Source of the DNA: an uncultured Prevotella sp.
GTDB lineage: Bacteria > Bacteroidota > Bacteroidia > Bacteroidales > Bacteroidaceae
Length of the DNA stretch: 64,000 bases
Direction: 5' to 3'
NCBI GenBank assembly: GCA_900770845.1
Contig: CAAGLS010000131.1
Coordinates: forward strand, 214-64,213
Under the pieces are notes generated by a model. That model had not been told where the DNA came from and searched no databases. It was given only the letters and a program-made list of their open reading frames with translations. The position numbers and the translations under genes were made by a program. Below, piece by piece: positions 1-64,000 of this stretch. Position 1 is the stretch's first letter, and the number at the start of each line of letters is the position of its first letter.

Positions 1-83
1 GTTGTCACGGACTATCGTGCCAGTTGTCACGAACTATCGTGGCAATTATCACAGACTATCGTGACAACTGCCACGAATGTTGT
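1..83. repeat. Tandem array of about 3.7 units of a 22-bp repeat (consensus caGTTGTCACGGACTATCGTGc). Each unit carries an imperfect 7-6-7 palindrome, TGTCACG-N6-CGTGACA. The array may be truncated by the window edge.
   Basis: Read directly from the sequence. 22-bp periodicity with an ACTATCGTG core at positions 13, 36 and 58. A near-identical 83-bp array occurs at 27201-27283. Confidence 0.8.
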
Positions 84-445
84 ATACAGCTTGAAGAGCA
101 GGCAGAATGCCTTTGCGGGAGCCGTCATTCTCCCCCTGCGGGAGCCACCTATTGAGGCCTGAGTCTTTTTTTCCTTGTTTTGGATATTGCCATGGGCGAT
201 GCGTTTCCCCGCAGTAGCCCCTTGCGGCCATGGTGTTGGTTTTTGTCCATGTTGTGGCGTTGTGGTCTGCGGTGGCATCCCCATTGGGCGAATGTTGCCC
301 CGTCTTCGATTCTTTCCACGATTGCTCCGCCTCCCATCCATGCCGGGGCAAGACGATTCTGCAAGACGAAAAAACGCATTGCAGGGAGTGCAATCCCCGC
401 AATGCGTGTATGATGGCTATGAGAAATTTACTCCAGCGCTTGGAG

Positions 446-790
446 TCAGAGTTTGTTGCCGGCCTTCGGAAACACCACTGTCGGCTTGAAGTGCTTGGCC
501 TCCTCGAAGTCCATCAGCGCGTAGCTGATGATGATGACCTCGTCGCCCACTTGGACCTTTCGCGCGGCGGCGCCATTGAGGCAGATGCAGCCCGACCCGC
601 GCTCGCCCGCGATGACGTAGGTCTCGAAGCGCTCGCCGTTGTTGTTGTCCACAATCTGCACCTTCTCGCCGGCTATCATGTTGGCCGCGTCCATCAGGTC
701 CTGGTCGATGGTGATGGAGCCCATATAGTGGAGGTTGGCCTCCGTGACCGTGGCGCAATGGAGCTTTGATTTCAACACTTCTATCATCAT
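446..790 (-). CDS. panD: Aspartate 1-decarboxylase proenzyme (PanD)
   Basis: 114-aa ORF with the canonical pyruvoyl-dependent PanD sequence (...[19 protein letters not shown]...), and adjacent to panC. Confidence 0.9.
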
Positions 791-1641
791 GCCTGTTTGT
801 ATTTGATGTGGTCGATGAGTCGTATGGGTGTATGTCCGCAGTTGACTGTGATGCAGCCCACCACGTAGTTGCTGTCGTTCCAGTCGTTGACATCGAGCAG
901 CGTGTTGCCGTCAACAATCTCGAAGTATTCGGTTTCGAGTCCGTCGATGGCGTCGATGTCGGCCACCACCTTGTCGTGGGTCTCCTTCACGGAGTGGTCC
1001 TTGGCGTAGTCGACGCTCTCCTTGAGCACCCTGAAGATGTTGGGGGCGATGGCGCGCTCCTCGGGAGTGAGGAGCGAGTTGCGTGAGCTCATGGCCAGGC
1101 CGTCGGGCTCGCGCACGATGGGGCACTCCACGATTTCCACGTCCATGTTGATGTACTTCACGAGGCGTTTCACCACGGCGATCTGTTGCCAGTCCTTCTC
1201 GCCGAAGTAGGCGCGGTCGGGCCTTACGATGTAGAAAAGTCGGCTCACCACCTGGCAGACGCCATTGAAGTGGCCGGGCCGTTTGGCTCCCTCCATGACG
1301 CTTGTCACCGGCGGAAAGTCGAAGTGGCGCTTGTCGGGAGTGGGGTACATCTCCTTCACCGATGGGGCGAAGACATAGTCGGCATGGCATTCTTCCAAAA
1401 GTTTGCAGTCGGCATCCAAGTTTCTCGGGTAGCGTTCCAAGTCGCCCTTGTCGTTGAACTGAGTGGGGTTGAGGAAGACGGAGACGACGGTGACATCGTT
1501 GTCTTCCACGCTGCGCTTCACGAGTGAGGCGTGACCCTGATGCAAAGCGCCCATGGTGGGCACCAAACCAATCTTCTTACCTTCTTTGCGCACTTCGAAG
1601 AGTTCGTTTTGAAGGTCTACAATCTTTTCGAATAATTTCAT
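787..1641 (-). CDS. panC: Pantoate--beta-alanine ligase (PanC)
   Basis: ORF 787..1716. Start placed at the internal Met ([11 protein letters not shown]...). Carries the PanC signature [10 protein letters not shown]. Has a 4-bp overlap with panD. Confidence 0.88.
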
Positions 1642-1776
1642 CGTGTATTGTTTTATCAAGTGCAAAGTAACAACTTTTTTGTTGAATAAGAAAGAAATAT
1701 TATGAAAATATGCCAATAAATCTTTCTAAAAAAACGTTTTGTCGCAGGGTGGTGCGTTTTTCTCAACTTTTTTTAG

Positions 1777-1784
1777 TAACTTTG
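1777..1784 (+). promoter_or_regulatory. Bacteroidetes-type -7 promoter box (TAACTTTG) for the glycogen-synthase-like gene
   Basis: Match to the TAnnTTTG consensus, 21 bp upstream of the ATG at 1805. Confidence 0.45.
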
Positions 1785-1804
1785 CAATGTTAATAGAGTG
1801 CATT

Positions 1805-2614
1805 ATGGCTAAAAAAGTATTATTCATCAACCAGGAAATCATCCCTTATGTGCCAGAGACAGAAATGTCCCGGATGGGTAAGTTGTTGCCGGAGAAGACC
1901 CAGAGCGACGGGTTTGAAATCCGGACATTCATGCCCAAATGGGGAAACATCAACGAACGTCGCGGCCAGTTACATGAGGTGATAAGACTCTCGGGGATGA
2001 ATCTCATCATCAATGATACCGACCATCCATTGATCATCAAGGTGGCCAGTATTCCCACGTCGCGCATTCAGGTGTATTTCATTGATAATGACGACTACTT
2101 CATGAAGCGTGCGGCCATGACGGCCGACGATGCCGGCAACGAGTATGCCGACAACGGTGAGCGTGCCATCTTCTTCGCGCGCGGCGTGCTGGAGACGGTG
2201 AAGAAGCTGCGCTGGACTCCTGACGTCATCCACTGCCAAGGCTGGATGAGTGCCGTGGTGCCTCTCTATGTGAAGACGGCCTATCACGACGAGCCCTCGT
2301 TCGCCAACTCCAAGGTGGTGACTTCGCTCTTCACGAGCCAGCTGAAGGGTGGTCTCAGCGACGGGTTCAAGAAGAACGTCGTGTTCAAGTCGGCGACGGC
2401 CGAACTGCTGAAATGCTACAACGACAAGTTCGACTTCATGGAGCTGGGCAAGCTGGCCGTCGACTTCAGCGACGCTGTGGTGCAGGCCAGCGCCGACGTC
2501 AATGCCGAACTGCTTCAGTATGCCAAGGGCAAGGATCTGCCGGTGATGGACTATCCCGGTGAGGACTTTGGGTCGGCTTACTCTGAGTTTTACAAACAAA
2601 TCAGTCAGGACTGA
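1805..2614 (+). CDS. Short glycogen/starch-synthase-like protein: GT5 N-terminal catalytic domain only, about 269 aa
   Basis: ORF 1739..2614, start moved to MAKKVLFINQEI. The N-terminal region resembles the starch-synthase catalytic domain. It lacks the C-terminal GT1 half, as is typical of the Bacteroidales short form. Confidence 0.7.
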   Translation: MAKKVLFINQEIIPYVPETEMSRMGKLLPEKTQSDGFEIRTFMPKWGNINERRGQLHEVIRLSGMNLIINDTDHPLIIKVASIPTSRIQVYFIDNDDYFMKRAAMTADDAGNEYADNGERAIFFARGVLETVKKLRWTPDVIHCQGWMSAVVPLYVKTAYHDEPSFANSKVVTSLFTSQLKGGLSDGFKKNVVFKSATAELLKCYNDKFDFMELGKLAVDFSDAVVQASADVNAELLQYAKGKDLPVMDYPGEDFGSAYSEFYKQISQD

Positions 2615-2659
2615 CCTGCGGGCATCAGTCACGACAAACAGAAGATTGACAACTTTTTT

Positions 2660-4081
2660 ATGAGCATCAAATATATTGCCGGCCTCGCTGTGGCCCTCCT
2701 CACCCTCTTTTCTTGTGACGACACCACCGACACCATTGGCGGCTCGCTGATTGGCAACGGTGATGCCATCGAGACGGCTACCGACACCTTCGTGGTGGCT
2801 ACGCAGTCGGTGGTGGCCGATTCTGTGCTGTCGCGCAACACCACAGGCTATTTGGGCAGAATCAAGGACCCGGAGACCGGAGCCTACGTGGAGGGCGACT
2901 TCATGACACAGTTTCATGTGATAGAGGATTACAGCCTGTTTCTGAACCGCGACTCCATCAAGAGCAGGTGGAATGGCGATGTCAGCGCCGACTCCTGCGA
3001 GCTGTTGTTCTATTACTCCGACTTCTATGGCGACTCGCTTGCCTCCATGAAGGCCCGCGTGTATGAGATGGACAAGCCCATGGTGGAGGGAACCAACTAC
3101 TACTCCGACTTCGACCCCATGAAGGCTGGCCTGATCCGCAAGAATGGATTCGCCGTAGACAAGGTGTATTCCATCACCAACCTCTCGCAGAGCACCTCCG
3201 AACGCTACAACTCCAACTATGTGCCTTATTTCAGCATTCCGCTCAACGACCCTTACACCGACAAGAACGGCGTGACCTACAACAATTTCGGCACTTACGT
3301 GATGAGGATGTATTACAGCCATCCCGAATACTTCAAGAACTCTGTGGCCTTGGCCAACCATGTGATTCCCGGCGTGTTCATCAAGCATGTCAGCGGACTG
3401 GGTTCTATGGCTTACATCAACTCTGTCAGGCTGCTGACCTACTATGACTATCAGCAGAACGACAGCGTGGGCGCCGTATACTCGTCGCTCGATGGCACGG
3501 AAGAGGTGCTGCAGACCTCGACCATCACCAACGACAAGGGAGTCATCGACCGCTTGGCCGCCGACAACAGCTGCACCTATCTGAAGACGCCCGCCGGCAT
3601 CTTCACGGAGGTCACCTTCCCCGTGGACGAGATCTTGGGCGGCTCCCACAGCAACGACAGCATCAGCAGCGCGCGGCTCGTGCTGCAGCGCATCAATTCG
3701 GAGACCACAAGCGACTATGCACTCAAACCGCCCTCAACGGTGCTGATTGTCCCCAAGGACAGCCTCTACTCCTTCTTCGAGAACAAGGAGATAGCCAACA
3801 GCCGGTATACATTCCTGGCCAACTACAGCAGCACCGACAACACCTACACGTTTAACAATATCTCTGGCCTGGTGCGGTTCATGAAGACGAGGAAGGGATT
3901 GTCGGCAGACTGGAACAAGGCCATCGTCGTGCCTGTCAGCACAACCACCACGACGGTGAACCAGTCGACCTATATCACCTCTGTTGTCCACGACATGTCG
4001 CTCACGAGCACCCGCCTTGTGGGGGGGAGCGGCACGACGCGCCCCGTGAGGCTCACCGTGATATACAGCAAGTTCAAGTGA
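2660..4081 (+). CDS. Lipoprotein, DUF4270-like family (hypothetical)
   Basis: SpII signal with lipobox (LLTLFSC). 473 aa. The Bacteroidales context after the glgA-like gene fits. The family assignment is from memory. Confidence 0.6.
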   Translation: MSIKYIAGLAVALLTLFSCDDTTDTIGGSLIGNGDAIETATDTFVVATQSVVADSVLSRNTTGYLGRIKDPETGAYVEGDFMTQFHVIEDYSLFLNRDSIKSRWNGDVSADSCELLFYYSDFYGDSLASMKARVYEMDKPMVEGTNYYSDFDPMKAGLIRKNGFAVDKVYSITNLSQSTSERYNSNYVPYFSIPLNDPYTDKNGVTYNNFGTYVMRMYYSHPEYFKNSVALANHVIPGVFIKHVSGLGSMAYINSVRLLTYYDYQQNDSVGAVYSSLDGTEEVLQTSTITNDKGVIDRLAADNSCTYLKTPAGIFTEVTFPVDEILGGSHSNDSISSARLVLQRINSETTSDYALKPPSTVLIVPKDSLYSFFENKEIANSRYTFLANYSSTDNTYTFNNISGLVRFMKTRKGLSADWNKAIVVPVSTTTTTVNQSTYITSVVHDMSLTSTRLVGGSGTTRPVRLTVIYSKFK

Positions 4082-4209
4082 TGGCAGACAATTTTCTTGA
4101 GCGTCGTCAGCGCGACTACGAAGAGCGAAAGGCACGCTGGCTCCAGAAAAAGCATCATCGGCCAATGGCCAAACACCGTATGGAGAGACCTGACGACGAG
4201 GCTTTATAA
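4081..4209 (+). CDS. Putative 42-aa highly basic small protein (MADNFLERRQRDYEERKARWLQKKHHRPMAKHRMERPDDEAL), translationally coupled to the upstream gene
   Basis: Its ATG overlaps the TGA of the DUF4270 gene (TGATG). Open for 42 codons. Not in the supplied ORF track because it is under the size cut-off. No homology inferred. Confidence 0.3.
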   Translation: MADNFLERRQRDYEERKARWLQKKHHRPMAKHRMERPDDEAL

Positions 4210-4277
4210 ATAAATAAAACAATCTAACGCTGAATGGTTGTGCTTCGGCACAACCATTTCTTTTCTTCTGACTGAGT

Positions 4278-5525
4278 ATGATGAGACTTTCACTTATCGC
4301 AGCAATGTTCCTGTTGGCCTCACAGCATTCGGCGGGCCAGCGAAATGAGATCCTCAACGACCGCATTGCCTCACTGCAGGTGGTGGCCGGAGACGACTGG
4401 CTGTCCATGCCCGTGGTCAACCTTGACGGCTCCACACCCCTCAACGTCTCCTTCGACGACCTCACCCACGACTATACCCGCTACTGCTACAAGCTCATCC
4501 ATTGTGAGGCCGACTGGACTCCGTCGGACCAGCTCTTCACCAGCGACTACTGCGAGGGGTTCAGCGAGGGCAACACCATCGACGACATTTCCCAGTCCAT
4601 CACCACCAACACCCTCTACACGCACTACCGGCTGCGGCTTCCCAACCCGCAATGCCGCATGAAGATGAGCGGCAACTACAAGCTCGTGGTCTATGACGGC
4701 AACGATGAGGACAACGTGGCCTTCACGGCCTGCTTCATGGTGGTGGAGCCGGTGATGGGAGTGGGGCTCGGCATCGTTACCAACACCGACGTCGACGTGA
4801 ACAACCGGCACCAGCAGGTGGAGATGGACCTGCGATACAACGATGCGTTCAACATCACCGACTATCGGCGGCAAATCAAGACTGTGGTGCTGCAGAACGG
4901 AAGATGGGACAACGCCGTGTGGAACTCCCAGCCACAGTATGTCACCAACGAGGGACTGCGGTGGCAACACTGCCGCCAGCTGATTTTCCCCGGCGGCAAC
5001 GAATTCCGCAAGTTTGAGATGCTCGACATGAACCACACGACAATGGGTCTGGAGAACATCCATTGGGATGGCCGTCAATACCAAGCCTATGTGTGGACCG
5101 ACGAGCCGCGCAAGAACTATGTCTACGACGAGGATGCCAATGGCGCTTTCTATATCCGCAACAGCGACAACGTGGAGAACGATGTGGCCAGCGACTACGC
5201 CTTGGTCCATTTCCGCCTTATGGCACCTCCGCAGTCTGACGGCATCTATCTCAATGGTGTCTGGACCAGCGACCGGTTTGTCCCCAAATACAAGTTGGAG
5301 TACAATCAGGCAAGCCAGAGCTACGAGGTGGCCGTCCCCTTGAAGCAAGGCTACTACAGCTATCAATATCTGTCGGTCGGGCCAGACGGCAAGGCGAGTC
5401 CTTTGCTTACGGAGGGCAACTTCTATCAGACGGAAAACACCTATCAGGCACTGGTGTACTACCGGGGAAACGGCGACCGCACGGACCGTCTCGTAGGCTA
5501 CCAGAACGTGAAATTCAAATTGTAG
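4278..5525 (+). CDS. Secreted hypothetical protein (DUF5103-like)
   Basis: N-terminal signal peptide (MMRLSLIAAMFLLASQHSAGQ). 415 aa. Family assignment tentative. Confidence 0.55.
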   Translation: MMRLSLIAAMFLLASQHSAGQRNEILNDRIASLQVVAGDDWLSMPVVNLDGSTPLNVSFDDLTHDYTRYCYKLIHCEADWTPSDQLFTSDYCEGFSEGNTIDDISQSITTNTLYTHYRLRLPNPQCRMKMSGNYKLVVYDGNDEDNVAFTACFMVVEPVMGVGLGIVTNTDVDVNNRHQQVEMDLRYNDAFNITDYRRQIKTVVLQNGRWDNAVWNSQPQYVTNEGLRWQHCRQLIFPGGNEFRKFEMLDMNHTTMGLENIHWDGRQYQAYVWTDEPRKNYVYDEDANGAFYIRNSDNVENDVASDYALVHFRLMAPPQSDGIYLNGVWTSDRFVPKYKLEYNQASQSYEVAVPLKQGYYSYQYLSVGPDGKASPLLTEGNFYQTENTYQALVYYRGNGDRTDRLVGYQNVKFKL

Positions 5526-5533
5526 CGAAGCCC

Positions 5534-6466
5534 ATGAAAATATCGTTCATCATTACTACTTACAACCTGCCCGCGGGGCTGCTCGTGGAGTGCGTCAACA
5601 GCATCCTGAGGCTTTCCCTGAGGCCTACCGAGCGAGAGGTCATCGTCATCGACGACGGCTCCGACATGAGTCCGCTCGAAGACTTGCTTGAGACTTCCGA
5701 AGACATCCTCTACCTGAGGCAGCCCAATGGCGGACTCTCCGCGGCACGCAACATGGGACTCCGCGTGGCCTCGGGCGACTACATCCAGTTTGTCGACGGC
5801 GACGATATGATTATCGCTGCTCCCTACGAGCATTGCCTCGACTTGGTGAGATTCCACAATCCCGACATGGTCTTGTTCAAGCTCTCCGATTCCGCCAACC
5901 AAAAGACTTCCTTCTCCTACGATGGTCCTGTGGACGGGGCGCAGTACATGCGCGACAACAACCTCAATGGCTCGGCCTGTGGCTATATCTTCAGGCGTTC
6001 CATCCTCGGCGACTTGCGCTTCACCCCCAAGACGCTCCATGAGGACGAGGAGTTCACCCCCCTGTTGGTGCTGCGCGCCCAGCGCATCTTCTGCGGCGAC
6101 TGTGCGGCCTATTACTACCGTCAGCGCAAGGAATCCATCATCCACAAGAAGAGCGGGAACCACCACCTTCGCCGGCTGATGGACATGGAGCGGGTGATAG
6201 GCCGATTGGTGGATGTGGCCGACAAGCTGCCTGTTGATGGCAAAGCGGCCTTGGAACGGCGGATAGCGCAGCTCACGATGGACTATCTCTACAATACCAT
6301 CAAGCTCACCCACAGCCGACGCCATCTGGAAGAGACCATGGAGAGGCTCCGCGACCACGGCCTCTATCCCTTGCCCGACAAGAACTATACGCGCAAGTAC
6401 CAGTTGTTCCGCAAGGCCATCGACACCAAAGTGGGACGCGACATGATGCTCATGCTCATCAGATAG
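5534..6466 (+). CDS. Glycosyltransferase family 2
   Basis: N-terminal ISFIITTYN...VIVIDDGSD...DGDD motifs of GT-A/GT2 enzymes. Confidence 0.85.
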   Translation: MKISFIITTYNLPAGLLVECVNSILRLSLRPTEREVIVIDDGSDMSPLEDLLETSEDILYLRQPNGGLSAARNMGLRVASGDYIQFVDGDDMIIAAPYEHCLDLVRFHNPDMVLFKLSDSANQKTSFSYDGPVDGAQYMRDNNLNGSACGYIFRRSILGDLRFTPKTLHEDEEFTPLLVLRAQRIFCGDCAAYYYRQRKESIIHKKSGNHHLRRLMDMERVIGRLVDVADKLPVDGKAALERRIAQLTMDYLYNTIKLTHSRRHLEETMERLRDHGLYPLPDKNYTRKYQLFRKAIDTKVGRDMMLMLIR

Positions 6467-6480
6467 GGGAGACGAAGACT

Positions 6481-7590
6481 ATGAAGATTCTTCTGATGGG
6501 CGAATACAGCAATGTGCATTGGACGCTGGCCGAGGGACTCAGGGCCTTGGGCCATGATGTCACTGTGCTCTCCAACGGCGACTTCTTCAAGAACTATCCC
6601 CGCGACATCGACCTCGTGCGCAAGCCGGGATGGCTCGGGGGGCTGGAGTATATGGCCAAGCTCCATTTCGTCAAGCCCATTCTGAGAGGCTATGATGTGG
6701 TGCAGCTCATCAACCCCATGTTCCTTGAGTTGAGGGCCGAGCGCATCTTCCCTGTCTATAGGTATCTGCGCCGCCACAACCGTGCCATGTTTCTCGGTGC
6801 CTTCGGCATGGACTATTATTGGGTGCATGAGAACGACACGAGGAAGCCCCTCCGCTACAGCGATTTCAATATCGGCGATCAGCTGCGCCATAATGCCGAC
6901 GCGGAGAAAGAGCGTCGCGACTGGGTGGGTACGGCCAAGGAGAGGCTCAACAAGACCATCGCTGCCGACTGCGACGGCATCATCGCCGGACTCTATGAAT
7001 ACAAGGTTTGCTACCAGCCGTTGTTTCCCGAGAAGACTACTTTCATTCCCTTTCCCATTAAGTCCAAGCCTGATGTTGGCATAATAAAGGACAAGCTGCC
7101 GGGCGACAAGATACGGCTCTTCATAGGCATCAACCGTGAGCGGGCTGCGTATAAGGGTACCGACATCATGCTCGCCGCCGCCCGTCGGTTGGCCTCCCGC
7201 TACCCCGAGAGGGTGGAGCTGCGTGTGGCAGAGAATGTCCCCTTCAAGGAATATGTGGAGATGATGAATGGCAGCGACGCCATCCTCGACCAGCTCTATA
7301 GCTACACCCCATCGATGAATCCTTTGGAGGCCATGAGCAGGGGCGTCATCTGCGTGGGTGGGGGAGAGCCCGAGAACTATGAGATACTGGGCGAGGACCG
7401 TCTGCGCCCTATCGTCAACGTGCAGCCCAACGAGGAGAGCGTCTATAGCCAGTTGGAGCTGCTTGTGCTGCACCCGGAAAGGATTGGCCGGTTGAAGCGT
7501 CAGGGCATTGAATACATCCGCCGCCACCACGACTATAAGACGGTGGCCCAAAGATACTTGGATTTCTATGTCGCAAAAGGTAACTTATAA
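6481..7590 (+). CDS. Glycosyltransferase family 1 (GT4-like)
   Basis: 369 aa. C-terminal GT-B fold features (E-x7-E-like region, ...LEAMSRGVICVGG...). Confidence 0.75.
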   Translation: MKILLMGEYSNVHWTLAEGLRALGHDVTVLSNGDFFKNYPRDIDLVRKPGWLGGLEYMAKLHFVKPILRGYDVVQLINPMFLELRAERIFPVYRYLRRHNRAMFLGAFGMDYYWVHENDTRKPLRYSDFNIGDQLRHNADAEKERRDWVGTAKERLNKTIAADCDGIIAGLYEYKVCYQPLFPEKTTFIPFPIKSKPDVGIIKDKLPGDKIRLFIGINRERAAYKGTDIMLAAARRLASRYPERVELRVAENVPFKEYVEMMNGSDAILDQLYSYTPSMNPLEAMSRGVICVGGGEPENYEILGEDRLRPIVNVQPNEESVYSQLELLVLHPERIGRLKRQGIEYIRRHHDYKTVAQRYLDFYVAKGNL

Positions 7591-7861
7591 ATGCAGCAAA
7601 TGCGGCTACGAGGCCGACGTGTATGAGGGAAAAGGTCTCTTTGGGCAGCACATCACCGCCGTGAGCTGTCCCGACTGCCACACCATACAGAATCTTGTCG
7701 TTGGTGGCGGGATAGGGCAGGTGGCTCCGTCGTTCACCACAGAGGTGGGACGGCTGTGCCTGCGTTGTGGCAGCAACCGCATCCAGATATGGGACAAGCG
7801 GACATGCCCAAAATGTGGCGGTGTCATGAGGCCCACAGGGCAGTCGGAGTTCTGGACATAG
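7568..7861 (+). CDS. Small double zinc-ribbon protein (four CxxC pairs), hypothetical
   Basis: ORF 7508..7861, start moved to MSQKVTYKCSKCG. Motifs CSKC, CPDC, CLRC and CPKC. Overlaps the 3' end of the GT4 gene by 23 nt in another frame. Confidence 0.55.
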   Translation: MSQKVTYKCSKCGYEADVYEGKGLFGQHITAVSCPDCHTIQNLVVGGGIGQVAPSFTTEVGRLCLRCGSNRIQIWDKRTCPKCGGVMRPTGQSEFWT

Positions 7862-7908
7862 GCGGCAACACAAGCCTCGCGCGTTTGCACTTTTTAATGT
7901 GGATTTTG

Positions 7909-7954
7909 GACAGTCTTTGTCCCCTTTTTGGCAAAAAAGACCGCCAAAGACTGC
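7909..7954. promoter_or_regulatory. About 45-bp near-perfect palindrome (gaCAGTCTTTGtccCCTTTTTGGCAAAAAAGaccgcCAAAGACTGc) in the hut operon leader. Candidate operator.
   Basis: Read from the sequence: outer 9-bp arms CAGTCTTTG / CAAAGACTG flank an inner CTTTTTGGCAAAAAAG near-palindrome. Lies about 120 bp upstream of the ftcD ATG. Confidence 0.4.
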
Positions 7955-8070
7955 AATTATTTGACCAAAATGCGTCAATTATTAAATTTTAAACCCAAAT
8001 ATTTGCCCGTATCAAAAAAAAGATGTAATATTGAACCATCAAATATATTACTATAGCCAACTGTTAACCA

Positions 8071-9780
8071 ATGGATCAAAACAAAAAACTCATTGAGTGC
8101 GTTCCCAATTTCAGTGAGGGACGCGACATGCAGAAGATTAATTCCATCACGGAAGTCATCAAAGGCGTCAAGGGCGTGCGTCTGCTCGACGTAGACCCCG
8201 GTGAGGGCACCAACCGGACTGTGGTCACCTTCGTGGGTTCTCCTGAGGATGTCTGTGAGGCTGCGTTCAGGGCTGTCGCCCAAGCTGCAAAAGTTATCGA
8301 CATGCGCCAGCACCACGGTGCCCACCCCCGTATGGGAGCCACCGACGTGTTGCCGCTTGTTCCTGTGAGCGGTGTCACGTTGGAGGACTGCGCCGAGATG
8401 GCCCGAAAGCTTGGCGAGCGCATTGCCAAAGAGCTCCGCATTCCTTGCTACTGCTATGAGGCTGCCGCCTATACAGAGCCGCGCCACAATCTGGCCATTT
8501 GCCGCAAGGGCGAGTATGAGGGACTGCCCGACCGCATGACACAAAAGGAGGAGCAACCCGACTTCGGCGCCCGTCCCTGGGACGACGACTTGGCCCGCAC
8601 GGGCTGTACGGCTGTCGGCGCGCGCGACTTCCTCATCGCGGTCAACTTCAACCTGAACACCACTTCCACAAGGCGCGCCAATGCCATCGCCTTCGATGTG
8701 CGCGAGAAGGGCAGACCCATGCGCGAGGGTGGAAAACTTACTGGCAAGGTGTTGAAAGACGAGAATGGTGAACCCATCATGCAGCCGGGTACACTGAAGT
8801 CGACAAAGGCCATTGGCTGGTTTATCGACGAATACGGCATTGCCCAGGTGTCGATGAATATCACCAATATCAATGTCACGCCCCTGCATGTGGCTTTCGA
8901 CGAGGTGTGCCGAGCCGCTGCCGCCCGTGGCGTGAGAGTGACGGGTACGGAGATAGTAGGTCTCATCCCCAAGCGCGTGCTGACAGAGGCAGGACGCTAC
9001 TTCTTGGAGAAGCAGCAACGCTCAACGGGCATACCTGAGGAGGACATCGTCAAGATGGCCATCAAGTCGATGAGCCTCGACGACCTCAAGCCTTTCAATC
9101 CCCGCGAGAAAGTCATCGAGTATCTGCTTGAGGATGCCCACCCCGTCAAGCGGTTGGCCGACCTTACTGTAAAGGAGTTCGCCCAGGAGACTTCGCGCGA
9201 GAGTCCAGCCCCGGGTGGTGGAACGATTGCCGCCTGCATGGGTGCGTTGGGTGCCGCCTTGGGTACGATGGTGGCCAACCTGTCTGCCCACAAGCGCGGA
9301 TGGGACGATCGTTGGCAGGAGTTCAGCCAGTGGGCAGAGAAAGGCCAGGTGCTGGTCGACTCGTTGCTCCACCTCATCGATGAGGACACCGCAGCCTTCA
9401 ACCGCATCATGGATGCCTTTGGCATGCCCAAGGGGACTCCTGAGGAGAAGCTGGCTCGCTCCGAGGCCATCCAGGCTGCCACGCTCTACGCCTCGGAAGT
9501 GCCGTTGGATACCATGCGCGAGTCGTTCAAGGCTTTCGAGATTTGCCGTGCCATGGCCGAGATAGGCAATCCCAACAGCGTCTCCGATGCCGGCGTGGGC
9601 GCCCTCGCTGCCCGTGCCGCCGTTAGGGGAGCCTCTATGAACGTGAGGATTAATGCTTCCTCGCTCAAGGACAAGGCCACGGCACAACGCCTCATCGACG
9701 AGGCCAACGACATTGCAGCCAAGGCTGACGCTGAGGAGGCGGCCATCTCCGCTATCGTCGACGCCAAAATCAATGGGTAG
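8071..9780 (+). CDS. ftcD: Bifunctional glutamate formimidoyltransferase / formimidoyltetrahydrofolate cyclodeaminase (FtcD)
   Basis: 569 aa. N-terminal formiminotransferase region (MDQNKKLIECVPNFSEGRD...) followed by a C-terminal cyclodeaminase region. Sits with hutU/H/I. Confidence 0.85.
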   Translation: MDQNKKLIECVPNFSEGRDMQKINSITEVIKGVKGVRLLDVDPGEGTNRTVVTFVGSPEDVCEAAFRAVAQAAKVIDMRQHHGAHPRMGATDVLPLVPVSGVTLEDCAEMARKLGERIAKELRIPCYCYEAAAYTEPRHNLAICRKGEYEGLPDRMTQKEEQPDFGARPWDDDLARTGCTAVGARDFLIAVNFNLNTTSTRRANAIAFDVREKGRPMREGGKLTGKVLKDENGEPIMQPGTLKSTKAIGWFIDEYGIAQVSMNITNINVTPLHVAFDEVCRAAAARGVRVTGTEIVGLIPKRVLTEAGRYFLEKQQRSTGIPEEDIVKMAIKSMSLDDLKPFNPREKVIEYLLEDAHPVKRLADLTVKEFAQETSRESPAPGGGTIAACMGALGAALGTMVANLSAHKRGWDDRWQEFSQWAEKGQVLVDSLLHLIDEDTAAFNRIMDAFGMPKGTPEEKLARSEAIQAATLYASEVPLDTMRESFKAFEICRAMAEIGNPNSVSDAGVGALAARAAVRGASMNVRINASSLKDKATAQRLIDEANDIAAKADAEEAAISAIVDAKING

Positions 9781-9905
9781 AATTGCATAGAACCCGCTGC
9801 GCCTCCTCTTTTGGGGAGGAGGTGCGGCTCTATGCTTGCGACAAAGCTGGGGCTTTTGCATCCTAACCATACCTTATATATATATGAACCAATAACCAAC
9901 AGTCT

Positions 9906-11945
9906 ATGACAACAGAAGAATTTCAAGCTGAGATTAGAGCCGGAATCTCCGACTATCTGCCAGAACCACAAGAATACGACACGTCAATCAACCATGCTCC
10001 AAAGCGTAAGGACATACTGACCTACGAGGAGAAGAAACTTGCCTTGCGCAATGCCCTGCGCTACTTCCCCAAGAAGTTCCACGCCACGCTCGCTCCCGAG
10101 TTTGCAGAGGAACTCCACAAGTACGGCCGTATCTACATGTACCGTTACCGTCCACGCTATGAGATGAAGGCACGTCCTATCAGCGAGTACCCGCACCGCT
10201 CGGAGCAGGCCGCTGCCATCATGCTTATGATTCAGAACAATCTCGACCCGCGTGTGGCGCAACATCCTCATGAGCTGATCATATATGGCGGCAACGGAGC
10301 CATCTTCCAGAACTGGGCTCAGTATCGCCTCGTGATGAAATACTTGAGCGAGATGACCGATGAACAGACGCTCGTGATGTATTCGGGTCATCCCTTAGGC
10401 CTCTTCCCGTCGCATAAGCGTGCGCCGAGAGTGGTGGTCACTAACGGTATGGTCATTCCCAACTACTCAAAACCCGACGACTGGGAGCGCGACAATGCCT
10501 TGGGTGTGAGCCAGTATGGCCAGATGACGGCCGGCTCTTATATGTATATTGGTCCGCAGGGCATCGTCCACGGCACCACCATCACGGTGTTGAATGCCGC
10601 TCGTAGAGTGATGCACGACCCCGACCGCCATGTCAAGAACCAGATTCCTTTGTTTGTTTCTTCTGGTCTTGGTGGCATGAGTGGCGCACAGCCCAAAGCC
10701 GGCAACATAGCAAAGGTGGTGAGTGTGGTGGCCGAAATCAATCCAAAGGCCGTGCAGAAGCGCTACGAGCAGGGATGGGTGGACGAAATCCACGACAACC
10801 TTGACGAGCTGATGAAGTCCATACGCACAGCTTTGGCCGACAAACGCGTGGTGTCGATGGCTTATCAAGGCAATATTGTCGACCTTTGGGAGCGTCTTGC
10901 CAAGGAGGATATTGAGGTGAACCTTGGCTCCGACCAGACTTCGCTCCACAATCCGTGGGCTGGCGGCTACTATCCCGTAGGCTTGTCGCTTGAGGAGAGC
11001 AAGAAGATGATGGCCGATGACCCCGACGAGTTCAAGAAGCGCGTGGAGGCTTCCTTGCGTCGGCAGGTGGCTGCCATCAATCAGCTCACCCAGCGTGGCA
11101 TGTACTTCTTCGACTATGGCAACGCCTTCTTGTTGCAGTCGTCGCGTGCCGGTGCCGACATCCTGTTGCCTGACGGCAAGTTCCGCTATCCGTCATACGT
11201 GCAGGACATCATGGGACCGATGTTCTTCGACTACGGCTTCGGACCATTCCGCTGGGTCTGTACATCGTGCGACCCCGACGACCTCGCCCTCACCGACAAG
11301 CTGGCCGAGCAAGTACTCACCGAGGAGCGCCAGCATGCCACCGAGGACATACAGCACCAGCTCGACGACAACATCCACTGGATTCGCGAGGCTGGCAAGA
11401 ACCACCTTGTCGTTGGCTCGCAGGCACGCATCCTCTATGCCGACTGCGAGGGCCGTACCAAGATAGCATTGGCTTTCAACGAGGCTGTGAGAGACGGCCG
11501 GCTGAAGGCTCCTGTGGTGTTGGGACGCGACCATCACGACGTGAGCGGAACCGACTCTCCTTTCCGCGAGACCAGCAACATCTACGACGGCTCGCAGTTC
11601 TGTGCCGATATGGCAGTACAGAACGTCATCGGCGACTCGTTCCGCGGAGCCACCTGGGTGAGTCTCCACAATGGCGGAGGCGTTGGCTGGGGCGAAGTGG
11701 TCAACGGTGGCTTCGGAATGGTGGTCGACGGCTCTGAGCAGAGCGACGACAATATCAAGGAGATGCTCTTCTGGGATGTCAACAACGGAATCGCACGTCG
11801 CTCTTGGGCACGCAACACGGGTTCGATGGATGCCATCAAGCGTGAGATGGAGCGCAGGCCCGACCTGACGGTCACAATGCCCCATCTGGCCGACGACGAC
11901 ATCATCAACAGCAGCATCGACAGAATAGCCTCTTCCGAGAACTGA
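9906..11945 (+). CDS. hutU: Urocanate hydratase (urocanase)
   Basis: 679 aa with urocanase signatures (…GPQGIVHGT…, NAD-binding region). hut operon context. Confidence 0.9.
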   Translation: MTTEEFQAEIRAGISDYLPEPQEYDTSINHAPKRKDILTYEEKKLALRNALRYFPKKFHATLAPEFAEELHKYGRIYMYRYRPRYEMKARPISEYPHRSEQAAAIMLMIQNNLDPRVAQHPHELIIYGGNGAIFQNWAQYRLVMKYLSEMTDEQTLVMYSGHPLGLFPSHKRAPRVVVTNGMVIPNYSKPDDWERDNALGVSQYGQMTAGSYMYIGPQGIVHGTTITVLNAARRVMHDPDRHVKNQIPLFVSSGLGGMSGAQPKAGNIAKVVSVVAEINPKAVQKRYEQGWVDEIHDNLDELMKSIRTALADKRVVSMAYQGNIVDLWERLAKEDIEVNLGSDQTSLHNPWAGGYYPVGLSLEESKKMMADDPDEFKKRVEASLRRQVAAINQLTQRGMYFFDYGNAFLLQSSRAGADILLPDGKFRYPSYVQDIMGPMFFDYGFGPFRWVCTSCDPDDLALTDKLAEQVLTEERQHATEDIQHQLDDNIHWIREAGKNHLVVGSQARILYADCEGRTKIALAFNEAVRDGRLKAPVVLGRDHHDVSGTDSPFRETSNIYDGSQFCADMAVQNVIGDSFRGATWVSLHNGGGVGWGEVVNGGFGMVVDGSEQSDDNIKEMLFWDVNNGIARRSWARNTGSMDAIKREMERRPDLTVTMPHLADDDIINSSIDRIASSEN

Positions 11946-12148
11946 CCGTAGACGGCAAGCCGTAGCTTGGCCCGTCGGAAGAAGGCCGCGGGAAAATATT
12001 AACTTCAAACAAATCAATCACACAACAAACAAAGTCCCATCCTTGGCAATCGCTTGGCCATCTCGACTCTGACATCGCACTATGCAGATTTGGTATTCCT
12101 ATTGTCGTTGGACAACGAATGCCGGGTGGGACTATTATTTCCATTACT

Positions 12149-13642
12149 ATGAACATACATGAAATCAGTGCAGGCCACCTGACCCTCGATACTGTGTGGG
12201 AAATCCTGCGTGGCAACTACAAACTCAAGTTGGGCGAAGATGCCATCCGCCGCATCACCAGATGCCGTGAGTATCTCGACAAGAAAATCGCCTCGTCGAA
12301 GACTCCCATCTATGGCGTGACCACAGGTTTTGGCTCGCTCTGCAATATCTCCATCAGCGACGACCAACTGTCACAGCTTCAGATCAACCTGATGATGAGC
12401 CATGCCTGCGGAATCGGCGAGCGTGTGCCCAACGAGATTGTCAAACTGATGATTCTCTTGAAGATTCAGTCTCTGTCCTACGGTTATTCCGGCTGTAAGC
12501 TCGACACAGTGCAGCGTTTGGTGGACTTCTTCAACAATGAGATTTACCCCATCGTGTATATGCAAGGTTCTGTGGGCAGTTCCGGCGATTTGGTTCCTCT
12601 GGCCCACCTATGTCTGCCCATCGTGGGTTTGGGCGAGGTGGAGTATCAAGGCAAGCGCATGAGCGGTGCCGAGGTGACGCAGCTGATGGGCTGGGAGCCT
12701 GTGAAGCTCGCATCAAAAGAAGGACTGGCACTGCTCAACGGTACCCAAAACATGGCTGCTTTCTGCTGTTGGTCCATCATCCAGGCCACGAAGCTCAGCA
12801 ACTGGGCTGACTATATCGCCTCTATGTCGATTGATGCCTATGGCGGTCGCATAGACCCGTTCCTGCGGCCCGTGCATTTGGTGCGTCCTCACCAGGGACA
12901 GCTCGATACGGCTGAACACATCTCGAAGATTCTTGAGGGCAGCGAGCTGATTCGGCAGCCCAAGAAATACGTGCAGGATCCTTACTCGTTCCGCTGCATC
13001 CCGCAGGTGCATGGCTCGGTGAAAGACACCGTGCGCTATGTGCAGAATGTGACCGATATAGAAATCAATGCCGCCACCGACAATCCTACAGTGTGTCCCG
13101 ACGATGACCTCATCATCTCGGCGGGTAATTTCCATGGAGAGCCGATTGCCCTCCCTATGGACTTCTTAGCCATCGCCATGTCTGAGTTGGCCAATATCTC
13201 TGAGCGCCGAATCTACAAGCTTGTTTCCGGCACTCGTGGACTGCCCAGTTTCCTCGTGGCCAATCCTGGAGTGAACAGTGGCTTTATGATAACGCAGTAT
13301 ACGGCTGCCAGCATCGTAAGCCAGAGCAAGACGCTCTGCATGCCGTCTTCTGTAGACAGCATACCTACATCACAGGGTCAGGAGGACCACGTGAGCATGG
13401 GTGCCAATGCGGGAACCAAGCTCTATCGCGTCGTTCTCAACACTGAGCGTGTCCTTGCCATCGAACTCTTCAATGCCGCACAGGCTCTGGAGTTCCGCCG
13501 TCCGCTGAAGTCGTCGCCCGCTGTGGAACGCATTTTCAACGACTATCGCAAGGTTGTGCCGTTTATCGACAAGGATGTCGTGATGTATCCCTACATCGCC
13601 AAGTCGGTCGAATTCCTGCGTACGGAAAAGTTGGACTCATAA
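12149..13642 (+). CDS. hutH: Histidine ammonia-lyase
   Basis: ORF 12119..13642, start moved to MNIHEISAG. Carries the MIO-forming loop region, but as GSVGSSGDLVPLAHL (Ser-Ser-Gly) rather than the canonical Ala-Ser-Gly. Confidence 0.85.
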   Translation: MNIHEISAGHLTLDTVWEILRGNYKLKLGEDAIRRITRCREYLDKKIASSKTPIYGVTTGFGSLCNISISDDQLSQLQINLMMSHACGIGERVPNEIVKLMILLKIQSLSYGYSGCKLDTVQRLVDFFNNEIYPIVYMQGSVGSSGDLVPLAHLCLPIVGLGEVEYQGKRMSGAEVTQLMGWEPVKLASKEGLALLNGTQNMAAFCCWSIIQATKLSNWADYIASMSIDAYGGRIDPFLRPVHLVRPHQGQLDTAEHISKILEGSELIRQPKKYVQDPYSFRCIPQVHGSVKDTVRYVQNVTDIEINAATDNPTVCPDDDLIISAGNFHGEPIALPMDFLAIAMSELANISERRIYKLVSGTRGLPSFLVANPGVNSGFMITQYTAASIVSQSKTLCMPSSVDSIPTSQGQEDHVSMGANAGTKLYRVVLNTERVLAIELFNAAQALEFRRPLKSSPAVERIFNDYRKVVPFIDKDVVMYPYIAKSVEFLRTEKLDS

Positions 13643-13669
13643 ACTTTTTTTGTTAAACCCATCACTACA

Positions 13670-13755
13670 GCCCGTTCCCAGTAAGGTTTGGCCTATTCCA
13701 GACAAGGCCTTCTGCCCCTCTCCTTAGAGTGGGGACTGGGAGTGGGCTTTTCTTT
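13670..13755 (+). terminator. Compound hairpin with a trailing T-run, lying between hutH and hutI. Possible intra-operon terminator or attenuator.
   Basis: Outer stem GCCCGTTCCCAGT ... ACTGGGAGTGGGC followed by TTTTC. Inner stem GGCCT-N10-AGGCC. Confidence 0.35.
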
Positions 13756-13760
13756 ATATT

Positions 13761-14984
13761 ATGCGAAGAATCATCTATAACATCAAGACAATCTTTGGCA
13801 TACGACCTAAAGATTGTTTGCGGCTGAATGGCGGGGAGATGAGCAGTCCTTTCTCACTCGACAATGCATGGCTGGTTTCGCGCGATGGCATCATAGAGGG
13901 TTTCGGTGCGATGGACGCCTGTCCGCGCGAGGAGACTTTCGACGAGAGCGTTGACGCCAAGGGAGGCATGCTGCTTCCAGCGTTTTGCGACAGTCATACA
14001 CATTTGGTTTACGCAGGGCAGCGTGAGCAGGAGTGGGTGGACAAGATTCGTGGACTGAGCTACGCCGAAGTCGCCCGGCGGGGTGGAGGAATCCTCAATT
14101 CCGCCGACTTGCTTCATCTCACATCTGAGGACGAACTCTACTCCCAAGCTATGGAGCGTGTAGAGGAGATAGAGGCCAAAGGAACGGGATGTGTGGAAAT
14201 CAAGAGTGGCTACGGACTCAACACGGATGACGAGTTGAAGATGCTCCGCGTTATCAAGCGTGTCAGCGAGTCGGCTCCCATCAAGGTTGTCTCCACCTTT
14301 CTCGGTGCCCACGCCGTGTCGCGCAAGTATTTGGGCCGGCAGGCAGAGTATGTCGACATGCTCATACGTGAGATGCTGCCCGAGGTGGGACGTGAGCGTC
14401 TGGCAGACTTCGTTGACGTGTTCTGCGATGAGGGCTTCTTCACTCCCGAGGAGATGGACCGCATACTCGATGCCGCCGCCAAATATGGGATGAGGCCTAA
14501 GGTGCATGTCGACGAGCTTGCAGACGGTGAAGGATTGCGTGTTGCTGTCAACCGCCATGCCTTGTCGGTCGACCACTTGGAGAGCATGCCTGAGAGCGAC
14601 ATTCCTATGTTGAAAGCTTCGGCCACAATGCCTACGGCTCTCCCAGGCACCTCTTTCTTCTCCAACATGCCCTACGCCAAATGCCGCAGCATGATTGACG
14701 CGGGGTTGGGTGTGGCCTTGGCCAGCGACTACAATCCTGGTTCCACACCCTCGGGCGACATGAAGTTTGTGATGTCGCTGGCTTGCATGAAGATGAGACT
14801 GTTGCCCGAGGAGGCTCTCAATGCGGTGACCATCAATGGCGCTTACGCCATGGGATTGAGTCGCGATTATGGCAGCATCACCATTGGGCGCAAGGCCAGT
14901 CTCATCCTGACCAAGCCTGTTCCGTCGCTGGCTTACTTGCCCTACGCCTATACCACCAATTGTCTGCGCCAGTGTTTCCACTAA
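13761..14984 (+). CDS. hutI: Imidazolonepropionase
   Basis: 407 aa, amidohydrolase fold with CDSHTHLVYAG and other HutI motifs. The exact start is uncertain. Confidence 0.85.
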   Translation: MRRIIYNIKTIFGIRPKDCLRLNGGEMSSPFSLDNAWLVSRDGIIEGFGAMDACPREETFDESVDAKGGMLLPAFCDSHTHLVYAGQREQEWVDKIRGLSYAEVARRGGGILNSADLLHLTSEDELYSQAMERVEEIEAKGTGCVEIKSGYGLNTDDELKMLRVIKRVSESAPIKVVSTFLGAHAVSRKYLGRQAEYVDMLIREMLPEVGRERLADFVDVFCDEGFFTPEEMDRILDAAAKYGMRPKVHVDELADGEGLRVAVNRHALSVDHLESMPESDIPMLKASATMPTALPGTSFFSNMPYAKCRSMIDAGLGVALASDYNPGSTPSGDMKFVMSLACMKMRLLPEEALNAVTINGAYAMGLSRDYGSITIGRKASLILTKPVPSLAYLPYAYTTNCLRQCFH

Positions 14985-15146
14985 AGCGCGTGCAAGGTGT
15001 TGGGGCTATTCGTCAGACGTCAGACGCACGGTACATGATGGGGCAACGCACGGGATATGACGGAGACCAACATCAGACTGTGCTGGAAAGCGAATTGGAC
15101 GACATGAATAGAATTTGAGGGGCAGAATGGAAGCGTTCCCTCAGCC

Positions 15147-15180
15147 GAAAAACAATAAAAGGCCGGCAGCTGATGAGCTA
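15147..15180. terminator. Bidirectional intrinsic terminator between the convergent hutI and BCCP genes
   Basis: AAAAGGCCGG-N14-CCGGCCTTTT, a perfect 10-bp GC-rich stem flanked by A/T runs on both sides. Confidence 0.7.
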
Positions 15181-15209
15181 CCGGCCTTTTGGCTAATATG
15201 CATAGGTGT

Positions 15210-15644
15210 CTATTCCACCACCACAAGCGGGTCCTCTTCCATGACGGCCTGGCCCACCTTCACGCAGATGGCGGTCACCTTGCCGTCTTTCTCGGCTTCA
15301 ATGTTGTTTGCCATCTTCATGGCTTCAAGCACCACGAGGGTGTCGCCGGCCTTCACTTCCTGTCCCACTTCCACATTGATTCCTGTTATGGTTCCAGGCA
15401 GAGGAGCCTTCACGGCATTCTGCGTGTTGACACCTGCGGCTGGAGCTGCCTGCTCTTCATCAGAGGCTGCTTGAGAGGGCTTGCCGAGAACCACTTTCTT
15501 CTTCTCCTGCTCAGTCGGCTTCTCCATACCCACCTCGAAGCTCTCACCGTTGACTTTCACCTCTGCGGTGTAGGTGTCTTCATTTATTTCTCCAATCTCG
15601 ACTTTGTATTCCTTACCGTCGATTGTATATTTGAATTCTTTCAT
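15210..15644 (-). CDS. Biotin carboxyl carrier protein subunit (biotin/lipoyl attachment domain) of a methylmalonyl-CoA/oxaloacetate decarboxylase-type complex
   Basis: ORF 15210..15800, start moved to MKEFKYTIDG. C-terminal EAMKM biotinylation motif. Confidence 0.8.
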   Translation of the reverse strand: MKEFKYTIDGKEYKVEIGEINEDTYTAEVKVNGESFEVGMEKPTEQEKKKVVLGKPSQAASDEEQAAPAAGVNTQNAVKAPLPGTITGINVEVGQEVKAGDTLVVLEAMKMANNIEAEKDGKVTAICVKVGQAVMEEDPLVVVE

Positions 15645-15666
15645 TTTGGATGTTGCTTGTTTTGAA

Positions 15667-15816
15667 TTAGGGCTTGGCTGTGAACGAGAGGAACTTCGCA
15701 TCCCACATTGTCTGCTTGGGCTTGATGGTGATGATGCCACTTTCCTTCTCGTGGACGTTGTTGCCTTGGTATTCGTAGAGCGCCATTGCGATGGCAGCAA
15801 AAATGTTCTTGTCCAT
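15667..15816 (-). CDS. Small hypothetical subunit-like protein between the carboxyltransferase and BCCP genes (possibly the gamma/delta-type small subunit)
   Basis: About 49-61 aa ORF (…MDKNIFAAIAMALYEYQG…). The start is ambiguous and it overlaps the 3' end of the upstream gene by 16-20 nt. Function not established. Confidence 0.35.
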   Translation of the reverse strand: MDKNIFAAIAMALYEYQGNNVHEKESGIITIKPKQTMWDAKFLSFTAKP

Positions 15817-15836
15817 GATTCTGGGAATTTTTGGAA

Positions 15837-17402
15837 TTACATCGGCATGCACCCGTGTTTCTTTGCGGGGAGTGTCATGCGCTTGTGGGCCAGCTGGGCC
15901 AGACCGCGGCAGATGCGGAAGCGCGTGTTGCGCGGTTCAATGACATCGTCGATATAGCCGAACTGGGCAGCCTGATAAGGATTGGCAAACGTCTCGGTGT
16001 ACTCCTCTTCCTTCTCGGCGAGGAACTGGCCGACGTCGCCGCCCTCTTCCTTCACCTTCTTGGCTTCCTTGCCGCAAAGGATGGCCACAGCCCCCGAGGC
16101 GCCCATCACGGCAATCTCGGCCGTGGGCCATGCGTAGTTGAGGTCGTTGCGGAGCTGCTTGCAGCCCATTACAATATGGGAGCCGCCATAGCTCTTGCGC
16201 AGTGTTACGGTAATCTTGGGCACAGTGGCCTCACCGTAGGCGTAGAGCAGCTGCGCACCGTGGAGGATGACAGCATTGTATTCCTGTCCGGTTCCAGGAA
16301 GGAATCCAGGCACGTCGACCAAAGAGACAATGGGAATGTTGAAAGCATCGCAGAAGCGCACGAAGCGTGCGCCCTTGCGAGAGGCATTCACATCGAGCAC
16401 GCCGGCGTAGGCTGAGGGCTGGTTGGCGACAATGCCGACACTCTGGCCGTTGAAGCGGGCGAAGCCTGTGATGATGTTTTTGGCAAACTTGGGCTGCACC
16501 TCGAAGAACTCTCCATTGTCGGTGATGGCCGTGATGACCTTGTACATGTCGTATGCCTTGTTGGGGTCGTCGGGCAGAATGTCGTTGAGAGAATCCTCCG
16601 TGCGGCTGATGGGGTCGGTGCACTCCACGCGAGGAGCCTCCTCCGCGTTGTTCGACGGCAGATAGCTGAGGAGCGTCTTCAGCATTTCCATGCATTCCTC
16701 CTCGGTCTTGTCCGTGAAGCTTGTCACACCGCTCTTGCTGGCATGCACGCTGGCTCCGCCCAAATGCTCAGAGTCGATGTCCTCACCCGTGACGGTCTTC
16801 ACCACCTTGGGGCCTGTGAGGAACATGTAGCTCGTTCCCTCAGTCATGAAGATGAAGTCGGTTAGGGCTGGAGAGTAGACAGCGCCACCCGCGCAGGGAC
16901 CCATGATGCAGGAAATCTGCGGCACGACGCCTGAGGCCAAGATATTGCGCTCGAAAATCTCACCGTAGCCAGCGAGGGCGGAAATGCCTTCCTGAATACG
17001 AGCACCACCAGAATCGTTCATGCCGATGACAGGCGCGCCGTTGGCCATGGCCATATCCATCACCTTGCAGATTTTCTGACTCATGGTTTCGGAAAGAGAG
17101 CCGCCGTTGACAGTGAAGTCCTGCGCATAGACATAGACGAGGCGACCGTCGATGGTGGCAGAGCCGGCCACAACGCCATCGCCCAAGAACTGCTTCTTCT
17201 CCATGCCGAAATTATGGCAGCGGTGAAGCTTGAACATGTCATACTCCTCGAACGAGCCTTTGTCGACGAGCATCTCTATGCGTTCACGGGCTGTGTATTT
17301 GCCACGGGCATGCTGCTTTTCGATGGCTTTCTCCCCGCCACCGAGGCGTGCCTGCTCGCGCTTGGCGAGAAGCTCCTTAATCTTTTCTGTTTGTTTGCTC
17401 AT
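15837..17402 (-). CDS. Methylmalonyl-CoA carboxyltransferase / acyl-CoA carboxylase beta-type subunit (MmdA-like)
   Basis: 521 aa. Carboxyltransferase N- and C-domains with strong similarity to propionyl-CoA carboxylase beta / MmdA. Confidence 0.85.
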   Translation of the reverse strand: MSKQTEKIKELLAKREQARLGGGEKAIEKQHARGKYTARERIEMLVDKGSFEEYDMFKLHRCHNFGMEKKQFLGDGVVAGSATIDGRLVYVYAQDFTVNGGSLSETMSQKICKVMDMAMANGAPVIGMNDSGGARIQEGISALAGYGEIFERNILASGVVPQISCIMGPCAGGAVYSPALTDFIFMTEGTSYMFLTGPKVVKTVTGEDIDSEHLGGASVHASKSGVTSFTDKTEEECMEMLKTLLSYLPSNNAEEAPRVECTDPISRTEDSLNDILPDDPNKAYDMYKVITAITDNGEFFEVQPKFAKNIITGFARFNGQSVGIVANQPSAYAGVLDVNASRKGARFVRFCDAFNIPIVSLVDVPGFLPGTGQEYNAVILHGAQLLYAYGEATVPKITVTLRKSYGGSHIVMGCKQLRNDLNYAWPTAEIAVMGASGAVAILCGKEAKKVKEEGGDVGQFLAEKEEEYTETFANPYQAAQFGYIDDVIEPRNTRFRICRGLAQLAHKRMTLPAKKHGCMPM

Positions 17403-17480
17403 AATTTATAGCTGTTGTTTGATTTTTCGTGCAAAATTACTGTTTTTTATCGACATAGCGAAAAGATGGGGACATTAATG

Positions 17481-17954
17481 TTACCATCTTCTGCTTTTCA
17501 CCTGCGCGTCGGCTTTCTCCCAGTTGGTGTCGAGCGAGAACTGTGTGATATAGTTGGCGTTGTTGTAATAGCTCCACACCAGATCCTTGTCAGAATCGTT
17601 GAACCATGGGTTGTTGATGCTGGCATTGCGGTAGACGGCGATGACCTCGTCCTTTTGGCTGGTCTTGGTGGCCTTTGCCAAGCGCTGCGTGAAGGTGTCG
17701 ATGAAGTCGTAGAGCGCGTAGGCCTGGCGGTCGAGCATGTTCATGCTGCTGTCGGGCATCACCTCGCTGGCTTTCATGGCCATGTATTCCAGGGCGTCCA
17801 CTTTGAACGTGGCAATCTTGCGGGTCTCGACATCGAGCTGCGTGCTGTCGGCAATCTTCTTCGAGAGTCGGTAAACCTCTTTGTATACCTGCTGTGCGTT
17901 GGCGCTCAAGGTGGCGAGGCAGAGCATCAGCAATGCAATCATTGTCTTTTTCAT
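17481..17954 (-). CDS. Secreted hypothetical protein
   Basis: ORF 17481..18002, start moved to MKKTMIALLMLCLATLSANAQ (signal peptide). No recognisable domain. Confidence 0.5.
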   Translation of the reverse strand: MKKTMIALLMLCLATLSANAQQVYKEVYRLSKKIADSTQLDVETRKIATFKVDALEYMAMKASEVMPDSSMNMLDRQAYALYDFIDTFTQRLAKATKTSQKDEVIAVYRNASINNPWFNDSDKDLVWSYYNNANYITQFSLDTNWEKADAQVKSRRW

Positions 17955-18037
17955 ATCTTTTTTCTTGTTTGAATGGTTAGGATATAACGTTTGACTTGGC
18001 AATAAAGATACACAGCGGCCACAACTTTTAAGATTTA

Positions 18038-18616
18038 TTATTGGTGGGCGATGCGGTCTTTGTTGCGTGTGGCGAAGTCCTTCCAGCTGCTGTAGCCTTT
18101 TGCCTCGCTTAGGGGGCGTCCCATCTGCAGGAAATGGCAGTAGGCCGCTCCGAGAGCGTCGGTGGCATCCATGAATCGTGGCATGTCGTCGTCGCTGAGG
18201 TGGAGCATGCGGCGGAGCATGTCGGCCACTTGCTGCTTGCTGGCCGAGCCGTTGCCGGTGATGGCCATCTTGATTTTCAGCGGTGCATACTCGTGGATGG
18301 GAACGTCGCGGCAGATGGCGGCAGCGATGGCGACCCCTTGTGCTCGTCCCAACTTGAGCATGGACTGTACGTTCTTGCCGAAGAAGGGAGCCTCGATGGC
18401 CATTTCGTCTGGCAAGTATTCCTCTATGATTCCCAGCACGCGCTGGTAGATGCGTCCCAGTCTCAAGTAGGGGTCGTGCATCTTGCGCAGGTCGATGACT
18501 CCCATGGCCATCATCGAAGCCTTGTTGCCTGCCACTTTAAGGAGTCCATAGCCCATGACGTTGGTTCCCGGGTCGATGCCGAGGATGATTTTGCCAGTCT
18601 TTGAGAGTTCTGCCAT
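18038..18616 (-). CDS. ruvC: Crossover junction endodeoxyribonuclease RuvC
   Basis: 192 aa. N-terminal [15 protein letters not shown] motif and RNase-H fold residues. Confidence 0.88.
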
Positions 18617-19261
18617 CTATCGGTCGAGATAGGGATTGGAGGTCTGCTCCTTGCCCATGGTGGTGTAGTCGCCGTGTCCGGGAAGGATTTGCGTCTCGTC
18701 GGGAAGCTGGCTGATGGCGCGCAGGCTCTGGATGAGCAGGAACATGCTTCCGCCGGGAATGTCGGTGCGTCCCACCGAGTTGTGGAACAGCGTGTCGCCG
18801 GAGAAGGCCACATTCTCATCCTTGCAATAATAGAACACGCTTCCGGGCGTGTGGCCGGGTGTCTCAAGGATGGTGAAAGTGTGGCTGCCAAAACATATTT
18901 TGTCGTTGGCGCTTAGGAAGCGGCCCACGGCGGGCATCTCGTAGTCGAGCGTGATGTCGCAGAACGATTCGGCCTGCTCGGGCAGGGTTTCCATGAGCTG
19001 CGCCTCGTCGGCGTGGACCTCAGGCTTCAGCCCAAACTCCTTGAACATCGTGTTGTTGCCAAAGTTGTGGTCGATATGGCCATGGGTGGCAATGAGGTGC
19101 TTTGGCACGAGGCGGTTGCTGCGGATGTAGTCGACAATGGCCTTGCGCTCCTCGGGGAAGAAAGCACCGCAGTCGACGATGACGCATTCGTTGGTCTCGT
19201 CGCTCATCACGTATGTGTTCTCTTGAATGGGGTTGCAAACAAAACGTACTATATTCAGCAT
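18617..19261 (-). CDS. MBL-fold metallo-hydrolase
   Basis: HxHxDH motif (ATHGHIDHNFG) and PGHTPGS. Start moved to MLNIVRF within ORF 18617..19309. Confidence 0.75.
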   Translation of the reverse strand: MLNIVRFVCNPIQENTYVMSDETNECVIVDCGAFFPEERKAIVDYIRSNRLVPKHLIATHGHIDHNFGNNTMFKEFGLKPEVHADEAQLMETLPEQAESFCDITLDYEMPAVGRFLSANDKICFGSHTFTILETPGHTPGSVFYYCKDENVAFSGDTLFHNSVGRTDIPGGSMFLLIQSLRAISQLPDETQILPGHGDYTTMGKEQTSNPYLDR

Positions 19262-19875
19262 GGGAGATAAATGATGTTTTTGCCAACAAACCACTTCTCC
19301 TTGAACCATTCGGAAAGAGGGAGCACGTTGACAATGTTCTTATAGGGTTTTACTTCTTCGGTCAGGCTTCCGCCCTTCAGGGTGATGATGCCGTTGGGGA
19401 GGGCGTTGCGCTGCCTGCGGGAGATGTTCTTGCGCATGAGCTTGAACATGTCGGGAAGCTGCATGACAGCCCGTGAGACGATGAAGTCGTAATGGCCACG
19501 CTCATCCTCGCCCCTCAGGTGTTCGGCGGCGACGTTTTTCAGCCCGATGGCCTTGGCCACCTCCGTGGCCACCATAATCTTCTTGCCCGTCCCGTCTATG
19601 AGCTTGAAGTTGACTTCGGGGAACATGACGGCGAGTGGTATGCCGGGGAAGCCGCCCCCTGTGCCGAAGTCGAGCACGTCGGTGTCTGGCTTGAAGCGGA
19701 TGAACTTGGCTATAGCGAGAGAATGGAGAACGTGATGCTCATAGAGATTGTCGATGTCCTTGCGGGATATGACATTGATTTTCGCGTTCCAATCAGCATA
19801 CAAGTCGAAGAGAGCAGCGAATTGGCGACGCTGCTCCTCGCTCAAATCAGGGAAATATTTCAGGATCTCGTTCAT
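19255..19875 (-). CDS. rsmG: 16S rRNA (guanine527-N7)-methyltransferase RsmG
   Basis: 206 aa. SAM-binding motif DFGTGGGFPGIPLAV typical of GidB/RsmG. Confidence 0.85.
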   Translation of the reverse strand: MNEILKYFPDLSEEQRRQFAALFDLYADWNAKINVISRKDIDNLYEHHVLHSLAIAKFIRFKPDTDVLDFGTGGGFPGIPLAVMFPEVNFKLIDGTGKKIMVATEVAKAIGLKNVAAEHLRGEDERGHYDFIVSRAVMQLPDMFKLMRKNISRRQRNALPNGIITLKGGSLTEEVKPYKNIVNVLPLSEWFKEKWFVGKNIIYLPC

Positions 19876-20660
19876 TGATTTTTGAGTAAATGCTTGATTT
19901 CTTTTTTGCCCACCTCGATTCTCAGTTCGCCGGCATCGCGGGGAGCCACCTCTTCGGGTGCGTAGAAGAACACGATCCGATGGTTTTGAAGAATGAAGTT
20001 GTCGGGAAGATAAGGCCTGTCGTTGGCGAACACTCCTTTCTCGCTCAGTTCATGCTCGCTGCGGGCGTCGAAGCGGTCCATCATTTTCTGTGTGATGATG
20101 CGTAGCAGGCCATTGTGGTAGCCGGGCACGAAGATGTCGTCGAGCGTGATGCGACGGGCTGTCGGAAGATGGAAGTTGCGGGCCACGGTGTGCCATTGCC
20201 GGTTGTCGGCGTTGCCGGAGAGGATGTGGGCTACATAGCAGAACGTGGAGTCGGGGCCTTGCAGGGTTTCTGAATACACTTTGTAAGTGTAATTGTACTG
20301 GTCGGCGTTTGACAGGTCTGACTTGTATAGGCTGGCAAACTGTTCGCGCCAGCCATTGATGCAGTTCTGCGCAATGGATTGGGCGTATTGGTCGATGGGC
20401 AACCTCTCCTTGGGGATGTATTCGGGCAGGATGAAGCCCGAGCTTGCCATGGCGTCGTTGAGCCGCCGCATCCCGCGGAAATGTCGCAGGCAGAGGTGTA
20501 TCTCGCAATGGGGCGAATGGGTGTCGTCGGTGAGGGCCGCCACGGTGTCGACCACGGTGCTGTCGACTTCGAAGCCGCATATCTTGTCACTGTTGCCGCC
20601 CCCCTCCCCACAAGAAGTGAGGAAGAAGACGGCAACCAATGAAAGAATCAGCGTTCTCAT
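19872..20660 (-). CDS. Lipoprotein, DUF3298/DUF4163-like (RsiV-like fold), hypothetical
   Basis: SpII signal with lipobox (LTSC). 262 aa. Family assignment tentative. Confidence 0.5.
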   Translation of the reverse strand: MRTLILSLVAVFFLTSCGEGGGNSDKICGFEVDSTVVDTVAALTDDTHSPHCEIHLCLRHFRGMRRLNDAMASSGFILPEYIPKERLPIDQYAQSIAQNCINGWREQFASLYKSDLSNADQYNYTYKVYSETLQGPDSTFCYVAHILSGNADNRQWHTVARNFHLPTARRITLDDIFVPGYHNGLLRIITQKMMDRFDARSEHELSEKGVFANDRPYLPDNFILQNHRIVFFYAPEEVAPRDAGELRIEVGKKEIKHLLKNQ

Positions 20661-20672
20661 CCTGAGCGTCTG

Positions 20673-22154
20673 TTAATAGTTGCGGGCTATGATGACGCGT
20701 GCCACTGAGGGCTTCCCGCTCACCATGTCGGTGCCGGGCGTCTGGTCGTAGCCGTAGGGAATGCAGCGGATTGTGGCTTGGGTCTCCTCTTTGATTTTGG
20801 CCTCGGTCTCGGCTGTGCCGTCCCAGGGGCAGAGGAAGAAGCCGCCGTCCTTGATGCGCTCCTTGAACTCCTCGTAGTTGTCGCAAGGATAGATGTGGGC
20901 GTCGCGGAACTTGCGTGCCTTCTCGAAGATGTTGTCTTGGATCTCTTCGAGAAGCCTCTTCACACGGTCAACGATGCCGTCGAAGCTGACGCTTTCCTTT
21001 TCCAATGTGTCGCGGCGCATGATCTCGATGGTGTTGCTCTCCAAGTCGCGTCCGCCCATGACCAAGCGCACGGGGACGCCTTTGAGCTCATAGTCGGCAA
21101 ACTTGAAGCCGGGACGCTTGTTGTCGGCATCGTCGTATTTCACGCTGACACCAGCCTCGCGCAGCTGTTCGATGGCGGGCCGCAGCTTGTCGGAGATGGC
21201 TTTCAGCTGCTCGTCATTCTTATATATAGGAACGATGACCACCTGGATGGGAGCCACCTTGGGCGGAAGCACCAGACCGTTGTCATCGCTGTGTGCCATG
21301 ATGAGGGCGCCGATAAGGCGCGTGGACACACCCCATGAAGTGGCCCAGACATACTGTGGCTTGTTGTCCTTGTCCAGATAGGTCACGTCGAAGCTCTTGG
21401 CGAAGTTCTGGCCCAAGAAGTGGGAAGTGCCGCTCTGCAGGGCTTTGCCGTCTTGCATCATCGCCTCGATGGTGTAGGTGTCTACGGCGCCTGCGAAGCG
21501 CTCTGTCTCGCTCTTCTCGCCCCGAACCACAGGAACAGCAATCACGTTCTCGGCGAAGTTGGCATAGACGTTGAGCATTTTCTTGGCCAGCTCGCGGGCT
21601 TCCTCCATTGTGGCATGGGCTGTGTGGCCTTCCTGCCAAAGGAATTCTGAGGTGCGGAGGAAGGGGCGGGTGCGCATCTCCCAGCGCATCACGTTGCACC
21701 ACTGGTTGCAGAGAATCGGCAGGTCGCGCCAGCTGTGTATCCAGCCTTTGTAGGTGTTCCAGACCATCGTTTCGGAAGTGGGGCGGATGATGAGTTCCTC
21801 CTCAAGCTTGGCGGTCGGGTCGACGATGATGTCCTTGCCATCGTCGCTGGTTTTCAGGCGGTAGTGGGTGACCACGGCGCTCTCCTTGGCGAAGCCCTTG
21901 ACGTGCTCAGCCTCGCGGGCGAAGAAGCTCTTTGGAATGAGCAGCGGGAAGTAGGCGTTCTGCACGCCCACCTTCTTGAAGTCGGCGTCCAAGGCAGCCT
22001 GCATCTTCTCCCAGATAGCGTAGCCGTAAGGCTTGATGATCATGCATCCGCGCACGGGAGCCTGCTCGGCCAAATCAGCTTTCATCACTAAGTCGTTGTA
22101 CCACTGGCTGTAGTTGTCAGCGCGCTTGGTCAACTGTTTTAATTCTTTTGCCAT
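20673..22154 (-). CDS. proS: Proline--tRNA ligase (archaeal/eukaryotic-type class II ProRS)
   Basis: 493 aa with class II aaRS motifs and the ProRS C-terminal domain. The short form lacks an insertion editing domain. Confidence 0.9.
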
Positions 22155-22314
22155 TTCTTCTTATTTCTTTTTTTCCAATTTTCCTGTCATGAGTAGGGAT
22201 TTGCCGAAAGAAAATAGGGATATTTCCTTTGCTGTTACCCAAGAAAGTCTTAACTTTGCGCAAAAGTAATAAAAATTATTGGGAAAAGTGGGGGTTGGCT
22301 ACTAAAAAAACAAT

Positions 22315-22322
22315 AACTTTGC
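22315..22322 (+). promoter_or_regulatory. -7 promoter box TAACTTTG for the ompA-family gene. A second identical box lies at 22251-22258.
   Basis: Two TAnnTTTG matches, 50 and 114 bp upstream of the ATG at 22372. Confidence 0.4.
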
Positions 22323-22371
22323 AAGTGGGCTCCCGAAAGAGAAGTAAAACGAGATAATAAAATATACGATT

Positions 22372-23067
22372 ATGAAGAACTTTAAGATTGCAACAGTAGG
22401 ACTTTGTTTCCTCACATTGACGAGTACTTTCGTAGGTTGTTCCACCAAGCAGGGCACAGGCGCGTTGGCTGGAGCTGGAGGCGGTGCCGCCTTGGGAGCC
22501 ATCATCGGCGCCATTGCCGGTCATGGCAAGGGTGCTGCCATTGGCGCTGCCATTGGCGGTGCAGTCGGTGCGGGAACAGGAGCCATCATTGGCCGCCACA
22601 TGGACAAGGTGGCCCAGGAGACCGCCCAGCAGGTGCCCGACGCCCAAGTGGAGGAGGTGACTGATGCCAACGGTCTGAAGGCAGTGAAGGTGACCTTTGA
22701 CTCAGGCATTCTCTTTGCCACCAACAAGGCCGACTTGAACCAGTCGTCAAAGAACAGTTTGGCCAAGTTCTCCAATGTGCTGAAGAACAACTCCGACTGC
22801 TACGTTGACATCTATGGCCACACAGACTCCACCGGCAACGACGGCATCAACATTCCGTTGAGCAACAATCGCGCAAAGAGCGTCTACAACTATCTGACCA
22901 GCTGCGGCGTCTCTTCCAGCCAGGTGCAGAAGGTTGAGGGCAAGGGAAGCTCCGAGCCCGTTGGTGACAACAGCACAGTAGAGGGTCGCAAGCAAAACCG
23001 TCGCGTGGAGGTCTACCTCTATGCTTCCCAAGCTCTCGTGGACAAGGCCAACAATGGACAATTGTAA
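22372..23067 (+). CDS. OmpA-family lipoprotein with an N-terminal glycine-zipper region
   Basis: Lipobox (FVGCS). A Gly/Ala-rich zipper. C-terminal OmpA-like peptidoglycan-binding domain (…NRRVEV…). Confidence 0.85.
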   Translation: MKNFKIATVGLCFLTLTSTFVGCSTKQGTGALAGAGGGAALGAIIGAIAGHGKGAAIGAAIGGAVGAGTGAIIGRHMDKVAQETAQQVPDAQVEEVTDANGLKAVKVTFDSGILFATNKADLNQSSKNSLAKFSNVLKNNSDCYVDIYGHTDSTGNDGINIPLSNNRAKSVYNYLTSCGVSSSQVQKVEGKGSSEPVGDNSTVEGRKQNRRVEVYLYASQALVDKANNGQL

Positions 23068-23105
23068 CATTGATAGTGCCTTAGCGATAATAGTGTCAAA
23101 CCATA

Positions 23106-23150
23106 GGGAATGTTCTTCCATCCACGGAAGAACATTCCCCTTTGTGTGTT
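23106..23150 (+). terminator. Intrinsic terminator after the ompA-family gene
   Basis: GGGAATGTTCTTCC-atccac-GGAAGAACATTCCC, a perfect 14-bp stem, followed by a T-rich run. Confidence 0.75.
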
Positions 23151-23155
23151 TCTGA

Positions 23156-23896
23156 ATGAAGCTATTGAAGAAGATTGTGGGTTGGGGGCTGTCTCTTTTT
23201 CTGGCCTCTTCCATCTTGGCGGTTGTTGTCTACAAGTTTCTGCCGGTCTATGTCACGCCGCTCATGGTGATACGCCTTTTCCAGCAAGCTGGTGAGGGCG
23301 AGTCGTTGAAGTGGCACCACACGTGGGTCCCCATGGATGAGATTAGTCCCCACATGCCCGTGGCAGTGATGGCGAGTGAGGATCAGCGTTTTCTTCTTCA
23401 TCATGGGTTCGACGTGAATGCCATAGAGAAGGCCGCAAGAAACAACATCAATGGCGGAAGAATCCACGGCGGCAGCACCATCTCGCAACAGACGGCGAAG
23501 AATGTTTTCCTGTGGCCGGGGCGCAGCTGGGTGCGCAAGGGATTTGAGGCCTACTTCACCTTTCTCATCGAACTGATGTGGAGCAAGCAGCGCATCATGG
23601 AAGTCTATCTCAATTCCATAGAGATGGGCGATGGCATCTACGGCGTGGAGGCTTGTGCGGAGCATCATTTCGACAAGGAGGCCATCGACCTCACGCGTCC
23701 CCAATGCGCCCTGATAGCCGCCACATTGCCCAATCCCCGAAAGTTCTCTTCCAAGGATCCTTCCCCCTACATCAAGCGACGCTCCGTGCAGATTCAGCAC
23801 CAGATGCAGTTCATACCCTCTTTTCCCAGGGAGGGGGAGGATTTTGACCCAAACACGTCCTCTGGCGGAGTCTACCGTAATCATCGTAAAAAATAA
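23156..23896 (+). CDS. mtgA: Monofunctional biosynthetic peptidoglycan transglycosylase
   Basis: N-terminal TM segment. GT51 motifs ([15 protein letters not shown]). Confidence 0.85.
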
Positions 23897-23904
23897 TTTG
23901 TTCA

Positions 23905-26400
<2,496 letters not shown>

Positions 26401-26401
26401 T

Positions 26402-26911
26402 ATGGATTTTTTGAGTTTAGTCACCAGTCGCCATTCCGTGCGCCGCTTTTCCTCCGAGCCTGTCGACGACAGGCAGTTGGACGCTGTGCTTGAGGCTGTG
26501 CGCCTGGCTCCGTCGGCCTGCAACAGGCAGCCGTGGAAGTTTCTCATAGTACGTTCCGAAGAGGCCAAGGCTCGTCTGCGCCAGTGCTACGACCGCAGTT
26601 GGTTCGCCTCTGCGCCCATGTATATTGTCTGTCTTCGCGACATCGGTAGTGAGTGGGTGCGTCCCGACGACCACAAGCCACATGGCGACATCGATGTGGC
26701 CATAGCCACGGAGCATCTGTGTCTGGCCGCCGCCGAGCAGGGACTTGGCACGTGTTGGGTGTGCAATTTCGATGTGGCTCTCGTCAAGCAGCTTTTTCCC
26801 GTGGATGGTTTTGAACCCGTGGCCTTGATTCCCATTGGCCATCCCGCTCCCGACTGTCCGAATCCCGAAACGAGCAGAAAGCCATTGGAAGAGATTGTTG
26901 AGTGGCTGTAG
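26402..26911 (+). CDS. Nitroreductase family protein
   Basis: 169 aa with the nitroreductase fold (RHSVRRF…PSACNRQPW). Confidence 0.8.
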   Translation: MDFLSLVTSRHSVRRFSSEPVDDRQLDAVLEAVRLAPSACNRQPWKFLIVRSEEAKARLRQCYDRSWFASAPMYIVCLRDIGSEWVRPDDHKPHGDIDVAIATEHLCLAAAEQGLGTCWVCNFDVALVKQLFPVDGFEPVALIPIGHPAPDCPNPETSRKPLEEIVEWL

Positions 26912-26948
26912 CCCTGTTCGCCTCTTGCCCCCTGGGGGTGGTGTGATC

Positions 26949-27033
26949 AAACGCGTTTGTTTTTTCTTCTGTCGATTTGAGCCACGTTTTTAGTAGGTCC
27001 GGCTGCATCGCTGAAGAAAAAACAAACGCGTTT
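26949..27033. promoter_or_regulatory. Long hairpin: two perfect 21-bp inverted arms (AAACGCGTTTGTTTTTTCTTC / GAAGAAAAAACAAACGCGTTT) separated by a 43-nt loop. Lies just after the nitroreductase gene.
   Basis: Read from the sequence. Could act as a terminator for the upstream gene, or be part of the structured leader of the downstream gene. Confidence 0.5.
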
Positions 27034-27200
27034 ATGGTTGGTTCCAGGCATAGGATTGAAGTGGGTTGCCTTTCACCCACCTTTCCTTATTCCTGACTGT
27101 ATCAATGAATTTCCCCTAAGCTTGTGTGTGCCATTGTGTTATGGCAAGTCCCGTATAAGCCATCTACGTGCGAAAGACCATCTGCTTCTGTTCTGTGTCA

Positions 27201-27283
27201 GTTGTCGCGGACTATCGTGCCAGTTGTCACGGACTATCGTGACAATTGACACGGACTATCGTGACAACTGTCACAAATGTTGT
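27201..27283. repeat. Second copy of the 83-bp tandem 22-bp palindromic-unit module seen at 1-83
   Basis: About 90% identical to positions 1-83 (gttgtcGcggactatcgtgccagttgtcacgGactatcgtgAcaattGacacGgactatcgtgacaactgTcacAaatgttgt). Confidence 0.85.
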
Positions 27284-27304
27284 CCGACGCTTCTTGAAGA
27301 CTCC

Positions 27305-27430
27305 GAAGAGCGGGCTTATGCTGTTCTTCGTCGGTTTGCACTACTTTCGGATAAGGTAGGTGGCATCTCGGAAGAAAAAATAAGCGGGCTTATTTTGTTC
27401 TTCGCCCGATTTACACTACCTTTGCAGCGA
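27305..27430. repeat. Two copies of an about 42-47-bp unit (agcgggcttatNctgttcttcgNcgNtttRcactacYtt…) spaced about 74 bp apart. The second copy contains the -7 promoter box of the DUF4494 gene.
   Basis: Read from the sequence, 27309-27350 versus 27383-27429. Confidence 0.6.
27417..27424 (+). promoter_or_regulatory. -7 promoter box TACCTTTG for the DUF4494 gene
   Basis: Match to TAnnTTTG, 28 bp upstream of the ATG at 27452. Confidence 0.45.
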
Positions 27431-27451
27431 AAAGAAAAAAATATCGAAAAA

Positions 27452-27958
27452 ATGAGATCAAGAACATCAGATTGGTTTGAAACCAAGATTCGTTACGACA
27501 AGACCCAAGAGGACGGCACACAGAAGAAAGTCACTGAGCAATACGTTGTCGACGCGCTCAGCTTCACTGAGGCCGAAAGCTCCATCATAGAGGAAATGTC
27601 GTCGTATATCAGCGGCGACTTCAAAATCACCGACATCAAGCCGGCCCCCTATCATGAGATATTCTTCTCTGACATGGAAAGTGACGACAAGTGGTTCAAG
27701 ACAAAACTGCAGTTTATCACCATCGACGAGAAGACGGAGAAGGAGAAACGCTCCAACGTGAACTATCTCGTTCAGGCCGGGACACTCGAAGGAGCTGTGA
27801 AGCATATCGGTGAGGTGATGGGCACGACGATGAACGACTATGCCATCGCCAGCGTCGCCGAGACGATGATCATGGACGTGTTTGAACACAACGCACAGCC
27901 CAAGAAAGAGCAGCCCGACGACAAGCCCGAGTACGAGGAACAGCCCAAGGCCGAGTAG
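27452..27958 (+). CDS. DUF4494-like hypothetical protein (about 168 aa), acidic C-terminus
   Basis: ORF 27038..27958, start moved to MRSRTSDWFE. The upstream in-frame extension spans tandem repeats and the promoter, so it is judged non-coding. Confidence 0.6.
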   Translation: MRSRTSDWFETKIRYDKTQEDGTQKKVTEQYVVDALSFTEAESSIIEEMSSYISGDFKITDIKPAPYHEIFFSDMESDDKWFKTKLQFITIDEKTEKEKRSNVNYLVQAGTLEGAVKHIGEVMGTTMNDYAIASVAETMIMDVFEHNAQPKKEQPDDKPEYEEQPKAE

Positions 27959-28009
27959 GAGGCTGCCAAGACAGAGGGATGCGAATGCCAAACAATAAAT
28001 CTTAGGATT

Positions 28010-28687
28010 ATGAATGTAGAAGATGTAGCGAAAAACTTGCACGAGGTGGTGGACACGCTTCCAAGTGGTGTGCGTCTTGTTGCAATCAGTAAGTTCCACC
28101 CCAATGAGTATATCGAGGCCGCCTACCGCGAGGGGCAGCGCGTTTTCGGCGAGAGCCATGAGCAGGAGCTTGCCCGCAAGGTGGAGTCGCTCCCCAAGGA
28201 CATCGAATGGCACTTCATTGGCCATCTGCAAACCAACAAGGTGAAGTATATCGCTCCCTATATCAGCATGATAGAGGCCGTAGACTCGATGAAACTCTTG
28301 AAGGAGATTGACAAGCAGGCCGCCAAGCACGAGCGGGTCATCGACGTGCTGCTCGAACTCCACATCGCTGAGGAGGAAACCAAATACGGACTCACGTTGG
28401 ACGCTTGCCGGAAACTGTTGGAGGAGGGCGAGTGGCGCAATCTGAAGCATGTGCACATCGCAGGACTTATGATGATGGCTTCCAATGTGGACGACGAGCA
28501 GCAGATTGCCTCAGAATTTGACACGGCCAAGGACTTCTTCGATGAGGTCAAGGCCCGGTATTTTGCCGACGACCCTACGTTCAAGGAACGCTCGTGGGGC
28601 ATGAGCCACGACTATCAGATTGCCGTCAGACACGGCTCCACCATGGTGCGCGTGGGAACAAGAATCTTCGGGCCGCGCGTGTATTGA
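28010..28687 (+). CDS. yggS: YggS-family pyridoxal-phosphate homeostasis protein
   Basis: 225 aa. PLP-binding Lys region (LVAISKFHP). Alanine-racemase N-terminal-like barrel. Confidence 0.85.
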   Translation: MNVEDVAKNLHEVVDTLPSGVRLVAISKFHPNEYIEAAYREGQRVFGESHEQELARKVESLPKDIEWHFIGHLQTNKVKYIAPYISMIEAVDSMKLLKEIDKQAAKHERVIDVLLELHIAEEETKYGLTLDACRKLLEEGEWRNLKHVHIAGLMMMASNVDDEQQIASEFDTAKDFFDEVKARYFADDPTFKERSWGMSHDYQIAVRHGSTMVRVGTRIFGPRVY

Positions 28688-28715
28688 TTCGTTTACAGCC
28701 TCATTTCCATAGGAT

Positions 28716-28757
28716 AACGCCTTCAAGCAACTTGTGGTTTGCTTGAAGGCGTTTTGC
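28716..28757 (+). terminator. Intrinsic terminator after yggS
   Basis: AACGCCTTCAAGCAA-cttgtggt-TTGCTTGAAGGCGTT, a perfect 15-bp stem, followed by TTTTG. Confidence 0.7.
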
Positions 28758-28958
28758 ATCTCTCGCTTTCCAATCCAGCTGGCTATCGTCAGATTGTAGC
28801 CTGTCGCATGTCGGCGGGAGGGAGGTAGTGGGGGAGGTGGGTAGTGGGACGCAAGGCGAGGGAGAGGGGAAAACCGAAACCAAGGAATTGGATTTTTGTG
28901 CTGCAAAATAATGAACGATGAATGGTGGATTGTGGATGAAAAAGGCTATCTTTGTGGC

Positions 28959-30125
28959 ATGAAAGTGAATTTGAAGACATTTGAGGGTGTCAACCGCCCC
29001 ATGTACGTGCTTGAGGAACAGCGGCTGAGAAACAACTTGGAAATCATCAGTGGTGTTGCGCGCCGTGCCGACGTGGAAATCATCATGGCCTTCAAGGCAT
29101 ACGCCTTGTGGCGCACCTTTCCCATCCTGCGTGAGTATATCGGCGCCACAACGGCAAGCTCGCTCTATGAGGCGCGGTTGGGAAAAGAGGAGTTTGGAGC
29201 TCCGGCCCATACTTTCTCCCCTGCCTATACGGATTATGAGATTGACGAGACAGCCCGATGCTCGTCGCATCTGATATTCAACTCGCTCAGCCAGTATGCG
29301 CGCTTCCACGAGAGGGCCTCACGGGCCAACGGAAAGTTGCTGATGGGGCTGCGAGTGAATCCTGAATACAGTGAGATTCAGACCCTGCTCTACAATCCTT
29401 GTGCGCCAGGCTCGCGCTTCGGTGTCCTGGCGGCGAGTCTGCCCGAGCAGTTGCCAGCCGACATCTCTGGTTTCCATATCCATTGCCACTGCGAGAGTGG
29501 AAGCGACGCCTTCGAGCATACGCTGGCCCATATCGAGGACAAGTTCGCTCGGTGGTTTCCGCAGCTGAAATGGATCAACTTCGGTGGTGGCCATCTGATG
29601 ACCCGCCGCGACTATGATGTCGACCGCTTGGTGGCCACGTTGCAGCTGTTCCACCAACGCTATCCTTGGCTTCACGTCATACTGGAGCCGGGCAGCGCCT
29701 TCGGCTGGCAGACGGGACCGTTGGTGAGCCAAGTGCAGGACATCGTGGAGAACCACGGAATCAAGACTGCCATCCTCAACGTCAGCTTTACCTGCCACAT
29801 GCCCGACTGTCTGGAGATGCCCTACCATCCGAGCGTGCGTGGCGCGCGTGTCGTCGACGAGGGCAGCTGCGGGGACGAGCCCCACGTCTATCGGCTTGGA
29901 GGCAACTCCTGCCTGAGTGGCGACTTTATGCAGAGCTGGGCTTTCGACCATGAGCTGCAGGTGGGGGAGAACATCATCTTCGAGGACATGCTCCACTACA
30001 CTACGGTGAAGACAACAATGTTCAACGGTGTGACCCATCCCGCCATCGTCCTGGCCCGTCCCGACGGCGAACTCGTTGCCCTCCGCGAGTTCGGCTATGA
30101 GGATTATAAGAACAGGATGGACTGA
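28959..30125 (+). CDS. nspC: Carboxynorspermidine/carboxyspermidine decarboxylase
   Basis: ORF 28896..30125 (its track start is a TTG). Start moved to MKVNLKTFEG. Fold III PLP decarboxylase with strong NspC-like sequence. Confidence 0.8.
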   Translation: MKVNLKTFEGVNRPMYVLEEQRLRNNLEIISGVARRADVEIIMAFKAYALWRTFPILREYIGATTASSLYEARLGKEEFGAPAHTFSPAYTDYEIDETARCSSHLIFNSLSQYARFHERASRANGKLLMGLRVNPEYSEIQTLLYNPCAPGSRFGVLAASLPEQLPADISGFHIHCHCESGSDAFEHTLAHIEDKFARWFPQLKWINFGGGHLMTRRDYDVDRLVATLQLFHQRYPWLHVILEPGSAFGWQTGPLVSQVQDIVENHGIKTAILNVSFTCHMPDCLEMPYHPSVRGARVVDEGSCGDEPHVYRLGGNSCLSGDFMQSWAFDHELQVGENIIFEDMLHYTTVKTTMFNGVTHPAIVLARPDGELVALREFGYEDYKNRMD

Positions 30126-30131
30126 AATACA

Positions 30132-30403
30132 AATCACAATTCATAATTCTTGGCCGCATAATATAGGCTGGTCCTAAAAAATAGGTTTGGAAAACAAGAC
30201 GATACGGACACGTGTTGTTTCGGTCGTCTTCTGCATCTGTGGGTCTCAAAACGTCAAGTCTCATCGGTCGTGTAGCCCGCTACGCTCCCTCTTCAACTTA
30301 CGTATTGAGTCCCGATAGCATGCAGAATAAGCTTCGGCCTATTTTTTAGAACCGACTTGTCATATAAATTGTCTTTGGCGCAAAGAATTATGAATTGTGA
30401 ATC
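30132..30403. repeat. MITE-like element of about 270 bp. Its imperfect terminal inverted repeats are about 55-60 bp: outer arms aatcacaattcataattctt / aagaattatgaattgtgaat, inner arms cctaaaaaatagg / cctattttttag. No internal ORF.
   Basis: Read from the sequence. Fills the whole intergenic gap between the convergent nspC and 30402..31232 genes and overlaps the latter's stop codon. Confidence 0.5.
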
Positions 30404-31232
30404 AAAAGAGGAATCTGATATAGGCACGGTCGTCGAATGACTTCTGGTTTCTTCTCCAGCCTTTCGTGGCCTTGAAGTTTCCAATGCATAGAGGGTCGTC
30501 TTTCAATTGGCGCGCCAAGAGGTCTTCGCTCTCGCTGAGTGTGGGGCGAAGAAAAGGATAGCCGTCGGTGGCAAGCACAATCTCCTTGGGTTGGGCTTGC
30601 CACAGTCCCAACTTGCGGATGTTCAGACAGCGGGTCTTGCCCATCGGAATCTTGAACCCGTCGACCACGCTGTACTTGATGTTCTCGTATTTCATGGAGT
30701 TGACAAGTTCGGGCAGGATGGCACTTCGGCCAACATCGTTGCTGCGGAGCTCTTCCACAGTGGCTCCCTCCCTCAGGGCGCCGCGCAGCACCTGGGAGCG
30801 GATGCCGGCCAGCATCGCCTCGCCCGGCTTGGGGTTGTCGAAATAGCGTCCGCCGATGATGCACTGGCAATCGCCTATCATCCACACCTCATGGCGATAG
30901 CGCGAGTAGACAACCACGCTGGCGCACAGACGCTGCTCGGGGTGCGCCAGCAGCCTTTCTTTCACGGCGGATTCTGAAGGATAGGCCGAGGCGAGGGCGC
31001 GCGTCAGTCGTGTGGCGGCTATCTTGATGGTCGCCGCAAGGGGCAGGGCGGCTACGGCATCCTTGATCAGCAGCATGGCGTAGCGGCCGTTGGTCATCTG
31101 CGGATTGATGCGGAGCGGCGTCTTGCTCGTGCTGCCGTCGATAACGGCTATGAAGTCGTCAGTGACTGCTATGCCGTCCTCGCTCAGCTCGTCGCTGACC
31201 TTCCCTCTTATCAGGCTGTCGATGATTGTCAT
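30402..31232 (-). CDS. Hypothetical protein (about 276 aa), last gene of the ygiQ operon. Weak PPM/PP2C-like phosphatase motif pattern (…IDGSTSK…IGDCQC…LATDGYPF…).
   Basis: ORF 30402..31322, start tentatively at MTIIDSLIRGK. That start would overlap the ygiQ 3' end by about 74 nt, and a later start is possible. The fold assignment is inference only. Confidence 0.45.
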   Translation of the reverse strand: MTIIDSLIRGKVSDELSEDGIAVTDDFIAVIDGSTSKTPLRINPQMTNGRYAMLLIKDAVAALPLAATIKIAATRLTRALASAYPSESAVKERLLAHPEQRLCASVVVYSRYRHEVWMIGDCQCIIGGRYFDNPKPGEAMLAGIRSQVLRGALREGATVEELRSNDVGRSAILPELVNSMKYENIKYSVVDGFKIPMGKTRCLNIRKLGLWQAQPKEIVLATDGYPFLRPTLSESEDLLARQLKDDPLCIGNFKATKGWRRNQKSFDDRAYIRFLF

Positions 31233-33204
31233 GATTGAAATTCGGATTGAAACTCTTTTTCTTCTTGTCCTTATGTTGCCCTTTGGCGTGTTGCTGTCCG
31301 TTGGGCTGTGGCGTGGAGCCAATGGGGCGGTCGTCGAAGCTGACGCGGCCGCGGGGCATTGGTCTTCCGCTGTAGAGCTTTTGCAGCAGGTCGCGTCGGC
31401 CCAGACGGGAGAGCTCGCGCTCTATGCCGCCGCGCGCCTCGGGCTTGTACCAGAAGAAGAACTGCCGCTGGGCCAGCTTCTCCCTCTGGGTCTTGGCCGA
31501 GAACACTGGTTCCAGCGTGTAGGGGTTGTAGCCTGTATACCACATCTCGGTGCTCACCGTCATGGGCGTGGGGGTGAAGTCCTGCACCTGCTCCAGGTGG
31601 AAGTCCAAGTCCTTTGTGATGACGGCCAGCTCGGCCATGTCCTCTTCATGGCAGCCGGGGTGGGAACTGATGAAGTAGGGGATGATTTGCTGGTTGAGGC
31701 CCTCTTCCCGATTGATGCGCTCGAAGATGCGCTTGAAGTCGTAGAACTGGCTGAACGACGGTTTGCGCATCAGGGCCAACACCCTGTCGGAGGTATGTTC
31801 GGGCGCCACTTTCAGTCGTCCGCTCACATGCCGGGTGATGAGCTCGCGGGTGTATTGGCGGGCGCTGGCGTTGGCTTTCTCGTCCTTGCTCTTATATAAT
31901 AATAGGTCGTAGCGAACACCGCTGCCAATGAAGCTCTTCTTGATGCCCGGCAGCGCGTCGACGGCATGGTAGATGTCGAGCAGGCGGCTGTGGTCGGTGT
32001 CGAGGTTGGGGCATACCTGTGGGTTGATGCACGATGGGCGCTTGCAGTGCTCGCAGGCTTTGAGGTTGCGGCCGTGCATGCCGTACATGTTTGCCGAGGG
32101 GCCGCCAAGGTCGCTCAGATAGCCTTTGAAGCCGGGCATGGCTGCCACTTGGCGCACTTCGCGCAGGATGCTCTCCTTGGAGCGGCAGCTGATGAATTTG
32201 CCCTGATGGGCCGATATCGTGCAGAAGGCACACCCTCCGAAGCAGCCCCGGTGGATGTTGACCGAGAACTTGATCATTTCGTAGGCGGGGATGGTCTTGC
32301 CGCGGTACTTGGGGTGGGGAAGCCGCGTGTAGGGCAGGTCGAAAGAAGCGTCAATCTCTTCGGTGGTCATGGGCGGGTAGGGAGCGTTCACCACCACGTA
32401 TTTGTTGCCCACGGCCTGAAGCAGACGCTGGGCGTGCATCTTGTTGGCCTCTTCCTCGATATGGCGGAAGTTTTCGGCCTCAGCCTTCTTGTCGTGCAGA
32501 CACTCCTCGTGAGAATGAAGCACGATGTCGGCCTCGCTGATGCCATTGGGTATGTCTTCTTTCCTGCGCAGAAACGCGGTTTGCGGAATGTCCTCTATCT
32601 GGTCGATGCCCATCCCCTCGGCCATTTCCTCAGCCAGCCTCACGATGGGCTTTTCTCCCATGCCATAGATGATCATGTCTGCACCCGAATCGCAGAGGAT
32701 GCTGGGGCGCACCTTGTCTTGCCAGTAGTCGTAGTGAGTGAGCCGCCGCATTGAGGCTTCTATTCCACCGAGCACTACCGGCACGTCGGGAAAGAGTTTC
32801 TTCAGAATTTGGGTGTAGACGATGGAGGGGTAGTCGGGCCTCATGTCGTGGCGGCCGTCGGGACTGTAGTCGTCGCTGGAACGCAGGCGCTTGTTGGCCG
32901 TATAGCGGTTGACCATGGAGTCCATGGCTCCAGCCGAGACACCGAAGAAGAGGCGCGGACGCCCCAACTTCTTGAAGTCGCGGAAGTCGCCGTGCCAGTC
33001 GGGTTGCGGCACGATGGCCACCCTATAGCCCGCGGCTTCGAGGGTGCGGCCTATCACGGCGGCTCCGAACGACGGATGGTCTACGTAGGCATCGCCGGAG
33101 AAGAAGATGACGTCCAGCTCATCCCATCCGCGAAGCTCGCATTCCTTCTTCGTCGTTGGGAGGAAGTCGGTGAGCCGGTATCCTTGATTGTCCTGTTGGC
33201 TCAC
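31159..33204 (-). CDS. ygiQ: YgiQ-family radical SAM protein (UPF0313)
   Basis: 681 aa. N-terminal YgiQ region, CxxxCxxC radical-SAM cluster motif (CFGGCAFC). Low-complexity basic C-terminal tail typical of YgiQ. Confidence 0.85.
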   Translation of the reverse strand: MSQQDNQGYRLTDFLPTTKKECELRGWDELDVIFFSGDAYVDHPSFGAAVIGRTLEAAGYRVAIVPQPDWHGDFRDFKKLGRPRLFFGVSAGAMDSMVNRYTANKRLRSSDDYSPDGRHDMRPDYPSIVYTQILKKLFPDVPVVLGGIEASMRRLTHYDYWQDKVRPSILCDSGADMIIYGMGEKPIVRLAEEMAEGMGIDQIEDIPQTAFLRRKEDIPNGISEADIVLHSHEECLHDKKAEAENFRHIEEEANKMHAQRLLQAVGNKYVVVNAPYPPMTTEEIDASFDLPYTRLPHPKYRGKTIPAYEMIKFSVNIHRGCFGGCAFCTISAHQGKFISCRSKESILREVRQVAAMPGFKGYLSDLGGPSANMYGMHGRNLKACEHCKRPSCINPQVCPNLDTDHSRLLDIYHAVDALPGIKKSFIGSGVRYDLLLYKSKDEKANASARQYTRELITRHVSGRLKVAPEHTSDRVLALMRKPSFSQFYDFKRIFERINREEGLNQQIIPYFISSHPGCHEEDMAELAVITKDLDFHLEQVQDFTPTPMTVSTEMWYTGYNPYTLEPVFSAKTQREKLAQRQFFFWYKPEARGGIERELSRLGRRDLLQKLYSGRPMPRGRVSFDDRPIGSTPQPNGQQHAKGQHKDKKKKSFNPNFNHDNHRQPDKREGQRRAERGRHSSH

Positions 33205-33527
33205 TGCTGCTCGTTGTTGTTTTCCAGACTCTTTTCCTGCTTCTTCTTCCAGTCGAGATAGAGGAGGACAAGCTGGTGGAGGCCGAATGCTTTCATGTTG
33301 GAATTGTAGATGACGTCGAGGCAGAGGTCGAGCAGGTCGTTGTCGGTTCCCGTGCCGCTCTCCAATAGTGAGCGCACATTGAATTTGAGCTTGTCGAGTA
33401 CGGTCTCGTCGATGATGCCATTGCTGTCGACAAGGTTGCGCAGCAGTTGGTATTTGTCTATCGTTTGAAGATGCTTCTCCGACACCTCTATGCTGCGGGT
33501 GCCAGAAACGTTGGCTTGTATTTTCAT
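33201..33527 (-). CDS. Small hypothetical protein (108 aa), first gene of the ygiQ operon
   Basis: Its stop overlaps the ygiQ start by 4 nt (ATGA-type coupling). No recognisable domain. Confidence 0.5.
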   Translation of the reverse strand: MKIQANVSGTRSIEVSEKHLQTIDKYQLLRNLVDSNGIIDETVLDKLKFNVRSLLESGTGTDNDLLDLCLDVIYNSNMKAFGLHQLVLLYLDWKKKQEKSLENNNEQQ

Positions 33528-33543
33528 ATTATCTGAGTTTGAG

Positions 33544-36456
33544 TTATTTTAAGAGGAACTGCCAGATGCCCTTCATCAGTTGGCGGCGTGTCGTCGGGCC
33601 GTTGATGACCTCGAAGGGGAATCCCATAGTGAAGGTGCGTGTGGAACCGTTGTCGAAAGCCACTGCGGCGCCCATTCCGTTGCTGTACTTCATGGAGCAG
33701 AAAGCTTGCCCCGTGGGGGTGATGGCATCCGAATGGGTGGCGGCATAGTGTTCGGGGTTGGCTTTGTTGATGATGTCGAATGACACGCCCATTCCGTTCA
33801 TTGCGCCCAAGGAGTCGCTGCGCACTTGCCCTTGCCAGGCGCAGTGGAGTACATCGTCAAGCCACGACGACTCGTCGCCCTGAAGCATGTCGCTCGCCAC
33901 ATAGGCTCCACTCACCAACAGTCCACCACCATTGCTGCAAAAGGCTTTGAGCTGCTGGCGTAGTTGCGGGGTGAAGGTCTTGTAATAGGCCGAGGCCTGT
34001 GGCGTATGCTTTTGGAGTCCCAAGATGAGGTCCACTCCTTGGTAGTCGTTGAGCCGCACGCTGCCCGTCTCTACGGCTGTGCGTGAGCAGCTCACAATGT
34101 TGTAGAGGTGGGAAGCGGCAATGTCTTGGGCGTGCGAACGTACATAGTCGAACGTGTTGCCCATGAGGAAATGCCCGGCCAGCTCGTTGCCGCTGTAGCC
34201 CAGCCCCGTTTCCGACTCGGAACCCATGTTTGCGCGGTTGAACGAGACTTGCTTCCCGCTCCAGCCTGCCGTGAGACCGTAGCTTACTCCCTCATCCGCG
34301 TCGAGGTCAAAGCCCTGCCGGGTGGCGTCGTTGATGACCGCAGGAGCCGACAAGCGTTGGAATCCGTCGACGATGACGACTGTCTTTCTTGCCTTTGGCT
34401 CATAGCAGACCGACAACACCTCCGAGGGGAAACTCTCACCTCCGCGATTGACGCTTGTGATGCGGAAACTGTAGACTACGCCGGGTGTGAGTTCCACTTC
34501 CATAAAGGGTCGCTTCACACTGGTTCCGTTGTCGAACCCGCTTGTTCCGGTGGCCATATAGACATTGTAGGTAGTGGGGTGGGCGGTAGGTTCCAGCGGG
34601 TCGTCCTGTGCTGCCCATGTGAGGCGGGCCTTGCCGTCTGACAGTGTAGCCGAGAAATGGGTCGGTGGCAGGGGCTGCACTATGCAGGAACGGCCGTGCT
34701 GGCCGTTGACAAAGCGCAGCATGGTCTTATAGAGCGAGCGGGCCAAGGCAAACCGGAAGTTTGGATCTTGGCCGCGAACCATGTCGGGAAAGTTTTGGTG
34801 CGACATGGTCTCGATGATGGCCGAGGGCACCTCTGGCAGTCGTGTCTCGGAATAGTTGCGGTCCCAAAGATAGCGTCGGTTCCATTTCTTGTAGATGGAG
34901 GGTATGTCGCGCATGATGCCGTCGAGCAGAGCCTTGGCAAAATCCTTGCTTGTCTGCCGTGAGATTCCCGAGTTGAGTCGTCCGTCGTTGAAATTGGTGG
35001 TACAGATGGCCAGAGAACCGATGATGTCATTGCCATTGGGCGCATAGCCTGCGTCGCTGTGAACGGCCAACGACAGTTCCAAAGGGACTTTCTTGCCCTC
35101 AAGCAGCGGCATGTAGACACTGCCGCCGCCCAGCCAGTTGCTCATGAGTGAACGCACGTTGATGTCGTCGCCATAGTCGTCGGTTCCGTTCTTCGTGCTG
35201 TAGTATCGGTAGGGAGTTCCCGCCCATTGGGCATAGTAGCGTGCGCCCTCCAGGCAGCGGGGCAGTCCGCTCGTTGAGCCGCCCCGCTCTATATTTCCCA
35301 TGCCGCCGCCGAAGCGCACCGCATCGGTCGTCACCAGTCCCCGCGTCTTGGACAGGTTGGTCACGACCACTTGGTTGTAGGGAGAGCATCCTTGGTCGAA
35401 GTCGAACGTGCCTAAATAGACCCACGTGCCGCCTCCCATGCGCTGGTTGACATGGAAGCGGGTCTCCTGTCCCTTGTGGCAGACGATGTATTCCGCATCG
35501 GGAACGCTGCCGTCGACAGTGGCATAGCTTACGTATACGGCATATCTGCCCGCCTTTTGGAGATGGGGGCGATAGACGGTCTGGGAGAGGTTCTTGTCTT
35601 TCTTCTGCGTGAGGTTCATCCTCACCGTGCCGTTGGCAAAGGGATTCTCTCCCATCTGGTAGTTGCCCGAGTGCCAGGCGAAGCCCTTGCCCGGCGCGTC
35701 CACCCATGAGGACTTGCCCGATGTCTCCTTATAATAGGAAGCATTGGAGGAGCCGTTGTTGTCTACGATGACCTCTTCGGTCTGCCAGTCGCGCTCACGT
35801 GGGGTGAAGACATTGGCTCCGGCGTTCTCAAGCATGGGGATGAGGTAGGGCACGACGATGGTCTGGGTGAACAAGTCCTCGGTGGTGCAGAACAGATTAG
35901 GCCTTTGCCATTTCCACACTCCCTTGTTGTTGTCGTAGTAGCGGCCATGTGATGCCCACACCACAAGATGCCTGTTGAAGAGTCCGTGCGAAGGGTGGCT
36001 GGGGGCAGAGACGTTTGTCACCCATGGCAAGCCGTCGTAGTCGGTGGAGCCCCACGCACCCTTGTAGCTTGTAGCGTCGATGGCCAGCTCTTCGATGAGC
36101 GAGCCGTTGGTTCGGATTCGTATCTTGTAGTCGTCGTAGGGGTGGGGGAGCGCCTTCCTTACTTTCTTGTAAATCTTCTCTACAGACTTTCGTGTGAACT
36201 GCTGTTGTGAGAAGTACTCGTCCATGGTGATGTTGACCGTGGATTTGCTGTCGTCGATGGCCAGCTTCTTCATCTTTGCTGGCTGGAGCAATTCCCCCTC
36301 CTTTGGCTTGTAAGTGTAGAAATAGGCACTAAGTCTTCTTTCCGCCTTCTCTTTGAGGGCGGTGCTTTGAGCGTCGACGGTGGTTGTGGCCATCAACAAG
36401 CCGGCAATCAGGAGCGTGTTTCTTATTATCTTGCTATTGTCTCTTTGGAAATTCAT
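33544..36456 (-). CDS. Large secreted protein (970 aa). It has amidase_3-like segments and a fibronectin-III-like segment. Homologues are often annotated as xanthan-lyase-like or N-acetylmuramoyl-L-alanine amidase family.
   Basis: Signal peptide (…LLIAGLLMATTTVDAQ). HSDAG/WASHGRYY amidase-like motifs. Function not established. Confidence 0.5.
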   Translation of the reverse strand: MNFQRDNSKIIRNTLLIAGLLMATTTVDAQSTALKEKAERRLSAYFYTYKPKEGELLQPAKMKKLAIDDSKSTVNITMDEYFSQQQFTRKSVEKIYKKVRKALPHPYDDYKIRIRTNGSLIEELAIDATSYKGAWGSTDYDGLPWVTNVSAPSHPSHGLFNRHLVVWASHGRYYDNNKGVWKWQRPNLFCTTEDLFTQTIVVPYLIPMLENAGANVFTPRERDWQTEEVIVDNNGSSNASYYKETSGKSSWVDAPGKGFAWHSGNYQMGENPFANGTVRMNLTQKKDKNLSQTVYRPHLQKAGRYAVYVSYATVDGSVPDAEYIVCHKGQETRFHVNQRMGGGTWVYLGTFDFDQGCSPYNQVVVTNLSKTRGLVTTDAVRFGGGMGNIERGGSTSGLPRCLEGARYYAQWAGTPYRYYSTKNGTDDYGDDINVRSLMSNWLGGGSVYMPLLEGKKVPLELSLAVHSDAGYAPNGNDIIGSLAICTTNFNDGRLNSGISRQTSKDFAKALLDGIMRDIPSIYKKWNRRYLWDRNYSETRLPEVPSAIIETMSHQNFPDMVRGQDPNFRFALARSLYKTMLRFVNGQHGRSCIVQPLPPTHFSATLSDGKARLTWAAQDDPLEPTAHPTTYNVYMATGTSGFDNGTSVKRPFMEVELTPGVVYSFRITSVNRGGESFPSEVLSVCYEPKARKTVVIVDGFQRLSAPAVINDATRQGFDLDADEGVSYGLTAGWSGKQVSFNRANMGSESETGLGYSGNELAGHFLMGNTFDYVRSHAQDIAASHLYNIVSCSRTAVETGSVRLNDYQGVDLILGLQKHTPQASAYYKTFTPQLRQQLKAFCSNGGGLLVSGAYVASDMLQGDESSWLDDVLHCAWQGQVRSDSLGAMNGMGVSFDIINKANPEHYAATHSDAITPTGQAFCSMKYSNGMGAAVAFDNGSTRTFTMGFPFEVINGPTTRRQLMKGIWQFLLK

Positions 36457-36494
36457 TATCGGTTAGTTTTCCCTCTGTCGGAATCCCCTGCCTC

Positions 36495-37049
36495 TCAGAT
36501 GCCCGTGACGAAGTTCTCAGGCTTCTTGCCCTTGAAGCTTTGGTAATAGAGCTTGATGTCTCTCATATCCTTCTCAGCATTGCCCGATGGGTTGATGACC
36601 TTGGTGCATTGGATGAGCTTGCGTTCATAGTCCACTCCAAAGAGCAGGATGGGTATCTGGGCTTTGAGGGCGATATAGTAGAAGCCATGTTTCCAGTCGG
36701 GATTTGGCGAGCGTGTGCCCTCTGGGGTGATGCAGAGGCGAAAGTCGTCGCGTCTTTTGGCCTCGTCGGCCAGCTGGTCGGTCAAGCTGCAGTGCTTGGA
36801 ACGCCATACGGGAATGCCTCCGATGTGTCGGAACCAAGCGCCCAAGGGGCCTTTGAACCATTCCTTCTTCATCAGGAAGTTGATGTGCATGTTCTCAGCG
36901 CGCATGTAGAGCTGGCCGACGACGAAGTCCCAGTTGCTGGTATGGGGAGCCAGACAGATGATGCATTTGCGGGGGATGGGCTGGGCTACGTTCTTCGTCC
37001 AGCCCATTTTCTTATATAACAGCCAACTATAAATATTAGTTGAGTCCAT
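36495..37049 (-). CDS. Lysophospholipid acyltransferase (PlsC/LPLAT family)
   Basis: 184 aa. HxxxxD acyltransferase motif (APHTSNWDF) and the PEGTR motif. Confidence 0.75.
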   Translation of the reverse strand: MDSTNIYSWLLYKKMGWTKNVAQPIPRKCIICLAPHTSNWDFVVGQLYMRAENMHINFLMKKEWFKGPLGAWFRHIGGIPVWRSKHCSLTDQLADEAKRRDDFRLCITPEGTRSPNPDWKHGFYYIALKAQIPILLFGVDYERKLIQCTKVINPSGNAEKDMRDIKLYYQSFKGKKPENFVTGI

Positions 37050-37308
37050 TCAGCTGGTCGATGATTTCGTTCACGTTCTTGTTGAAGTCCTCCACAACCT
37101 TGGCATAGTATACCTTGCGCTTCATGCCGGGCTCAGGGTGTGAGATGCGGCTGATGAAGTCGCTGTGTATTTTCAGAATGCTTGTCAATATAGCCTCGAC
37201 GGTGTCTTCGTCGGCTTTAGCTCCATAAAGTGAATGGGCAACTCCTTCTGCGAACAGGTCACTGCAAACGTAGTTGATTGATCGTTTTAAATCTCTTTTG
37301 TTAGCCAT
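37036..37308 (-). CDS. Small hypothetical protein (90 aa)
   Basis: 14-nt overlap with the plsC-like start. No recognisable domain. Confidence 0.4.
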   Translation of the reverse strand: MANKRDLKRSINYVCSDLFAEGVAHSLYGAKADEDTVEAILTSILKIHSDFISRISHPEPGMKRKVYYAKVVEDFNKNVNEIIDQLNGLN

Positions 37309-37449
37309 AGCGAATGTATTTTAGATAACAATCTATTTTCAATTCCCAAAATTAGACAAAAATTAGGAACAAACAAATATTTTCATGTTTTTTTTGATTC
37401 TTCACAATGATTTAAGGCCCAATAATTTTAGTTTATCAACGGAAATTCG

Positions 37450-37457
37450 TAATTTTG
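37450..37457 (+). promoter_or_regulatory. -7 promoter box TAATTTTG for pfp
   Basis: Match to TAnnTTTG, 40 bp upstream of the ATG at 37497, inside an AT-rich leader. Confidence 0.4.
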
Positions 37458-37496
37458 CATTGAAATATTGTTCTTAATAAAAAATCGATTCGCAAA

Positions 37497-39137
37497 ATGG
37501 AAATCAGTCTTTTGCAGAAGGAGCGTGCTGCTTATCAGCCGAAACTTCCTAAGGGTCTTCAGGGCGCTGTGAAAGTAGTGGAGGGTGAACCCACTCAGAG
37601 TGTTGGTGATCAGGATGAGATCAAGAAGCTATTCCCCAACACCTATGGAATGCCTCTCGTTGAGTTTGTCAAGGGTGACAAGGAGAATAACCAGAAGATG
37701 AACATTGGTGTGATACTCTCTGGTGGCCAGGCTCCTGGCGGCCACAATGTGATTTGTGGCCTTTTTGATGCCATCAAGAAGATGAACCCCGAGAACCGGC
37801 TCTATGGATTCCTAATGGGGCCCGGCGGCCTTGTGGACCATGAGTACAAGGAACTCACCGCTGACATTATCGACCAGTACCGCAACACGGGTGGCTTCGA
37901 CATGATTGGTTCAGGAAGAACGAAACTTGAGAAAGAAGACCAATTCGAGAAAGGTCTCCAAATTATCCGCAAGCTCGACATCAAGGCCATTGTGATTATC
38001 GGTGGCGACGACTCCAACACCAATGCCTGTGTGCTTGCAGAATACTATGCTGCCAAGAAATATGGCGTGCAGGTCATTGGCTGTCCCAAGACAATCGATG
38101 GTGACCTCAAGAACGAGCAGATTGAGACTTCTTTTGGCTTCGACACGGCCACAAAGACTTATTCTGAGATTATCGGCAACATTGAGCGCGACTGCAACTC
38201 GGCCCGCAAATACTGGCACTTCATCAAGTTGATGGGTCGCTCGGCCTCGCACATCGCCTTGGAGTGCGCCCTCCAGACACACCCCAACATCTGCTTGATT
38301 TCCGAGGAGATTCAGGAGAAGGATTATACCCTCAACCAGATAGTGGAGCGCATCGCAACGTCGGTGGCCCATCGGGCGGAGAGGGGCGACAACTTCGGTG
38401 TGGTCTTGATTCCCGAAGGCCTCATCGAGTTCATCCCCGCCATCGGCCGCTTGATAGCCGAGCTCAACGACCTGCTTGCCGCACATGGCTCAGACTACAA
38501 GGATTTGGCCCCTGCCGAGCAGCGCGCCTACATCTTGGCACATCTGAGCAAGGAGAATGCGGCTACGTTCAAGACTCTGCCAAAAGGCGTGGCACGCCAG
38601 CTTTCCCTCGACCGTGATCCGCATGGAAACGTGCAGGTGTCGCTCATCGAGACCGAGAAGCTTCTCGCCGAGATGGTTGGCGACTTGCTCGCAGAGTGGG
38701 AGAAGGAAGGGAAGTTCAAGGGCAAGTTTGCAGCCCAGCATCATTTCCTCGGCTACGAGGGTCGTTGCGCCGCTCCCTCCAACTTCGACGCAGACTACTG
38801 CTACGCCTTGGGTACTTCGGCTGCCCACCTCATTGCCAATGGCAAGACCGGCTATATGGCAGTCGTGAAGAACACCACCGCCAAGCCAGAAGATTGGAAA
38901 GCCGGCGGCGTGCCTATCACGATGATGATGAACATGGAGCGTCGAAACGGTGAGATGAAGCCTGTTATCCGCAAGGCATTGGTCGACCTCAATGGCAAGC
39001 CGTTCAAGACTTTCGCTGCACAGCGCGACGAATGGGCTAAGACTGCGTCTTATATCTATCCCGGTCCCGTGCAGTATTGGGGTCCTGCGTCTGTGTGCGA
39101 CCAGTGCACCAAGACCTTGAAGCTCGAGCACGAATAA
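37497..39137 (+). CDS. pfp: Diphosphate--fructose-6-phosphate 1-phosphotransferase (PPi-dependent phosphofructokinase)
   Basis: 546 aa, long-form PFK-A family with PPi-PFK signature (GGDDS…, …PKTIDGD…). Confidence 0.88.
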
Positions 39138-39159
39138 ACGTAGACATTCCTGACTTTTA

Positions 39160-40008
39160 ATGACCAGTTCACCTAATCCTCCTGAAAAGATTCATCCTGA
39201 CGAAACGACTGGATTCAGTTGGCGTGCGTTGCACGCGCGTTTGCCAAGGTGGTTCTGGTGGTTGGGTGGACTGGTTCTTGTATTTGTCTATGTTTGGATT
39301 TTCTATTATTTCTTCGTCAGTCCCACGGGCTTCCGTTGGCGCGCCCTCTATGGCGACGCCCGCTATCCCCAGGGATACGAGATTCATGGCATAGACATCT
39401 CTCATTATCAAGGCAAGATAGACTGGGTGGAGTTGCGCAACGGCATGATAAGTGGCTGCCCCTTGCGCTTCATCATCATCAAGTCCACGGAAGGCGACAA
39501 GCGTTTGGACGAGAACTTCTATGAGAATTTCCAAGCTGCGCGCGACTATGGCTTCATACGTGGCGCCTACCATTTTTGGAACGACAAGTCGGCTCCGCGC
39601 GAGCAGGCCTATTTCTTTCTGAGCAAGGTGCATCTTGAGGACGGCGACTTGCCTCCTGTGCTCGACATAGAGCACAAGCCCGCCGGCAGAAGTGTGGAGG
39701 ACTTCCAGCGTGACGTGCTCACATGGCTGCATATCGTAGAGGACCGCTACCATGTGAAGCCCATCATCTATACCTATTACAAATTCAAGCAAACTTACCT
39801 CTCGGCCTCCGTCTTCGACGACTATCCTTATTGGATAGCCCACTACTACGTGGACAAGGTGGAATACAAGGGGCCATGGAAATTCTGGCAGCACACCGAT
39901 GCCGGACGCTTGCCGGGCATCAAGGGATATGTTGATTTCAACATCTACAATGGAAGCTTCTACGACTTGAAGAAACTCACCATTGGAAACCAAGACCAAG
40001 AATATTGA
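39160..40008 (+). CDS. GH25-family muramidase (lysozyme) with an N-terminal membrane anchor
   Basis: TM segment (WFWWLGGLVLVFVYVWIFYYFFV). GH25 motifs GIDISHYQG and DxE-type catalytic region. Confidence 0.75.
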   Translation: MTSSPNPPEKIHPDETTGFSWRALHARLPRWFWWLGGLVLVFVYVWIFYYFFVSPTGFRWRALYGDARYPQGYEIHGIDISHYQGKIDWVELRNGMISGCPLRFIIIKSTEGDKRLDENFYENFQAARDYGFIRGAYHFWNDKSAPREQAYFFLSKVHLEDGDLPPVLDIEHKPAGRSVEDFQRDVLTWLHIVEDRYHVKPIIYTYYKFKQTYLSASVFDDYPYWIAHYYVDKVEYKGPWKFWQHTDAGRLPGIKGYVDFNIYNGSFYDLKKLTIGNQDQEY

Positions 40009-40100
40009 TGGCCTACGCCCCCGCGGGCGAGAGGGGCCTCAAGTGCTTTCGCAGGGTCTTGGAGTCACCCCCACCCGCAAAGGATGAATGGAGAGGATAC

Positions 40101-40140
40101 GACAAAGGAGCGCCGGGTCGATGCCCGACGCTCCTTTGTC
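40101..40140. terminator. Bidirectional terminator between the convergent GH25 and fadD genes
   Basis: GACAAAGGAGCG-N16-CGCTCCTTTGTC, a perfect 12-bp stem. Confidence 0.6.
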
Positions 40141-40162
40141 AATATGTAGGTTGAGAATGGAA

Positions 40163-41824
40163 TCAGCTGTAAAGATAACGTTTGATGGAGCGTTTGGGAG
40201 TCTTGGCAAACTCCTCGTCGTGAATCTCTATTCCAGCAATCTTGCTGTAGCCAGGCAGGCTGTTGTTGAGGTTCTGCCTGTTCTGTTCCATCACAGTCTT
40301 CAGGTCGTCCTTGTTGAAGCCCATGTTCTTCATCATGTCGAAGTCGGGATACACCAAAGCGTAGAGCTTTTCGTTGCGCTGCACCACAACGCTCTCCACC
40401 ACCATAGGCAGCGAGTTGAGCGCGTCCTCGATTTCTTCGGGATAGATGTTTTGCCCATTTGAGCCGAGCAGCATGTTCTTGGAACGTCCCTTGATGAAGA
40501 TGTTGCCCTCTGCGTCCATGGTGCCGAGGTCACCAGTGTGGAACCAGCCGTCGTCATCGAGCACAGCTTTCGTGGCCTCCTCATTCTTATAGTAGCCCAA
40601 CATCACGTTGGGGCCCTGGCAGAGAATCTCGCCAGGAGTGTTGACGGGGTCGGGACTGTCAATCCTCACCTGCATGTGGAGTGCGGCTCGGCCACTGGAG
40701 CCCGGCACGTAGGTCTTGTAGTCGGCGTAGGCGATGATGGGGGCGCATTCCGTAGCCCCGTAGCCCACGGTGTAGTGGAATCCGATGCGGTGGAGGAAGC
40801 GTTCCACCTCCTGGTTGAAGGCTGCCCCACCGATGATGACCTCATAGAATTCTCCGCCGAAGGCCTTCGACACCTGGTCGCAGATCCTGTCGTCGATCTT
40901 GTCCTTGATGATGGGCATGTTGAGCAGGAGCCGCATTCGGTTGTTCTGTATCTTGGGGAACACCTTCTTCTTGATGATCTTCTCGATGATGAGCGGCACG
41001 GAGATGATGATTTTCGGCTTCACCTCAGCAAACGACTGGGCGATGATGGCCGGCGAGGGCACGCGCGTAAGGTAGTAGATGTGGCAGCCGTGAAGAAACT
41101 CGAACATAAACTCGAAAGCCATGCCGTACATGTGGGCCATGGGCAGGATGCTGATGACCGAGTCGCCGGGCTTCAGGTGCGGCCCCACATTGGTCAAGGC
41201 GAAGTCGGCGTTGCTCCACAGCGCGCGGTAGGGAATCATCGCGCCTTTCGAGAATCCTGTCGTGCCGCTGGTGTAGTTGATCATGGCCAGTTCGTCAGGA
41301 TTCTGGTCCATGTAGTATTCCACGTGTTCCTTGCGGAAGTACTTGGGAAACTTCTTGCCGAACATCTCGTTCAGATGCTCGCGTGCGTAGGTCAGCTTGT
41401 CGGTGCGCGAAATCACGAGCGAATAGTCGGGGATGTAGACGATGCCCTCCAACAGCGGCATCTTCGTTGGGTCTATCTCCGTGGCCACCACGTCGCCCAC
41501 AAAGAGCAGTTTGGCTTCAGAGTGGTTGACGATGTTGTGGATTTGGTCTGCTGTAAATTCATGCAGGATGGGAACGGCGATGGCCCCGTAGGTGAGCGTT
41601 GCCAGGAAGGCAACGGCCCAGTTGGCGCTGTTGCGTCCGCAGAGGGCCACTTTGTCTCCCTTGTTGAGTCCGCTGCTCTCAAAGAGGATGTGGAGCTTCT
41701 CTATCTTGCGTGCCACATCATGATACTGCAGGGTTTGTCCCTTGAAGTCGGTGAGTGCGTCCCTGTCCCAGTTGTCGATGATTGACTTTTGGATATATTG
41801 GTTGAAGCATGGAATTCTATCCAT
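40163..41824 (-). CDS. Long-chain fatty-acid--CoA ligase (AMP-binding family), paralog 1
   Basis: 553 aa. AMP-binding motif (YTSGTTGFSKG). Close paralog of the upstream gene. Confidence 0.8.
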   Translation of the reverse strand: MDRIPCFNQYIQKSIIDNWDRDALTDFKGQTLQYHDVARKIEKLHILFESSGLNKGDKVALCGRNSANWAVAFLATLTYGAIAVPILHEFTADQIHNIVNHSEAKLLFVGDVVATEIDPTKMPLLEGIVYIPDYSLVISRTDKLTYAREHLNEMFGKKFPKYFRKEHVEYYMDQNPDELAMINYTSGTTGFSKGAMIPYRALWSNADFALTNVGPHLKPGDSVISILPMAHMYGMAFEFMFEFLHGCHIYYLTRVPSPAIIAQSFAEVKPKIIISVPLIIEKIIKKKVFPKIQNNRMRLLLNMPIIKDKIDDRICDQVSKAFGGEFYEVIIGGAAFNQEVERFLHRIGFHYTVGYGATECAPIIAYADYKTYVPGSSGRAALHMQVRIDSPDPVNTPGEILCQGPNVMLGYYKNEEATKAVLDDDGWFHTGDLGTMDAEGNIFIKGRSKNMLLGSNGQNIYPEEIEDALNSLPMVVESVVVQRNEKLYALVYPDFDMMKNMGFNKDDLKTVMEQNRQNLNNSLPGYSKIAGIEIHDEEFAKTPKRSIKRYLYS

Positions 41825-41839
41825 ATCTGTGTGATTTGG

Positions 41840-43507
41840 TTATAGTGCGTTCTGATATAAGTATCTTTTGATACTCTTCTTGGGTGTCTTTTCAAACTCT
41901 TTCTCCTGGAGCACGATGGCGGCCAACTTGCAGTATTGTGGCAGCGCGGCATTGAGGTCCCGGCGGTTCTGCTCCATGATTTTCAGCAGCTCGTCCTGGG
42001 TGAGTCCCAACGATTTGGCGGCCTCCATGTCGGGATGCACGAGTCCGATGAGCTTGTTGCCCTTCTGGATTACGAGGCTTTCGTTGACCATCGCCATGTT
42101 GTTGAGCTTGTTCTCAATCTCCTCTGGATACACATTCTGTCCGTCGGCGCCGAGCAGCATGTTCTTGATGCGTCCGCGGATATAGATGAGTCCTTCCTCA
42201 TCCATCGTACCCAAGTCGCCCGTGTGGAACCATCCGTTCTCATCGATGGCGGCCTTGGTGGCATCCGGATTCTTGTAGTAGCCGGTCATTAAGTTCTCTC
42301 CCCGTGTGATGATCTCGCCAGGCTTGTGGGCGGGATCGTCGCTGAGGATTCTCACCGTCATGTTTGACACTGCCCTGCCACAGGAGCCTGGCTTGAGTTC
42401 CTCGTGGTGGCAGAAGCTGATCATGGGTCCCGTCTCGGTGGCGCCATAGCCCACGGCCAAGGGGAAGTGGATGTCCATCAGGAAGCGTTCCACCTCCTTG
42501 TTGAGTCCCGCGCCGCCAATGATGAGTTCCTTGACATTGCCGCCAAATTCCTTCATCACGAGGTCGCGCACGTGTTCCTTCACCTTGTGGCTGACCAATG
42601 GCATGTTCAGCATCAGTTTCATCCTGTTGGTCTCCACGATGGGGAACACCTTCTTGCGCACAATCTTCTCCAGCACCAACGGCACGCTTGCGATAAGGCT
42701 TGGACGAAGCTCCTGCAGAGTCTCCGAAACCAGCGTGGGACTGGGCAGACGGGTGAGGAAATGGATATGGAGTCCGTAAGTGAATCCGAACAGGAAGTCG
42801 AGCATCAGGCCATACATGTGGGCCAAAGGCAGGAACGAGAGGGTGTTCTCGCCCGGCTTCGTGATGGAGCCCAAGGTCTTGTGGGCCCAGGCCACATTGC
42901 CCAAGAGCGAGCGATAGGTGAGCATGACCCCCTTGGAGAAGCCCGTCGTGCCGCTTGTATAGTTGATGAGGGCCAAGTCGTCGGGCTTGTCCTCGTAGTA
43001 GCTGATATGCTCCTTGTGGAAGAATTTAGGGAATTTCCTGCCGAACATCTCGTTCAGGTGCTCACGCGCGTTCTCCAAGTCCAAAGAGCGTGTGAAGACC
43101 ACCGACAGGTCGGGAATGTAGACAATGGCCATCAGGTCTGGCATCTTGTCGTGGTCGAGCGTGGTGGCCACAATGTCGCCCACGAAGAGCAACTTGGCTT
43201 CCGAATGATTGATGATGTTGTAAACCTGCTCGGGCTTAAACTCATGCTGGATGGGAACGGCCACGGCTCCATACGTGAGCGTGGCGAGGAACACGACACC
43301 CCAGTTGGCGCTGTTGCGGCCGCAGAGGGCCACCTTGTCGCCCTGCCTCAGGCCTATGCTCTCAAACATGATGTGCAGCTTCTCAATCTTGCGGGCCACA
43401 TCATGATATTGGAGCGTAATGCCTTTGTAGTCGCTGAGGGCATCTTGGTTCCAGTTCCTGACGATACTGTCTTTAATGTATGCGTTGAAGTTCTTTAAAG
43501 GTTCCAT
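41840..43507 (-). CDS. Long-chain fatty-acid--CoA ligase (AMP-binding family), paralog 2
   Basis: ORF 41840..43555, start moved to MEPLKNF. A 15-bp gap separates it from paralog 1. High identity to paralog 1. Confidence 0.8.
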   Translation of the reverse strand: MEPLKNFNAYIKDSIVRNWNQDALSDYKGITLQYHDVARKIEKLHIMFESIGLRQGDKVALCGRNSANWGVVFLATLTYGAVAVPIQHEFKPEQVYNIINHSEAKLLFVGDIVATTLDHDKMPDLMAIVYIPDLSVVFTRSLDLENAREHLNEMFGRKFPKFFHKEHISYYEDKPDDLALINYTSGTTGFSKGVMLTYRSLLGNVAWAHKTLGSITKPGENTLSFLPLAHMYGLMLDFLFGFTYGLHIHFLTRLPSPTLVSETLQELRPSLIASVPLVLEKIVRKKVFPIVETNRMKLMLNMPLVSHKVKEHVRDLVMKEFGGNVKELIIGGAGLNKEVERFLMDIHFPLAVGYGATETGPMISFCHHEELKPGSCGRAVSNMTVRILSDDPAHKPGEIITRGENLMTGYYKNPDATKAAIDENGWFHTGDLGTMDEEGLIYIRGRIKNMLLGADGQNVYPEEIENKLNNMAMVNESLVIQKGNKLIGLVHPDMEAAKSLGLTQDELLKIMEQNRRDLNAALPQYCKLAAIVLQEKEFEKTPKKSIKRYLYQNAL

Positions 43508-43508
43508 T

Positions 43509-43537
43509 GCACAAACCTTGGAATTTTGTGCAAAGGT
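43509..43537. promoter_or_regulatory. Palindrome TTGCACAAA-N10-TTTGTGCAA spanning the -7 box (TACCTTTG on the minus strand) and abutting the fadD paralog-2 start codon. Candidate operator.
   Basis: Read from the sequence. Confidence 0.4.
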
Positions 43538-43666
43538 AATACCAATTTTGCTCAATCCAAAATAAAATGTGCAATATTTTGTTCTTTCCTCTATCTTTTC
43601 CTATTTTACCTCCATTTTCGTCACGCTCGTTTATCTTTTTAGCGGGATTATTGTTCTTTTTTTCGG

Positions 43667-44917
43667 TTACTCATATTTCATGCTTTTTGCCGGATGGATA
43701 TGGGAAATGAGATAGCTGGGGGCGATCAGTACGAAGACGCTGATAATCAGTGTGGCCACGTTGAGCGCCGCTATCCACAAGCCGTCCACTTCCACGGGGA
43801 CGGCGTTCACATAGTAGGTGGCGGGGTCGAGCTTCACAAGTCCTGTGGAGGCCTGCAGGGCCACGATGCCAAGCCCAATCAGGTTGCCGAAGAGCAGTCC
43901 GCGCCCGATGATGAATGTGGCGAACCAGAGGAAGGTGTGGCGGATGAGTCCGTTGCGCGCTCCCAAGGCCTTGAGGATGCCAATCATGCTCGTGCGTTCA
44001 AGGATGATGATGAGCAGGCCGGAAATCATGGTTACGCCCGAGACGGCTATCATGAGCGCCAGGATTATCCAGACGTTCATGTCCAAGAGGTCGAGCCAGG
44101 CGAATATCTGCGGATTGATCTCGCGTATGGTCTTGAAGGAATAGGTGGCTCCATACTTGTCCACCTTGCGGTTCACCGTTTCCATCACTTGCTGCTCTGC
44201 CATGGGCAGCTCGTGGGGCGAGGCCACGGTGAGTTCGGCTCCAGTGGCCTGGTCGGGTTCCCAGCCATTGAGCCTCACCACGGTGTGGAGGTCGGCGTAG
44301 ACAATCACCTTGTCGTAGAGCGAGAGGTTGGTCTGGTAGATTCCACTGATGGTGAACCTGCGCGTGCGCAGTCCATCTTTGTCGATGAAATAGGCAAACA
44401 CGCGGTCGCCCGACTTCAGCTGCAGTTTGTCGGCCATCTGCTTGGATATGAGAATCTTGTTGCCGTCCTGTTTGCTGGAGAAGTGGGGCACGGTGCCGCT
44501 CACCAAGTTTTGTTGGATGAATTTGGGGTCGAATTCCTCGGCAACGCCTTTCAGCTGCACACCGAGGAAGTCGTCGTCGGTCTTCAAAATGCCCTCCTTC
44601 ATAGCGAAGCGCTCCGCGTGGGCTATGCCTTTCAGGTGGCTGAGGGCGTTGACCATGGAGTCGTCCATCACTATGGGGTATTGCTCAGAGCTTTGCAGTG
44701 TGGTGAATTCGGCCACTTGCATGTCGCCGCCGAAGCCCTTCACCTTTCCCTGCACGGTGTGCTTGAACCCCATCACCACGCAAACGCTCACAATCATCAC
44801 CGCCAGCCCGATGGCCACGCCGGCCGTGGCGATGCGTATGGCGGGTTTGGACACGTGACGTTTGTCTTCTCCCTCTGCGGTGAAGATTCGTTTGGCTATA
44901 AAAAGAGGTAAGTTCAT
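43667..44917 (-). CDS. ABC transporter permease, FtsX/LolE-like family
   Basis: ORF 43667..44983, start moved to MNLPLFIAKRIF. MacB_PCD-like periplasmic domain plus a C-terminal FtsX 3-TM module. Confidence 0.75.
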   Translation of the reverse strand: MNLPLFIAKRIFTAEGEDKRHVSKPAIRIATAGVAIGLAVMIVSVCVVMGFKHTVQGKVKGFGGDMQVAEFTTLQSSEQYPIVMDDSMVNALSHLKGIAHAERFAMKEGILKTDDDFLGVQLKGVAEEFDPKFIQQNLVSGTVPHFSSKQDGNKILISKQMADKLQLKSGDRVFAYFIDKDGLRTRRFTISGIYQTNLSLYDKVIVYADLHTVVRLNGWEPDQATGAELTVASPHELPMAEQQVMETVNRKVDKYGATYSFKTIREINPQIFAWLDLLDMNVWIILALMIAVSGVTMISGLLIIILERTSMIGILKALGARNGLIRHTFLWFATFIIGRGLLFGNLIGLGIVALQASTGLVKLDPATYYVNAVPVEVDGLWIAALNVATLIISVFVLIAPSYLISHIHPAKSMKYE

Positions 44918-44983
44918 GTTTGTATATATTTTCTCTTGTGTGTGCATGTAGTGCCTTGTCTGGGCGTGGGGCAAGCTTCTCAC

Positions 44984-45174
44984 CGCCCATTCGGCTTGGC
45001 GGGAAGGGTTTGCTTGCGCGTCCCCTTCCCGCTATGGCAGGGTAGGGACATGCTTGTCCCCGCCCCTGTTTGGCTTGTCAGAGGCCCTCGCCCGCGCAAT
45101 CCTTTCCCGAGCCTGTCTTGGGTTGTGGCGCGCTTGGCCCAAGTCTGCCTGGGTTGGCGGGAGCGTATCTGCGT
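44984..45174. repeat. GC-rich (about 65%) multi-hairpin intergenic block
   Basis: Contains CGGGAAGGG-N13-CCCTTCCCG, GGGACAtgctTGTCCC and repeated GGYTTGGCGGGA segments. Lies between the aminotransferase 3' end and the permease 5' end. Confidence 0.5.
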
Positions 45175-46380
45175 TTATTCGTCGTCCACTCTGCCGGGGT
45201 AGGACTCCAAGGCCTTCTTTAGCACGACCAAGGCGCGGCAGAGGTCTTCCTTTTTCAGCACGTAGGCTATTCTCACCTGGTTGCGCCCGGTGCCGGGAGT
45301 GGTGTAGAAGCCGGCGGCTGGAGCCATCATCACGGTCTCGCCCTCATAGTCGAACTCTTCCAGGCACCAGCGGCAGAACTTCTCGCTGTCGTCGACGGGG
45401 AGTTTGGCCACCGTGTAGAAAGCTCCCATTGGGATGGGCGAGTAGACGCCTTTGATGCGGTTCAGCCCGTCGATGAGGCATTTGCGGCGCTCGCAATATT
45501 CGTCATACACCTCGCGATAATAGTCCTGGGGAGCGTCGAGTGAGGCCTCGGCCACAATCTGTCCCAAGAGTGGGGGAGAGAGGCGGGCCTGGCAGAATTT
45601 CATCACGGTCTGCCTCACCTCGGCGTTCTTTGTTATCAGGCAGCCAATGCGGATGCCGCATTCGCTGTAGCGTTTCGACACGGAGTCGATGAGCACCGTG
45701 TTCTGCTCTATGCCCTCCAAGTGCATGGCCGAGATATAGGGAGAGCCCGTGTAGATATATTCGCGGTAAACCTCGTCGGAGAAGAGGTAAAGGTCGTATT
45801 TCTTCACCAAATCGCGAATTTGGTTCATCTCGCGGCGTGTGTAGAGGTAGCCCGTAGGGTTGTTGGGGTTGCAGATCATGATGGCCCGCGTGTGCTCATT
45901 GATAAGCTTCTCAAACTGCTCCACGTGGGGCAGGGCGAAGCCCTCCTCTATGGTGGTGGGTATGGTGCGGATCTTGGCTCCCGCCGAAATGGCGAACGAC
46001 ACATAGTTGGCGTAGGCGGGCTCGGGGATGATGATCTCGTCTCCTGGGTTGAGACAACTCATGAAAGCGAAGAGCACGGCCTCGGAACCGCCGGCGGTGA
46101 TGATGATGTCGTCGGGTTCCACGATGATGTTGAATCTCTTGTAGAACGCGCATAGCTTCTCCCTGTAGCTGAGGAATCCCTGGGAGGGAGAGTATTCGAG
46201 CACTTTGCGGTCGATGTGCTTCAGGGCGTCGAGTCCACATTGGGGAGTGGGCAGGTCGGGCTGACCGATGTTCAGGTGGTAGACTTTGATTCCACGGTTT
46301 CGTGCCGCTGCTGCCAAAGGAGCCAATTTCCTGATTGGTGACTCGGGCATTTCCAAACCACGATTTGATATTTTTGGCAT
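45175..46380 (-). CDS. Pyridoxal-phosphate-dependent aminotransferase, class I/II (aspartate/aromatic aminotransferase-like)
   Basis: ORF 45175..46404, start moved to MPKISNRG. Typical AAT fold sequence (…SKRYSECGIRIG…). Confidence 0.8.
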   Translation of the reverse strand: MPKISNRGLEMPESPIRKLAPLAAAARNRGIKVYHLNIGQPDLPTPQCGLDALKHIDRKVLEYSPSQGFLSYREKLCAFYKRFNIIVEPDDIIITAGGSEAVLFAFMSCLNPGDEIIIPEPAYANYVSFAISAGAKIRTIPTTIEEGFALPHVEQFEKLINEHTRAIMICNPNNPTGYLYTRREMNQIRDLVKKYDLYLFSDEVYREYIYTGSPYISAMHLEGIEQNTVLIDSVSKRYSECGIRIGCLITKNAEVRQTVMKFCQARLSPPLLGQIVAEASLDAPQDYYREVYDEYCERRKCLIDGLNRIKGVYSPIPMGAFYTVAKLPVDDSEKFCRWCLEEFDYEGETVMMAPAAGFYTTPGTGRNQVRIAYVLKKEDLCRALVVLKKALESYPGRVDDE

Positions 46381-46539
46381 AGCAATTAAATTTAATATTA
46401 GCACGCAAAGATAACGATTTTATTTTAGACGCAGGATTTTTTTGGGGAAAATTATTGATTCTATTTCAACGTTTTCTTTGTTCATTATCACTTCATGTTC
46501 AGCTTCCTCCCGTTTTGGGAGACGCAGGGCGGACGATGG

Positions 46540-46760
46540 GGGCGGAGGTCAGACTCGAGTCTGACGCACGGGACGAGCGGCGGAGGGCGTGGGTCGATGG
46601 GTCTGACGAGCGTCGGACGCGGGTCTGTCGAACGTCGGACGCGGGTCTGTCGAACGTCAGACGACGGGGCGACGGACGTCAGACAGTAGTCTGACGCACA
46701 GGGACGGGGAGGAAGGCATGGGGACGGGGAGGAAGACGCATGGGGACGGGGGCGGCGAAA
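46540..46760. repeat. GC-rich (about 68%) block of direct and inverted repeats. It holds two copies of GTCAGAC-N4-GTCTGACGCAC(A)GGGACG (at 46548 and 46678), a 2x22-bp tandem cgtcggacgcgggtctgtcgaa (46611-46654), and 3x GGGGACGGGG(AGGAAG).
   Basis: Read from the sequence. Lies in the divergent promoter region between the aminotransferase and the NTP-transferase operon. Confidence 0.6.
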
Positions 46761-46856
46761 GGAGGTCGATGTGGCCGTCACTTGTCTTTGCGCATTGGAT
46801 TCTATGAAAAAAAACTAAAAACAAAGGATTAGTTTTCTCAATAGATAAATAATATG

Positions 46857-46864
46857 TATCTTTG
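46857..46864 (+). promoter_or_regulatory. -7 promoter box TATCTTTG for the NTP-transferase operon
   Basis: Match to TAnnTTTG, 31 bp upstream of the ATG at 46895. Confidence 0.45.
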
Positions 46865-46894
46865 CAACCGAATTAAGGTAAAATCGTTAACGAT

Positions 46895-47614
46895 ATGAGA
46901 TATGCCATTATAGCAGCAGGCGAAGGAAGCCGACTGGCCCAAGAAGGAATAGCTGCGCCCAAGCCTTTGGTGAAGATTCAGGATGAAACCCTCATCGACA
47001 GGCTCATCCGTATCTTTATGGCCAATGGTGGCGAGGAGATTGACGTGATCTGCAATGGCCTCACCCAGCTTGTGGCCCATCATTTGGAGAAGATCCAGCA
47101 GCAAGGACTTGGCGGCAAGGCCGTGCCTCTGAAGTGGATTCAGAAGACTACCCCAAGCTCGATGCACAGTTTTTACGAACTCAGCCATGTCATGGGCCAT
47201 GGGCCTTTCGTCCTGACCACGGTCGACACCATCTTCAGACCGCAGGAGTTCACGACATACATAGCGGCTTTCGGGCAGGCTTTGGGCGAGGGCTATGATG
47301 GACTGATGGGTGTCACCGACTATGTTGACGATGAGAAGCCCCTCTACGTGGGAACGGACGATGGCATGAACATCACGGGATTCTACGACACAAACAACCC
47401 GCCTTGCCAATATATCTCTGGTGGCATCTATGGGCTGACGCCGCGTGCCCTGCAGACGCTCGGCAGATGCATGGAGCGCGGCGAGAGCCGGATGCGCAAC
47501 TTCCAGCGTGCCCTCGTTGGCGAGGGGTTGAGGCTGAAGGCATTCAGTTTCTCCAAGGTGCTCGACATCGACCACAAGAGCGACATACAAAAGGCGGAGG
47601 ACTTCCTGAAATGA
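46895..47614 (+). CDS. Nucleotidyltransferase (NTP_transferase/MobA-like; sugar- or alcohol-phosphate cytidylyl/nucleotidylyltransferase family)
   Basis: 239 aa. N-terminal AIIAAGEGSRL… nucleotide-binding loop. First gene of an overlapped 4-gene operon. Confidence 0.7.
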   Translation: MRYAIIAAGEGSRLAQEGIAAPKPLVKIQDETLIDRLIRIFMANGGEEIDVICNGLTQLVAHHLEKIQQQGLGGKAVPLKWIQKTTPSSMHSFYELSHVMGHGPFVLTTVDTIFRPQEFTTYIAAFGQALGEGYDGLMGVTDYVDDEKPLYVGTDDGMNITGFYDTNNPPCQYISGGIYGLTPRALQTLGRCMERGESRMRNFQRALVGEGLRLKAFSFSKVLDIDHKSDIQKAEDFLK

Positions 47615-48399
47615 GGGCGATGGGCATCAGGCGCGACAATGTGTTCTCGCCCAACTCGGTGGAGAGGGACCGCGCCATACTGCAGGCGGTTCTTCGCATC
47701 CTCGCCGACAGAGGCTGGGACACGGCGCTCGTCGACGAGCGGCATCTGCGCGCGGACGACAAGGCCGACTGCTATCTCTCAATGGCCCGCAGCCCACAAG
47801 CACTCGGCGTGTTGGGTGGGCTGGAGCGCGAGGGCTGCCGGGTGGTCAACCAGTCCGAGGGCGTGGCCAACTGCCAACGGAGCAGACTGGACACCATCAT
47901 GCGACTGAACCGCATACCCATGCCTCCCAAGGAAGGCGGCCACGGCTGGTGGCTCAAGCGTGGCGATGCCGCAGCGCAGACCAAGGCCGATGTGGTGTTC
48001 TGTCCCGACAGCGAGGCTCTGGGTGCAGCCCGGCGCGACTTCCTGCGGCGGGGCATCACCGACTTTGTGGTCAGCGCGCATGTCGTGGGCGACCTCGTGA
48101 AGTTCTATGGCGTAAGCAATGGCTTCTTCCGCTACTTCTATCCCACAGACGACGGCCAGTCGAAGTTTGGCGACGAGAGGCGCAACGGCACGGCCCACCA
48201 CTATCCCTTCAGCAGTGAGAGCCTGCAGGCCGACGTGGAGCGTCTGGCCCGCCTTGCGGGAGTGGACGTCTATGGCGGCGACGCCATCGTCGATGAGGGC
48301 GGTCATTATTTTATTATTGATTTCAACGATTGGCCCAGCTTCTCCCGTTGTAGGGAGGAGGCAGCTGAGGCCATCGCACAACTGGCACAACAAAAATGA
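47611..48399 (+). CDS. Hypothetical protein, ATP-grasp-like (inference)
   Basis: Start taken as MRAMGIRRDN. Its ATG overlaps the upstream TGA (ATGA). C-terminal …DLVKFYGV… and …FIIDFNDWPSF… resemble ATP-grasp nucleotide and Mg-binding segments. Confidence 0.45.
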   Translation: MRAMGIRRDNVFSPNSVERDRAILQAVLRILADRGWDTALVDERHLRADDKADCYLSMARSPQALGVLGGLEREGCRVVNQSEGVANCQRSRLDTIMRLNRIPMPPKEGGHGWWLKRGDAAAQTKADVVFCPDSEALGAARRDFLRRGITDFVVSAHVVGDLVKFYGVSNGFFRYFYPTDDGQSKFGDERRNGTAHHYPFSSESLQADVERLARLAGVDVYGGDAIVDEGGHYFIIDFNDWPSFSRCREEAAEAIAQLAQQK

Positions 48400-49337
48400 G
48401 CAACAAGAGTTTCAAGCAACTCCTAAGAGAATCCTTCAAATCCAACGATACCGAAGAGTGGCTCGACGTGCATTTCACGCGGCCCGTCGGACTTGTGTTT
48501 GCCTTGGCGTGGAACCGTCTGGGCATCCATCCCAACGTCATCACCATCGTGTCCATCTTCTTGGGCCTGGCGGCCGGATGGTTCTTCCATTATGCCGACC
48601 TTGGCCACAACGTGGCAGCCATCCTGCTGTTGATGTTGGCCAACTTCTGCGACTCCACCGACGGACAGATGGCTCGTCTGAGCAACAAGAAGACGCTCCT
48701 TGGCCGCGCCCTCGACGGATTCTCGGGCGATGTGTGGTTTGTGGCCATTTATGCCGCCATAGCCTACCGCCTGATGGGCCAGATTCTGCCGGGGCTCGAC
48801 ATCAAGTGGGGATGGTTCAGTTGGGTGCTGTGTCTTGTGGCAGGACTGATGTGCCATTCGCCCCAAAGCTCTCTGGCCGACTACTATCGGCAGATTCACC
48901 TCTACTTCCTGAAAGGCAAGGAGGGCAGCGAGCTTGACAATTCCACCGACGAGCAGGCCAAGCACGACGCCTTGCCCAAGAGCGACTGGTTCGGCCGGTT
49001 GTTTTATGGCAACTATGCCAAGTATTGCCGCAGCCAGGAGAAGCGCACGCCGCAATTCCAGCGTTTCTTCAAGTTGTGGTCCTCGGGCGCCGGATCCTCC
49101 GAGACCCGCAGCAGGGTGAGGGAGCAACTGCTGGCCAAGAGCCGTCCGTTGATGGCCTACACGAATATCCTGACATTCAACACACGTGCCATCGTACTCT
49201 ATCTCTCGGCGCTGGTCGACCAGGTGTGGATTTATCCGCTCTTTGAGATAGTAGTCATGACAGTGCTTTATCTTTATATGCACAAGACCCACGAGACGGC
49301 CTGTGGGCAACTCACCAAACAACTCGTCAACCAATGA
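48396..49337 (+). CDS. CDP-alcohol phosphatidyltransferase family protein
   Basis: 313 aa, multi-TM, D-x2-DG-x2-AR-type motif (DSTDGQMARL). ATGA overlap with the upstream gene. Confidence 0.75.
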   Translation: MSNKSFKQLLRESFKSNDTEEWLDVHFTRPVGLVFALAWNRLGIHPNVITIVSIFLGLAAGWFFHYADLGHNVAAILLLMLANFCDSTDGQMARLSNKKTLLGRALDGFSGDVWFVAIYAAIAYRLMGQILPGLDIKWGWFSWVLCLVAGLMCHSPQSSLADYYRQIHLYFLKGKEGSELDNSTDEQAKHDALPKSDWFGRLFYGNYAKYCRSQEKRTPQFQRFFKLWSSGAGSSETRSRVREQLLAKSRPLMAYTNILTFNTRAIVLYLSALVDQVWIYPLFEIVVMTVLYLYMHKTHETACGQLTKQLVNQ

Positions 49338-50083
49338 TGAACTCCAAAACGACATTGCAGCCTGAGGCGCTGCGCAGCCACTGGCAACCCAAGGGCTATA
49401 TCTTCGACTATGGCGGGACACTCGACACCAACGGCAACCATTGGGGCAAAGTGATCTGGCATGGCTATGAGCGGCAGAATATGCCAGTGGCAGAGAGCGA
49501 CTTCCGCGAGGCCTACGTCTATGCAGAGCGCAAGCTCGGACGTGAGCCCATCATCAAACCCCACTTCACGTTCAGAGAGACGCTTGCCACCAAGCTGCGG
49601 ATAGAGTTGGGCTATTTGGTGGAAAAAGGCTTTTGGAACGTGAGCGACTTTGAGCTGGAACACAGTCTGACACTGCTGCTTGACGACCTTTATGGCCAAG
49701 TGAGGGCCACCACGGCCCACAGCCGTGAGGTGCTGCTGCGGCTGAGGGAGCGTGGTCCGATGGTTTTGGTGAGCAATTTCTATGGCAACATCGCGCGGGT
49801 GCTTGAGGAGTTTCAGCTCGACGGCATCTTCGGCCACATCGTAGAGTCGGCAGTGGTGGGCGTGCGCAAGCCCAATCCCGCCATCTTCACGCTTGGAGTG
49901 GAGGCCTTGGGCATGGAGGCGGGCGAGACGCTCGTGGTGGGCGACAGCTTCAAGAAGGACATCCTGCCGGCCAAGGAGGCTGGATGCCACACCGTATGGT
50001 TCAAGGGAGAGGAATGGACGAATGAGACTTTCGACGAGTCTGTTCCCGACAGGATAATCACCAACCTGGACCAGCTGCTCTGA
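49334..50083 (+). CDS. HAD-family hydrolase (phosphatase)
   Basis: 249 aa, DxD-type HAD motif I (IFDYGGTLD) and motif IV region. ATGA overlap with the upstream gene. Confidence 0.75.
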   Translation: MMNSKTTLQPEALRSHWQPKGYIFDYGGTLDTNGNHWGKVIWHGYERQNMPVAESDFREAYVYAERKLGREPIIKPHFTFRETLATKLRIELGYLVEKGFWNVSDFELEHSLTLLLDDLYGQVRATTAHSREVLLRLRERGPMVLVSNFYGNIARVLEEFQLDGIFGHIVESAVVGVRKPNPAIFTLGVEALGMEAGETLVVGDSFKKDILPAKEAGCHTVWFKGEEWTNETFDESVPDRIITNLDQLL

Positions 50084-50282
50084 TGAGTTGGGAGGAGGAA
50101 TGTTTTAGGGTTGGGAGTTGTATGAGGAATTGTAAGGTAGGAAGCTTCCGCCATGTTGCATGGTATGGGCTTATTGCGTTGGGAGGCTTCCATGGTGTTT
50201 AATGAGGATATTTTTTTTATATTGGCAACTTCCATACAGTCAGACGATGGGAGTTCGCGGGAACCGCTCAAAATGATGAATT

Positions 50283-52898
50283 ATGAAATTTAAATTGATA
50301 TTAAGCCTCCTGATGCTGATGCTGGCCGCAAGCCCCGCGTCGGCTCAGAAGATAGAGGGCTATGTGATTGACGCCCAGACCAAGGACACGCTGATGTTTC
50401 CCAGCGCTTCCTACAAGGGCAACCATGTGGCCGTAAGCGGCAATGCCCTCGGCTACTATTCCATAGAGCGCCACGAGGGATGGTATCTCACCTTCTCGGC
50501 CGTGGGCTACGAGTCGCGCCGGATTCTCATCAAGAAGAACACGCCAAGCAGGCTCGACGTGAAGCTGCGCCCTGTGAGCCGCCAGCTCAGTGAGGTGAAG
50601 ATTACCGCCCATAAAGGAAAATACTCGCGAAAGGACAATCCCGCGGTGGAACTGATGAAGCGCGTGATTGCGGCCAAGAAACAGACCGACTTGCGCAACC
50701 ATGACTTTCTGCAATACGACAAATACCAAAAGCTGACCTTGGCCGTGAACGACATCCAGCCCGGCGACCTCGACACGGGATTCTTCGCCAAGAAGCCTTG
50801 GCTGAAGGACCAGATTGAGCGCAGCTCGTACAACAACAAGCTCATCCTGCCGCTGTCGGTAGACGAGACGGTCACAAAGTTTGTATACAGGAAAGACCCG
50901 AAGACGGAGAGGAACATCATCCTCGGCCAGAACTCCACGGGCGTGAACCAGATGATAGAGACGGGCGACATCCTCAATGTAGCCCTGAAAGACGTCTTCA
51001 CCGACGTGGACATCTATGAGGACTATGTGCGTCTGCTGCAATATCCCTTCCCGAGTCCCATTGGCAAGACCGCCATCAGCTTCTACCATTATTATATAGA
51101 GGACACGGTGTATGTGGACAACGACCTCTGCTACCACTTGCAGTTCATCCCGGCCAACATCCAGGACTTTGGATTCCGTGGCGAGCTGTATGTGCTGGCT
51201 GACTCGTCGCTCCACGTGAAGCGGTGCGACATGACCATTCCCAAGCGAAGCGACGTCAACTTTGTAGACAACCTGCAAATCTCCCAGCAGTATACCAAGT
51301 TGCCCAACGGCGAATGGGTGCTCACGAGCGATGACATGATTGTGGAGATGTCGCTTGCCAAGTTCTTGGCCAAGACCCTTGTGACCCGAGTGACCCGACT
51401 GAGCGACTACTCCTTCGACCCCATACAGGCCCAGCTCTTCAAGGGTAAGGCCAAGACCAAGCGCGAGGCCAATGCCATGATGCGCGACGAGGCTTTCTGG
51501 AACCAATACCGCACGGTGGAACTCACCAAGGGTGAGAGCGGCATGAATGCCTTCATCCATCGCATAGAGCAGTTGAAAGGTTTCAAGTATGTGATATTCT
51601 GCGCCAAGGCTCTCATCGAGAATTTCGTTGAGACAAGCAGTGGGTCGCATCCCAGCAAGGTGGACATCGGCCCCATGAACACGATTCTGACCAAGAATTT
51701 CATCGACGGCTACCGCACGCGCATCAGCGCCCAGACCACGGCCAACCTCAACAAGCACTGGTTCCTCTCGGGCTACTACGCCCATGGGTGGGACTCGAAG
51801 AAGAATTACTATAAGGCGGACCTGACCTACTCGTTCAACAAGAAAGACTATCTGCCGCGCGAGTTCCCTAAGCGCACGTTGAGCTTCACGTCGACCTACG
51901 ATGTCACCTCGCCGTCAGACAAGTTCCTCCATACCGACAAGGACAACGTGTTCACGGCATTCAAGTGGGCCACGGTCGACAAGATGATGTTCTACAACCG
52001 CCAGCAGCTCAAGTTTGAGTGGGAAGACGAGTGGGGGCTCAACTACACCGTGGCTCTGAAGACCGAGAGCAACGAGGCCGCCGGGCGAATGGGATTCCAG
52101 CGCTTGTCCGACATCGCCGCTGGCCAGCCCTCGCTCACGGAGCAGCTCTCCAAGCTGAGTTCTGATGCTGCCGGCGACTTCATCCACAACGGCAAGATAC
52201 GCACCACGGAGCTGAGTATGCAGCTGCAGTTGGCTCCCGGACGAACCTATATCAACACCAAGCAGCGCCGTCTGCCCATCAACCTCGACGCGCCCGTGTT
52301 CACCATTGGCCACACCATGGGATTCAAGGGATTCCTTGGTGGCGAATACAACTACAACCTCACGGAGGCAAGCATCTACAAACGCTTCTGGATGGGGTCG
52401 TGGGGCAAGATAGACGCTTCTGTCAAGGCGGGTGCGCAGTGGAACAAGGTGCCTTATCCGCTGCTCATCATGCCGGCTGCCAACCTGAGCTACATCGTGG
52501 AGGACGAGACATTCAACCTCGTCAACAACATGGAGTTCCTCAACGACCGCTACCTCAGTGCCGACGTGAGCTGGGACCTGAACGGCAAGATCTTCAACCG
52601 CATCCCATTGCTGAAGCGTCTGAAGTGGAGGGAATACTTGGGCGTGAAGATGCTTTGGGGCAAACTGACCGACAAGAACAATCCCTTCTTGGTCAAAAAC
52701 CAGGGCAGCGACGTGCTGATGGAGTTCCCGGAGGGGTGCAACGTGATGGATCCCAACAAGCCCTACTTCGAGATTGTGGCCGGCATACACAATATCTTCA
52801 AGTTGCTGCACGTGGAGTATGTGCGCCGCCTCAACTACAACGAACTGCCCACCGCCCATAAGCAGGGAGTCCGCTTTATGGTGAGGTTCACCTTCTAA
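50283..52898 (+). CDS. Outer-membrane-associated protein with an N-terminal carboxypeptidase-regulatory-like domain and a DUF5686-like region
   Basis: Signal peptide, CarbopepD_reg-like N-terminus (IEGYVIDAQTKDTL…), 871 aa, C-terminal F. Confidence 0.65.
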   Translation: MKFKLILSLLMLMLAASPASAQKIEGYVIDAQTKDTLMFPSASYKGNHVAVSGNALGYYSIERHEGWYLTFSAVGYESRRILIKKNTPSRLDVKLRPVSRQLSEVKITAHKGKYSRKDNPAVELMKRVIAAKKQTDLRNHDFLQYDKYQKLTLAVNDIQPGDLDTGFFAKKPWLKDQIERSSYNNKLILPLSVDETVTKFVYRKDPKTERNIILGQNSTGVNQMIETGDILNVALKDVFTDVDIYEDYVRLLQYPFPSPIGKTAISFYHYYIEDTVYVDNDLCYHLQFIPANIQDFGFRGELYVLADSSLHVKRCDMTIPKRSDVNFVDNLQISQQYTKLPNGEWVLTSDDMIVEMSLAKFLAKTLVTRVTRLSDYSFDPIQAQLFKGKAKTKREANAMMRDEAFWNQYRTVELTKGESGMNAFIHRIEQLKGFKYVIFCAKALIENFVETSSGSHPSKVDIGPMNTILTKNFIDGYRTRISAQTTANLNKHWFLSGYYAHGWDSKKNYYKADLTYSFNKKDYLPREFPKRTLSFTSTYDVTSPSDKFLHTDKDNVFTAFKWATVDKMMFYNRQQLKFEWEDEWGLNYTVALKTESNEAAGRMGFQRLSDIAAGQPSLTEQLSKLSSDAAGDFIHNGKIRTTELSMQLQLAPGRTYINTKQRRLPINLDAPVFTIGHTMGFKGFLGGEYNYNLTEASIYKRFWMGSWGKIDASVKAGAQWNKVPYPLLIMPAANLSYIVEDETFNLVNNMEFLNDRYLSADVSWDLNGKIFNRIPLLKRLKWREYLGVKMLWGKLTDKNNPFLVKNQGSDVLMEFPEGCNVMDPNKPYFEIVAGIHNIFKLLHVEYVRRLNYNELPTAHKQGVRFMVRFTF

Positions 52899-52979
52899 CC
52901 CCGTACTCTATAATCGGGAATGCCCGAAAGGAAAAGCCTCCTCTGGTTGGGATATGCCCATTCAGAGGAGGCTTTCTTT

Positions 52980-53684
52980 CTATTTGATGCCCACGTCCAC
53001 CTTGACGTGTTCGAATCCCATGCTGTGGAGGATGTTCGAGAGCTGTAGCTTGGCGTTGTCCTCCGCCGATTTGATGTTGTCGGGAGTCATGCAGCGGCTG
53101 TACATCTGATTGTAGGCTTTTTGGTACATGGCCTCGCGGTCGGCCTGGTTCCAGTCGCCCTCTTCGTAGAACGATAGGGTTCGGGCTTCATCTATGAAGT
53201 CATTGTCGAGAAGCTTGATGGGCGGCAGGGTGGCCACCACAGTGTCCTTGTCCATGGTCAGCCAGTCGCGGTGTACCTCATGCATGTTCACGCCAAGCCG
53301 CAGGGTGCCGTAGTAGATGCGCACCAAGCGGTCGTCGCCAAAGAATCCATGGCTCACCGTGTCGACAAGCTCTTCGTCGGCGATGGACAGGAACTCCCAT
53401 TCCCCGATGTCCTCTATGGATGTGATTTGGGTGGGCGAGAGTGTGACTTTGCTCTCCTTGCCCATTTCCGCATGGCTGTCGTTGATGGTGAGGCGCGCCA
53501 CAATCACCACTGTCGCAATCAGCACGGCCATGGCTGCGGCCACGGTCAAAGTGACCCGCAGTTGGTTGGCGGCTGCCCCCGTGAGGCTCTTCAGCAGCTT
53601 GTCCATTGGAGAGGGGTGGTTGCTTGGGTTGAATCCCTTGCCGTCTTCTGAATTGGGAGTGGGGTGGGAGTTATCTGTCTTCAT
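52980..53684 (-). CDS. DUF4230-like membrane-anchored hypothetical protein
   Basis: 234 aa with one TM segment. Tandem with a second DUF4230-like gene. Confidence 0.55.
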   Translation of the reverse strand: MKTDNSHPTPNSEDGKGFNPSNHPSPMDKLLKSLTGAAANQLRVTLTVAAAMAVLIATVVIVARLTINDSHAEMGKESKVTLSPTQITSIEDIGEWEFLSIADEELVDTVSHGFFGDDRLVRIYYGTLRLGVNMHEVHRDWLTMDKDTVVATLPPIKLLDNDFIDEARTLSFYEEGDWNQADREAMYQKAYNQMYSRCMTPDNIKSAEDNAKLQLSNILHSMGFEHVKVDVGIK

Positions 53685-54336
53685 GTTGTGTCATTTGTTT
53701 GATTTCGTCCAACGTAAATTCCTGTTTCCTGAAAGTCACCGTCACGTCCTTCTCCTCATATCCTAAGGCCGTACACATGGGGATGATGATTCTTGCGGCA
53801 CTGGCCCTCGACTGTTCGATGATGCGCAGCTGGGGAATGTCGGCTATCATCGCCTCGCGCCCCTGCCGCTCGATGGCAGTGAGTTCCTTGTCGGTGTATT
53901 TGTCGCGCAGCAGAGCCACGTACGACGACATGTCCTTGTGGTCTATCTTCGTACTCGTCACGACCAATTGCGGGTCGGGCAACACGATTTGGATCTTCTT
54001 GCCGTTGCGGTGGATGTTCTCCTCCGTCACCTTGCCCATGTCCACGTAGGCCTTCACGGTGGCGTCCATGGGGATGGCTACCTGTCGGGAACTGAAAGGC
54101 AGGTCAACGGAGAACTTCTTGTTGAGAAAACTCCCGTTGAGTTTCTTCACGTCGTTCTGTGTCACAATCTTGTGGATGTGGCATTCGGCCGTGTAGAGCC
54201 GGGAGTCTTTTTGTATCTGGCTCACCAGCATGGGTATGGTGTCTATCTCAGGCTGCTTTGCCTCTTGTCTGCCACTCTTCGAGCAGGAGGCCAAGGCCGC
54301 AATGATGACAAGGAATAAGAGTTTGAAAATCCGCAT
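53671..54336 (-). CDS. DUF4230-like lipoprotein
   Basis: ORF 53671..54366, start moved to MRIFKLLFLVIIAALASC (lipobox). 14-nt overlap with the downstream paralog. Confidence 0.55.
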   Translation of the reverse strand: MRIFKLLFLVIIAALASCSKSGRQEAKQPEIDTIPMLVSQIQKDSRLYTAECHIHKIVTQNDVKKLNGSFLNKKFSVDLPFSSRQVAIPMDATVKAYVDMGKVTEENIHRNGKKIQIVLPDPQLVVTSTKIDHKDMSSYVALLRDKYTDKELTAIERQGREAMIADIPQLRIIEQSRASAARIIIPMCTALGYEEKDVTVTFRKQEFTLDEIKQMTQHEDR

Positions 54337-54585
54337 GGTCGCTTTGTTTGGTTGTATGCTTCGCAAAGTTACTAAAAATATGCCAAAGTCGTCACCTCCA
54401 TCAAGAAATCTTTCTTCTTTCTGATGTGCATGAAAGAATGGCTTTTGGCGTTGCCTCTCCCCAAAATGGGTCTGGGTTGTGGGAGTAGGCGGCGGTACTT
54501 CGCCGAGGTTCTGTGGAAAAACTAACGCCGTATGCTGTGCTGTTATGGATTTTTTTATTATCTTTGCGCCAAATACGATAGATTG

Positions 54586-55158
54586 ATGAGAACTTACACG
54601 ACAACATTCTTCATGGCTCTTTGTGTGGGGCTGCTGCTTGCATCATGCAAGAAGAAGCAGGACGACACGACCATCATCATCCATAAGACGGAAGTGAGGA
54701 AACCTCGGGGGACGGCAAAGGTGGGCGACCAGACCAGAAACTATGACTTTCAGTGGCTGGGCGCCAACTATAAGGCTGTGGTGGAGCGCAAGGCCGATGC
54801 CTCTCTGCCTGTGGCCACCGACGATGAGGGAGTGAAATACTATGACAACCGAATCAGTGTGAGGATTTTGCGTGCCGACGGCAGCGTGTTCTTTGAGCGT
54901 GTCTTCTCAAAGGAAGACTTTGCTGCCAACCTCGATGAGCGTACGAAGAAGAACGGTGTGCTCTACAGCATGATTTACTCCAAGGCGGAAGGCGACAATG
55001 TGGAGCTGAAAGCCAGCGTGGGCTCGCCCAACCAGATGAGCAGCGACGACTACATCACACTTACGGTGAGGATTTCCCGAACGGGTGCTTGGAGCGTCTC
55101 AAAAGACTTGCAGCTCGATACCGAGAGCGATGGCACCGAGGGCGACATGGGTGACTAA
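54586..55158 (+). CDS. DUF4738-like lipoprotein (hypothetical)
   Basis: ORF 54532..55158, start moved to MRTYTTTFFMALCVGLLLASC because a TATCTTTG -7 box lies at 54559-54566, downstream of the first Met. Confidence 0.55.
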   Translation: MRTYTTTFFMALCVGLLLASCKKKQDDTTIIIHKTEVRKPRGTAKVGDQTRNYDFQWLGANYKAVVERKADASLPVATDDEGVKYYDNRISVRILRADGSVFFERVFSKEDFAANLDERTKKNGVLYSMIYSKAEGDNVELKASVGSPNQMSSDDYITLTVRISRTGAWSVSKDLQLDTESDGTEGDMGD

Positions 55159-55181
55159 TCAAAAATGATGATATATCCGAC

Positions 55182-55568
55182 ATGAAACTGATGACTATGC
55201 TACAGGCATATCCTTTTGATGAGCTGATGCCTGTTATTAATGAGATGTTCCCCGGAACAGCAAAGTATAAGGAGCAGTTGCGCCAAGGCTATGATTTGAT
55301 GCTTGCCATGCGGCCTGTGCCTTCCAAAAAATCCATTCGATACGAGGTGATGCGTACACCGAACAGCGACTTGGGCTATATGGGGGCTCAAGACAGTTGC
55401 TTCACCACAACCTGGGAGGTGTGTCTGGGCAAGGAGGTGACGCGCGGCAAGGGCGTGGACCTTAGCGACATCGAGATGGTCAGCAACAGCTTTGTCAATA
55501 TGTGCTTGCAAGGCCGTTATCCGAAAGAGTTTGAGCAGGCTCATAGGATTTTGATGCAGAACGACTGA
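55182..55568 (+). CDS. Hypothetical protein (128 aa)
   Basis: Co-directional with, and 23 bp after, the DUF4738-like gene. No recognisable domain. Confidence 0.45.
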   Translation: MKLMTMLQAYPFDELMPVINEMFPGTAKYKEQLRQGYDLMLAMRPVPSKKSIRYEVMRTPNSDLGYMGAQDSCFTTTWEVCLGKEVTRGKGVDLSDIEMVSNSFVNMCLQGRYPKEFEQAHRILMQND

Positions 55569-55721
55569 CGGCTCGGCAATAGGGGAAACGGAGACCATGA
55601 AAGCCTCTCTTGGCTTTTCTCCCGCCATGGAGAATAGCGAACGGTTTCCTAATCGTTTCCCAACCAACCGTTGAGGTGGAGTGGCAGCTGTTCATTTAAA
55701 TAAGGTACGACTTCAAATAAG

Positions 55722-55754
55722 AAAGGCTTAACCGACACATCGGTTAAGCCTTTT
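55722..55754. terminator. Bidirectional intrinsic terminator between the hypothetical gene and ribH
   Basis: AAAGGCTTAACCGA-caca-TCGGTTAAGCCTTTT. Confidence 0.7.
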
Positions 55755-55772
55755 CATATAGCTTTGAGTGGT

Positions 55773-56249
55773 TCAAAACTTTGCCATCTTGATTGCGTCG
55801 ACAGCACATTCCTCACCCTTGTTTCCCAATTTGCCTCCACTGCGATCCTTGGCTTGCTGCAGGTCGTTGACAGTGAGGAGACCATAGATGACGGGGGTGT
55901 TCTGGCTGGCGTTGAGACGAGCTATTCCATAGGTGACTCCTTGGCAAATGTAGTCGAAATGGGGAGTCTCTCCGCGAATCACGCAGCCGAGAATGATGAC
56001 AGCATCAAAACTCTCACTCTTGCAGAGCTGCTGTGCGCCGTAGACAAGCTCGAAACTGCCCGGCACTGTCTTCACGTGGATGTTCTCAGGAAGCGTACCA
56101 TGCTTTTCGAGCGTCTTCACCGTACCGTCAAGCAAGGCACTTGTTATCTCCTTGTTCCATTCGGCAACCACAATGCCGAAGCACATATTGCTTGCATCTG
56201 GCACTTGGGCTGAATCGTAGTCGGAAAGATGATGTAGAGCGGTAGCCAT
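55773..56249 (-). CDS. ribH: 6,7-dimethyl-8-ribityllumazine synthase
   Basis: 158 aa with lumazine synthase signatures (GIVVAEWN…, [11 protein letters not shown]). Confidence 0.9.
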
Positions 56250-56254
56250 GATTG

Positions 56255-56953
56255 TTATCTGGAAGCGCGCTCGATATAAGCGTCGATTTGTTTGGTCTGA
56301 ACAGTGTAGGAGTTCAGATAGTCTTTCTTGATCTTCTGGTAAATCTCCAAAGCCTCAGCCTTCTTGTTTTGGCTTTCGAGGATTTCGCCGGCCTGAAGCA
56401 GATAGTGGGGGGAAAGCGTGTTGTTCACACCGTCCTTGGCAGCCTTGTCTGCCATCTTTGCAGCTTTCTTGAAGCAGTCGACGGCCTTGTCCAGCTGGTT
56501 CAAGTGGGCGTAGGCGTTGCCTAAGGCATCAACTGCGTTGGGGCTGATGACGGCATCGTCGGAGGTGTCGAACTTCTCCAAATAGTTGGCAGCTTCCTGC
56601 CATTTGCCAAGGTTGGCCTCGCAGAGTCCTGCATAGAGGTTGGCCAAATTGCCGGCATCTGTGCTGCTATAGTCGTCGGCAATGCGCTTGAAGCCCGTAA
56701 AGGTGGCACCGTCGCCGTTGAGAGCCTTGTCAAACTGCTCGGCCATAAAATACTCCTGGCCTTTGGCCAGTTCAGTGCAGGCTTTGTTCTCGCGGGGGAT
56801 GGCCACGTATTGGTGATAGAGATACCAGCCAATGCCTATGACCAAAATAGCTGCGAGAACGCCGAGAATCAGCTTCCTGTTTTTATTTACCAATGTTTCT
56901 GTAGCAGACAATTGTTCATTCTGGACTGTTTCCAGATTGTTCTTCTTTGCCAT
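56255..56953 (-). CDS. Tetratricopeptide-repeat membrane protein (YfgM-like)
   Basis: N-terminal TM segment followed by TPR-like helices. 232 aa. Confidence 0.6.
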
Positions 56954-57131
56954 TTATTCTAATTGTTTTTGTTGTTTCTTAGTTGTCAGTGCCGTGCTTC
57001 ACGACAGGCACTATGAACCTCTAAGGATTCAGCGTGGCAAAATTACTCATTTTATTGCAGATAGTGAAATTTATTTGCTACTTTTTTTGTTTTTCACTCT
57101 CAAATCGTGTAACTTTGCATCGCGATTTATT

Positions 57132-58244
57132 ATGATACTGAAAAAGATTAGCATTATCAACTATAAGAACTTGCAGGAAGTTAGCCTGAGCCTTTCCCCC
57201 AAGATGAATTGCCTTATAGGCCCTAATGGGACGGGCAAGACCAACTTCCTTGACGCTGTGTACTACATGTCGTTCTGCCGCAGCAGCACCACCCCAATAG
57301 ACTCGCAGGTCATTCGTCACGAAGAACCTTTCTTCGTGCTTGAAGGCCATTATGAGAATGATGCCGGTGAGGAGGATGATGTCTACGTGGGCATGAAGCG
57401 GGGGGTGAAGAAACACTTCAAGCACAACAAGAAAGAGTATCGCCGTTTGGCCGACCATATTGGCTTGATTCCTCTCATCCTTGTCTCTCCAGCCGACAAC
57501 ATGCTTATCACAGGAGGAAGCGAGGAACGCCGCAGACTGATGGACGTTGTCATATCGCAGTGTGACCATATCTATATGGAGGCTTTGATGAACTACAACA
57601 AAGCCCTTCAGCAGCGCAATAGCTTGCTGAAGATGGACAACGAGCCGGACCCGGCCTTGTTGGACATCTGGGAAGAGCAGATGGCGCAAAATGGAGAGGT
57701 GATTTTCCACAAGCGAGAAGCCTTCATCAATGAGTTGGAGCCTGTGTTCCAGCACATCTACAGCAGCATATCACAAGACCGCGAGCAGGTTGCCCTGCAC
57801 TATATCTCACACGGACAGCGGGGACCGTTGCTCGATGTGATTCGTCGCGACAGGGCCAAGGACCGTATAGTGGGCTATTCGCTCCATGGGGTTCATCGCG
57901 ACGATTTGGAAATGCTCTTGGGTGGCTTCCCCATGAAGAAGGAAGGAAGCCAAGGGCAATGCAAGACTTTTGCGTTGGCGTTGAAGCTCGCCCAGTTTGA
58001 CATGCTTCGACGGACGGCCTCGCGCACCACACCGCTGCTTTTGCTCGATGACATCTTCGACAAGTTGGATGCCAGCCGTGTGGAGCAGATTGTGCGACTC
58101 GTGGCGGGCGACAGCTTCGGCCAGATATTCATCACCGATACGAATCGTGACCACTTGGACCGTATCTTGAGCCACTCCAACTTTGATTATAAACTGTTCG
58201 ACGTGATGGACGGACAGATAGAGGAAAGAAAAGAGGAATGTTGA
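57132..58244 (+). CDS. recF: DNA replication and repair protein RecF
   Basis: ORF 56832..58244, start moved to MILKKISIINYKN. Walker A GPNGTGKTN. SMC-like ABC ATPase signature. Confidence 0.88.
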   Translation: MILKKISIINYKNLQEVSLSLSPKMNCLIGPNGTGKTNFLDAVYYMSFCRSSTTPIDSQVIRHEEPFFVLEGHYENDAGEEDDVYVGMKRGVKKHFKHNKKEYRRLADHIGLIPLILVSPADNMLITGGSEERRRLMDVVISQCDHIYMEALMNYNKALQQRNSLLKMDNEPDPALLDIWEEQMAQNGEVIFHKREAFINELEPVFQHIYSSISQDREQVALHYISHGQRGPLLDVIRRDRAKDRIVGYSLHGVHRDDLEMLLGGFPMKKEGSQGQCKTFALALKLAQFDMLRRTASRTTPLLLLDDIFDKLDASRVEQIVRLVAGDSFGQIFITDTNRDHLDRILSHSNFDYKLFDVMDGQIEERKEEC

Positions 58245-58245
58245 T

Positions 58246-58536
58246 ATGAAAAGACGTGAGGTGAAGAGCATTGGCGAGTTGCTGCCGCAATTCTTGCGTG
58301 AAGAGGGATTGGAGACTCCCCTTCTTCAGAAGCGGCTGCTCGACTCGTGGGAAAGCGTAGTCGGCCCTTCGGTCGGCCGGTATACGGGAAACAAGTATAT
58401 CAGCGACCAAGTGCTTCATGTGAAGATTCTCAATCCCGCCCTACGCCAGGACCTCAGCATGATGAGGACCCAGCTCCTTAAACGCCTCAACGATGCTGTT
58501 GGGGCGAGCATCATTGTGGATGTGAGAATCTATTGA
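58246..58536 (+). CDS. DUF721-domain protein (the small recF-associated protein)
   Basis: 96 aa, immediately downstream of recF as is usual. Confidence 0.7.
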   Translation: MKRREVKSIGELLPQFLREEGLETPLLQKRLLDSWESVVGPSVGRYTGNKYISDQVLHVKILNPALRQDLSMMRTQLLKRLNDAVGASIIVDVRIY

Positions 58537-59063
58537 ACCACTTCGTCCATCACCACATCATATTTGTCAGAGGGCACTTCTTCCAATTTTTGGAATGGAA
58601 AACACACACCTATTTTATATAAGGAAGGTGCCTTTGCGAGGAAACGGTCGTAGTAGCCTTTGCCGCGGCCGAGTCGGTGTCCATTGGCATCGAAACTCAT
58701 GCCGGGAATGAGAGCCACGTCGATTTCCTGCAGCTTGGTGAAAGTCTTACCCGTAGGTTCCAAGATGTGGTAACAATCTTCCTGCATACTCTCCGGCCCC
58801 GTGTATTCATGCAACTCCATCTCGTTGTCGGGTAGCACCACAGGCAGCAGTACCCGCTTGCCTTGGGCTACAAGCTGGTCCACAGCATCATGGGTGTAGA
58901 CCTCGTCGGGCAGGGAGTAATAGAACAACACCGTATGCGCAGCCCTCACTTTGGGATGGTTGAGCAGACGGTCGATGATGGCAAGCGACATTTCACGAAG
59001 CTGCTGCTGCGTGAATTGTCGCTTGCGTTGACGTATTTCCTTTCTGAGTTCTGACTTATCCAT
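58530..59063 (-). CDS. 5-formyltetrahydrofolate cyclo-ligase
   Basis: 177 aa with MTHFS family motifs (…LLPVV…, GRGKGYYDR). Confidence 0.85.
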   Translation of the reverse strand: MDKSELRKEIRQRKRQFTQQQLREMSLAIIDRLLNHPKVRAAHTVLFYYSLPDEVYTHDAVDQLVAQGKRVLLPVVLPDNEMELHEYTGPESMQEDCYHILEPTGKTFTKLQEIDVALIPGMSFDANGHRLGRGKGYYDRFLAKAPSLYKIGVCFPFQKLEEVPSDKYDVVMDEVVQ

Positions 59064-59064
59064 A

Positions 59065-60852
59065 TCAGGCCAAGTATACCCGCTCTTTGGGTTTTAGGGC
59101 GGGGGTGAACAAATCGTCGTAGATAAATTGTTGGTACAAATTCTGCGGCATCCAAGCCGTGCAATTCATCTGGCTAAGAGGCAGCGATGGCATACCGGCC
59201 ATCGACACCTTGCCATTGGCGCTGTTCAGGCTTGGACGTTGAGGGAACGCTGTGCCTGAGCGGAACACCTGCATGGTGCGCTGGATGACGGGATCGCCGG
59301 TATTGACATATTGCGTCCAGGCCGATTCGTCGAGCATGTTGTAGATGATGCGACTCAAGAGGAAGCGCTCCAACAGTTGATGGCTCTTCTTGATGAGCAG
59401 GTTACGGCGTTTCAGGCCATGGCTCTCCCCGTAGGTGGCAAACTTCTCCACGATGTTCTGCTTCTTCAGATAGGCGGCCAAATCCTCCATCGTGTCAAAC
59501 TGCTTCAGCGTAGGCCTGTTGTTGTCGGTGTACTCGTAGGCATATTGCAGCATCAGTCCGCTTGTGGCAGCCAACTTGTAGTAGGAAGTGATGTCGGTGG
59601 TATCCTCGGGTACGAAGATGTCGGGCGTGATGCCGCCACCGCCATACACCACACGTCCAATGCTGGTGTGGTAGGCAGGTCCGATGTGCTTGATGCTGTC
59701 CTGCGAGAAGAACTCGCCGTGGTTGTAGCGTTGGAGGATGTCGAGTTCATAGTCCTCCTCGTCACCCGGCACGTAGGGCTTCTGAATGCAGCGGCCAGAG
59801 GGAGTGTAGTAGCGTGCTATGGTGAGTCGGATCATGCTTCCGTCGGGGAACTCAATCTGCTGTTGTACCAAGCCCTTGCCAAACGAGCGTCGGCCGATGA
59901 TGGTTGCGCGGTCGTTGTCCTGCATGGCTCCGGCAAAAATCTCGGCGGCCGATGCTGAACTCTCGTTGATGAGCACCACAAGCGGGATGCTCTGGTAGGC
60001 TCCGCGTCCATCGCTGCGATAGTCCTGTCGGGGCGACTTGCGTCCCTGGGTGTAGACGATGAGCTTGTTCTTGCTCAAGAACTCGTTGGCCATCTGCACG
60101 GCACTCTTCAGATAGCCGCCCGTGTTGTCGCGCAGGTCGATGACAAGGTTGTCGAATCCTTGTTTTGAGAGGTTGGCCAGTGCCACTATCAATTCGGGAT
60201 AGGTGTTCTCTCCGAAGTTCTTTACACGGATGTAGCCCGTGTTGTCGTCGAGCATATAGGCAGCCGAAATGCTTTTTTGCGGAATGTCGCCGCGCGTCAC
60301 GGTGTAGGTCTTGATGCCCTTTTGCCCGTAGCGCACTACGCCGATTCTCACCTTGGTGTCTTTGGGTCCCTTGAGTTTGTGCATGGCCTCCTCGTTGGTG
60401 ACGACTTTGCCCACAAACGGTTTCCCATCTACAGCGACAATCTTGTCGCCCGCCAATAGTCCGGCGCGTTCCGCCGGCCCGTTCTTGATGACATTCTGCA
60501 CGTGGATGGTGTCTTGGCGAATGGTGAACTCGATTCCCACACCCGAGAATGAACCCTTGAGGTCATCGGCTGCCGTTTGCATATCCTTGGCGCTGATGTA
60601 GACCGAGTGGGGGTCGAGGTCCTTGAGGATTTGGGGAATGGCCTTGTCGACAAGCGAGTCGATGTTGACTTCGTCCACGTATTGGTCGTCTATGATATGG
60701 AGCAGGTTGTTGAGCCTGTTGCTTCCCGAACCGATGATGTTGAGCCTGTTGCCCGAGAAGTGGTTGGAGAGGAACGAGCCCAACAGGATTCCGATGATGA
60801 CACAGAGTGCCATTATCAGGGGCATGAATCTATTTGATTTGTTTTGGTTCAT
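59065..60852 (-). CDS. S41-family C-terminal processing peptidase
   Basis: 595 aa. N-terminal TM anchor, PDZ domain, S41 catalytic region (…NESSASAAEIFAG…K). Confidence 0.85.
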   Translation of the reverse strand: MNQNKSNRFMPLIMALCVIIGILLGSFLSNHFSGNRLNIIGSGSNRLNNLLHIIDDQYVDEVNIDSLVDKAIPQILKDLDPHSVYISAKDMQTAADDLKGSFSGVGIEFTIRQDTIHVQNVIKNGPAERAGLLAGDKIVAVDGKPFVGKVVTNEEAMHKLKGPKDTKVRIGVVRYGQKGIKTYTVTRGDIPQKSISAAYMLDDNTGYIRVKNFGENTYPELIVALANLSKQGFDNLVIDLRDNTGGYLKSAVQMANEFLSKNKLIVYTQGRKSPRQDYRSDGRGAYQSIPLVVLINESSASAAEIFAGAMQDNDRATIIGRRSFGKGLVQQQIEFPDGSMIRLTIARYYTPSGRCIQKPYVPGDEEDYELDILQRYNHGEFFSQDSIKHIGPAYHTSIGRVVYGGGGITPDIFVPEDTTDITSYYKLAATSGLMLQYAYEYTDNNRPTLKQFDTMEDLAAYLKKQNIVEKFATYGESHGLKRRNLLIKKSHQLLERFLLSRIIYNMLDESAWTQYVNTGDPVIQRTMQVFRSGTAFPQRPSLNSANGKVSMAGMPSLPLSQMNCTAWMPQNLYQQFIYDDLFTPALKPKERVYLA

Positions 60853-60871
60853 CTTGAATGATTTCGAAACC

Positions 60872-61360
60872 TTATTGTTGTTCTTTGAAATTGTCGATGT
60901 CGAGATAGACGACCTCTACTCCGGCCCGCCGCAGAAGGTCAAGTCCATCGGTAAGGCGGTATTGCTCGCCGTAGACCACTCTCTTGATGCCTGCCTGGAT
61001 GATGAGTTTTGAACACTCGATGCAGGGTGAGGCCGTCACGTAGAGCGTGGCTCCATCCGAGTTGTTGTTGGAGCGGGCCAGTTTGGTGATGGCGTTGGCC
61101 TCGGCGTGCAGCACGTAGGGCTTGGTCAGGTTGTTGTCGTCCTCGCACACATTCTCGAATCCGCTCGGAGTCCCATTGTAGCCGTCGCTGATGATCATCT
61201 TGTCCTTCACCACCAAGGCTCCCACCTTACGGCGTTTGCAGTAGGAGTTCTCGGCCCATATCCTGGCCATTCTCAGATAGCGGTAGTCGAGCAGCTCGGC
61301 TTTCTTGTCGGTGCCCTCCATGTTTGACGGCTGATGATTCGTTAGCTCCATAATTGTCAT
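60872..61360 (-). CDS. Deoxycytidylate (dCMP) deaminase
   Basis: 162 aa. CMP/dCMP deaminase zinc motifs HAEANAI and PCIECSKLI. Confidence 0.85.
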   Translation of the reverse strand: MTIMELTNHQPSNMEGTDKKAELLDYRYLRMARIWAENSYCKRRKVGALVVKDKMIISDGYNGTPSGFENVCEDDNNLTKPYVLHAEANAITKLARSNNNSDGATLYVTASPCIECSKLIIQAGIKRVVYGEQYRLTDGLDLLRRAGVEVVYLDIDNFKEQQ

Positions 61361-63441
61361 TTTGTTTTCTTGATGCCGTTGCGTTCGAGCAGGGCGTCAA
61401 TGGTTGGGTCTTGTCCACGGAACCGGCGGTAGAGCGTGGCGGGATGCTCCGTGCCTCCACGCGAGAGGATGTTGTCGCGGAAGCTTTGGGCTGTCTTTTG
61501 GTCGAAGATTCCGTTTTTCTTGAACACGCTGAAGGCGTCTGCCTCCAGTACCTCGGCCCATTTGTAGCTGTAGTAGCCGGCCGCGTAGCCTCCCGCCATG
61601 ATGTGTGAGAACTGCGTCGTCATGCAGGTGTCGGGCAGTTGCTTTGTGATGATGGCCTTCTTCCAGGCTTGCTTCTCAAAGGGGATGATGTCGGCCGTGA
61701 AGGGTTCCTTCATGGTGTAGTAGGCCATGTCGAGCAGTCCGAAGCTCACCTGTCTGAGGCAAGAGTAGCCGACGAGGAAGTTGCGGCTCTTCACGATGCG
61801 CTCAATGAGGTCGTCGGGGATGGGCTCGCCGGTCTTGTAGTGGAAGGCAAACGTGCGGAGGAAATCCTTCTCCACTGCATAGTTCTCCATAAACTGCGAT
61901 GGGAGTTCTACGAAATCCCACCAAACGTTGGTTCCCGAGAGGCTCGCGAAGCGGGTGTTGGCGAACATTCCGTGGAGCGCATGGCCAAACTCGTGCAGGA
62001 AAGTCTCCACTTCCCCGAGTGTCAGCAGGGCGGGCTTCTCCTCTGTAGGCTTGGTGAGGTTCATCACCAACGACACGTGCGGACGCACATTGTTGCCCTT
62101 GTGGTCTATCCATTGTCCTTGGAATTCCGTCATCCACGCGCCTCCCTGCTTGCCTTTCCGTGGATGGAAGTCGGCATAGAGCACGGCGAGGTAGCTGCCG
62201 TCCTTGTCGAATACCTCGTAGGCCTTCACGTCGGGATGGTAGACGGGTATGTCTTTGTTTTCCTTGAAGGTGATTCCGTAGAGTCGTGTTGCCAGCCCGA
62301 AAACACCCTTGATGACATTGTTGATTTCGAAGTATGGGCGCAGCATCTCGGCGTCGAGGTTGTAGCGTTCCATCTTGAGTTTGTGGCTATAGAATGAGAA
62401 GTCCCACGGCTCCAGTTCGAAGTCGTCGCCCTCCAATTTCTTGGCCTCGGCCTCGATGTCCTTCAGCTCCTCCTGAGCAGTGGGCTTGTAGGCGTCGATC
62501 AGGTCGTTGAGCAGTTTGTACACGTTGCCCACATTGGAGGCCATCCGGTGTTTCAACACGTAGTCGGCGTAGGTGTCGAACCCAAGGAGCTGCGCCATCT
62601 CTCTTCTCAGGTTGATGAGCTGCCGGCAAATCTCCAAGTTGTTGTTCTCGTTGTCGTGGGTTCCTTCCGTTCCTCTTGCCATGAACATCCGCCTGCGCAG
62701 CTCGCGCTGGGTGGAATAGGTCATGAAGGGGGAGTAGGAGGGGAAGTCGAGGTTGAAGACCCACCCGTCCTTGCCTTTTTCCTTGGCCGCCAAGCGTGCG
62801 GCTTCCTTGGCCGTGTCGGGCAGTCCGTCGAGTTGAGCCTCGTCGGTGATGTGGAGTTCGAAGGCCTTGTTCTCTTTCAGCAGGTTTTGCGAGAACTGCA
62901 GTGCCAGCACTCCAGCTTTCTCCGTCATCCCGCGCAGCCGCTTCTTGCCCTCTTCGTCGAGCAGCGCACCGCTTCTCACGAATCCGTCGTAGGTGTTGTC
63001 GAGCAGCATCTGCTCTTCGGGCGTGAGCTGCCGGTGGTGCTCATGCACGTATTTGATGCGTTCAAAGAGCCGCTTGTTGAGGCTGATGTCGTTGGAGTGC
63101 TTGGTGAGAATAGGACTCATCTTCTGGGCCAGCGCGTCGAGGTCGTCGTTGGTCTCGGCGCTCAGCATGCAGGAGAACGTGTTGGAGACCCTGTTGAGCA
63201 GGTCATAGTAATGCTCGCCCTTGCTTTCGTCGATGTGGATAAGGGTGTTGTCGAACGTGGGTTCCTCGGGATTGTTGATGATTTCTTCGGTCTCCTCGTC
63301 TTCCCTTTTTATTCCTTCCATGAAGGCCTCCTCATAGTCGGCGGTTGTGATGTTGCCGAATGGCACGGTCTCGTGGGGCGTGTTGTAGGGGATAAGGAAA
63401 GGGTTCTGTTTGTGTTGATTCTCTATTTTGTTTTCACTCAT
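61357..63441 (-). CDS. dcp: M3-family metallopeptidase (peptidyl-dipeptidase Dcp-like)
   Basis: ORF 61357..63462 (start may be at MSENKIENQ). HEXXH zinc motif HEFGHALHGM. About 695 aa. Confidence 0.8.
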   Translation of the reverse strand: MSENKIENQHKQNPFLIPYNTPHETVPFGNITTADYEEAFMEGIKREDEETEEIINNPEEPTFDNTLIHIDESKGEHYYDLLNRVSNTFSCMLSAETNDDLDALAQKMSPILTKHSNDISLNKRLFERIKYVHEHHRQLTPEEQMLLDNTYDGFVRSGALLDEEGKKRLRGMTEKAGVLALQFSQNLLKENKAFELHITDEAQLDGLPDTAKEAARLAAKEKGKDGWVFNLDFPSYSPFMTYSTQRELRRRMFMARGTEGTHDNENNNLEICRQLINLRREMAQLLGFDTYADYVLKHRMASNVGNVYKLLNDLIDAYKPTAQEELKDIEAEAKKLEGDDFELEPWDFSFYSHKLKMERYNLDAEMLRPYFEINNVIKGVFGLATRLYGITFKENKDIPVYHPDVKAYEVFDKDGSYLAVLYADFHPRKGKQGGAWMTEFQGQWIDHKGNNVRPHVSLVMNLTKPTEEKPALLTLGEVETFLHEFGHALHGMFANTRFASLSGTNVWWDFVELPSQFMENYAVEKDFLRTFAFHYKTGEPIPDDLIERIVKSRNFLVGYSCLRQVSFGLLDMAYYTMKEPFTADIIPFEKQAWKKAIITKQLPDTCMTTQFSHIMAGGYAAGYYSYKWAEVLEADAFSVFKKNGIFDQKTAQSFRDNILSRGGTEHPATLYRRFRGQDPTIDALLERNGIKKTK

Positions 63442-63542
63442 ACTAAATCGATGCTTTTTCAATACGCAAATTTAGTAAAAATAATCTTGAACTCGCCTAT
63501 TTAAAAAGCATATTTAACACATAATGCATGTTAAGGTAGGCC

Positions 63543-64000
63543 TCAGCGCGACTGGAGCAGTTTCTCCAAGGCTGGAATGGTGATGATTCCCCTTTGGAGC
63601 GTTATCAATCCCTCGTCCTCCATGGCATTGAGTTGGATGGAGACATTGAGCCGGCTGTCGTTCACTTCCTCGGCCAGTCGGGTCATCTTGATGCGGAATG
63701 TCTTCTTGCCGGCTGGCTTTTCTGTGTGGATGAGGAAAAAGCGCAGGATGCGCTGGCGCAGGTTGGCGGGTGGGGTGTGCCACAACTGCAGCTCCTTTTT
63801 CTGCACCTGTGTGGAGAGCAGGTTGAGCCAGTTGATTTTGAAGATGAAGTAGCGGTCGAACATGCGGAACACCTCGTCTTTGTTCAGCAGCACGAAGCGG
63901 CACGTCTCCACGCATTGGTAGGAATGCAGGTAGCGCTGATGGAGGCCGAAGAGTGATGACGGTGCTACCAGACAGGGGGCCGGCAGGGATTCGGTGACGA
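63543..64000 (-). CDS. Crp/Fnr-family transcriptional regulator, partial. The N-terminal cNMP-binding part runs off the window edge.
   Basis: C-terminal HTH (…RIKMTRLAEEVNDSRLNVSIQLNAMEDEGLITLQRGIITI…). The 122 aa visible are too short for a full Crp/Fnr protein, so the gene is truncated by the window end. Confidence 0.6.
   Translation of the reverse strand, partial: VTESLPAPCLVAPSSLFGLHQRYLHSYQCVETCRFVLLNKDEVFRMFDRYFIFKINWLNLLSTQVQKKELQLWHTPPANLRQRILRFFLIHTEKPAGKKTFRIKMTRLAEEVNDSRLNVSIQLNAMEDEGLITLQRGIITIPALEKLLQSR

What the first reader, a model, noticed from the sequence alone, without database searches (positions are those of the whole stretch)
1..83. An 83-bp module of three tandem 22-bp palindrome-bearing repeats occurs twice, 27 kb apart
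Positions 1-83 and 27201-27283 are about 90% identical. Each is built from about 3.7 direct repeats of a 22-bp unit, and each unit contains a 7-6-7 inverted repeat (TGTCACG-GACTAT-CGTGACA). The 22-bp phasing is two helical turns, so successive palindromes would sit on the same DNA face. That is the architecture of an array of dimeric transcription-factor sites (operator or iteron-like) rather than random simple sequence. Both copies are in non-coding DNA: one downstream of panD at the window edge, the other inside the DUF4494 leader. Their conservation in sequence and unit order suggests a dispersed functional cis-element or a small mobile or RNA element. I do not recognise the motif as a known Bacteroidota regulator site.
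Basis: seen in the sequence. Interest (0 to 1): 0.65.

Follow-up and report, generated by a model that had tools for sequence, protein, structure and literature searches.

The report
Dispersed 22-bp palindromic repeat module
The two 83-bp stretches are real copies of a roughly 100-bp non-coding repeat that occurs at ten or more intergenic sites in one uncultured gut Prevotella lineage; it looks like mobile-element-derived repeat DNA rather than a gene-control site, so it is fairly ordinary.

Summary
Window 1-83 and 27201-27283 are about 90% identical and are built from 22-bp units (TTGnCACRRACTATCGTGnCA).

The true element is about 100 bp: a degenerate 22-bp leader (CGCTTGCCCAAGWTnYGTGnCA), usually three full units, and a truncated tail. 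Copy A is cut by the window edge.

- **Distribution.** An exact-pattern scan found the module in 1 of 185,579 species genomes, a Bacteroidales MAG, and in pig and human gut metagenomes. I found ten distinct intergenic sites. It is absent from sister taxa, phages and plasmids.
- **Stability.** At orthologous sites it persists in every strain sampled, but the unit number varies from 2 to 4 and units are reshuffled.
- **Context.** Flanking genes share no function, and most sites look untranscribed.
- **Structure.** There is no covariation for a hairpin. The middle base of each arm is essentially random and usually mismatched.
- **Origin.** A homologous 22-bp array sits inside a 663-bp MITE with terminal inverted repeats and a target-site duplication. 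That MITE is present in relatives and absent from the window.

Best reading: a lineage-specific dispersed minisatellite of mobile-element origin, similar to BrickBuilt in Porphyromonas gingivalis, and probably neutral. A role as a protein-binding array is not excluded. It is a new member of a known kind, of low to moderate interest.

The parts
1..83 (+). Module copy A (site s1), cut by the window edge. Units at 1-22, 23-44 and 45-66; degenerate tail 67-83 (ACTGCCACGAATGTTGT). The leader unit lies left of position 1.
   Evidence: The orthologues L005, L021 and L041-L050 show the missing leader CGCTTGCC(C/T)AAGATGTGTGGCA. The copy lies 358 bp beyond the panD stop. In L005 a small lipoprotein gene with its terminator converges from the other side.
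27179..27200 (+). Degenerate leader unit of copy B (CATCTGCTTCTGTTCTGTGTCA).
   Evidence: Alignment of the ten sites gives the leader consensus CGCTTGCCCAAGWTnYGTGnCA.
27201..27266 (+). Three full 22-bp units of copy B (site s2), at 27201-27222, 27223-27244 and 27245-27266.
   Evidence: Conserved with 3 units in all 10 further strains (L024-L033), with substitutions mainly at unit positions 5, 7, 9, 19 and 20.
27267..27283 (+). Truncated, degenerate tail unit of copy B (ACTGTCACAAATGTTGT). Weaker similarity to copy A continues for about 25 bp more (GCTT..GAAGA).

Best explanation
The module is one member of a lineage-specific family of dispersed, non-coding minisatellite elements. Each is about 100 bp: a degenerate leader, 2-4 (usually 3) palindrome-bearing 22-bp units, and a truncated tail.

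The likely history is as follows (inferred). The array arose in, or was carried by, small non-autonomous mobile elements (MITEs) of this uncultured gut Prevotella lineage. It was copied as a whole block to at least ten intergenic sites. It now sits there as stable, probably neutral DNA.

The arrays change by replication slippage or unequal exchange and by gene conversion between units. This homogenises most unit positions and shuffles the few variable ones.

Because the arms alternate in orientation, the whole block can fold back into a hairpin or cruciform about 40 bp long. That would explain why copies survive mostly in untranscribed spacers, why arrays stay short, and why the arms keep a central mismatch (all inferred).

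What is shown: the dispersal, the shared architecture, the lineage restriction, the unit-number variation, the absence of covariation and the homology to a MITE-borne array. What is inferred: the mobilisation mechanism and the neutrality.
For: 1. **Dispersed family with fixed architecture.** Exact two-unit pattern scans gave 6 loci in one MAG and 17 metagenome contigs. By their flanks these collapse to 10 unrelated sites. All share the same leader, units and tail, and similarity stops beyond them.
2. **Lineage restriction.** Only 1 of 185,579 species representatives matched. There were no hits in viral contigs, plasmids or phages. Relatives whose DUF4494 protein is 80-95% identical lack the module in the loci fetched.
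3. **Minisatellite dynamics.** Site s4 has 3-unit and 2-unit alleles, and so does s8. Site s1 has a 4-unit allele in L044. Register shifts are seen at s5 and s7.
4. **No regulon.** Pfam assigns the neighbours to TopoIII, a CCG-domain protein (PF02754), DUF3584, PheS, a carboxylase, MutS2, YaaA, an ATPase and DUF2807. None is a transposase or a regulator.
5. **No RNA or structure signal.** Rfam gave nothing above threshold. The RNAalifold covariation term is -0.21. Unit positions 5 and 20 pair no more often than chance in any register.
6. **Mobile-element link.** A 663-bp MITE with terminal inverted repeat CCTTAATTCCGCAAC and target-site duplication TTCAT is present in L059-L066 and absent at window ~46481. 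It contains a 22-bp array that the module's profile hits at E=9e-5. The same array appears in another context behind a module-type leader.
Against: - No terminal inverted repeats distinct from the array, no target-site duplication and no empty site were found for any module. Mobility is therefore inferred, not shown.
- Flanks of the ten sites show no similarity to the backbone of the array-bearing MITE.
- In orthologous pairs the conserved unit positions diverge less than flanking non-coding DNA (8/348 against 145/2252, p=0.0013). The five variable positions diverge more (17/114, p=0.0017). This could reflect purifying selection on a binding motif rather than gene conversion. The position classes were partly defined on the same data, and most loci were found with a pattern that fixes those positions.
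- The unit number is narrowly centred on 3, unlike BrickBuilt (1-22.8 units).
- My first, rough gene calls put 6 of the 10 sites between divergent genes.
Confidence: 0.6

Rival explanations
1. The module is a phased array of binding sites for a lineage-specific DNA-binding protein. The protein could be a repressor or activator, an iteron- or centromere-like binder, a nucleoid protein, or a domesticated or trans-acting transposase. It would bind three or four palindromes (GTGnCA-NN-TGnCAC, or TTGnCAC-N8-GTGnCAA) placed two helical turns apart on one DNA face.
For: - The period is exactly 22 bp and the modal unit number is conserved.
- The constraint pattern is strongly non-uniform. ACTATCG, CAC and CA are nearly invariant, while the central arm base is free.
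- Conserved positions diverge more slowly than flanking non-coding DNA in orthologous pairs.
- Most sites are untranscribed spacers close to promoters. Examples are 44 and 86 bp from -7 boxes at s3 and 104 bp at s10.
Against: - Copies share degenerate end units, so they are homologous blocks rather than independently evolved sites.
- The family is confined to one species-level lineage.
- Neighbouring genes are functionally unrelated, and no regulator, Rep, ParB or transposase gene lies next to any copy.
- Distances to promoters are very variable, and s1 lies between convergent genes.
- The two arms differ: T dominates at position 5, while position 20 is random.
- The conservation statistics are confounded by the search pattern and by gene conversion.
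- The published Bacteroidetes LexA motifs do not match.
Confidence: 0.2
2. The module is a REP/BIME- or REPIN-like element: hairpin-forming palindromic units spread by a RAYT (IS200/IS605-type tyrosine transposase) through single-stranded DNA.
For: - The units are imperfect palindromes in alternating orientation, and the whole block folds as a long hairpin (z about -5.5 to -6 on both strands).
- A persistent mismatch in the stem recalls the imperfect hairpins that these transposases recognise (from my own knowledge of that transposase family, not tested here).
- The copies are extragenic.
Against: - Copy number is low. The strict pattern found six loci in the one matching MAG and ten distinct sites across all data, against typically tens to hundreds for REPs.
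- There is no GTAG or CGTC tag, and the stem and loop do not fit the described families, which have 8-9 bp stems and 4-5 nt loops for the CGTC type (PMC3733652).
- Copies lie mainly in untranscribed spacers and promoter regions rather than 3' UTRs.
- There is no consistent orientation relative to GC skew.
- No Y1 transposase lies next to any copy.
- A genome-wide search for a RAYT could not be run.
Confidence: 0.08
3. The module is a structured non-coding RNA or a cis-acting mRNA element such as a terminator, stabiliser or leader.
For: The predicted fold is stable: -36 to -55 kcal/mol, and no shuffle did as well.
Against: - Both strands fold equally well, as any palindrome does.
- There is no Rfam family; the only hits were sub-threshold miRNA-hairpin matches.
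- There is no covariation.
- Copies lie beyond the neighbours' terminators or upstream of promoters, with no -7 box directed into them.
- Orientation relative to neighbouring genes varies.
Confidence: 0.04
4. The two window copies are the attL and attR direct repeats of a 27-kb integrated element.
For: There are two direct copies 27.2 kb apart.
Against: - The interval holds housekeeping genes, including panC, panD and the uvrD-helicase gene.
- Each copy is individually conserved in many strains.
- At least eight further solitary copies exist elsewhere, one of them 4.5 kb beyond the window.
- No integrase gene lies nearby.
Confidence: 0.02

Closest known systems
BrickBuilt minisatellite/MITE of Porphyromonas gingivalis (Klein et al. 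2015, PMC4596501)
   Same: - Both are in Bacteroidales.
- Both are head-to-tail repeats of 22-23 nt without spacers.
- Both occur at about 10-20 strictly intergenic copies and are species-restricted.
- Unit number differs between strains at the same locus.
[quoted passage not shown]
- Many BrickBuilt copies lack recognisable transposon ends.
- A homologous array here does sit inside a MITE with terminal inverted repeats.
   Different: - There is no sequence similarity.
- Here each unit is itself a near-palindrome.
- Unit number is narrow (2-4, against 1-22.8).
- The leader and tail are only degenerate units, not 285-318-nt arms with IS5-like terminal inverted repeats.
- No promoter motif lies inside the units, and promoter activity was not tested.
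REP / BIME / REPIN elements with RAYT transposases
   Same: Both are extragenic palindromic units in alternating orientation, separated by two alternating linkers, and able to form long hairpins.
   Different: - Copy number is much lower.
- There is no GTAG or CGTC tag.
- The arms are 7-8 bp half-sites rather than self-folding 20-40-nt REPs.
- Copies lie mostly outside transcribed regions.
- No RAYT was found nearby.
Iteron arrays and phage or plasmid operator arrays (for example 22-bp iterons of R6K or pPS10, lambda OR1-3) - comparison from my own knowledge
   Same: Both have three or four sites with a period of about 22 bp, which places them on one DNA face.
   Different: - Those arrays sit next to their rep or repressor gene and occur once per replicon.
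- This module occurs at 10 or more chromosomal sites with no such gene adjacent.
- It is absent from the plasmid and phage collections searched.

Membership tests
MITE (miniature inverted-repeat transposable element) | Terminal inverted repeats that match an IS family | tested here: not met
   No inverted repeats lie outside the array itself. The left end is a degenerate unit and the right end a truncated unit. By contrast, the three real MITEs nearby have clear terminal inverted repeats.
MITE (miniature inverted-repeat transposable element) | Target-site duplication and presence/absence polymorphism (empty sites) | tested here: not met
   No duplication is visible at any of the 10 sites. Every strain sampled at s1 (14 alleles), s2 (11) and s7 (3) carries the module. 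No empty site was recovered, because synteny is lost in sister taxa.
MITE (miniature inverted-repeat transposable element) | Multiple dispersed, homologous, non-coding copies under about 600 bp | tested here: met
   Ten distinct intergenic sites share the whole ~100-bp layout.
Dispersed minisatellite of BrickBuilt type | Head-to-tail short units without spacers, at several intergenic loci of one species, with unit number varying between strains | tested here: met
   Period 22, 10 loci, 2-4 units per allele, and one species representative out of 185,579.
Dispersed minisatellite of BrickBuilt type | Array embedded between a non-repetitive leader and tail that carry terminal inverted repeats | tested here: inconclusive
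   Not met for the module itself. It is met for a homologous 22-bp array inside the 663-bp MITE of L059-L066.
REP / REPIN-RAYT | Conserved GTAG or CGTC tag next to an imperfect palindrome of 20-40 nt | tested here: not met
   The unit logo has neither tag in the required position, and the stem and loop sizes do not fit (one search compared with PMC3733652).
REP / REPIN-RAYT | A RAYT (Y1 transposase) gene flanked by the repeats in the same genome | not testable with these tools
No Y1 transposase appears among the called or Pfam-scanned genes around any copy.
Transcription-factor operator array or regulon | Sites at a consistent position relative to the promoters of functionally related genes, conserved together with the regulator across related taxa | tested here: not met
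   Distances to -7 boxes run from 44 to more than 700 bp, and one site is convergent. The neighbours are unrelated. The module is absent from sister taxa.
Transcription-factor operator array or regulon | Specific binding by a protein | not testable with these tools
   This needs an EMSA, a pull-down or DAP-seq.
Structured RNA family | Match to a curated family, or compensatory base changes that support a fold | tested here: not met
   There was no Rfam hit at gathering score. E-value mode gave only sub-threshold miRNA-hairpin hits. The covariation term is -0.21, and only 1 of 27 pairs shows a two-sided change. The variable positions pair at or below chance.
Bacteroidetes SOS box | GGA-N5-TCC or CTAA-N5-TTAG palindrome | tested here: not met
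   The motifs come from PMC8565304. Neither is present in the unit consensus.

The most novel reading that the evidence does not exclude
The arrays are domesticated, mobile-element-derived landing pads for a lineage-specific DNA-binding protein, for instance a trans-acting or domesticated transposase or a nucleoid or partition-type protein. The protein would bind cooperatively to three or four sites phased two helical turns apart. Host-level selection would then keep the motif and the three-unit length at fixed chromosomal positions. Three copies in about 80 kb around this window would hint at a domain-specific role.
Probability: 0.12. Interest if true: 0.6.

Novelty: new member of a known kind. 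Interest (0 to 1): 0.27.

Why it matters
If the main reading is right, this adds one more family to the little-studied small repeats of gut Bacteroidales. The practical uses are modest:
- The repeat is a strain-typing marker, because unit number and variable positions differ between strains.
- It is a possible source of assembly breaks and recombination.
- It marks a genome unusually rich in MITEs.

It would matter more if the arrays turn out to bind a protein. That would be an example of repeat DNA spreading a ready-made, phased binding platform through a genome.

Tried and rejected
**Readings tested and rejected**
- Rfam at gathering score on the window and five loci gave nothing relevant; E-value mode gave only miRNA-like hairpin noise.
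- There are no tRNA or tmRNA genes in the window.
- There is no similarity to phage or plasmid records or to viral contigs.
- No paper in the library contains the motif string.
- The published Bacteroidetes LexA boxes do not fit.
- REP GTAG/CGTC families do not fit.
- By eye and from my own knowledge, I compared the module with the DnaA box (TTATNCACA), parS (TGTTNCACGTGAAACA), matS (GTGACRNYGTCAC), the sigma-54 promoter and the CRP-type TGTGA-N6-TCACA. There is no convincing match, mainly because the fourth base of GTGnCA is free.

**Tests that gave no signal**
- Orientation of copies against local GC skew shows no consistent bias.
- Flanks of the ten sites show no significant similarity to the backbone of the array-bearing MITE.
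- The second 22-bp repeat at 46599-46684 is not dispersed; nothing like it occurs elsewhere in 429 kb of fetched loci.

**Searches that failed**
- The search for an empty site through DUF4494 homologues (80-95% identity) failed because the upstream synteny differs.
- Three exact-protein look-ups found nothing, probably because my start codons differed from the called genes.

**A claim I revised**
- An early impression that arrays never exceed 3 units was overturned by the 4-unit allele in L044.

Full report
**1. The observation**

Window 1-83 and 27201-27283 align with 8 mismatches in 83 columns. Tandem Repeats Finder reports period 22 for both. The 18-nt core, allowing up to 3 mismatches, occurs at the six repeat units plus one 3-mismatch site in coding sequence. 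Shuffles give 0.05 expected. So the repeat is real and far beyond chance.

The stated coordinates are too narrow. A profile built from all copies matches 27173-27288 in the window. Aligning the copies in 22-nt register shows three parts:
- a degenerate leader unit, consensus CGCTTGCCCAAGWTnYGTGnCA;
- three full units;
- a truncated tail, ACTGYCACRRAT.

Beyond these, the flanks of different sites are unrelated. The exception is about 25 further bases shared by the two window copies. Copy A loses its leader to the window edge, but the orthologues L005, L021 and L041-L050 show it.

The 7-6-7 palindrome is perfect in only one of the six window units.

**2. Where else it occurs**

An exact pattern spanning two adjacent units matched one species representative out of 185,579. 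That is the MAG 'Bacteroidales bacterium W0P18.025', with six loci. It also matched 17 metagenome contigs from pig and human gut.

By their flanks these collapse, together with the window, into ten different intergenic sites, s1 to s10. One of them, s7, lies about 4.5 kb beyond the right end of the window.

There were no matches in viral contigs, plasmids or phages.

The source names for window proteins are 'MAG: Prevotella sp.' or 'Bacteroidales bacterium'. The nearest named homologues of the DUF4494 protein are Prevotellaceae, at about 73-76% identity.

Loci from relatives whose DUF4494 protein is 80-95% identical contain no module. They also have different upstream genes, so no empty site could be compared.

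The strict pattern misses copies. Site s2 in the pig-lineage strains reads ACTATCGTT in one unit. The number of copies per genome is therefore uncertain; I would guess some tens.

**3. Behaviour at orthologous sites**

Exact-protein look-ups gave further strains: ten at s2, ten at s1 and one at s7. Every strain carries the module.

Unit number varies:
- 3 is modal.
- 2-unit alleles occur at s4 and s8.
- One 4-unit allele occurs at s1, in L044.

At s5 and s7 two alleles differ as if the array had shifted by one unit while keeping three.

Other small elements come and go beside s2. A 200-bp element is present in L029 and a ~700-bp element in L030, L032 and L033. Both have terminal inverted repeats and target-site duplications. 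The lineage is therefore rich in active or recently active MITEs, whereas the module itself is static.

**4. Sequence constraint**

In 44 units the logo is R-T-T-G-t-C-A-C-R-R-A-C-T-A-T-C-G-T-G-N-C-A. Position 20 is essentially random and its palindromic partner, position 5, is mostly T.

Much of this conservation was imposed by my search pattern. Even so, among alleles found through proteins the changes also concentrate at positions 5, 7, 9, 10 and 20.

Orthologous pairs give these divergence figures:

| Sequence class | Differences | Rate | p against flank |
|---|---|---|---|
| Other (conserved) unit positions | 8/348 | 2.3% | 0.0013 |
| Flanking non-coding DNA | 145/2252 | 6.4% | - |
| Five variable unit positions | 17/114 | 14.9% | 0.0017 |

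Two explanations fit. One is purifying selection on a motif. The other is gene conversion between units, which erases new changes where units agree and shuffles states where they differ. The register shifts show that conversion does occur. I cannot separate the two explanations, and the position classes were partly defined on the same data.

**5. Structure**

The whole block folds as one imperfect hairpin of about 40 bp on either strand. Energies are -36 to -55 kcal/mol, and no shuffle did as well. Any alternating inverted repeat must fold this way.

Nothing indicates selection for pairing:
- Positions 5 and 20 form standard or wobble pairs in 25-40% of cases in the local, junction and long-hairpin registers. 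Chance gives 39%.
- RNAalifold gives a covariation term of -0.21 and leaves those positions unpaired.
- Rfam has no family for it.

**6. Genomic context**

All ten sites are intergenic.
- Site s1 lies between the 3' ends of panD and a small lipoprotein gene, beyond both terminator-like hairpins.
- Site s5 follows the pheS terminator (sequence shown there).
- Site s2 lies after a long inverted repeat downstream of the nitroreductase gene and 129 bp before the DUF4494 -7 box.
- Sites s3, s6, s7, s8 and s10 lie between divergent genes. At s7 one of these is the small SRP RNA gene.

Distances to the nearest -7 box range from 44 bp to more than 700 bp. Most copies therefore sit in DNA that is probably not transcribed. 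This inference rests on the Bacteroidetes promoter consensus TAnnTTTG, which I cite from my own knowledge.

Pfam assigns the neighbours to TopoIII, a CCG-domain protein (PF02754), DUF3584, PheS, a carboxylase subunit, MutS2, YaaA, an ATPase and DUF2807. There is no common theme. None is a transposase, a recombinase or an obvious regulator.

Orientation shows no consistent relation to local GC skew.

**7. Link to mobile elements**

The intergenic region at window 46351-46894 is 1.17 kb long in relatives L059-L066. The extra DNA is a 663-bp element with terminal inverted repeats (CCTTAATTCCGCAAC) and a 5-bp duplication (TTCAT). The window has the empty site.

Inside that element is a 22-bp array, CAACTGTCACACAACAATAGAA in 2.7 copies. 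The module's profile detects it at E=9e-5.

The same array, 83% identical over 90 bp, occurs in a different context in human-gut contigs. There it is preceded by CGCTTGCCCAAC, the module-type leader.

A third 22-bp palindromic array in L017 (GGGCAAGCACGTTGCCCAAGTG) has unit junctions that resemble the leader.

Related 22-bp arrays are thus parts of mobile elements in this lineage. However, the flanks of the ten module sites do not resemble the backbone of that MITE. The module itself has neither separate terminal repeats nor a target-site duplication.

**8. Interpretation**

The best-supported reading is a lineage-specific dispersed minisatellite of mobile-element origin. It was copied as a block to at least ten sites. 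It is now fixed there and evolves by slippage and conversion.

The closest described case is BrickBuilt of P. gingivalis (PMC4596501). Relative to BrickBuilt, this module has palindromic units, a narrow unit number and no long leader or tail.

It fails two defining tests for a MITE and the tag test for REPs. I therefore file it only under the broader kind, small dispersed intergenic repeats.

The exact two-turn phasing, the uneven constraint and the modal three units are what such a site would show. Against it stand the block homology that includes degenerate ends, the restriction to one lineage, the unrelated neighbours and the variable promoter distances. I give it about 0.2. RNA and att-site readings are unlikely.

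**9. Verdict**

This is a real feature that was correctly spotted and partly correctly interpreted. It is ordinary in kind and new in sequence. Interest is 0.27.

Noticed in passing
window 46599-46684 (within the G-rich spacer 46490-46785): A second, unrelated 22-bp tandem repeat (GGGTCTGACGAACGTCAGACGC, 3-4 units) has the same 7-2-7-6 layout of inverted arms. It is flanked by the single palindromes GTCAGACTCGAGTCTGAC and CGTCAGACAGTAGTCTGACG. It is not dispersed in the loci fetched, and in pig-lineage strains it is reduced to about one unit.
   Followed up: partly
window ~46476-46490 (CTTTGTTCAT^TATCAC); L059 964-1626: This is the empty insertion site of a 663-bp MITE (terminal inverted repeat CCTTAATTCCGCAAC, target-site duplication TTCAT) that is present in relatives L059-L066. 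The MITE carries a -7-box-like TAACTTTG just upstream of an internal 22-bp array that is homologous to the module.
   Followed up: partly
window 46693-46751: A G-rich 20-22-bp tandem repeat (GACGCATGGGGACGGGGAGGAA, 2.8 copies) lies directly after the second 22-bp array.
   Followed up: no
window 26949-26969 and 27013-27033: A 21-bp inverted repeat (AAACGCGTTTGTTTTTTCTTC / GAAGAAAAAACAAACGCGTTT) with a 43-nt loop sits just downstream of the nitroreductase gene. It is conserved in all strains at this site. It may be a terminator; its function is not established.
   Followed up: no
window 27308-27350 and 27382-27427; also L001 ~2400(-) and ~2585(-), L003 ~3435, L005 ~2296(-): A promoter cassette of about 45 bp (GCGGGCTTATTTTGTTCTTCGCCCGATTTnCACTAnCTTTGCA, ending in a -7 box) recurs almost verbatim at several unrelated promoters. 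It occurs as a degenerate tandem duplicate next to module copy B and on both sides of the module at s3.
   Followed up: partly
L029 5641-5840; L030, L032 and L033 ~5120-5720 (same intergenic region as window 26912-27451): Two further MITE-like insertions are polymorphic between strains beside copy B. One is ~200 bp (terminal repeat GGCTGGTTCTATAAATTAGG, duplication TGAAG). The other is ~600-700 bp (terminal repeat TTAGGGTGTTCA, duplication TAAGCAA).
   Followed up: partly
L017 2325-2401: A third 22-bp palindromic array (GGGCAAGCACGTTGCCCAAGTG, 3.3 units) has unit junctions (TTGCCCAAGTGGGGCA) that resemble the module's leader (TTGCCCAAGATGTGTGGCA).
   Followed up: no
L006 6409-6590 (about 4.4-4.6 kb right of the window end): A Bacteroidales small SRP RNA gene and a tRNA gene lie 150 bp from module copy s7, transcribed away from it.
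   Followed up: no
window 446-790: The panD ORF as listed (114 aa) is one codon longer than the gene called in public assemblies (113 aa), which is why the exact-protein look-up failed.
   Followed up: no

Follow-up and report, generated by a model that had tools for sequence, protein, structure and literature searches.

[quoted passage not shown] BrickBuilt and MITE464/PgRS are small, non-coding, intergenic sequences bounded by terminal inverted repeats (TIRs); they occur in tens of copies per genome and contain a variable number of internal tandem repeats, of 23 or 41 nt (PMC4596501). Their TIRs, which resemble GAGACCTTTGCA, match ISPg elements of the IS5 family (PMC4596501). We saw no sequence similarity between these MITEs and the Prevotella family, which has GGCYGGTTCTAWAAATTAGG as its TIR and a hairpin module of 79 nt, and for which no parent IS was found. 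PINSR, from Prevotella intermedia/nigrescens, is likewise a non-coding, dispersed intergenic repeat restricted to a Prevotella lineage; it has no TIRs, and its authors call it distinct from MITEs (PMC4755523), whereas the family described here has both TIRs and target duplications. A large census reports many MITEs in Prevotella and does not describe the present family (PMC11602168), and the TIR and core sequences gave no match in a full-text literature search. The family is a previously undescribed mobile repeat of a well-known kind, and no new class of element. It adds to rumen-type Prevotella a MITE family with defined ends, target, size classes and subfamilies, helps explain why the contigs of metagenome-assembled genomes (MAGs) break at one same repeat, and points to one source of variation between strains at the ends of genes.

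The Correia elements of Neisseria and the enterobacterial ERIC (IRU) sequences are short and MITE-like, form a hairpin over their whole length, and enter short AT-rich targets with a small duplication. They lie between genes, in transcribed DNA, where they can influence termination or the processing of RNA. The target that they duplicate is TA (2 bp), and they are not known to have a tandem internal module, in contrast to the Prevotella family, which differs in phylum and sequence, duplicates a TTAA-like target of 4 bp and carries the 79-nt module. The BOX elements of Streptococcus pneumoniae consist of a left part, a variable number of copies of a middle module and a right part, with strong predicted secondary structure. 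The Prevotella MITE is modular in a like manner; it is unrelated in sequence and host, and it possesses TIRs and a target duplication, of which no clear signature is known in BOX. The PATEs derived from IS200/IS605 insert beside a fixed short sequence without duplicating it, and they are not known to have TIRs. Their likeness to the present family lies in being small, non-coding, hairpin-rich and dispersed; a palindrome-associated element of the IS200/IS605 type was ruled out by the TIRs and the 4-bp duplication.

The copy between nspC and its converging neighbor

The window (the whole stretch of 64 kb that was analyzed) contains a single copy of the family. It lies in a gap between the stop codon of nspC and that of a minus-strand gene for a 276-aa protein, the two genes being convergent. 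The nspC gene (28959-30125, plus strand) encodes carboxynorspermidine decarboxylase in a 388-aa form; its homologues come from named Prevotella sp. MAGs. The 276-aa protein (30402-31232, minus strand) has no Pfam family, and its gene is the last of a ygiQ-type radical-SAM cluster. The G+C content of the gap is 42%, compared to 55% for the whole window.

A sequence-only reading of this DNA had described nested inverted repeats at the borders of the gap. These are real and far beyond chance, as each arm sequence occurs at two places only in the window, compared to chance expectations of 0.05 for the outer and 0.01 for the inner arms. Repeat finding placed the outer arms at 30134-30154 and 30380-30400 (21 nt, 95% complementary), in agreement with the near-perfect 20/21 bp reported before. 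The inner arms, at 30170-30185 and 30338-30353, are 16 nt long and 94% complementary, instead of the 12-13 bp of that reading. The right outer arm had also been thought to overlap the stop codon of the 276-aa gene; it ends at 30400/30401 and abuts on the stop at 30402-30404. Folding of the whole element, proposed as a check, revealed one long hairpin: the interval 30120-30415 formed a continuous rod with an RNA minimum free energy of -104.8 kcal/mol (z = -7.9), a stability that was reached by none of 200 shuffles, and the minus strand gave z = -6.6.

With a probability of about 0.9, the interval 30166-30357 belongs to a family of non-autonomous DNA transposons (MITEs) found in rumen-type Prevotella/Bacteroidales, of which it is a single copy. 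The identification as MITE-like had been made for the entire 272 bp; the kind of element stands, and its extent does not, the mobile unit being the inner 192 bp. By blastn, the segment 30161-30359 was 87-94% identical to copies in five genomes. Both blastn and alignment placed the end of the similarity to other copies exactly at the inner repeats, with the outer arms outside. The TIRs of the mobile unit are accordingly about 20 bp in length, and the 55-60 bp proposed earlier were too long. On the basis of blastn, homology limits and alignment, the copy (192 bp, plus strand) is a short form without the 79-nt module. Together with 41 other short copies it showed a mean column identity of 89%.

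Repeat finding and alignment defined the left TIR at 30166-30185 (plus strand; GGCTGGTCCTAAAAAATAGG, compared to the family consensus GGCYGGTTCTAWAAATTAGG) and the right TIR at 30338-30357 (minus strand; reverse complement AGTCGGTTCTAAAAAATAGG), whose outermost bases are off the consensus. The copy belongs to the rarer AAAAAAT subfamily, in which the TIR reads CTAAAAAATAGG. Inward of the left TIR is a subterminal region (30186-30217, plus strand; columns 21-57 of alignment A4) that is hypervariable between subfamilies. It is followed by the highly conserved core of 91 nt, the part of the rod that folds into its central stem and apical hairpin; the limits of the core, 30218-30308 (plus strand), were mapped onto the window from columns 58-150 of the same alignment. 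Two spacers connect the MITE to the outer arms. The left one (30155-30165) ends in TATA next to the MITE, and the right one (30358-30379) begins with TGTC and is partly complementary to the left in the fold. The right end of the window copy contains a 24-nt exact match to another copy, in the MAG W0P18.025 (L014:417-440).

The window copy has no target-site duplication, its two flanking tetranucleotides being TATA and TGTC; three mismatches in the 4 nt were seen in only two of the 88 copies described below. The TIRs of the window copy match at 16 of 20 positions and are worn at the tips. With no target duplication, with these worn tips and with fixation in the lineage, it is probably an old, fixed copy that has stopped moving.

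Copies, size classes and target sites of the family

We scanned a collection of species-representative genomes with a degenerate 19-nt pattern of the inner arm. The scan returned 30 stretches: 16 in W0P18.025, three in RUG753, four in SUG549, one each in RUG759 and SUG954, and five single matches in unrelated phyla that were taken to be chance. Many of the matches were located within a few hundred bases of contig ends, where a repeat that breaks assemblies would be expected. The 16 stretches of the MAG 'Bacteroidales bacterium W0P18.025' are on 15 contigs, and blastn detected several more copies. One of its contigs (L029) carries the orthologous nspC locus, of a sister-lineage type discussed below, and W0P18.025 is therefore the nearest available stand-in for the species of the window. 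Thus, the presence of multiple copies in the genome or its relatives, a BLASTN check suggested by the sequence-only reading, was borne out by counting in W0P18.025, with 64 kb of DNA covered for the window strain itself. A scan of metagenome contigs with a core pattern gave 104 stretches, and the anatomy of the family was examined on a set of 88 non-redundant full copies.

The ends of the family are GGCYGGTTCTAWAAATTAGG and its reverse complement, with TIRs of 20 nt, which in the most common subfamily are perfect. The lengths of the copies form classes of approximately 192, 270, 348 and 428 bp, corresponding to zero to three tandem copies of the 79-nt module, which is itself a hairpin and is placed between the core and the right end. 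Roughly 40 copies each belong to the classes of ~192 and ~270 bp (n = 88) and a few to those of ~348 and ~428 bp; one copy has 2.9 tandem 79-nt units at 94% identity. At least three subfamilies exist, each with one and the same variant (TAAAAAT, TATAAAT or AAAAAAT) at its two ends, and the alignment also revealed chimeras between subfamilies. Mini forms reduced to the TIRs (38-84 bp) occur as well, some of them directly past stop codons. The minimal derivatives at L034:2952-2991 and L013:5879-5922 (38-44 nt) comprise scarcely more than the two TIRs, and one of them is located right after a TAA stop.

The family is unevenly conserved. The core of about 90 nt is almost invariant (columns vary by at most about 5-10%), an appearance that retrieval by the core pattern inflates and that has the same trend in the TIR-retrieved set. 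In the ~35 nt after the left end, 40-50% of the unique copies differ from the consensus per column. The consensus folds as a rod with pairing along almost the whole length of its body, and compensatory changes were seen at eight of 60 consensus pairs, mostly in the TIRs. The sequence-only reading had described a core with no ORF. Mechanical ORFs of 43-45 aa do cross the core in the window; they bear no coding signature. Across copies the variation in the frame open through the core is highest at second codon positions; therefore the frame is not coding, and a coding frame was rejected. An invariant core beside a hypervariable arm would fit a functional structured module. It is also compatible with recent spread and recombination between subfamilies. 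We consider it improbable that the core hairpin (91 nt in the window copy), which adjoins the hypervariable arm and the expandable 79-nt hairpin module, is a functional structured RNA or DNA module spread through Prevotella genomes by the MITE. Such a module could act at gene ends in processing or termination, or could be a structure required by an undescribed transposase of Bacteroidota whose insertions duplicate TTAA-like targets.

The copies were inserted at TTAA-like tetranucleotides, which were duplicated upon insertion. Perfect 4-nt direct repeats flank 42 of the 88 copies, and 26 more have one mismatch, compared to a mean of 12.5 and a maximum of 21 perfect repeats in 1000 trials in which left and right flanks were paired at random. 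In base composition, the T-T-A-A signal covers only the four flanking positions of each side and stops sharply beyond them. The flanks of each copy were also joined and searched against the retrieved loci for empty sites. Two precise pairs were found, both in W0P18.025. In one, the occupied site (L101:1443-1713) has TTCA on both sides and the empty site (L026:5265-5384) has TTCA once, with 99% identity over 120 nt; in the other, L055:6534-6804 is occupied and L032:4080-4198 is empty (TATA). Target-site duplications and empty sites had both been called for by the sequence-only reading. The former are present for the family and absent at the window copy; the latter are precise for other copies, and at the window locus the element is absent in distant relatives and no precise empty allele was found. 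That reading would have given up mobility for a single-copy sequence conserved in place among all relatives, or for a lack of target duplications or empty sites; as tested, all outcomes favor mobility.

Copies are dispersed and almost always intergenic; among 88, a single one shares more than 60 nt with a long ORF. Nested self-insertions are seen, in which copies lie inside copies, at TTTA past the left end. By a crude ORF-based estimate, the median distance to gene 3' ends is 78 nt, compared to 127 nt to 5' ends. The stop codon TAA can be read on either strand of the TTAA-like target, and this may be the reason that copies often lie within a few bases of stop codons. By its defining features the family is one of MITEs, because it has TIRs, target duplications, empty sites, dispersion, small size and no coding content.

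The cutting and joining would be performed by a transposase supplied in trans. A duplication of 4 bp is typical of some DDE families such as IS5. Within the window, the statement that no transposase is present was upheld: 49 of the 51 candidate ORFs were scanned against Pfam (two were outside the scan) with no match to a transposase family, and the scanned ORFs are ordinary metabolic and housekeeping genes. An autonomous partner with matching ends was not found in 1.2 Mb of retrieved loci, which were searched for TIR pairs 600-3500 bp apart, for generic pairs of inverted repeats with a duplication, and for multi-copy proteins. None of the TIR pairs more than 600 bp apart in these loci encloses a transposase. 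The search yielded nested or adjacent MITEs, a metallophosphatase gene in L074, and PF12784 genes. No match was obtained in plasmid or phage collections. The core pattern was likewise absent from viral contigs, in which the TIR pattern had three isolated single matches without a partner end, judged to be chance.

At L074:1-1950, two inverted MITE copies surround the metallophosphatase gene (PF00149), and the outer 55-nt flanks are exact reverse complements of one another. The layout is that of a composite element or, more likely, of a fold-back assembly chimera. The PF12784 genes encode 'transposase' proteins of the PD-(D/E)XK nuclease family (E = 2e-75) and are located at L076:2865-3791 and 6097-6963, and also in L140, L019, L101 and L108. 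This is the sole multi-copy protein named 'transposase' in the retrieved loci. Its distances to MITE copies vary, and no consistent linkage was seen.

A second dispersed non-coding repeat family, of ~375-400 nt, was encountered in the same loci. It starts with GGCACAGCGGATATTTTCCGTGG, its far end is imperfectly complementary to this start, and at least 20 copies or fragments are present, with no Rfam match. Examples are L083:1176-1550, L135:5846-6203, L070:2171-2316 and 2984-3088, and L034:2989-3096, with a fragment at L002:3079-3119. The MITE is sometimes found inside this second family (L097 and L132).

Orthologous loci, outer arms and alternative readings

The window-type gap (276 nt, with both outer arms) is also found in an independent ENA contig of 149 kb (L044), which is 98.5% identical to the window over 12.7 kb, with few SNPs. 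The right outer arm and the adjoining part of the element are present, again with few SNPs, in six further independent assemblies, and the flanking genes are both intact and syntenic. The arrangement is therefore no assembly artefact. Contigs do often break in the MITE repeat, and the metagenome contig L074 has a suspicious large palindrome around two copies; against this evidence from independent assemblies, a palindromic layout produced by a fold-back chimera at the repeat is almost inconceivable at the window locus.

A sister lineage at ~94-96% nucleotide identity (L002, L003, L029 and L041-L043) has a gap of 165 nt. This gap shares with the window only the first 23 nt past nspC, including TCACAATTCATAATT of the left outer arm. 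The right outer arm is absent, and a palindromic mini-element of 72 bp with related ends is located flush against the stop codon of the 276-aa gene. Relatives at 84% identity have a gap of 89 nt with a simple hairpin and no MITE; one relative at 87% has a different neighboring gene, with a simple G+C-rich hairpin and no MITE. Thus, the element is absent in the 84-87% relatives, is replaced by the 72-bp derivative in the sister lineage, and there is no conservation of its sequence at the site. The junction of the right arm with the gene was sought in metagenomes as a trace of an empty allele of the window locus, with no match.

Two observations on the sister lineage are of note. Its nspC gap is mostly a 40-nt fragment of the second repeat family and another repeated piece of 31 nt. 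In addition, the protein P0242 (295 aa) is a sister-lineage allele of the 276-aa gene in which the stop codon beside the mini-MITE has been lost. It reads on for 19 residues (…ISFLVYGWYYKFGRVVLGTKYDPT), and this tail appears to be encoded by the mini-element; P0242 would be an example of a repeat that alters the C-terminus of a protein.

The outer left arm (30134-30154, plus strand), of which the first 15 nt (TCACAATTCATAATT) are common to the sister lineage, and the outer right arm (30380-30400, minus strand), which is exclusive to the window-type lineage and abuts on the stop at 30402-30404, were delimited by repeat finding and comparison. Both are outside the MITE. Among all retrieved sequences the outer arms and spacers occur at the window locus only. 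When the complementarity of the flanks was compared across copies, the window-type locus alone stood out, scoring 37 where the 99th percentile was 18. Once the MITE is taken out, its flanks form a hairpin of -28.7 kcal/mol (z = -7.5), in which the position of the MITE is in an AT-rich loop. A general preference of the family for hairpin loops was rejected, as the flanks of its other copies pair no better than flanks combined at random.

Three accounts of these arms have to be weighed. We give about even odds to the account in which the outer arms and spacers are a pre-existing hairpin between the converging genes, into whose AT-rich loop the MITE landed. It is favored because the flanks pair perfectly over their outer 18 nt and poorly close to the MITE, as a stem and a loop would. 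The missing target duplication is explained either by alteration of the right flank after insertion or by the age of the copy. Alternatively, the outer inverted repeat arose after insertion: template switching on the MITE hairpin during replication would have copied the left flank in inverted form to the right, extending the palindrome. Long hairpins are known to provoke template switching. The left arm is common to the sister lineage and the right arm is unique to the window lineage, and a replaced right flank would be expected to have no target duplication. The gradient from a perfect outer 18 nt to poor pairing by the MITE, with a length difference of 11 nt, speaks however for a stem plus loop and not for an inverted copy of uniform age, and the palindrome is not extended in this way at any other copy of the family; we regard this account as rather unlikely. 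In the third account, the whole interval of 267-272 bp (30134-30400) is a single mobile element with composite TIRs of 55-60 bp. The pairing is indeed continuous from the outer arms through the spacers to the inner arms, and the outer arms are a highly non-random inverted repeat of 21 nt. Yet approximately 100 related copies all end at the inner repeats, the arms (TCACAATTCATAATTCTT) are locus-specific and, like the spacers, are found nowhere else beside a copy, the other 86 copies tested have no flanking inverted repeats, and the sister lineage has the left outer arm without the right arm and without the element. A single element of this extent is highly improbable.

The remaining alternative denies mobility altogether and takes the interval as primarily a conserved structure, either a bidirectional terminator or a structured non-coding RNA, as the sequence-only reading had allowed. 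The position between converging genes, the very stable fold of both strands, the simple hairpins in the same gap of relatives and the strong conservation of the family core with a few compensatory pair changes would agree with such a function. The computed searches do not support it as the primary identity. A scan of the window interval and of one long copy with the covariance models of Rfam 15 gave only miRNA/sRNA matches of 18-25 bits, which is chance level compared to thresholds of 72-83; no tRNA or tmRNA was found; and no intrinsic terminator-like site, with a hairpin and a T-run, was found in 29900-30650, the outer stem being AT-rich. Moreover, relatives have no conserved form of the sequence in this gap, and it recurs at numerous unrelated sites, where target duplications and empty sites are seen. 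We therefore hold a primarily non-mobile structure to be very improbable, and retain the MITE copy as the identity of 30166-30357. A secondary role of this copy as a terminator or RNA is possible, as is a terminator-like role of the outer hairpin. If transcribed from either gene, the rod of 267 nt would form a very stable RNA hairpin, which could block read-through or be processed.

Several smaller repeats were seen beside these elements. The 15-mer TCACAATTCATAATT of the outer arm was rejected as a high-copy motif: beyond the window locus, in 1.2 Mb, it was found once, in W0P18.025 (L038:4829), and with one mismatch as a heptamer repeat at one locus. At L038:4815-4885 two occurrences of the motif shortly precede the start of a gene, and a GGCGCGC-rich stretch follows each of them. 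At L020:3916-3960 (the same locus as in L073 and L103) it appears as the heptamer TCATAAT repeated in runs, with a MITE copy ~70 nt away. Within the window, one 15-nt sequence (GTGCCAGTTGTCACG) makes short inverted-repeat pairs at both 15-76 and 27217-27274, which suggests another small repeated hairpin motif. A perfect inverted repeat of 21 nt (AAACGCGTTTGTTTTTTCTTC) with a spacer of 43 nt is located at 26949-27033, in the gap ahead of a DUF4494 gene.
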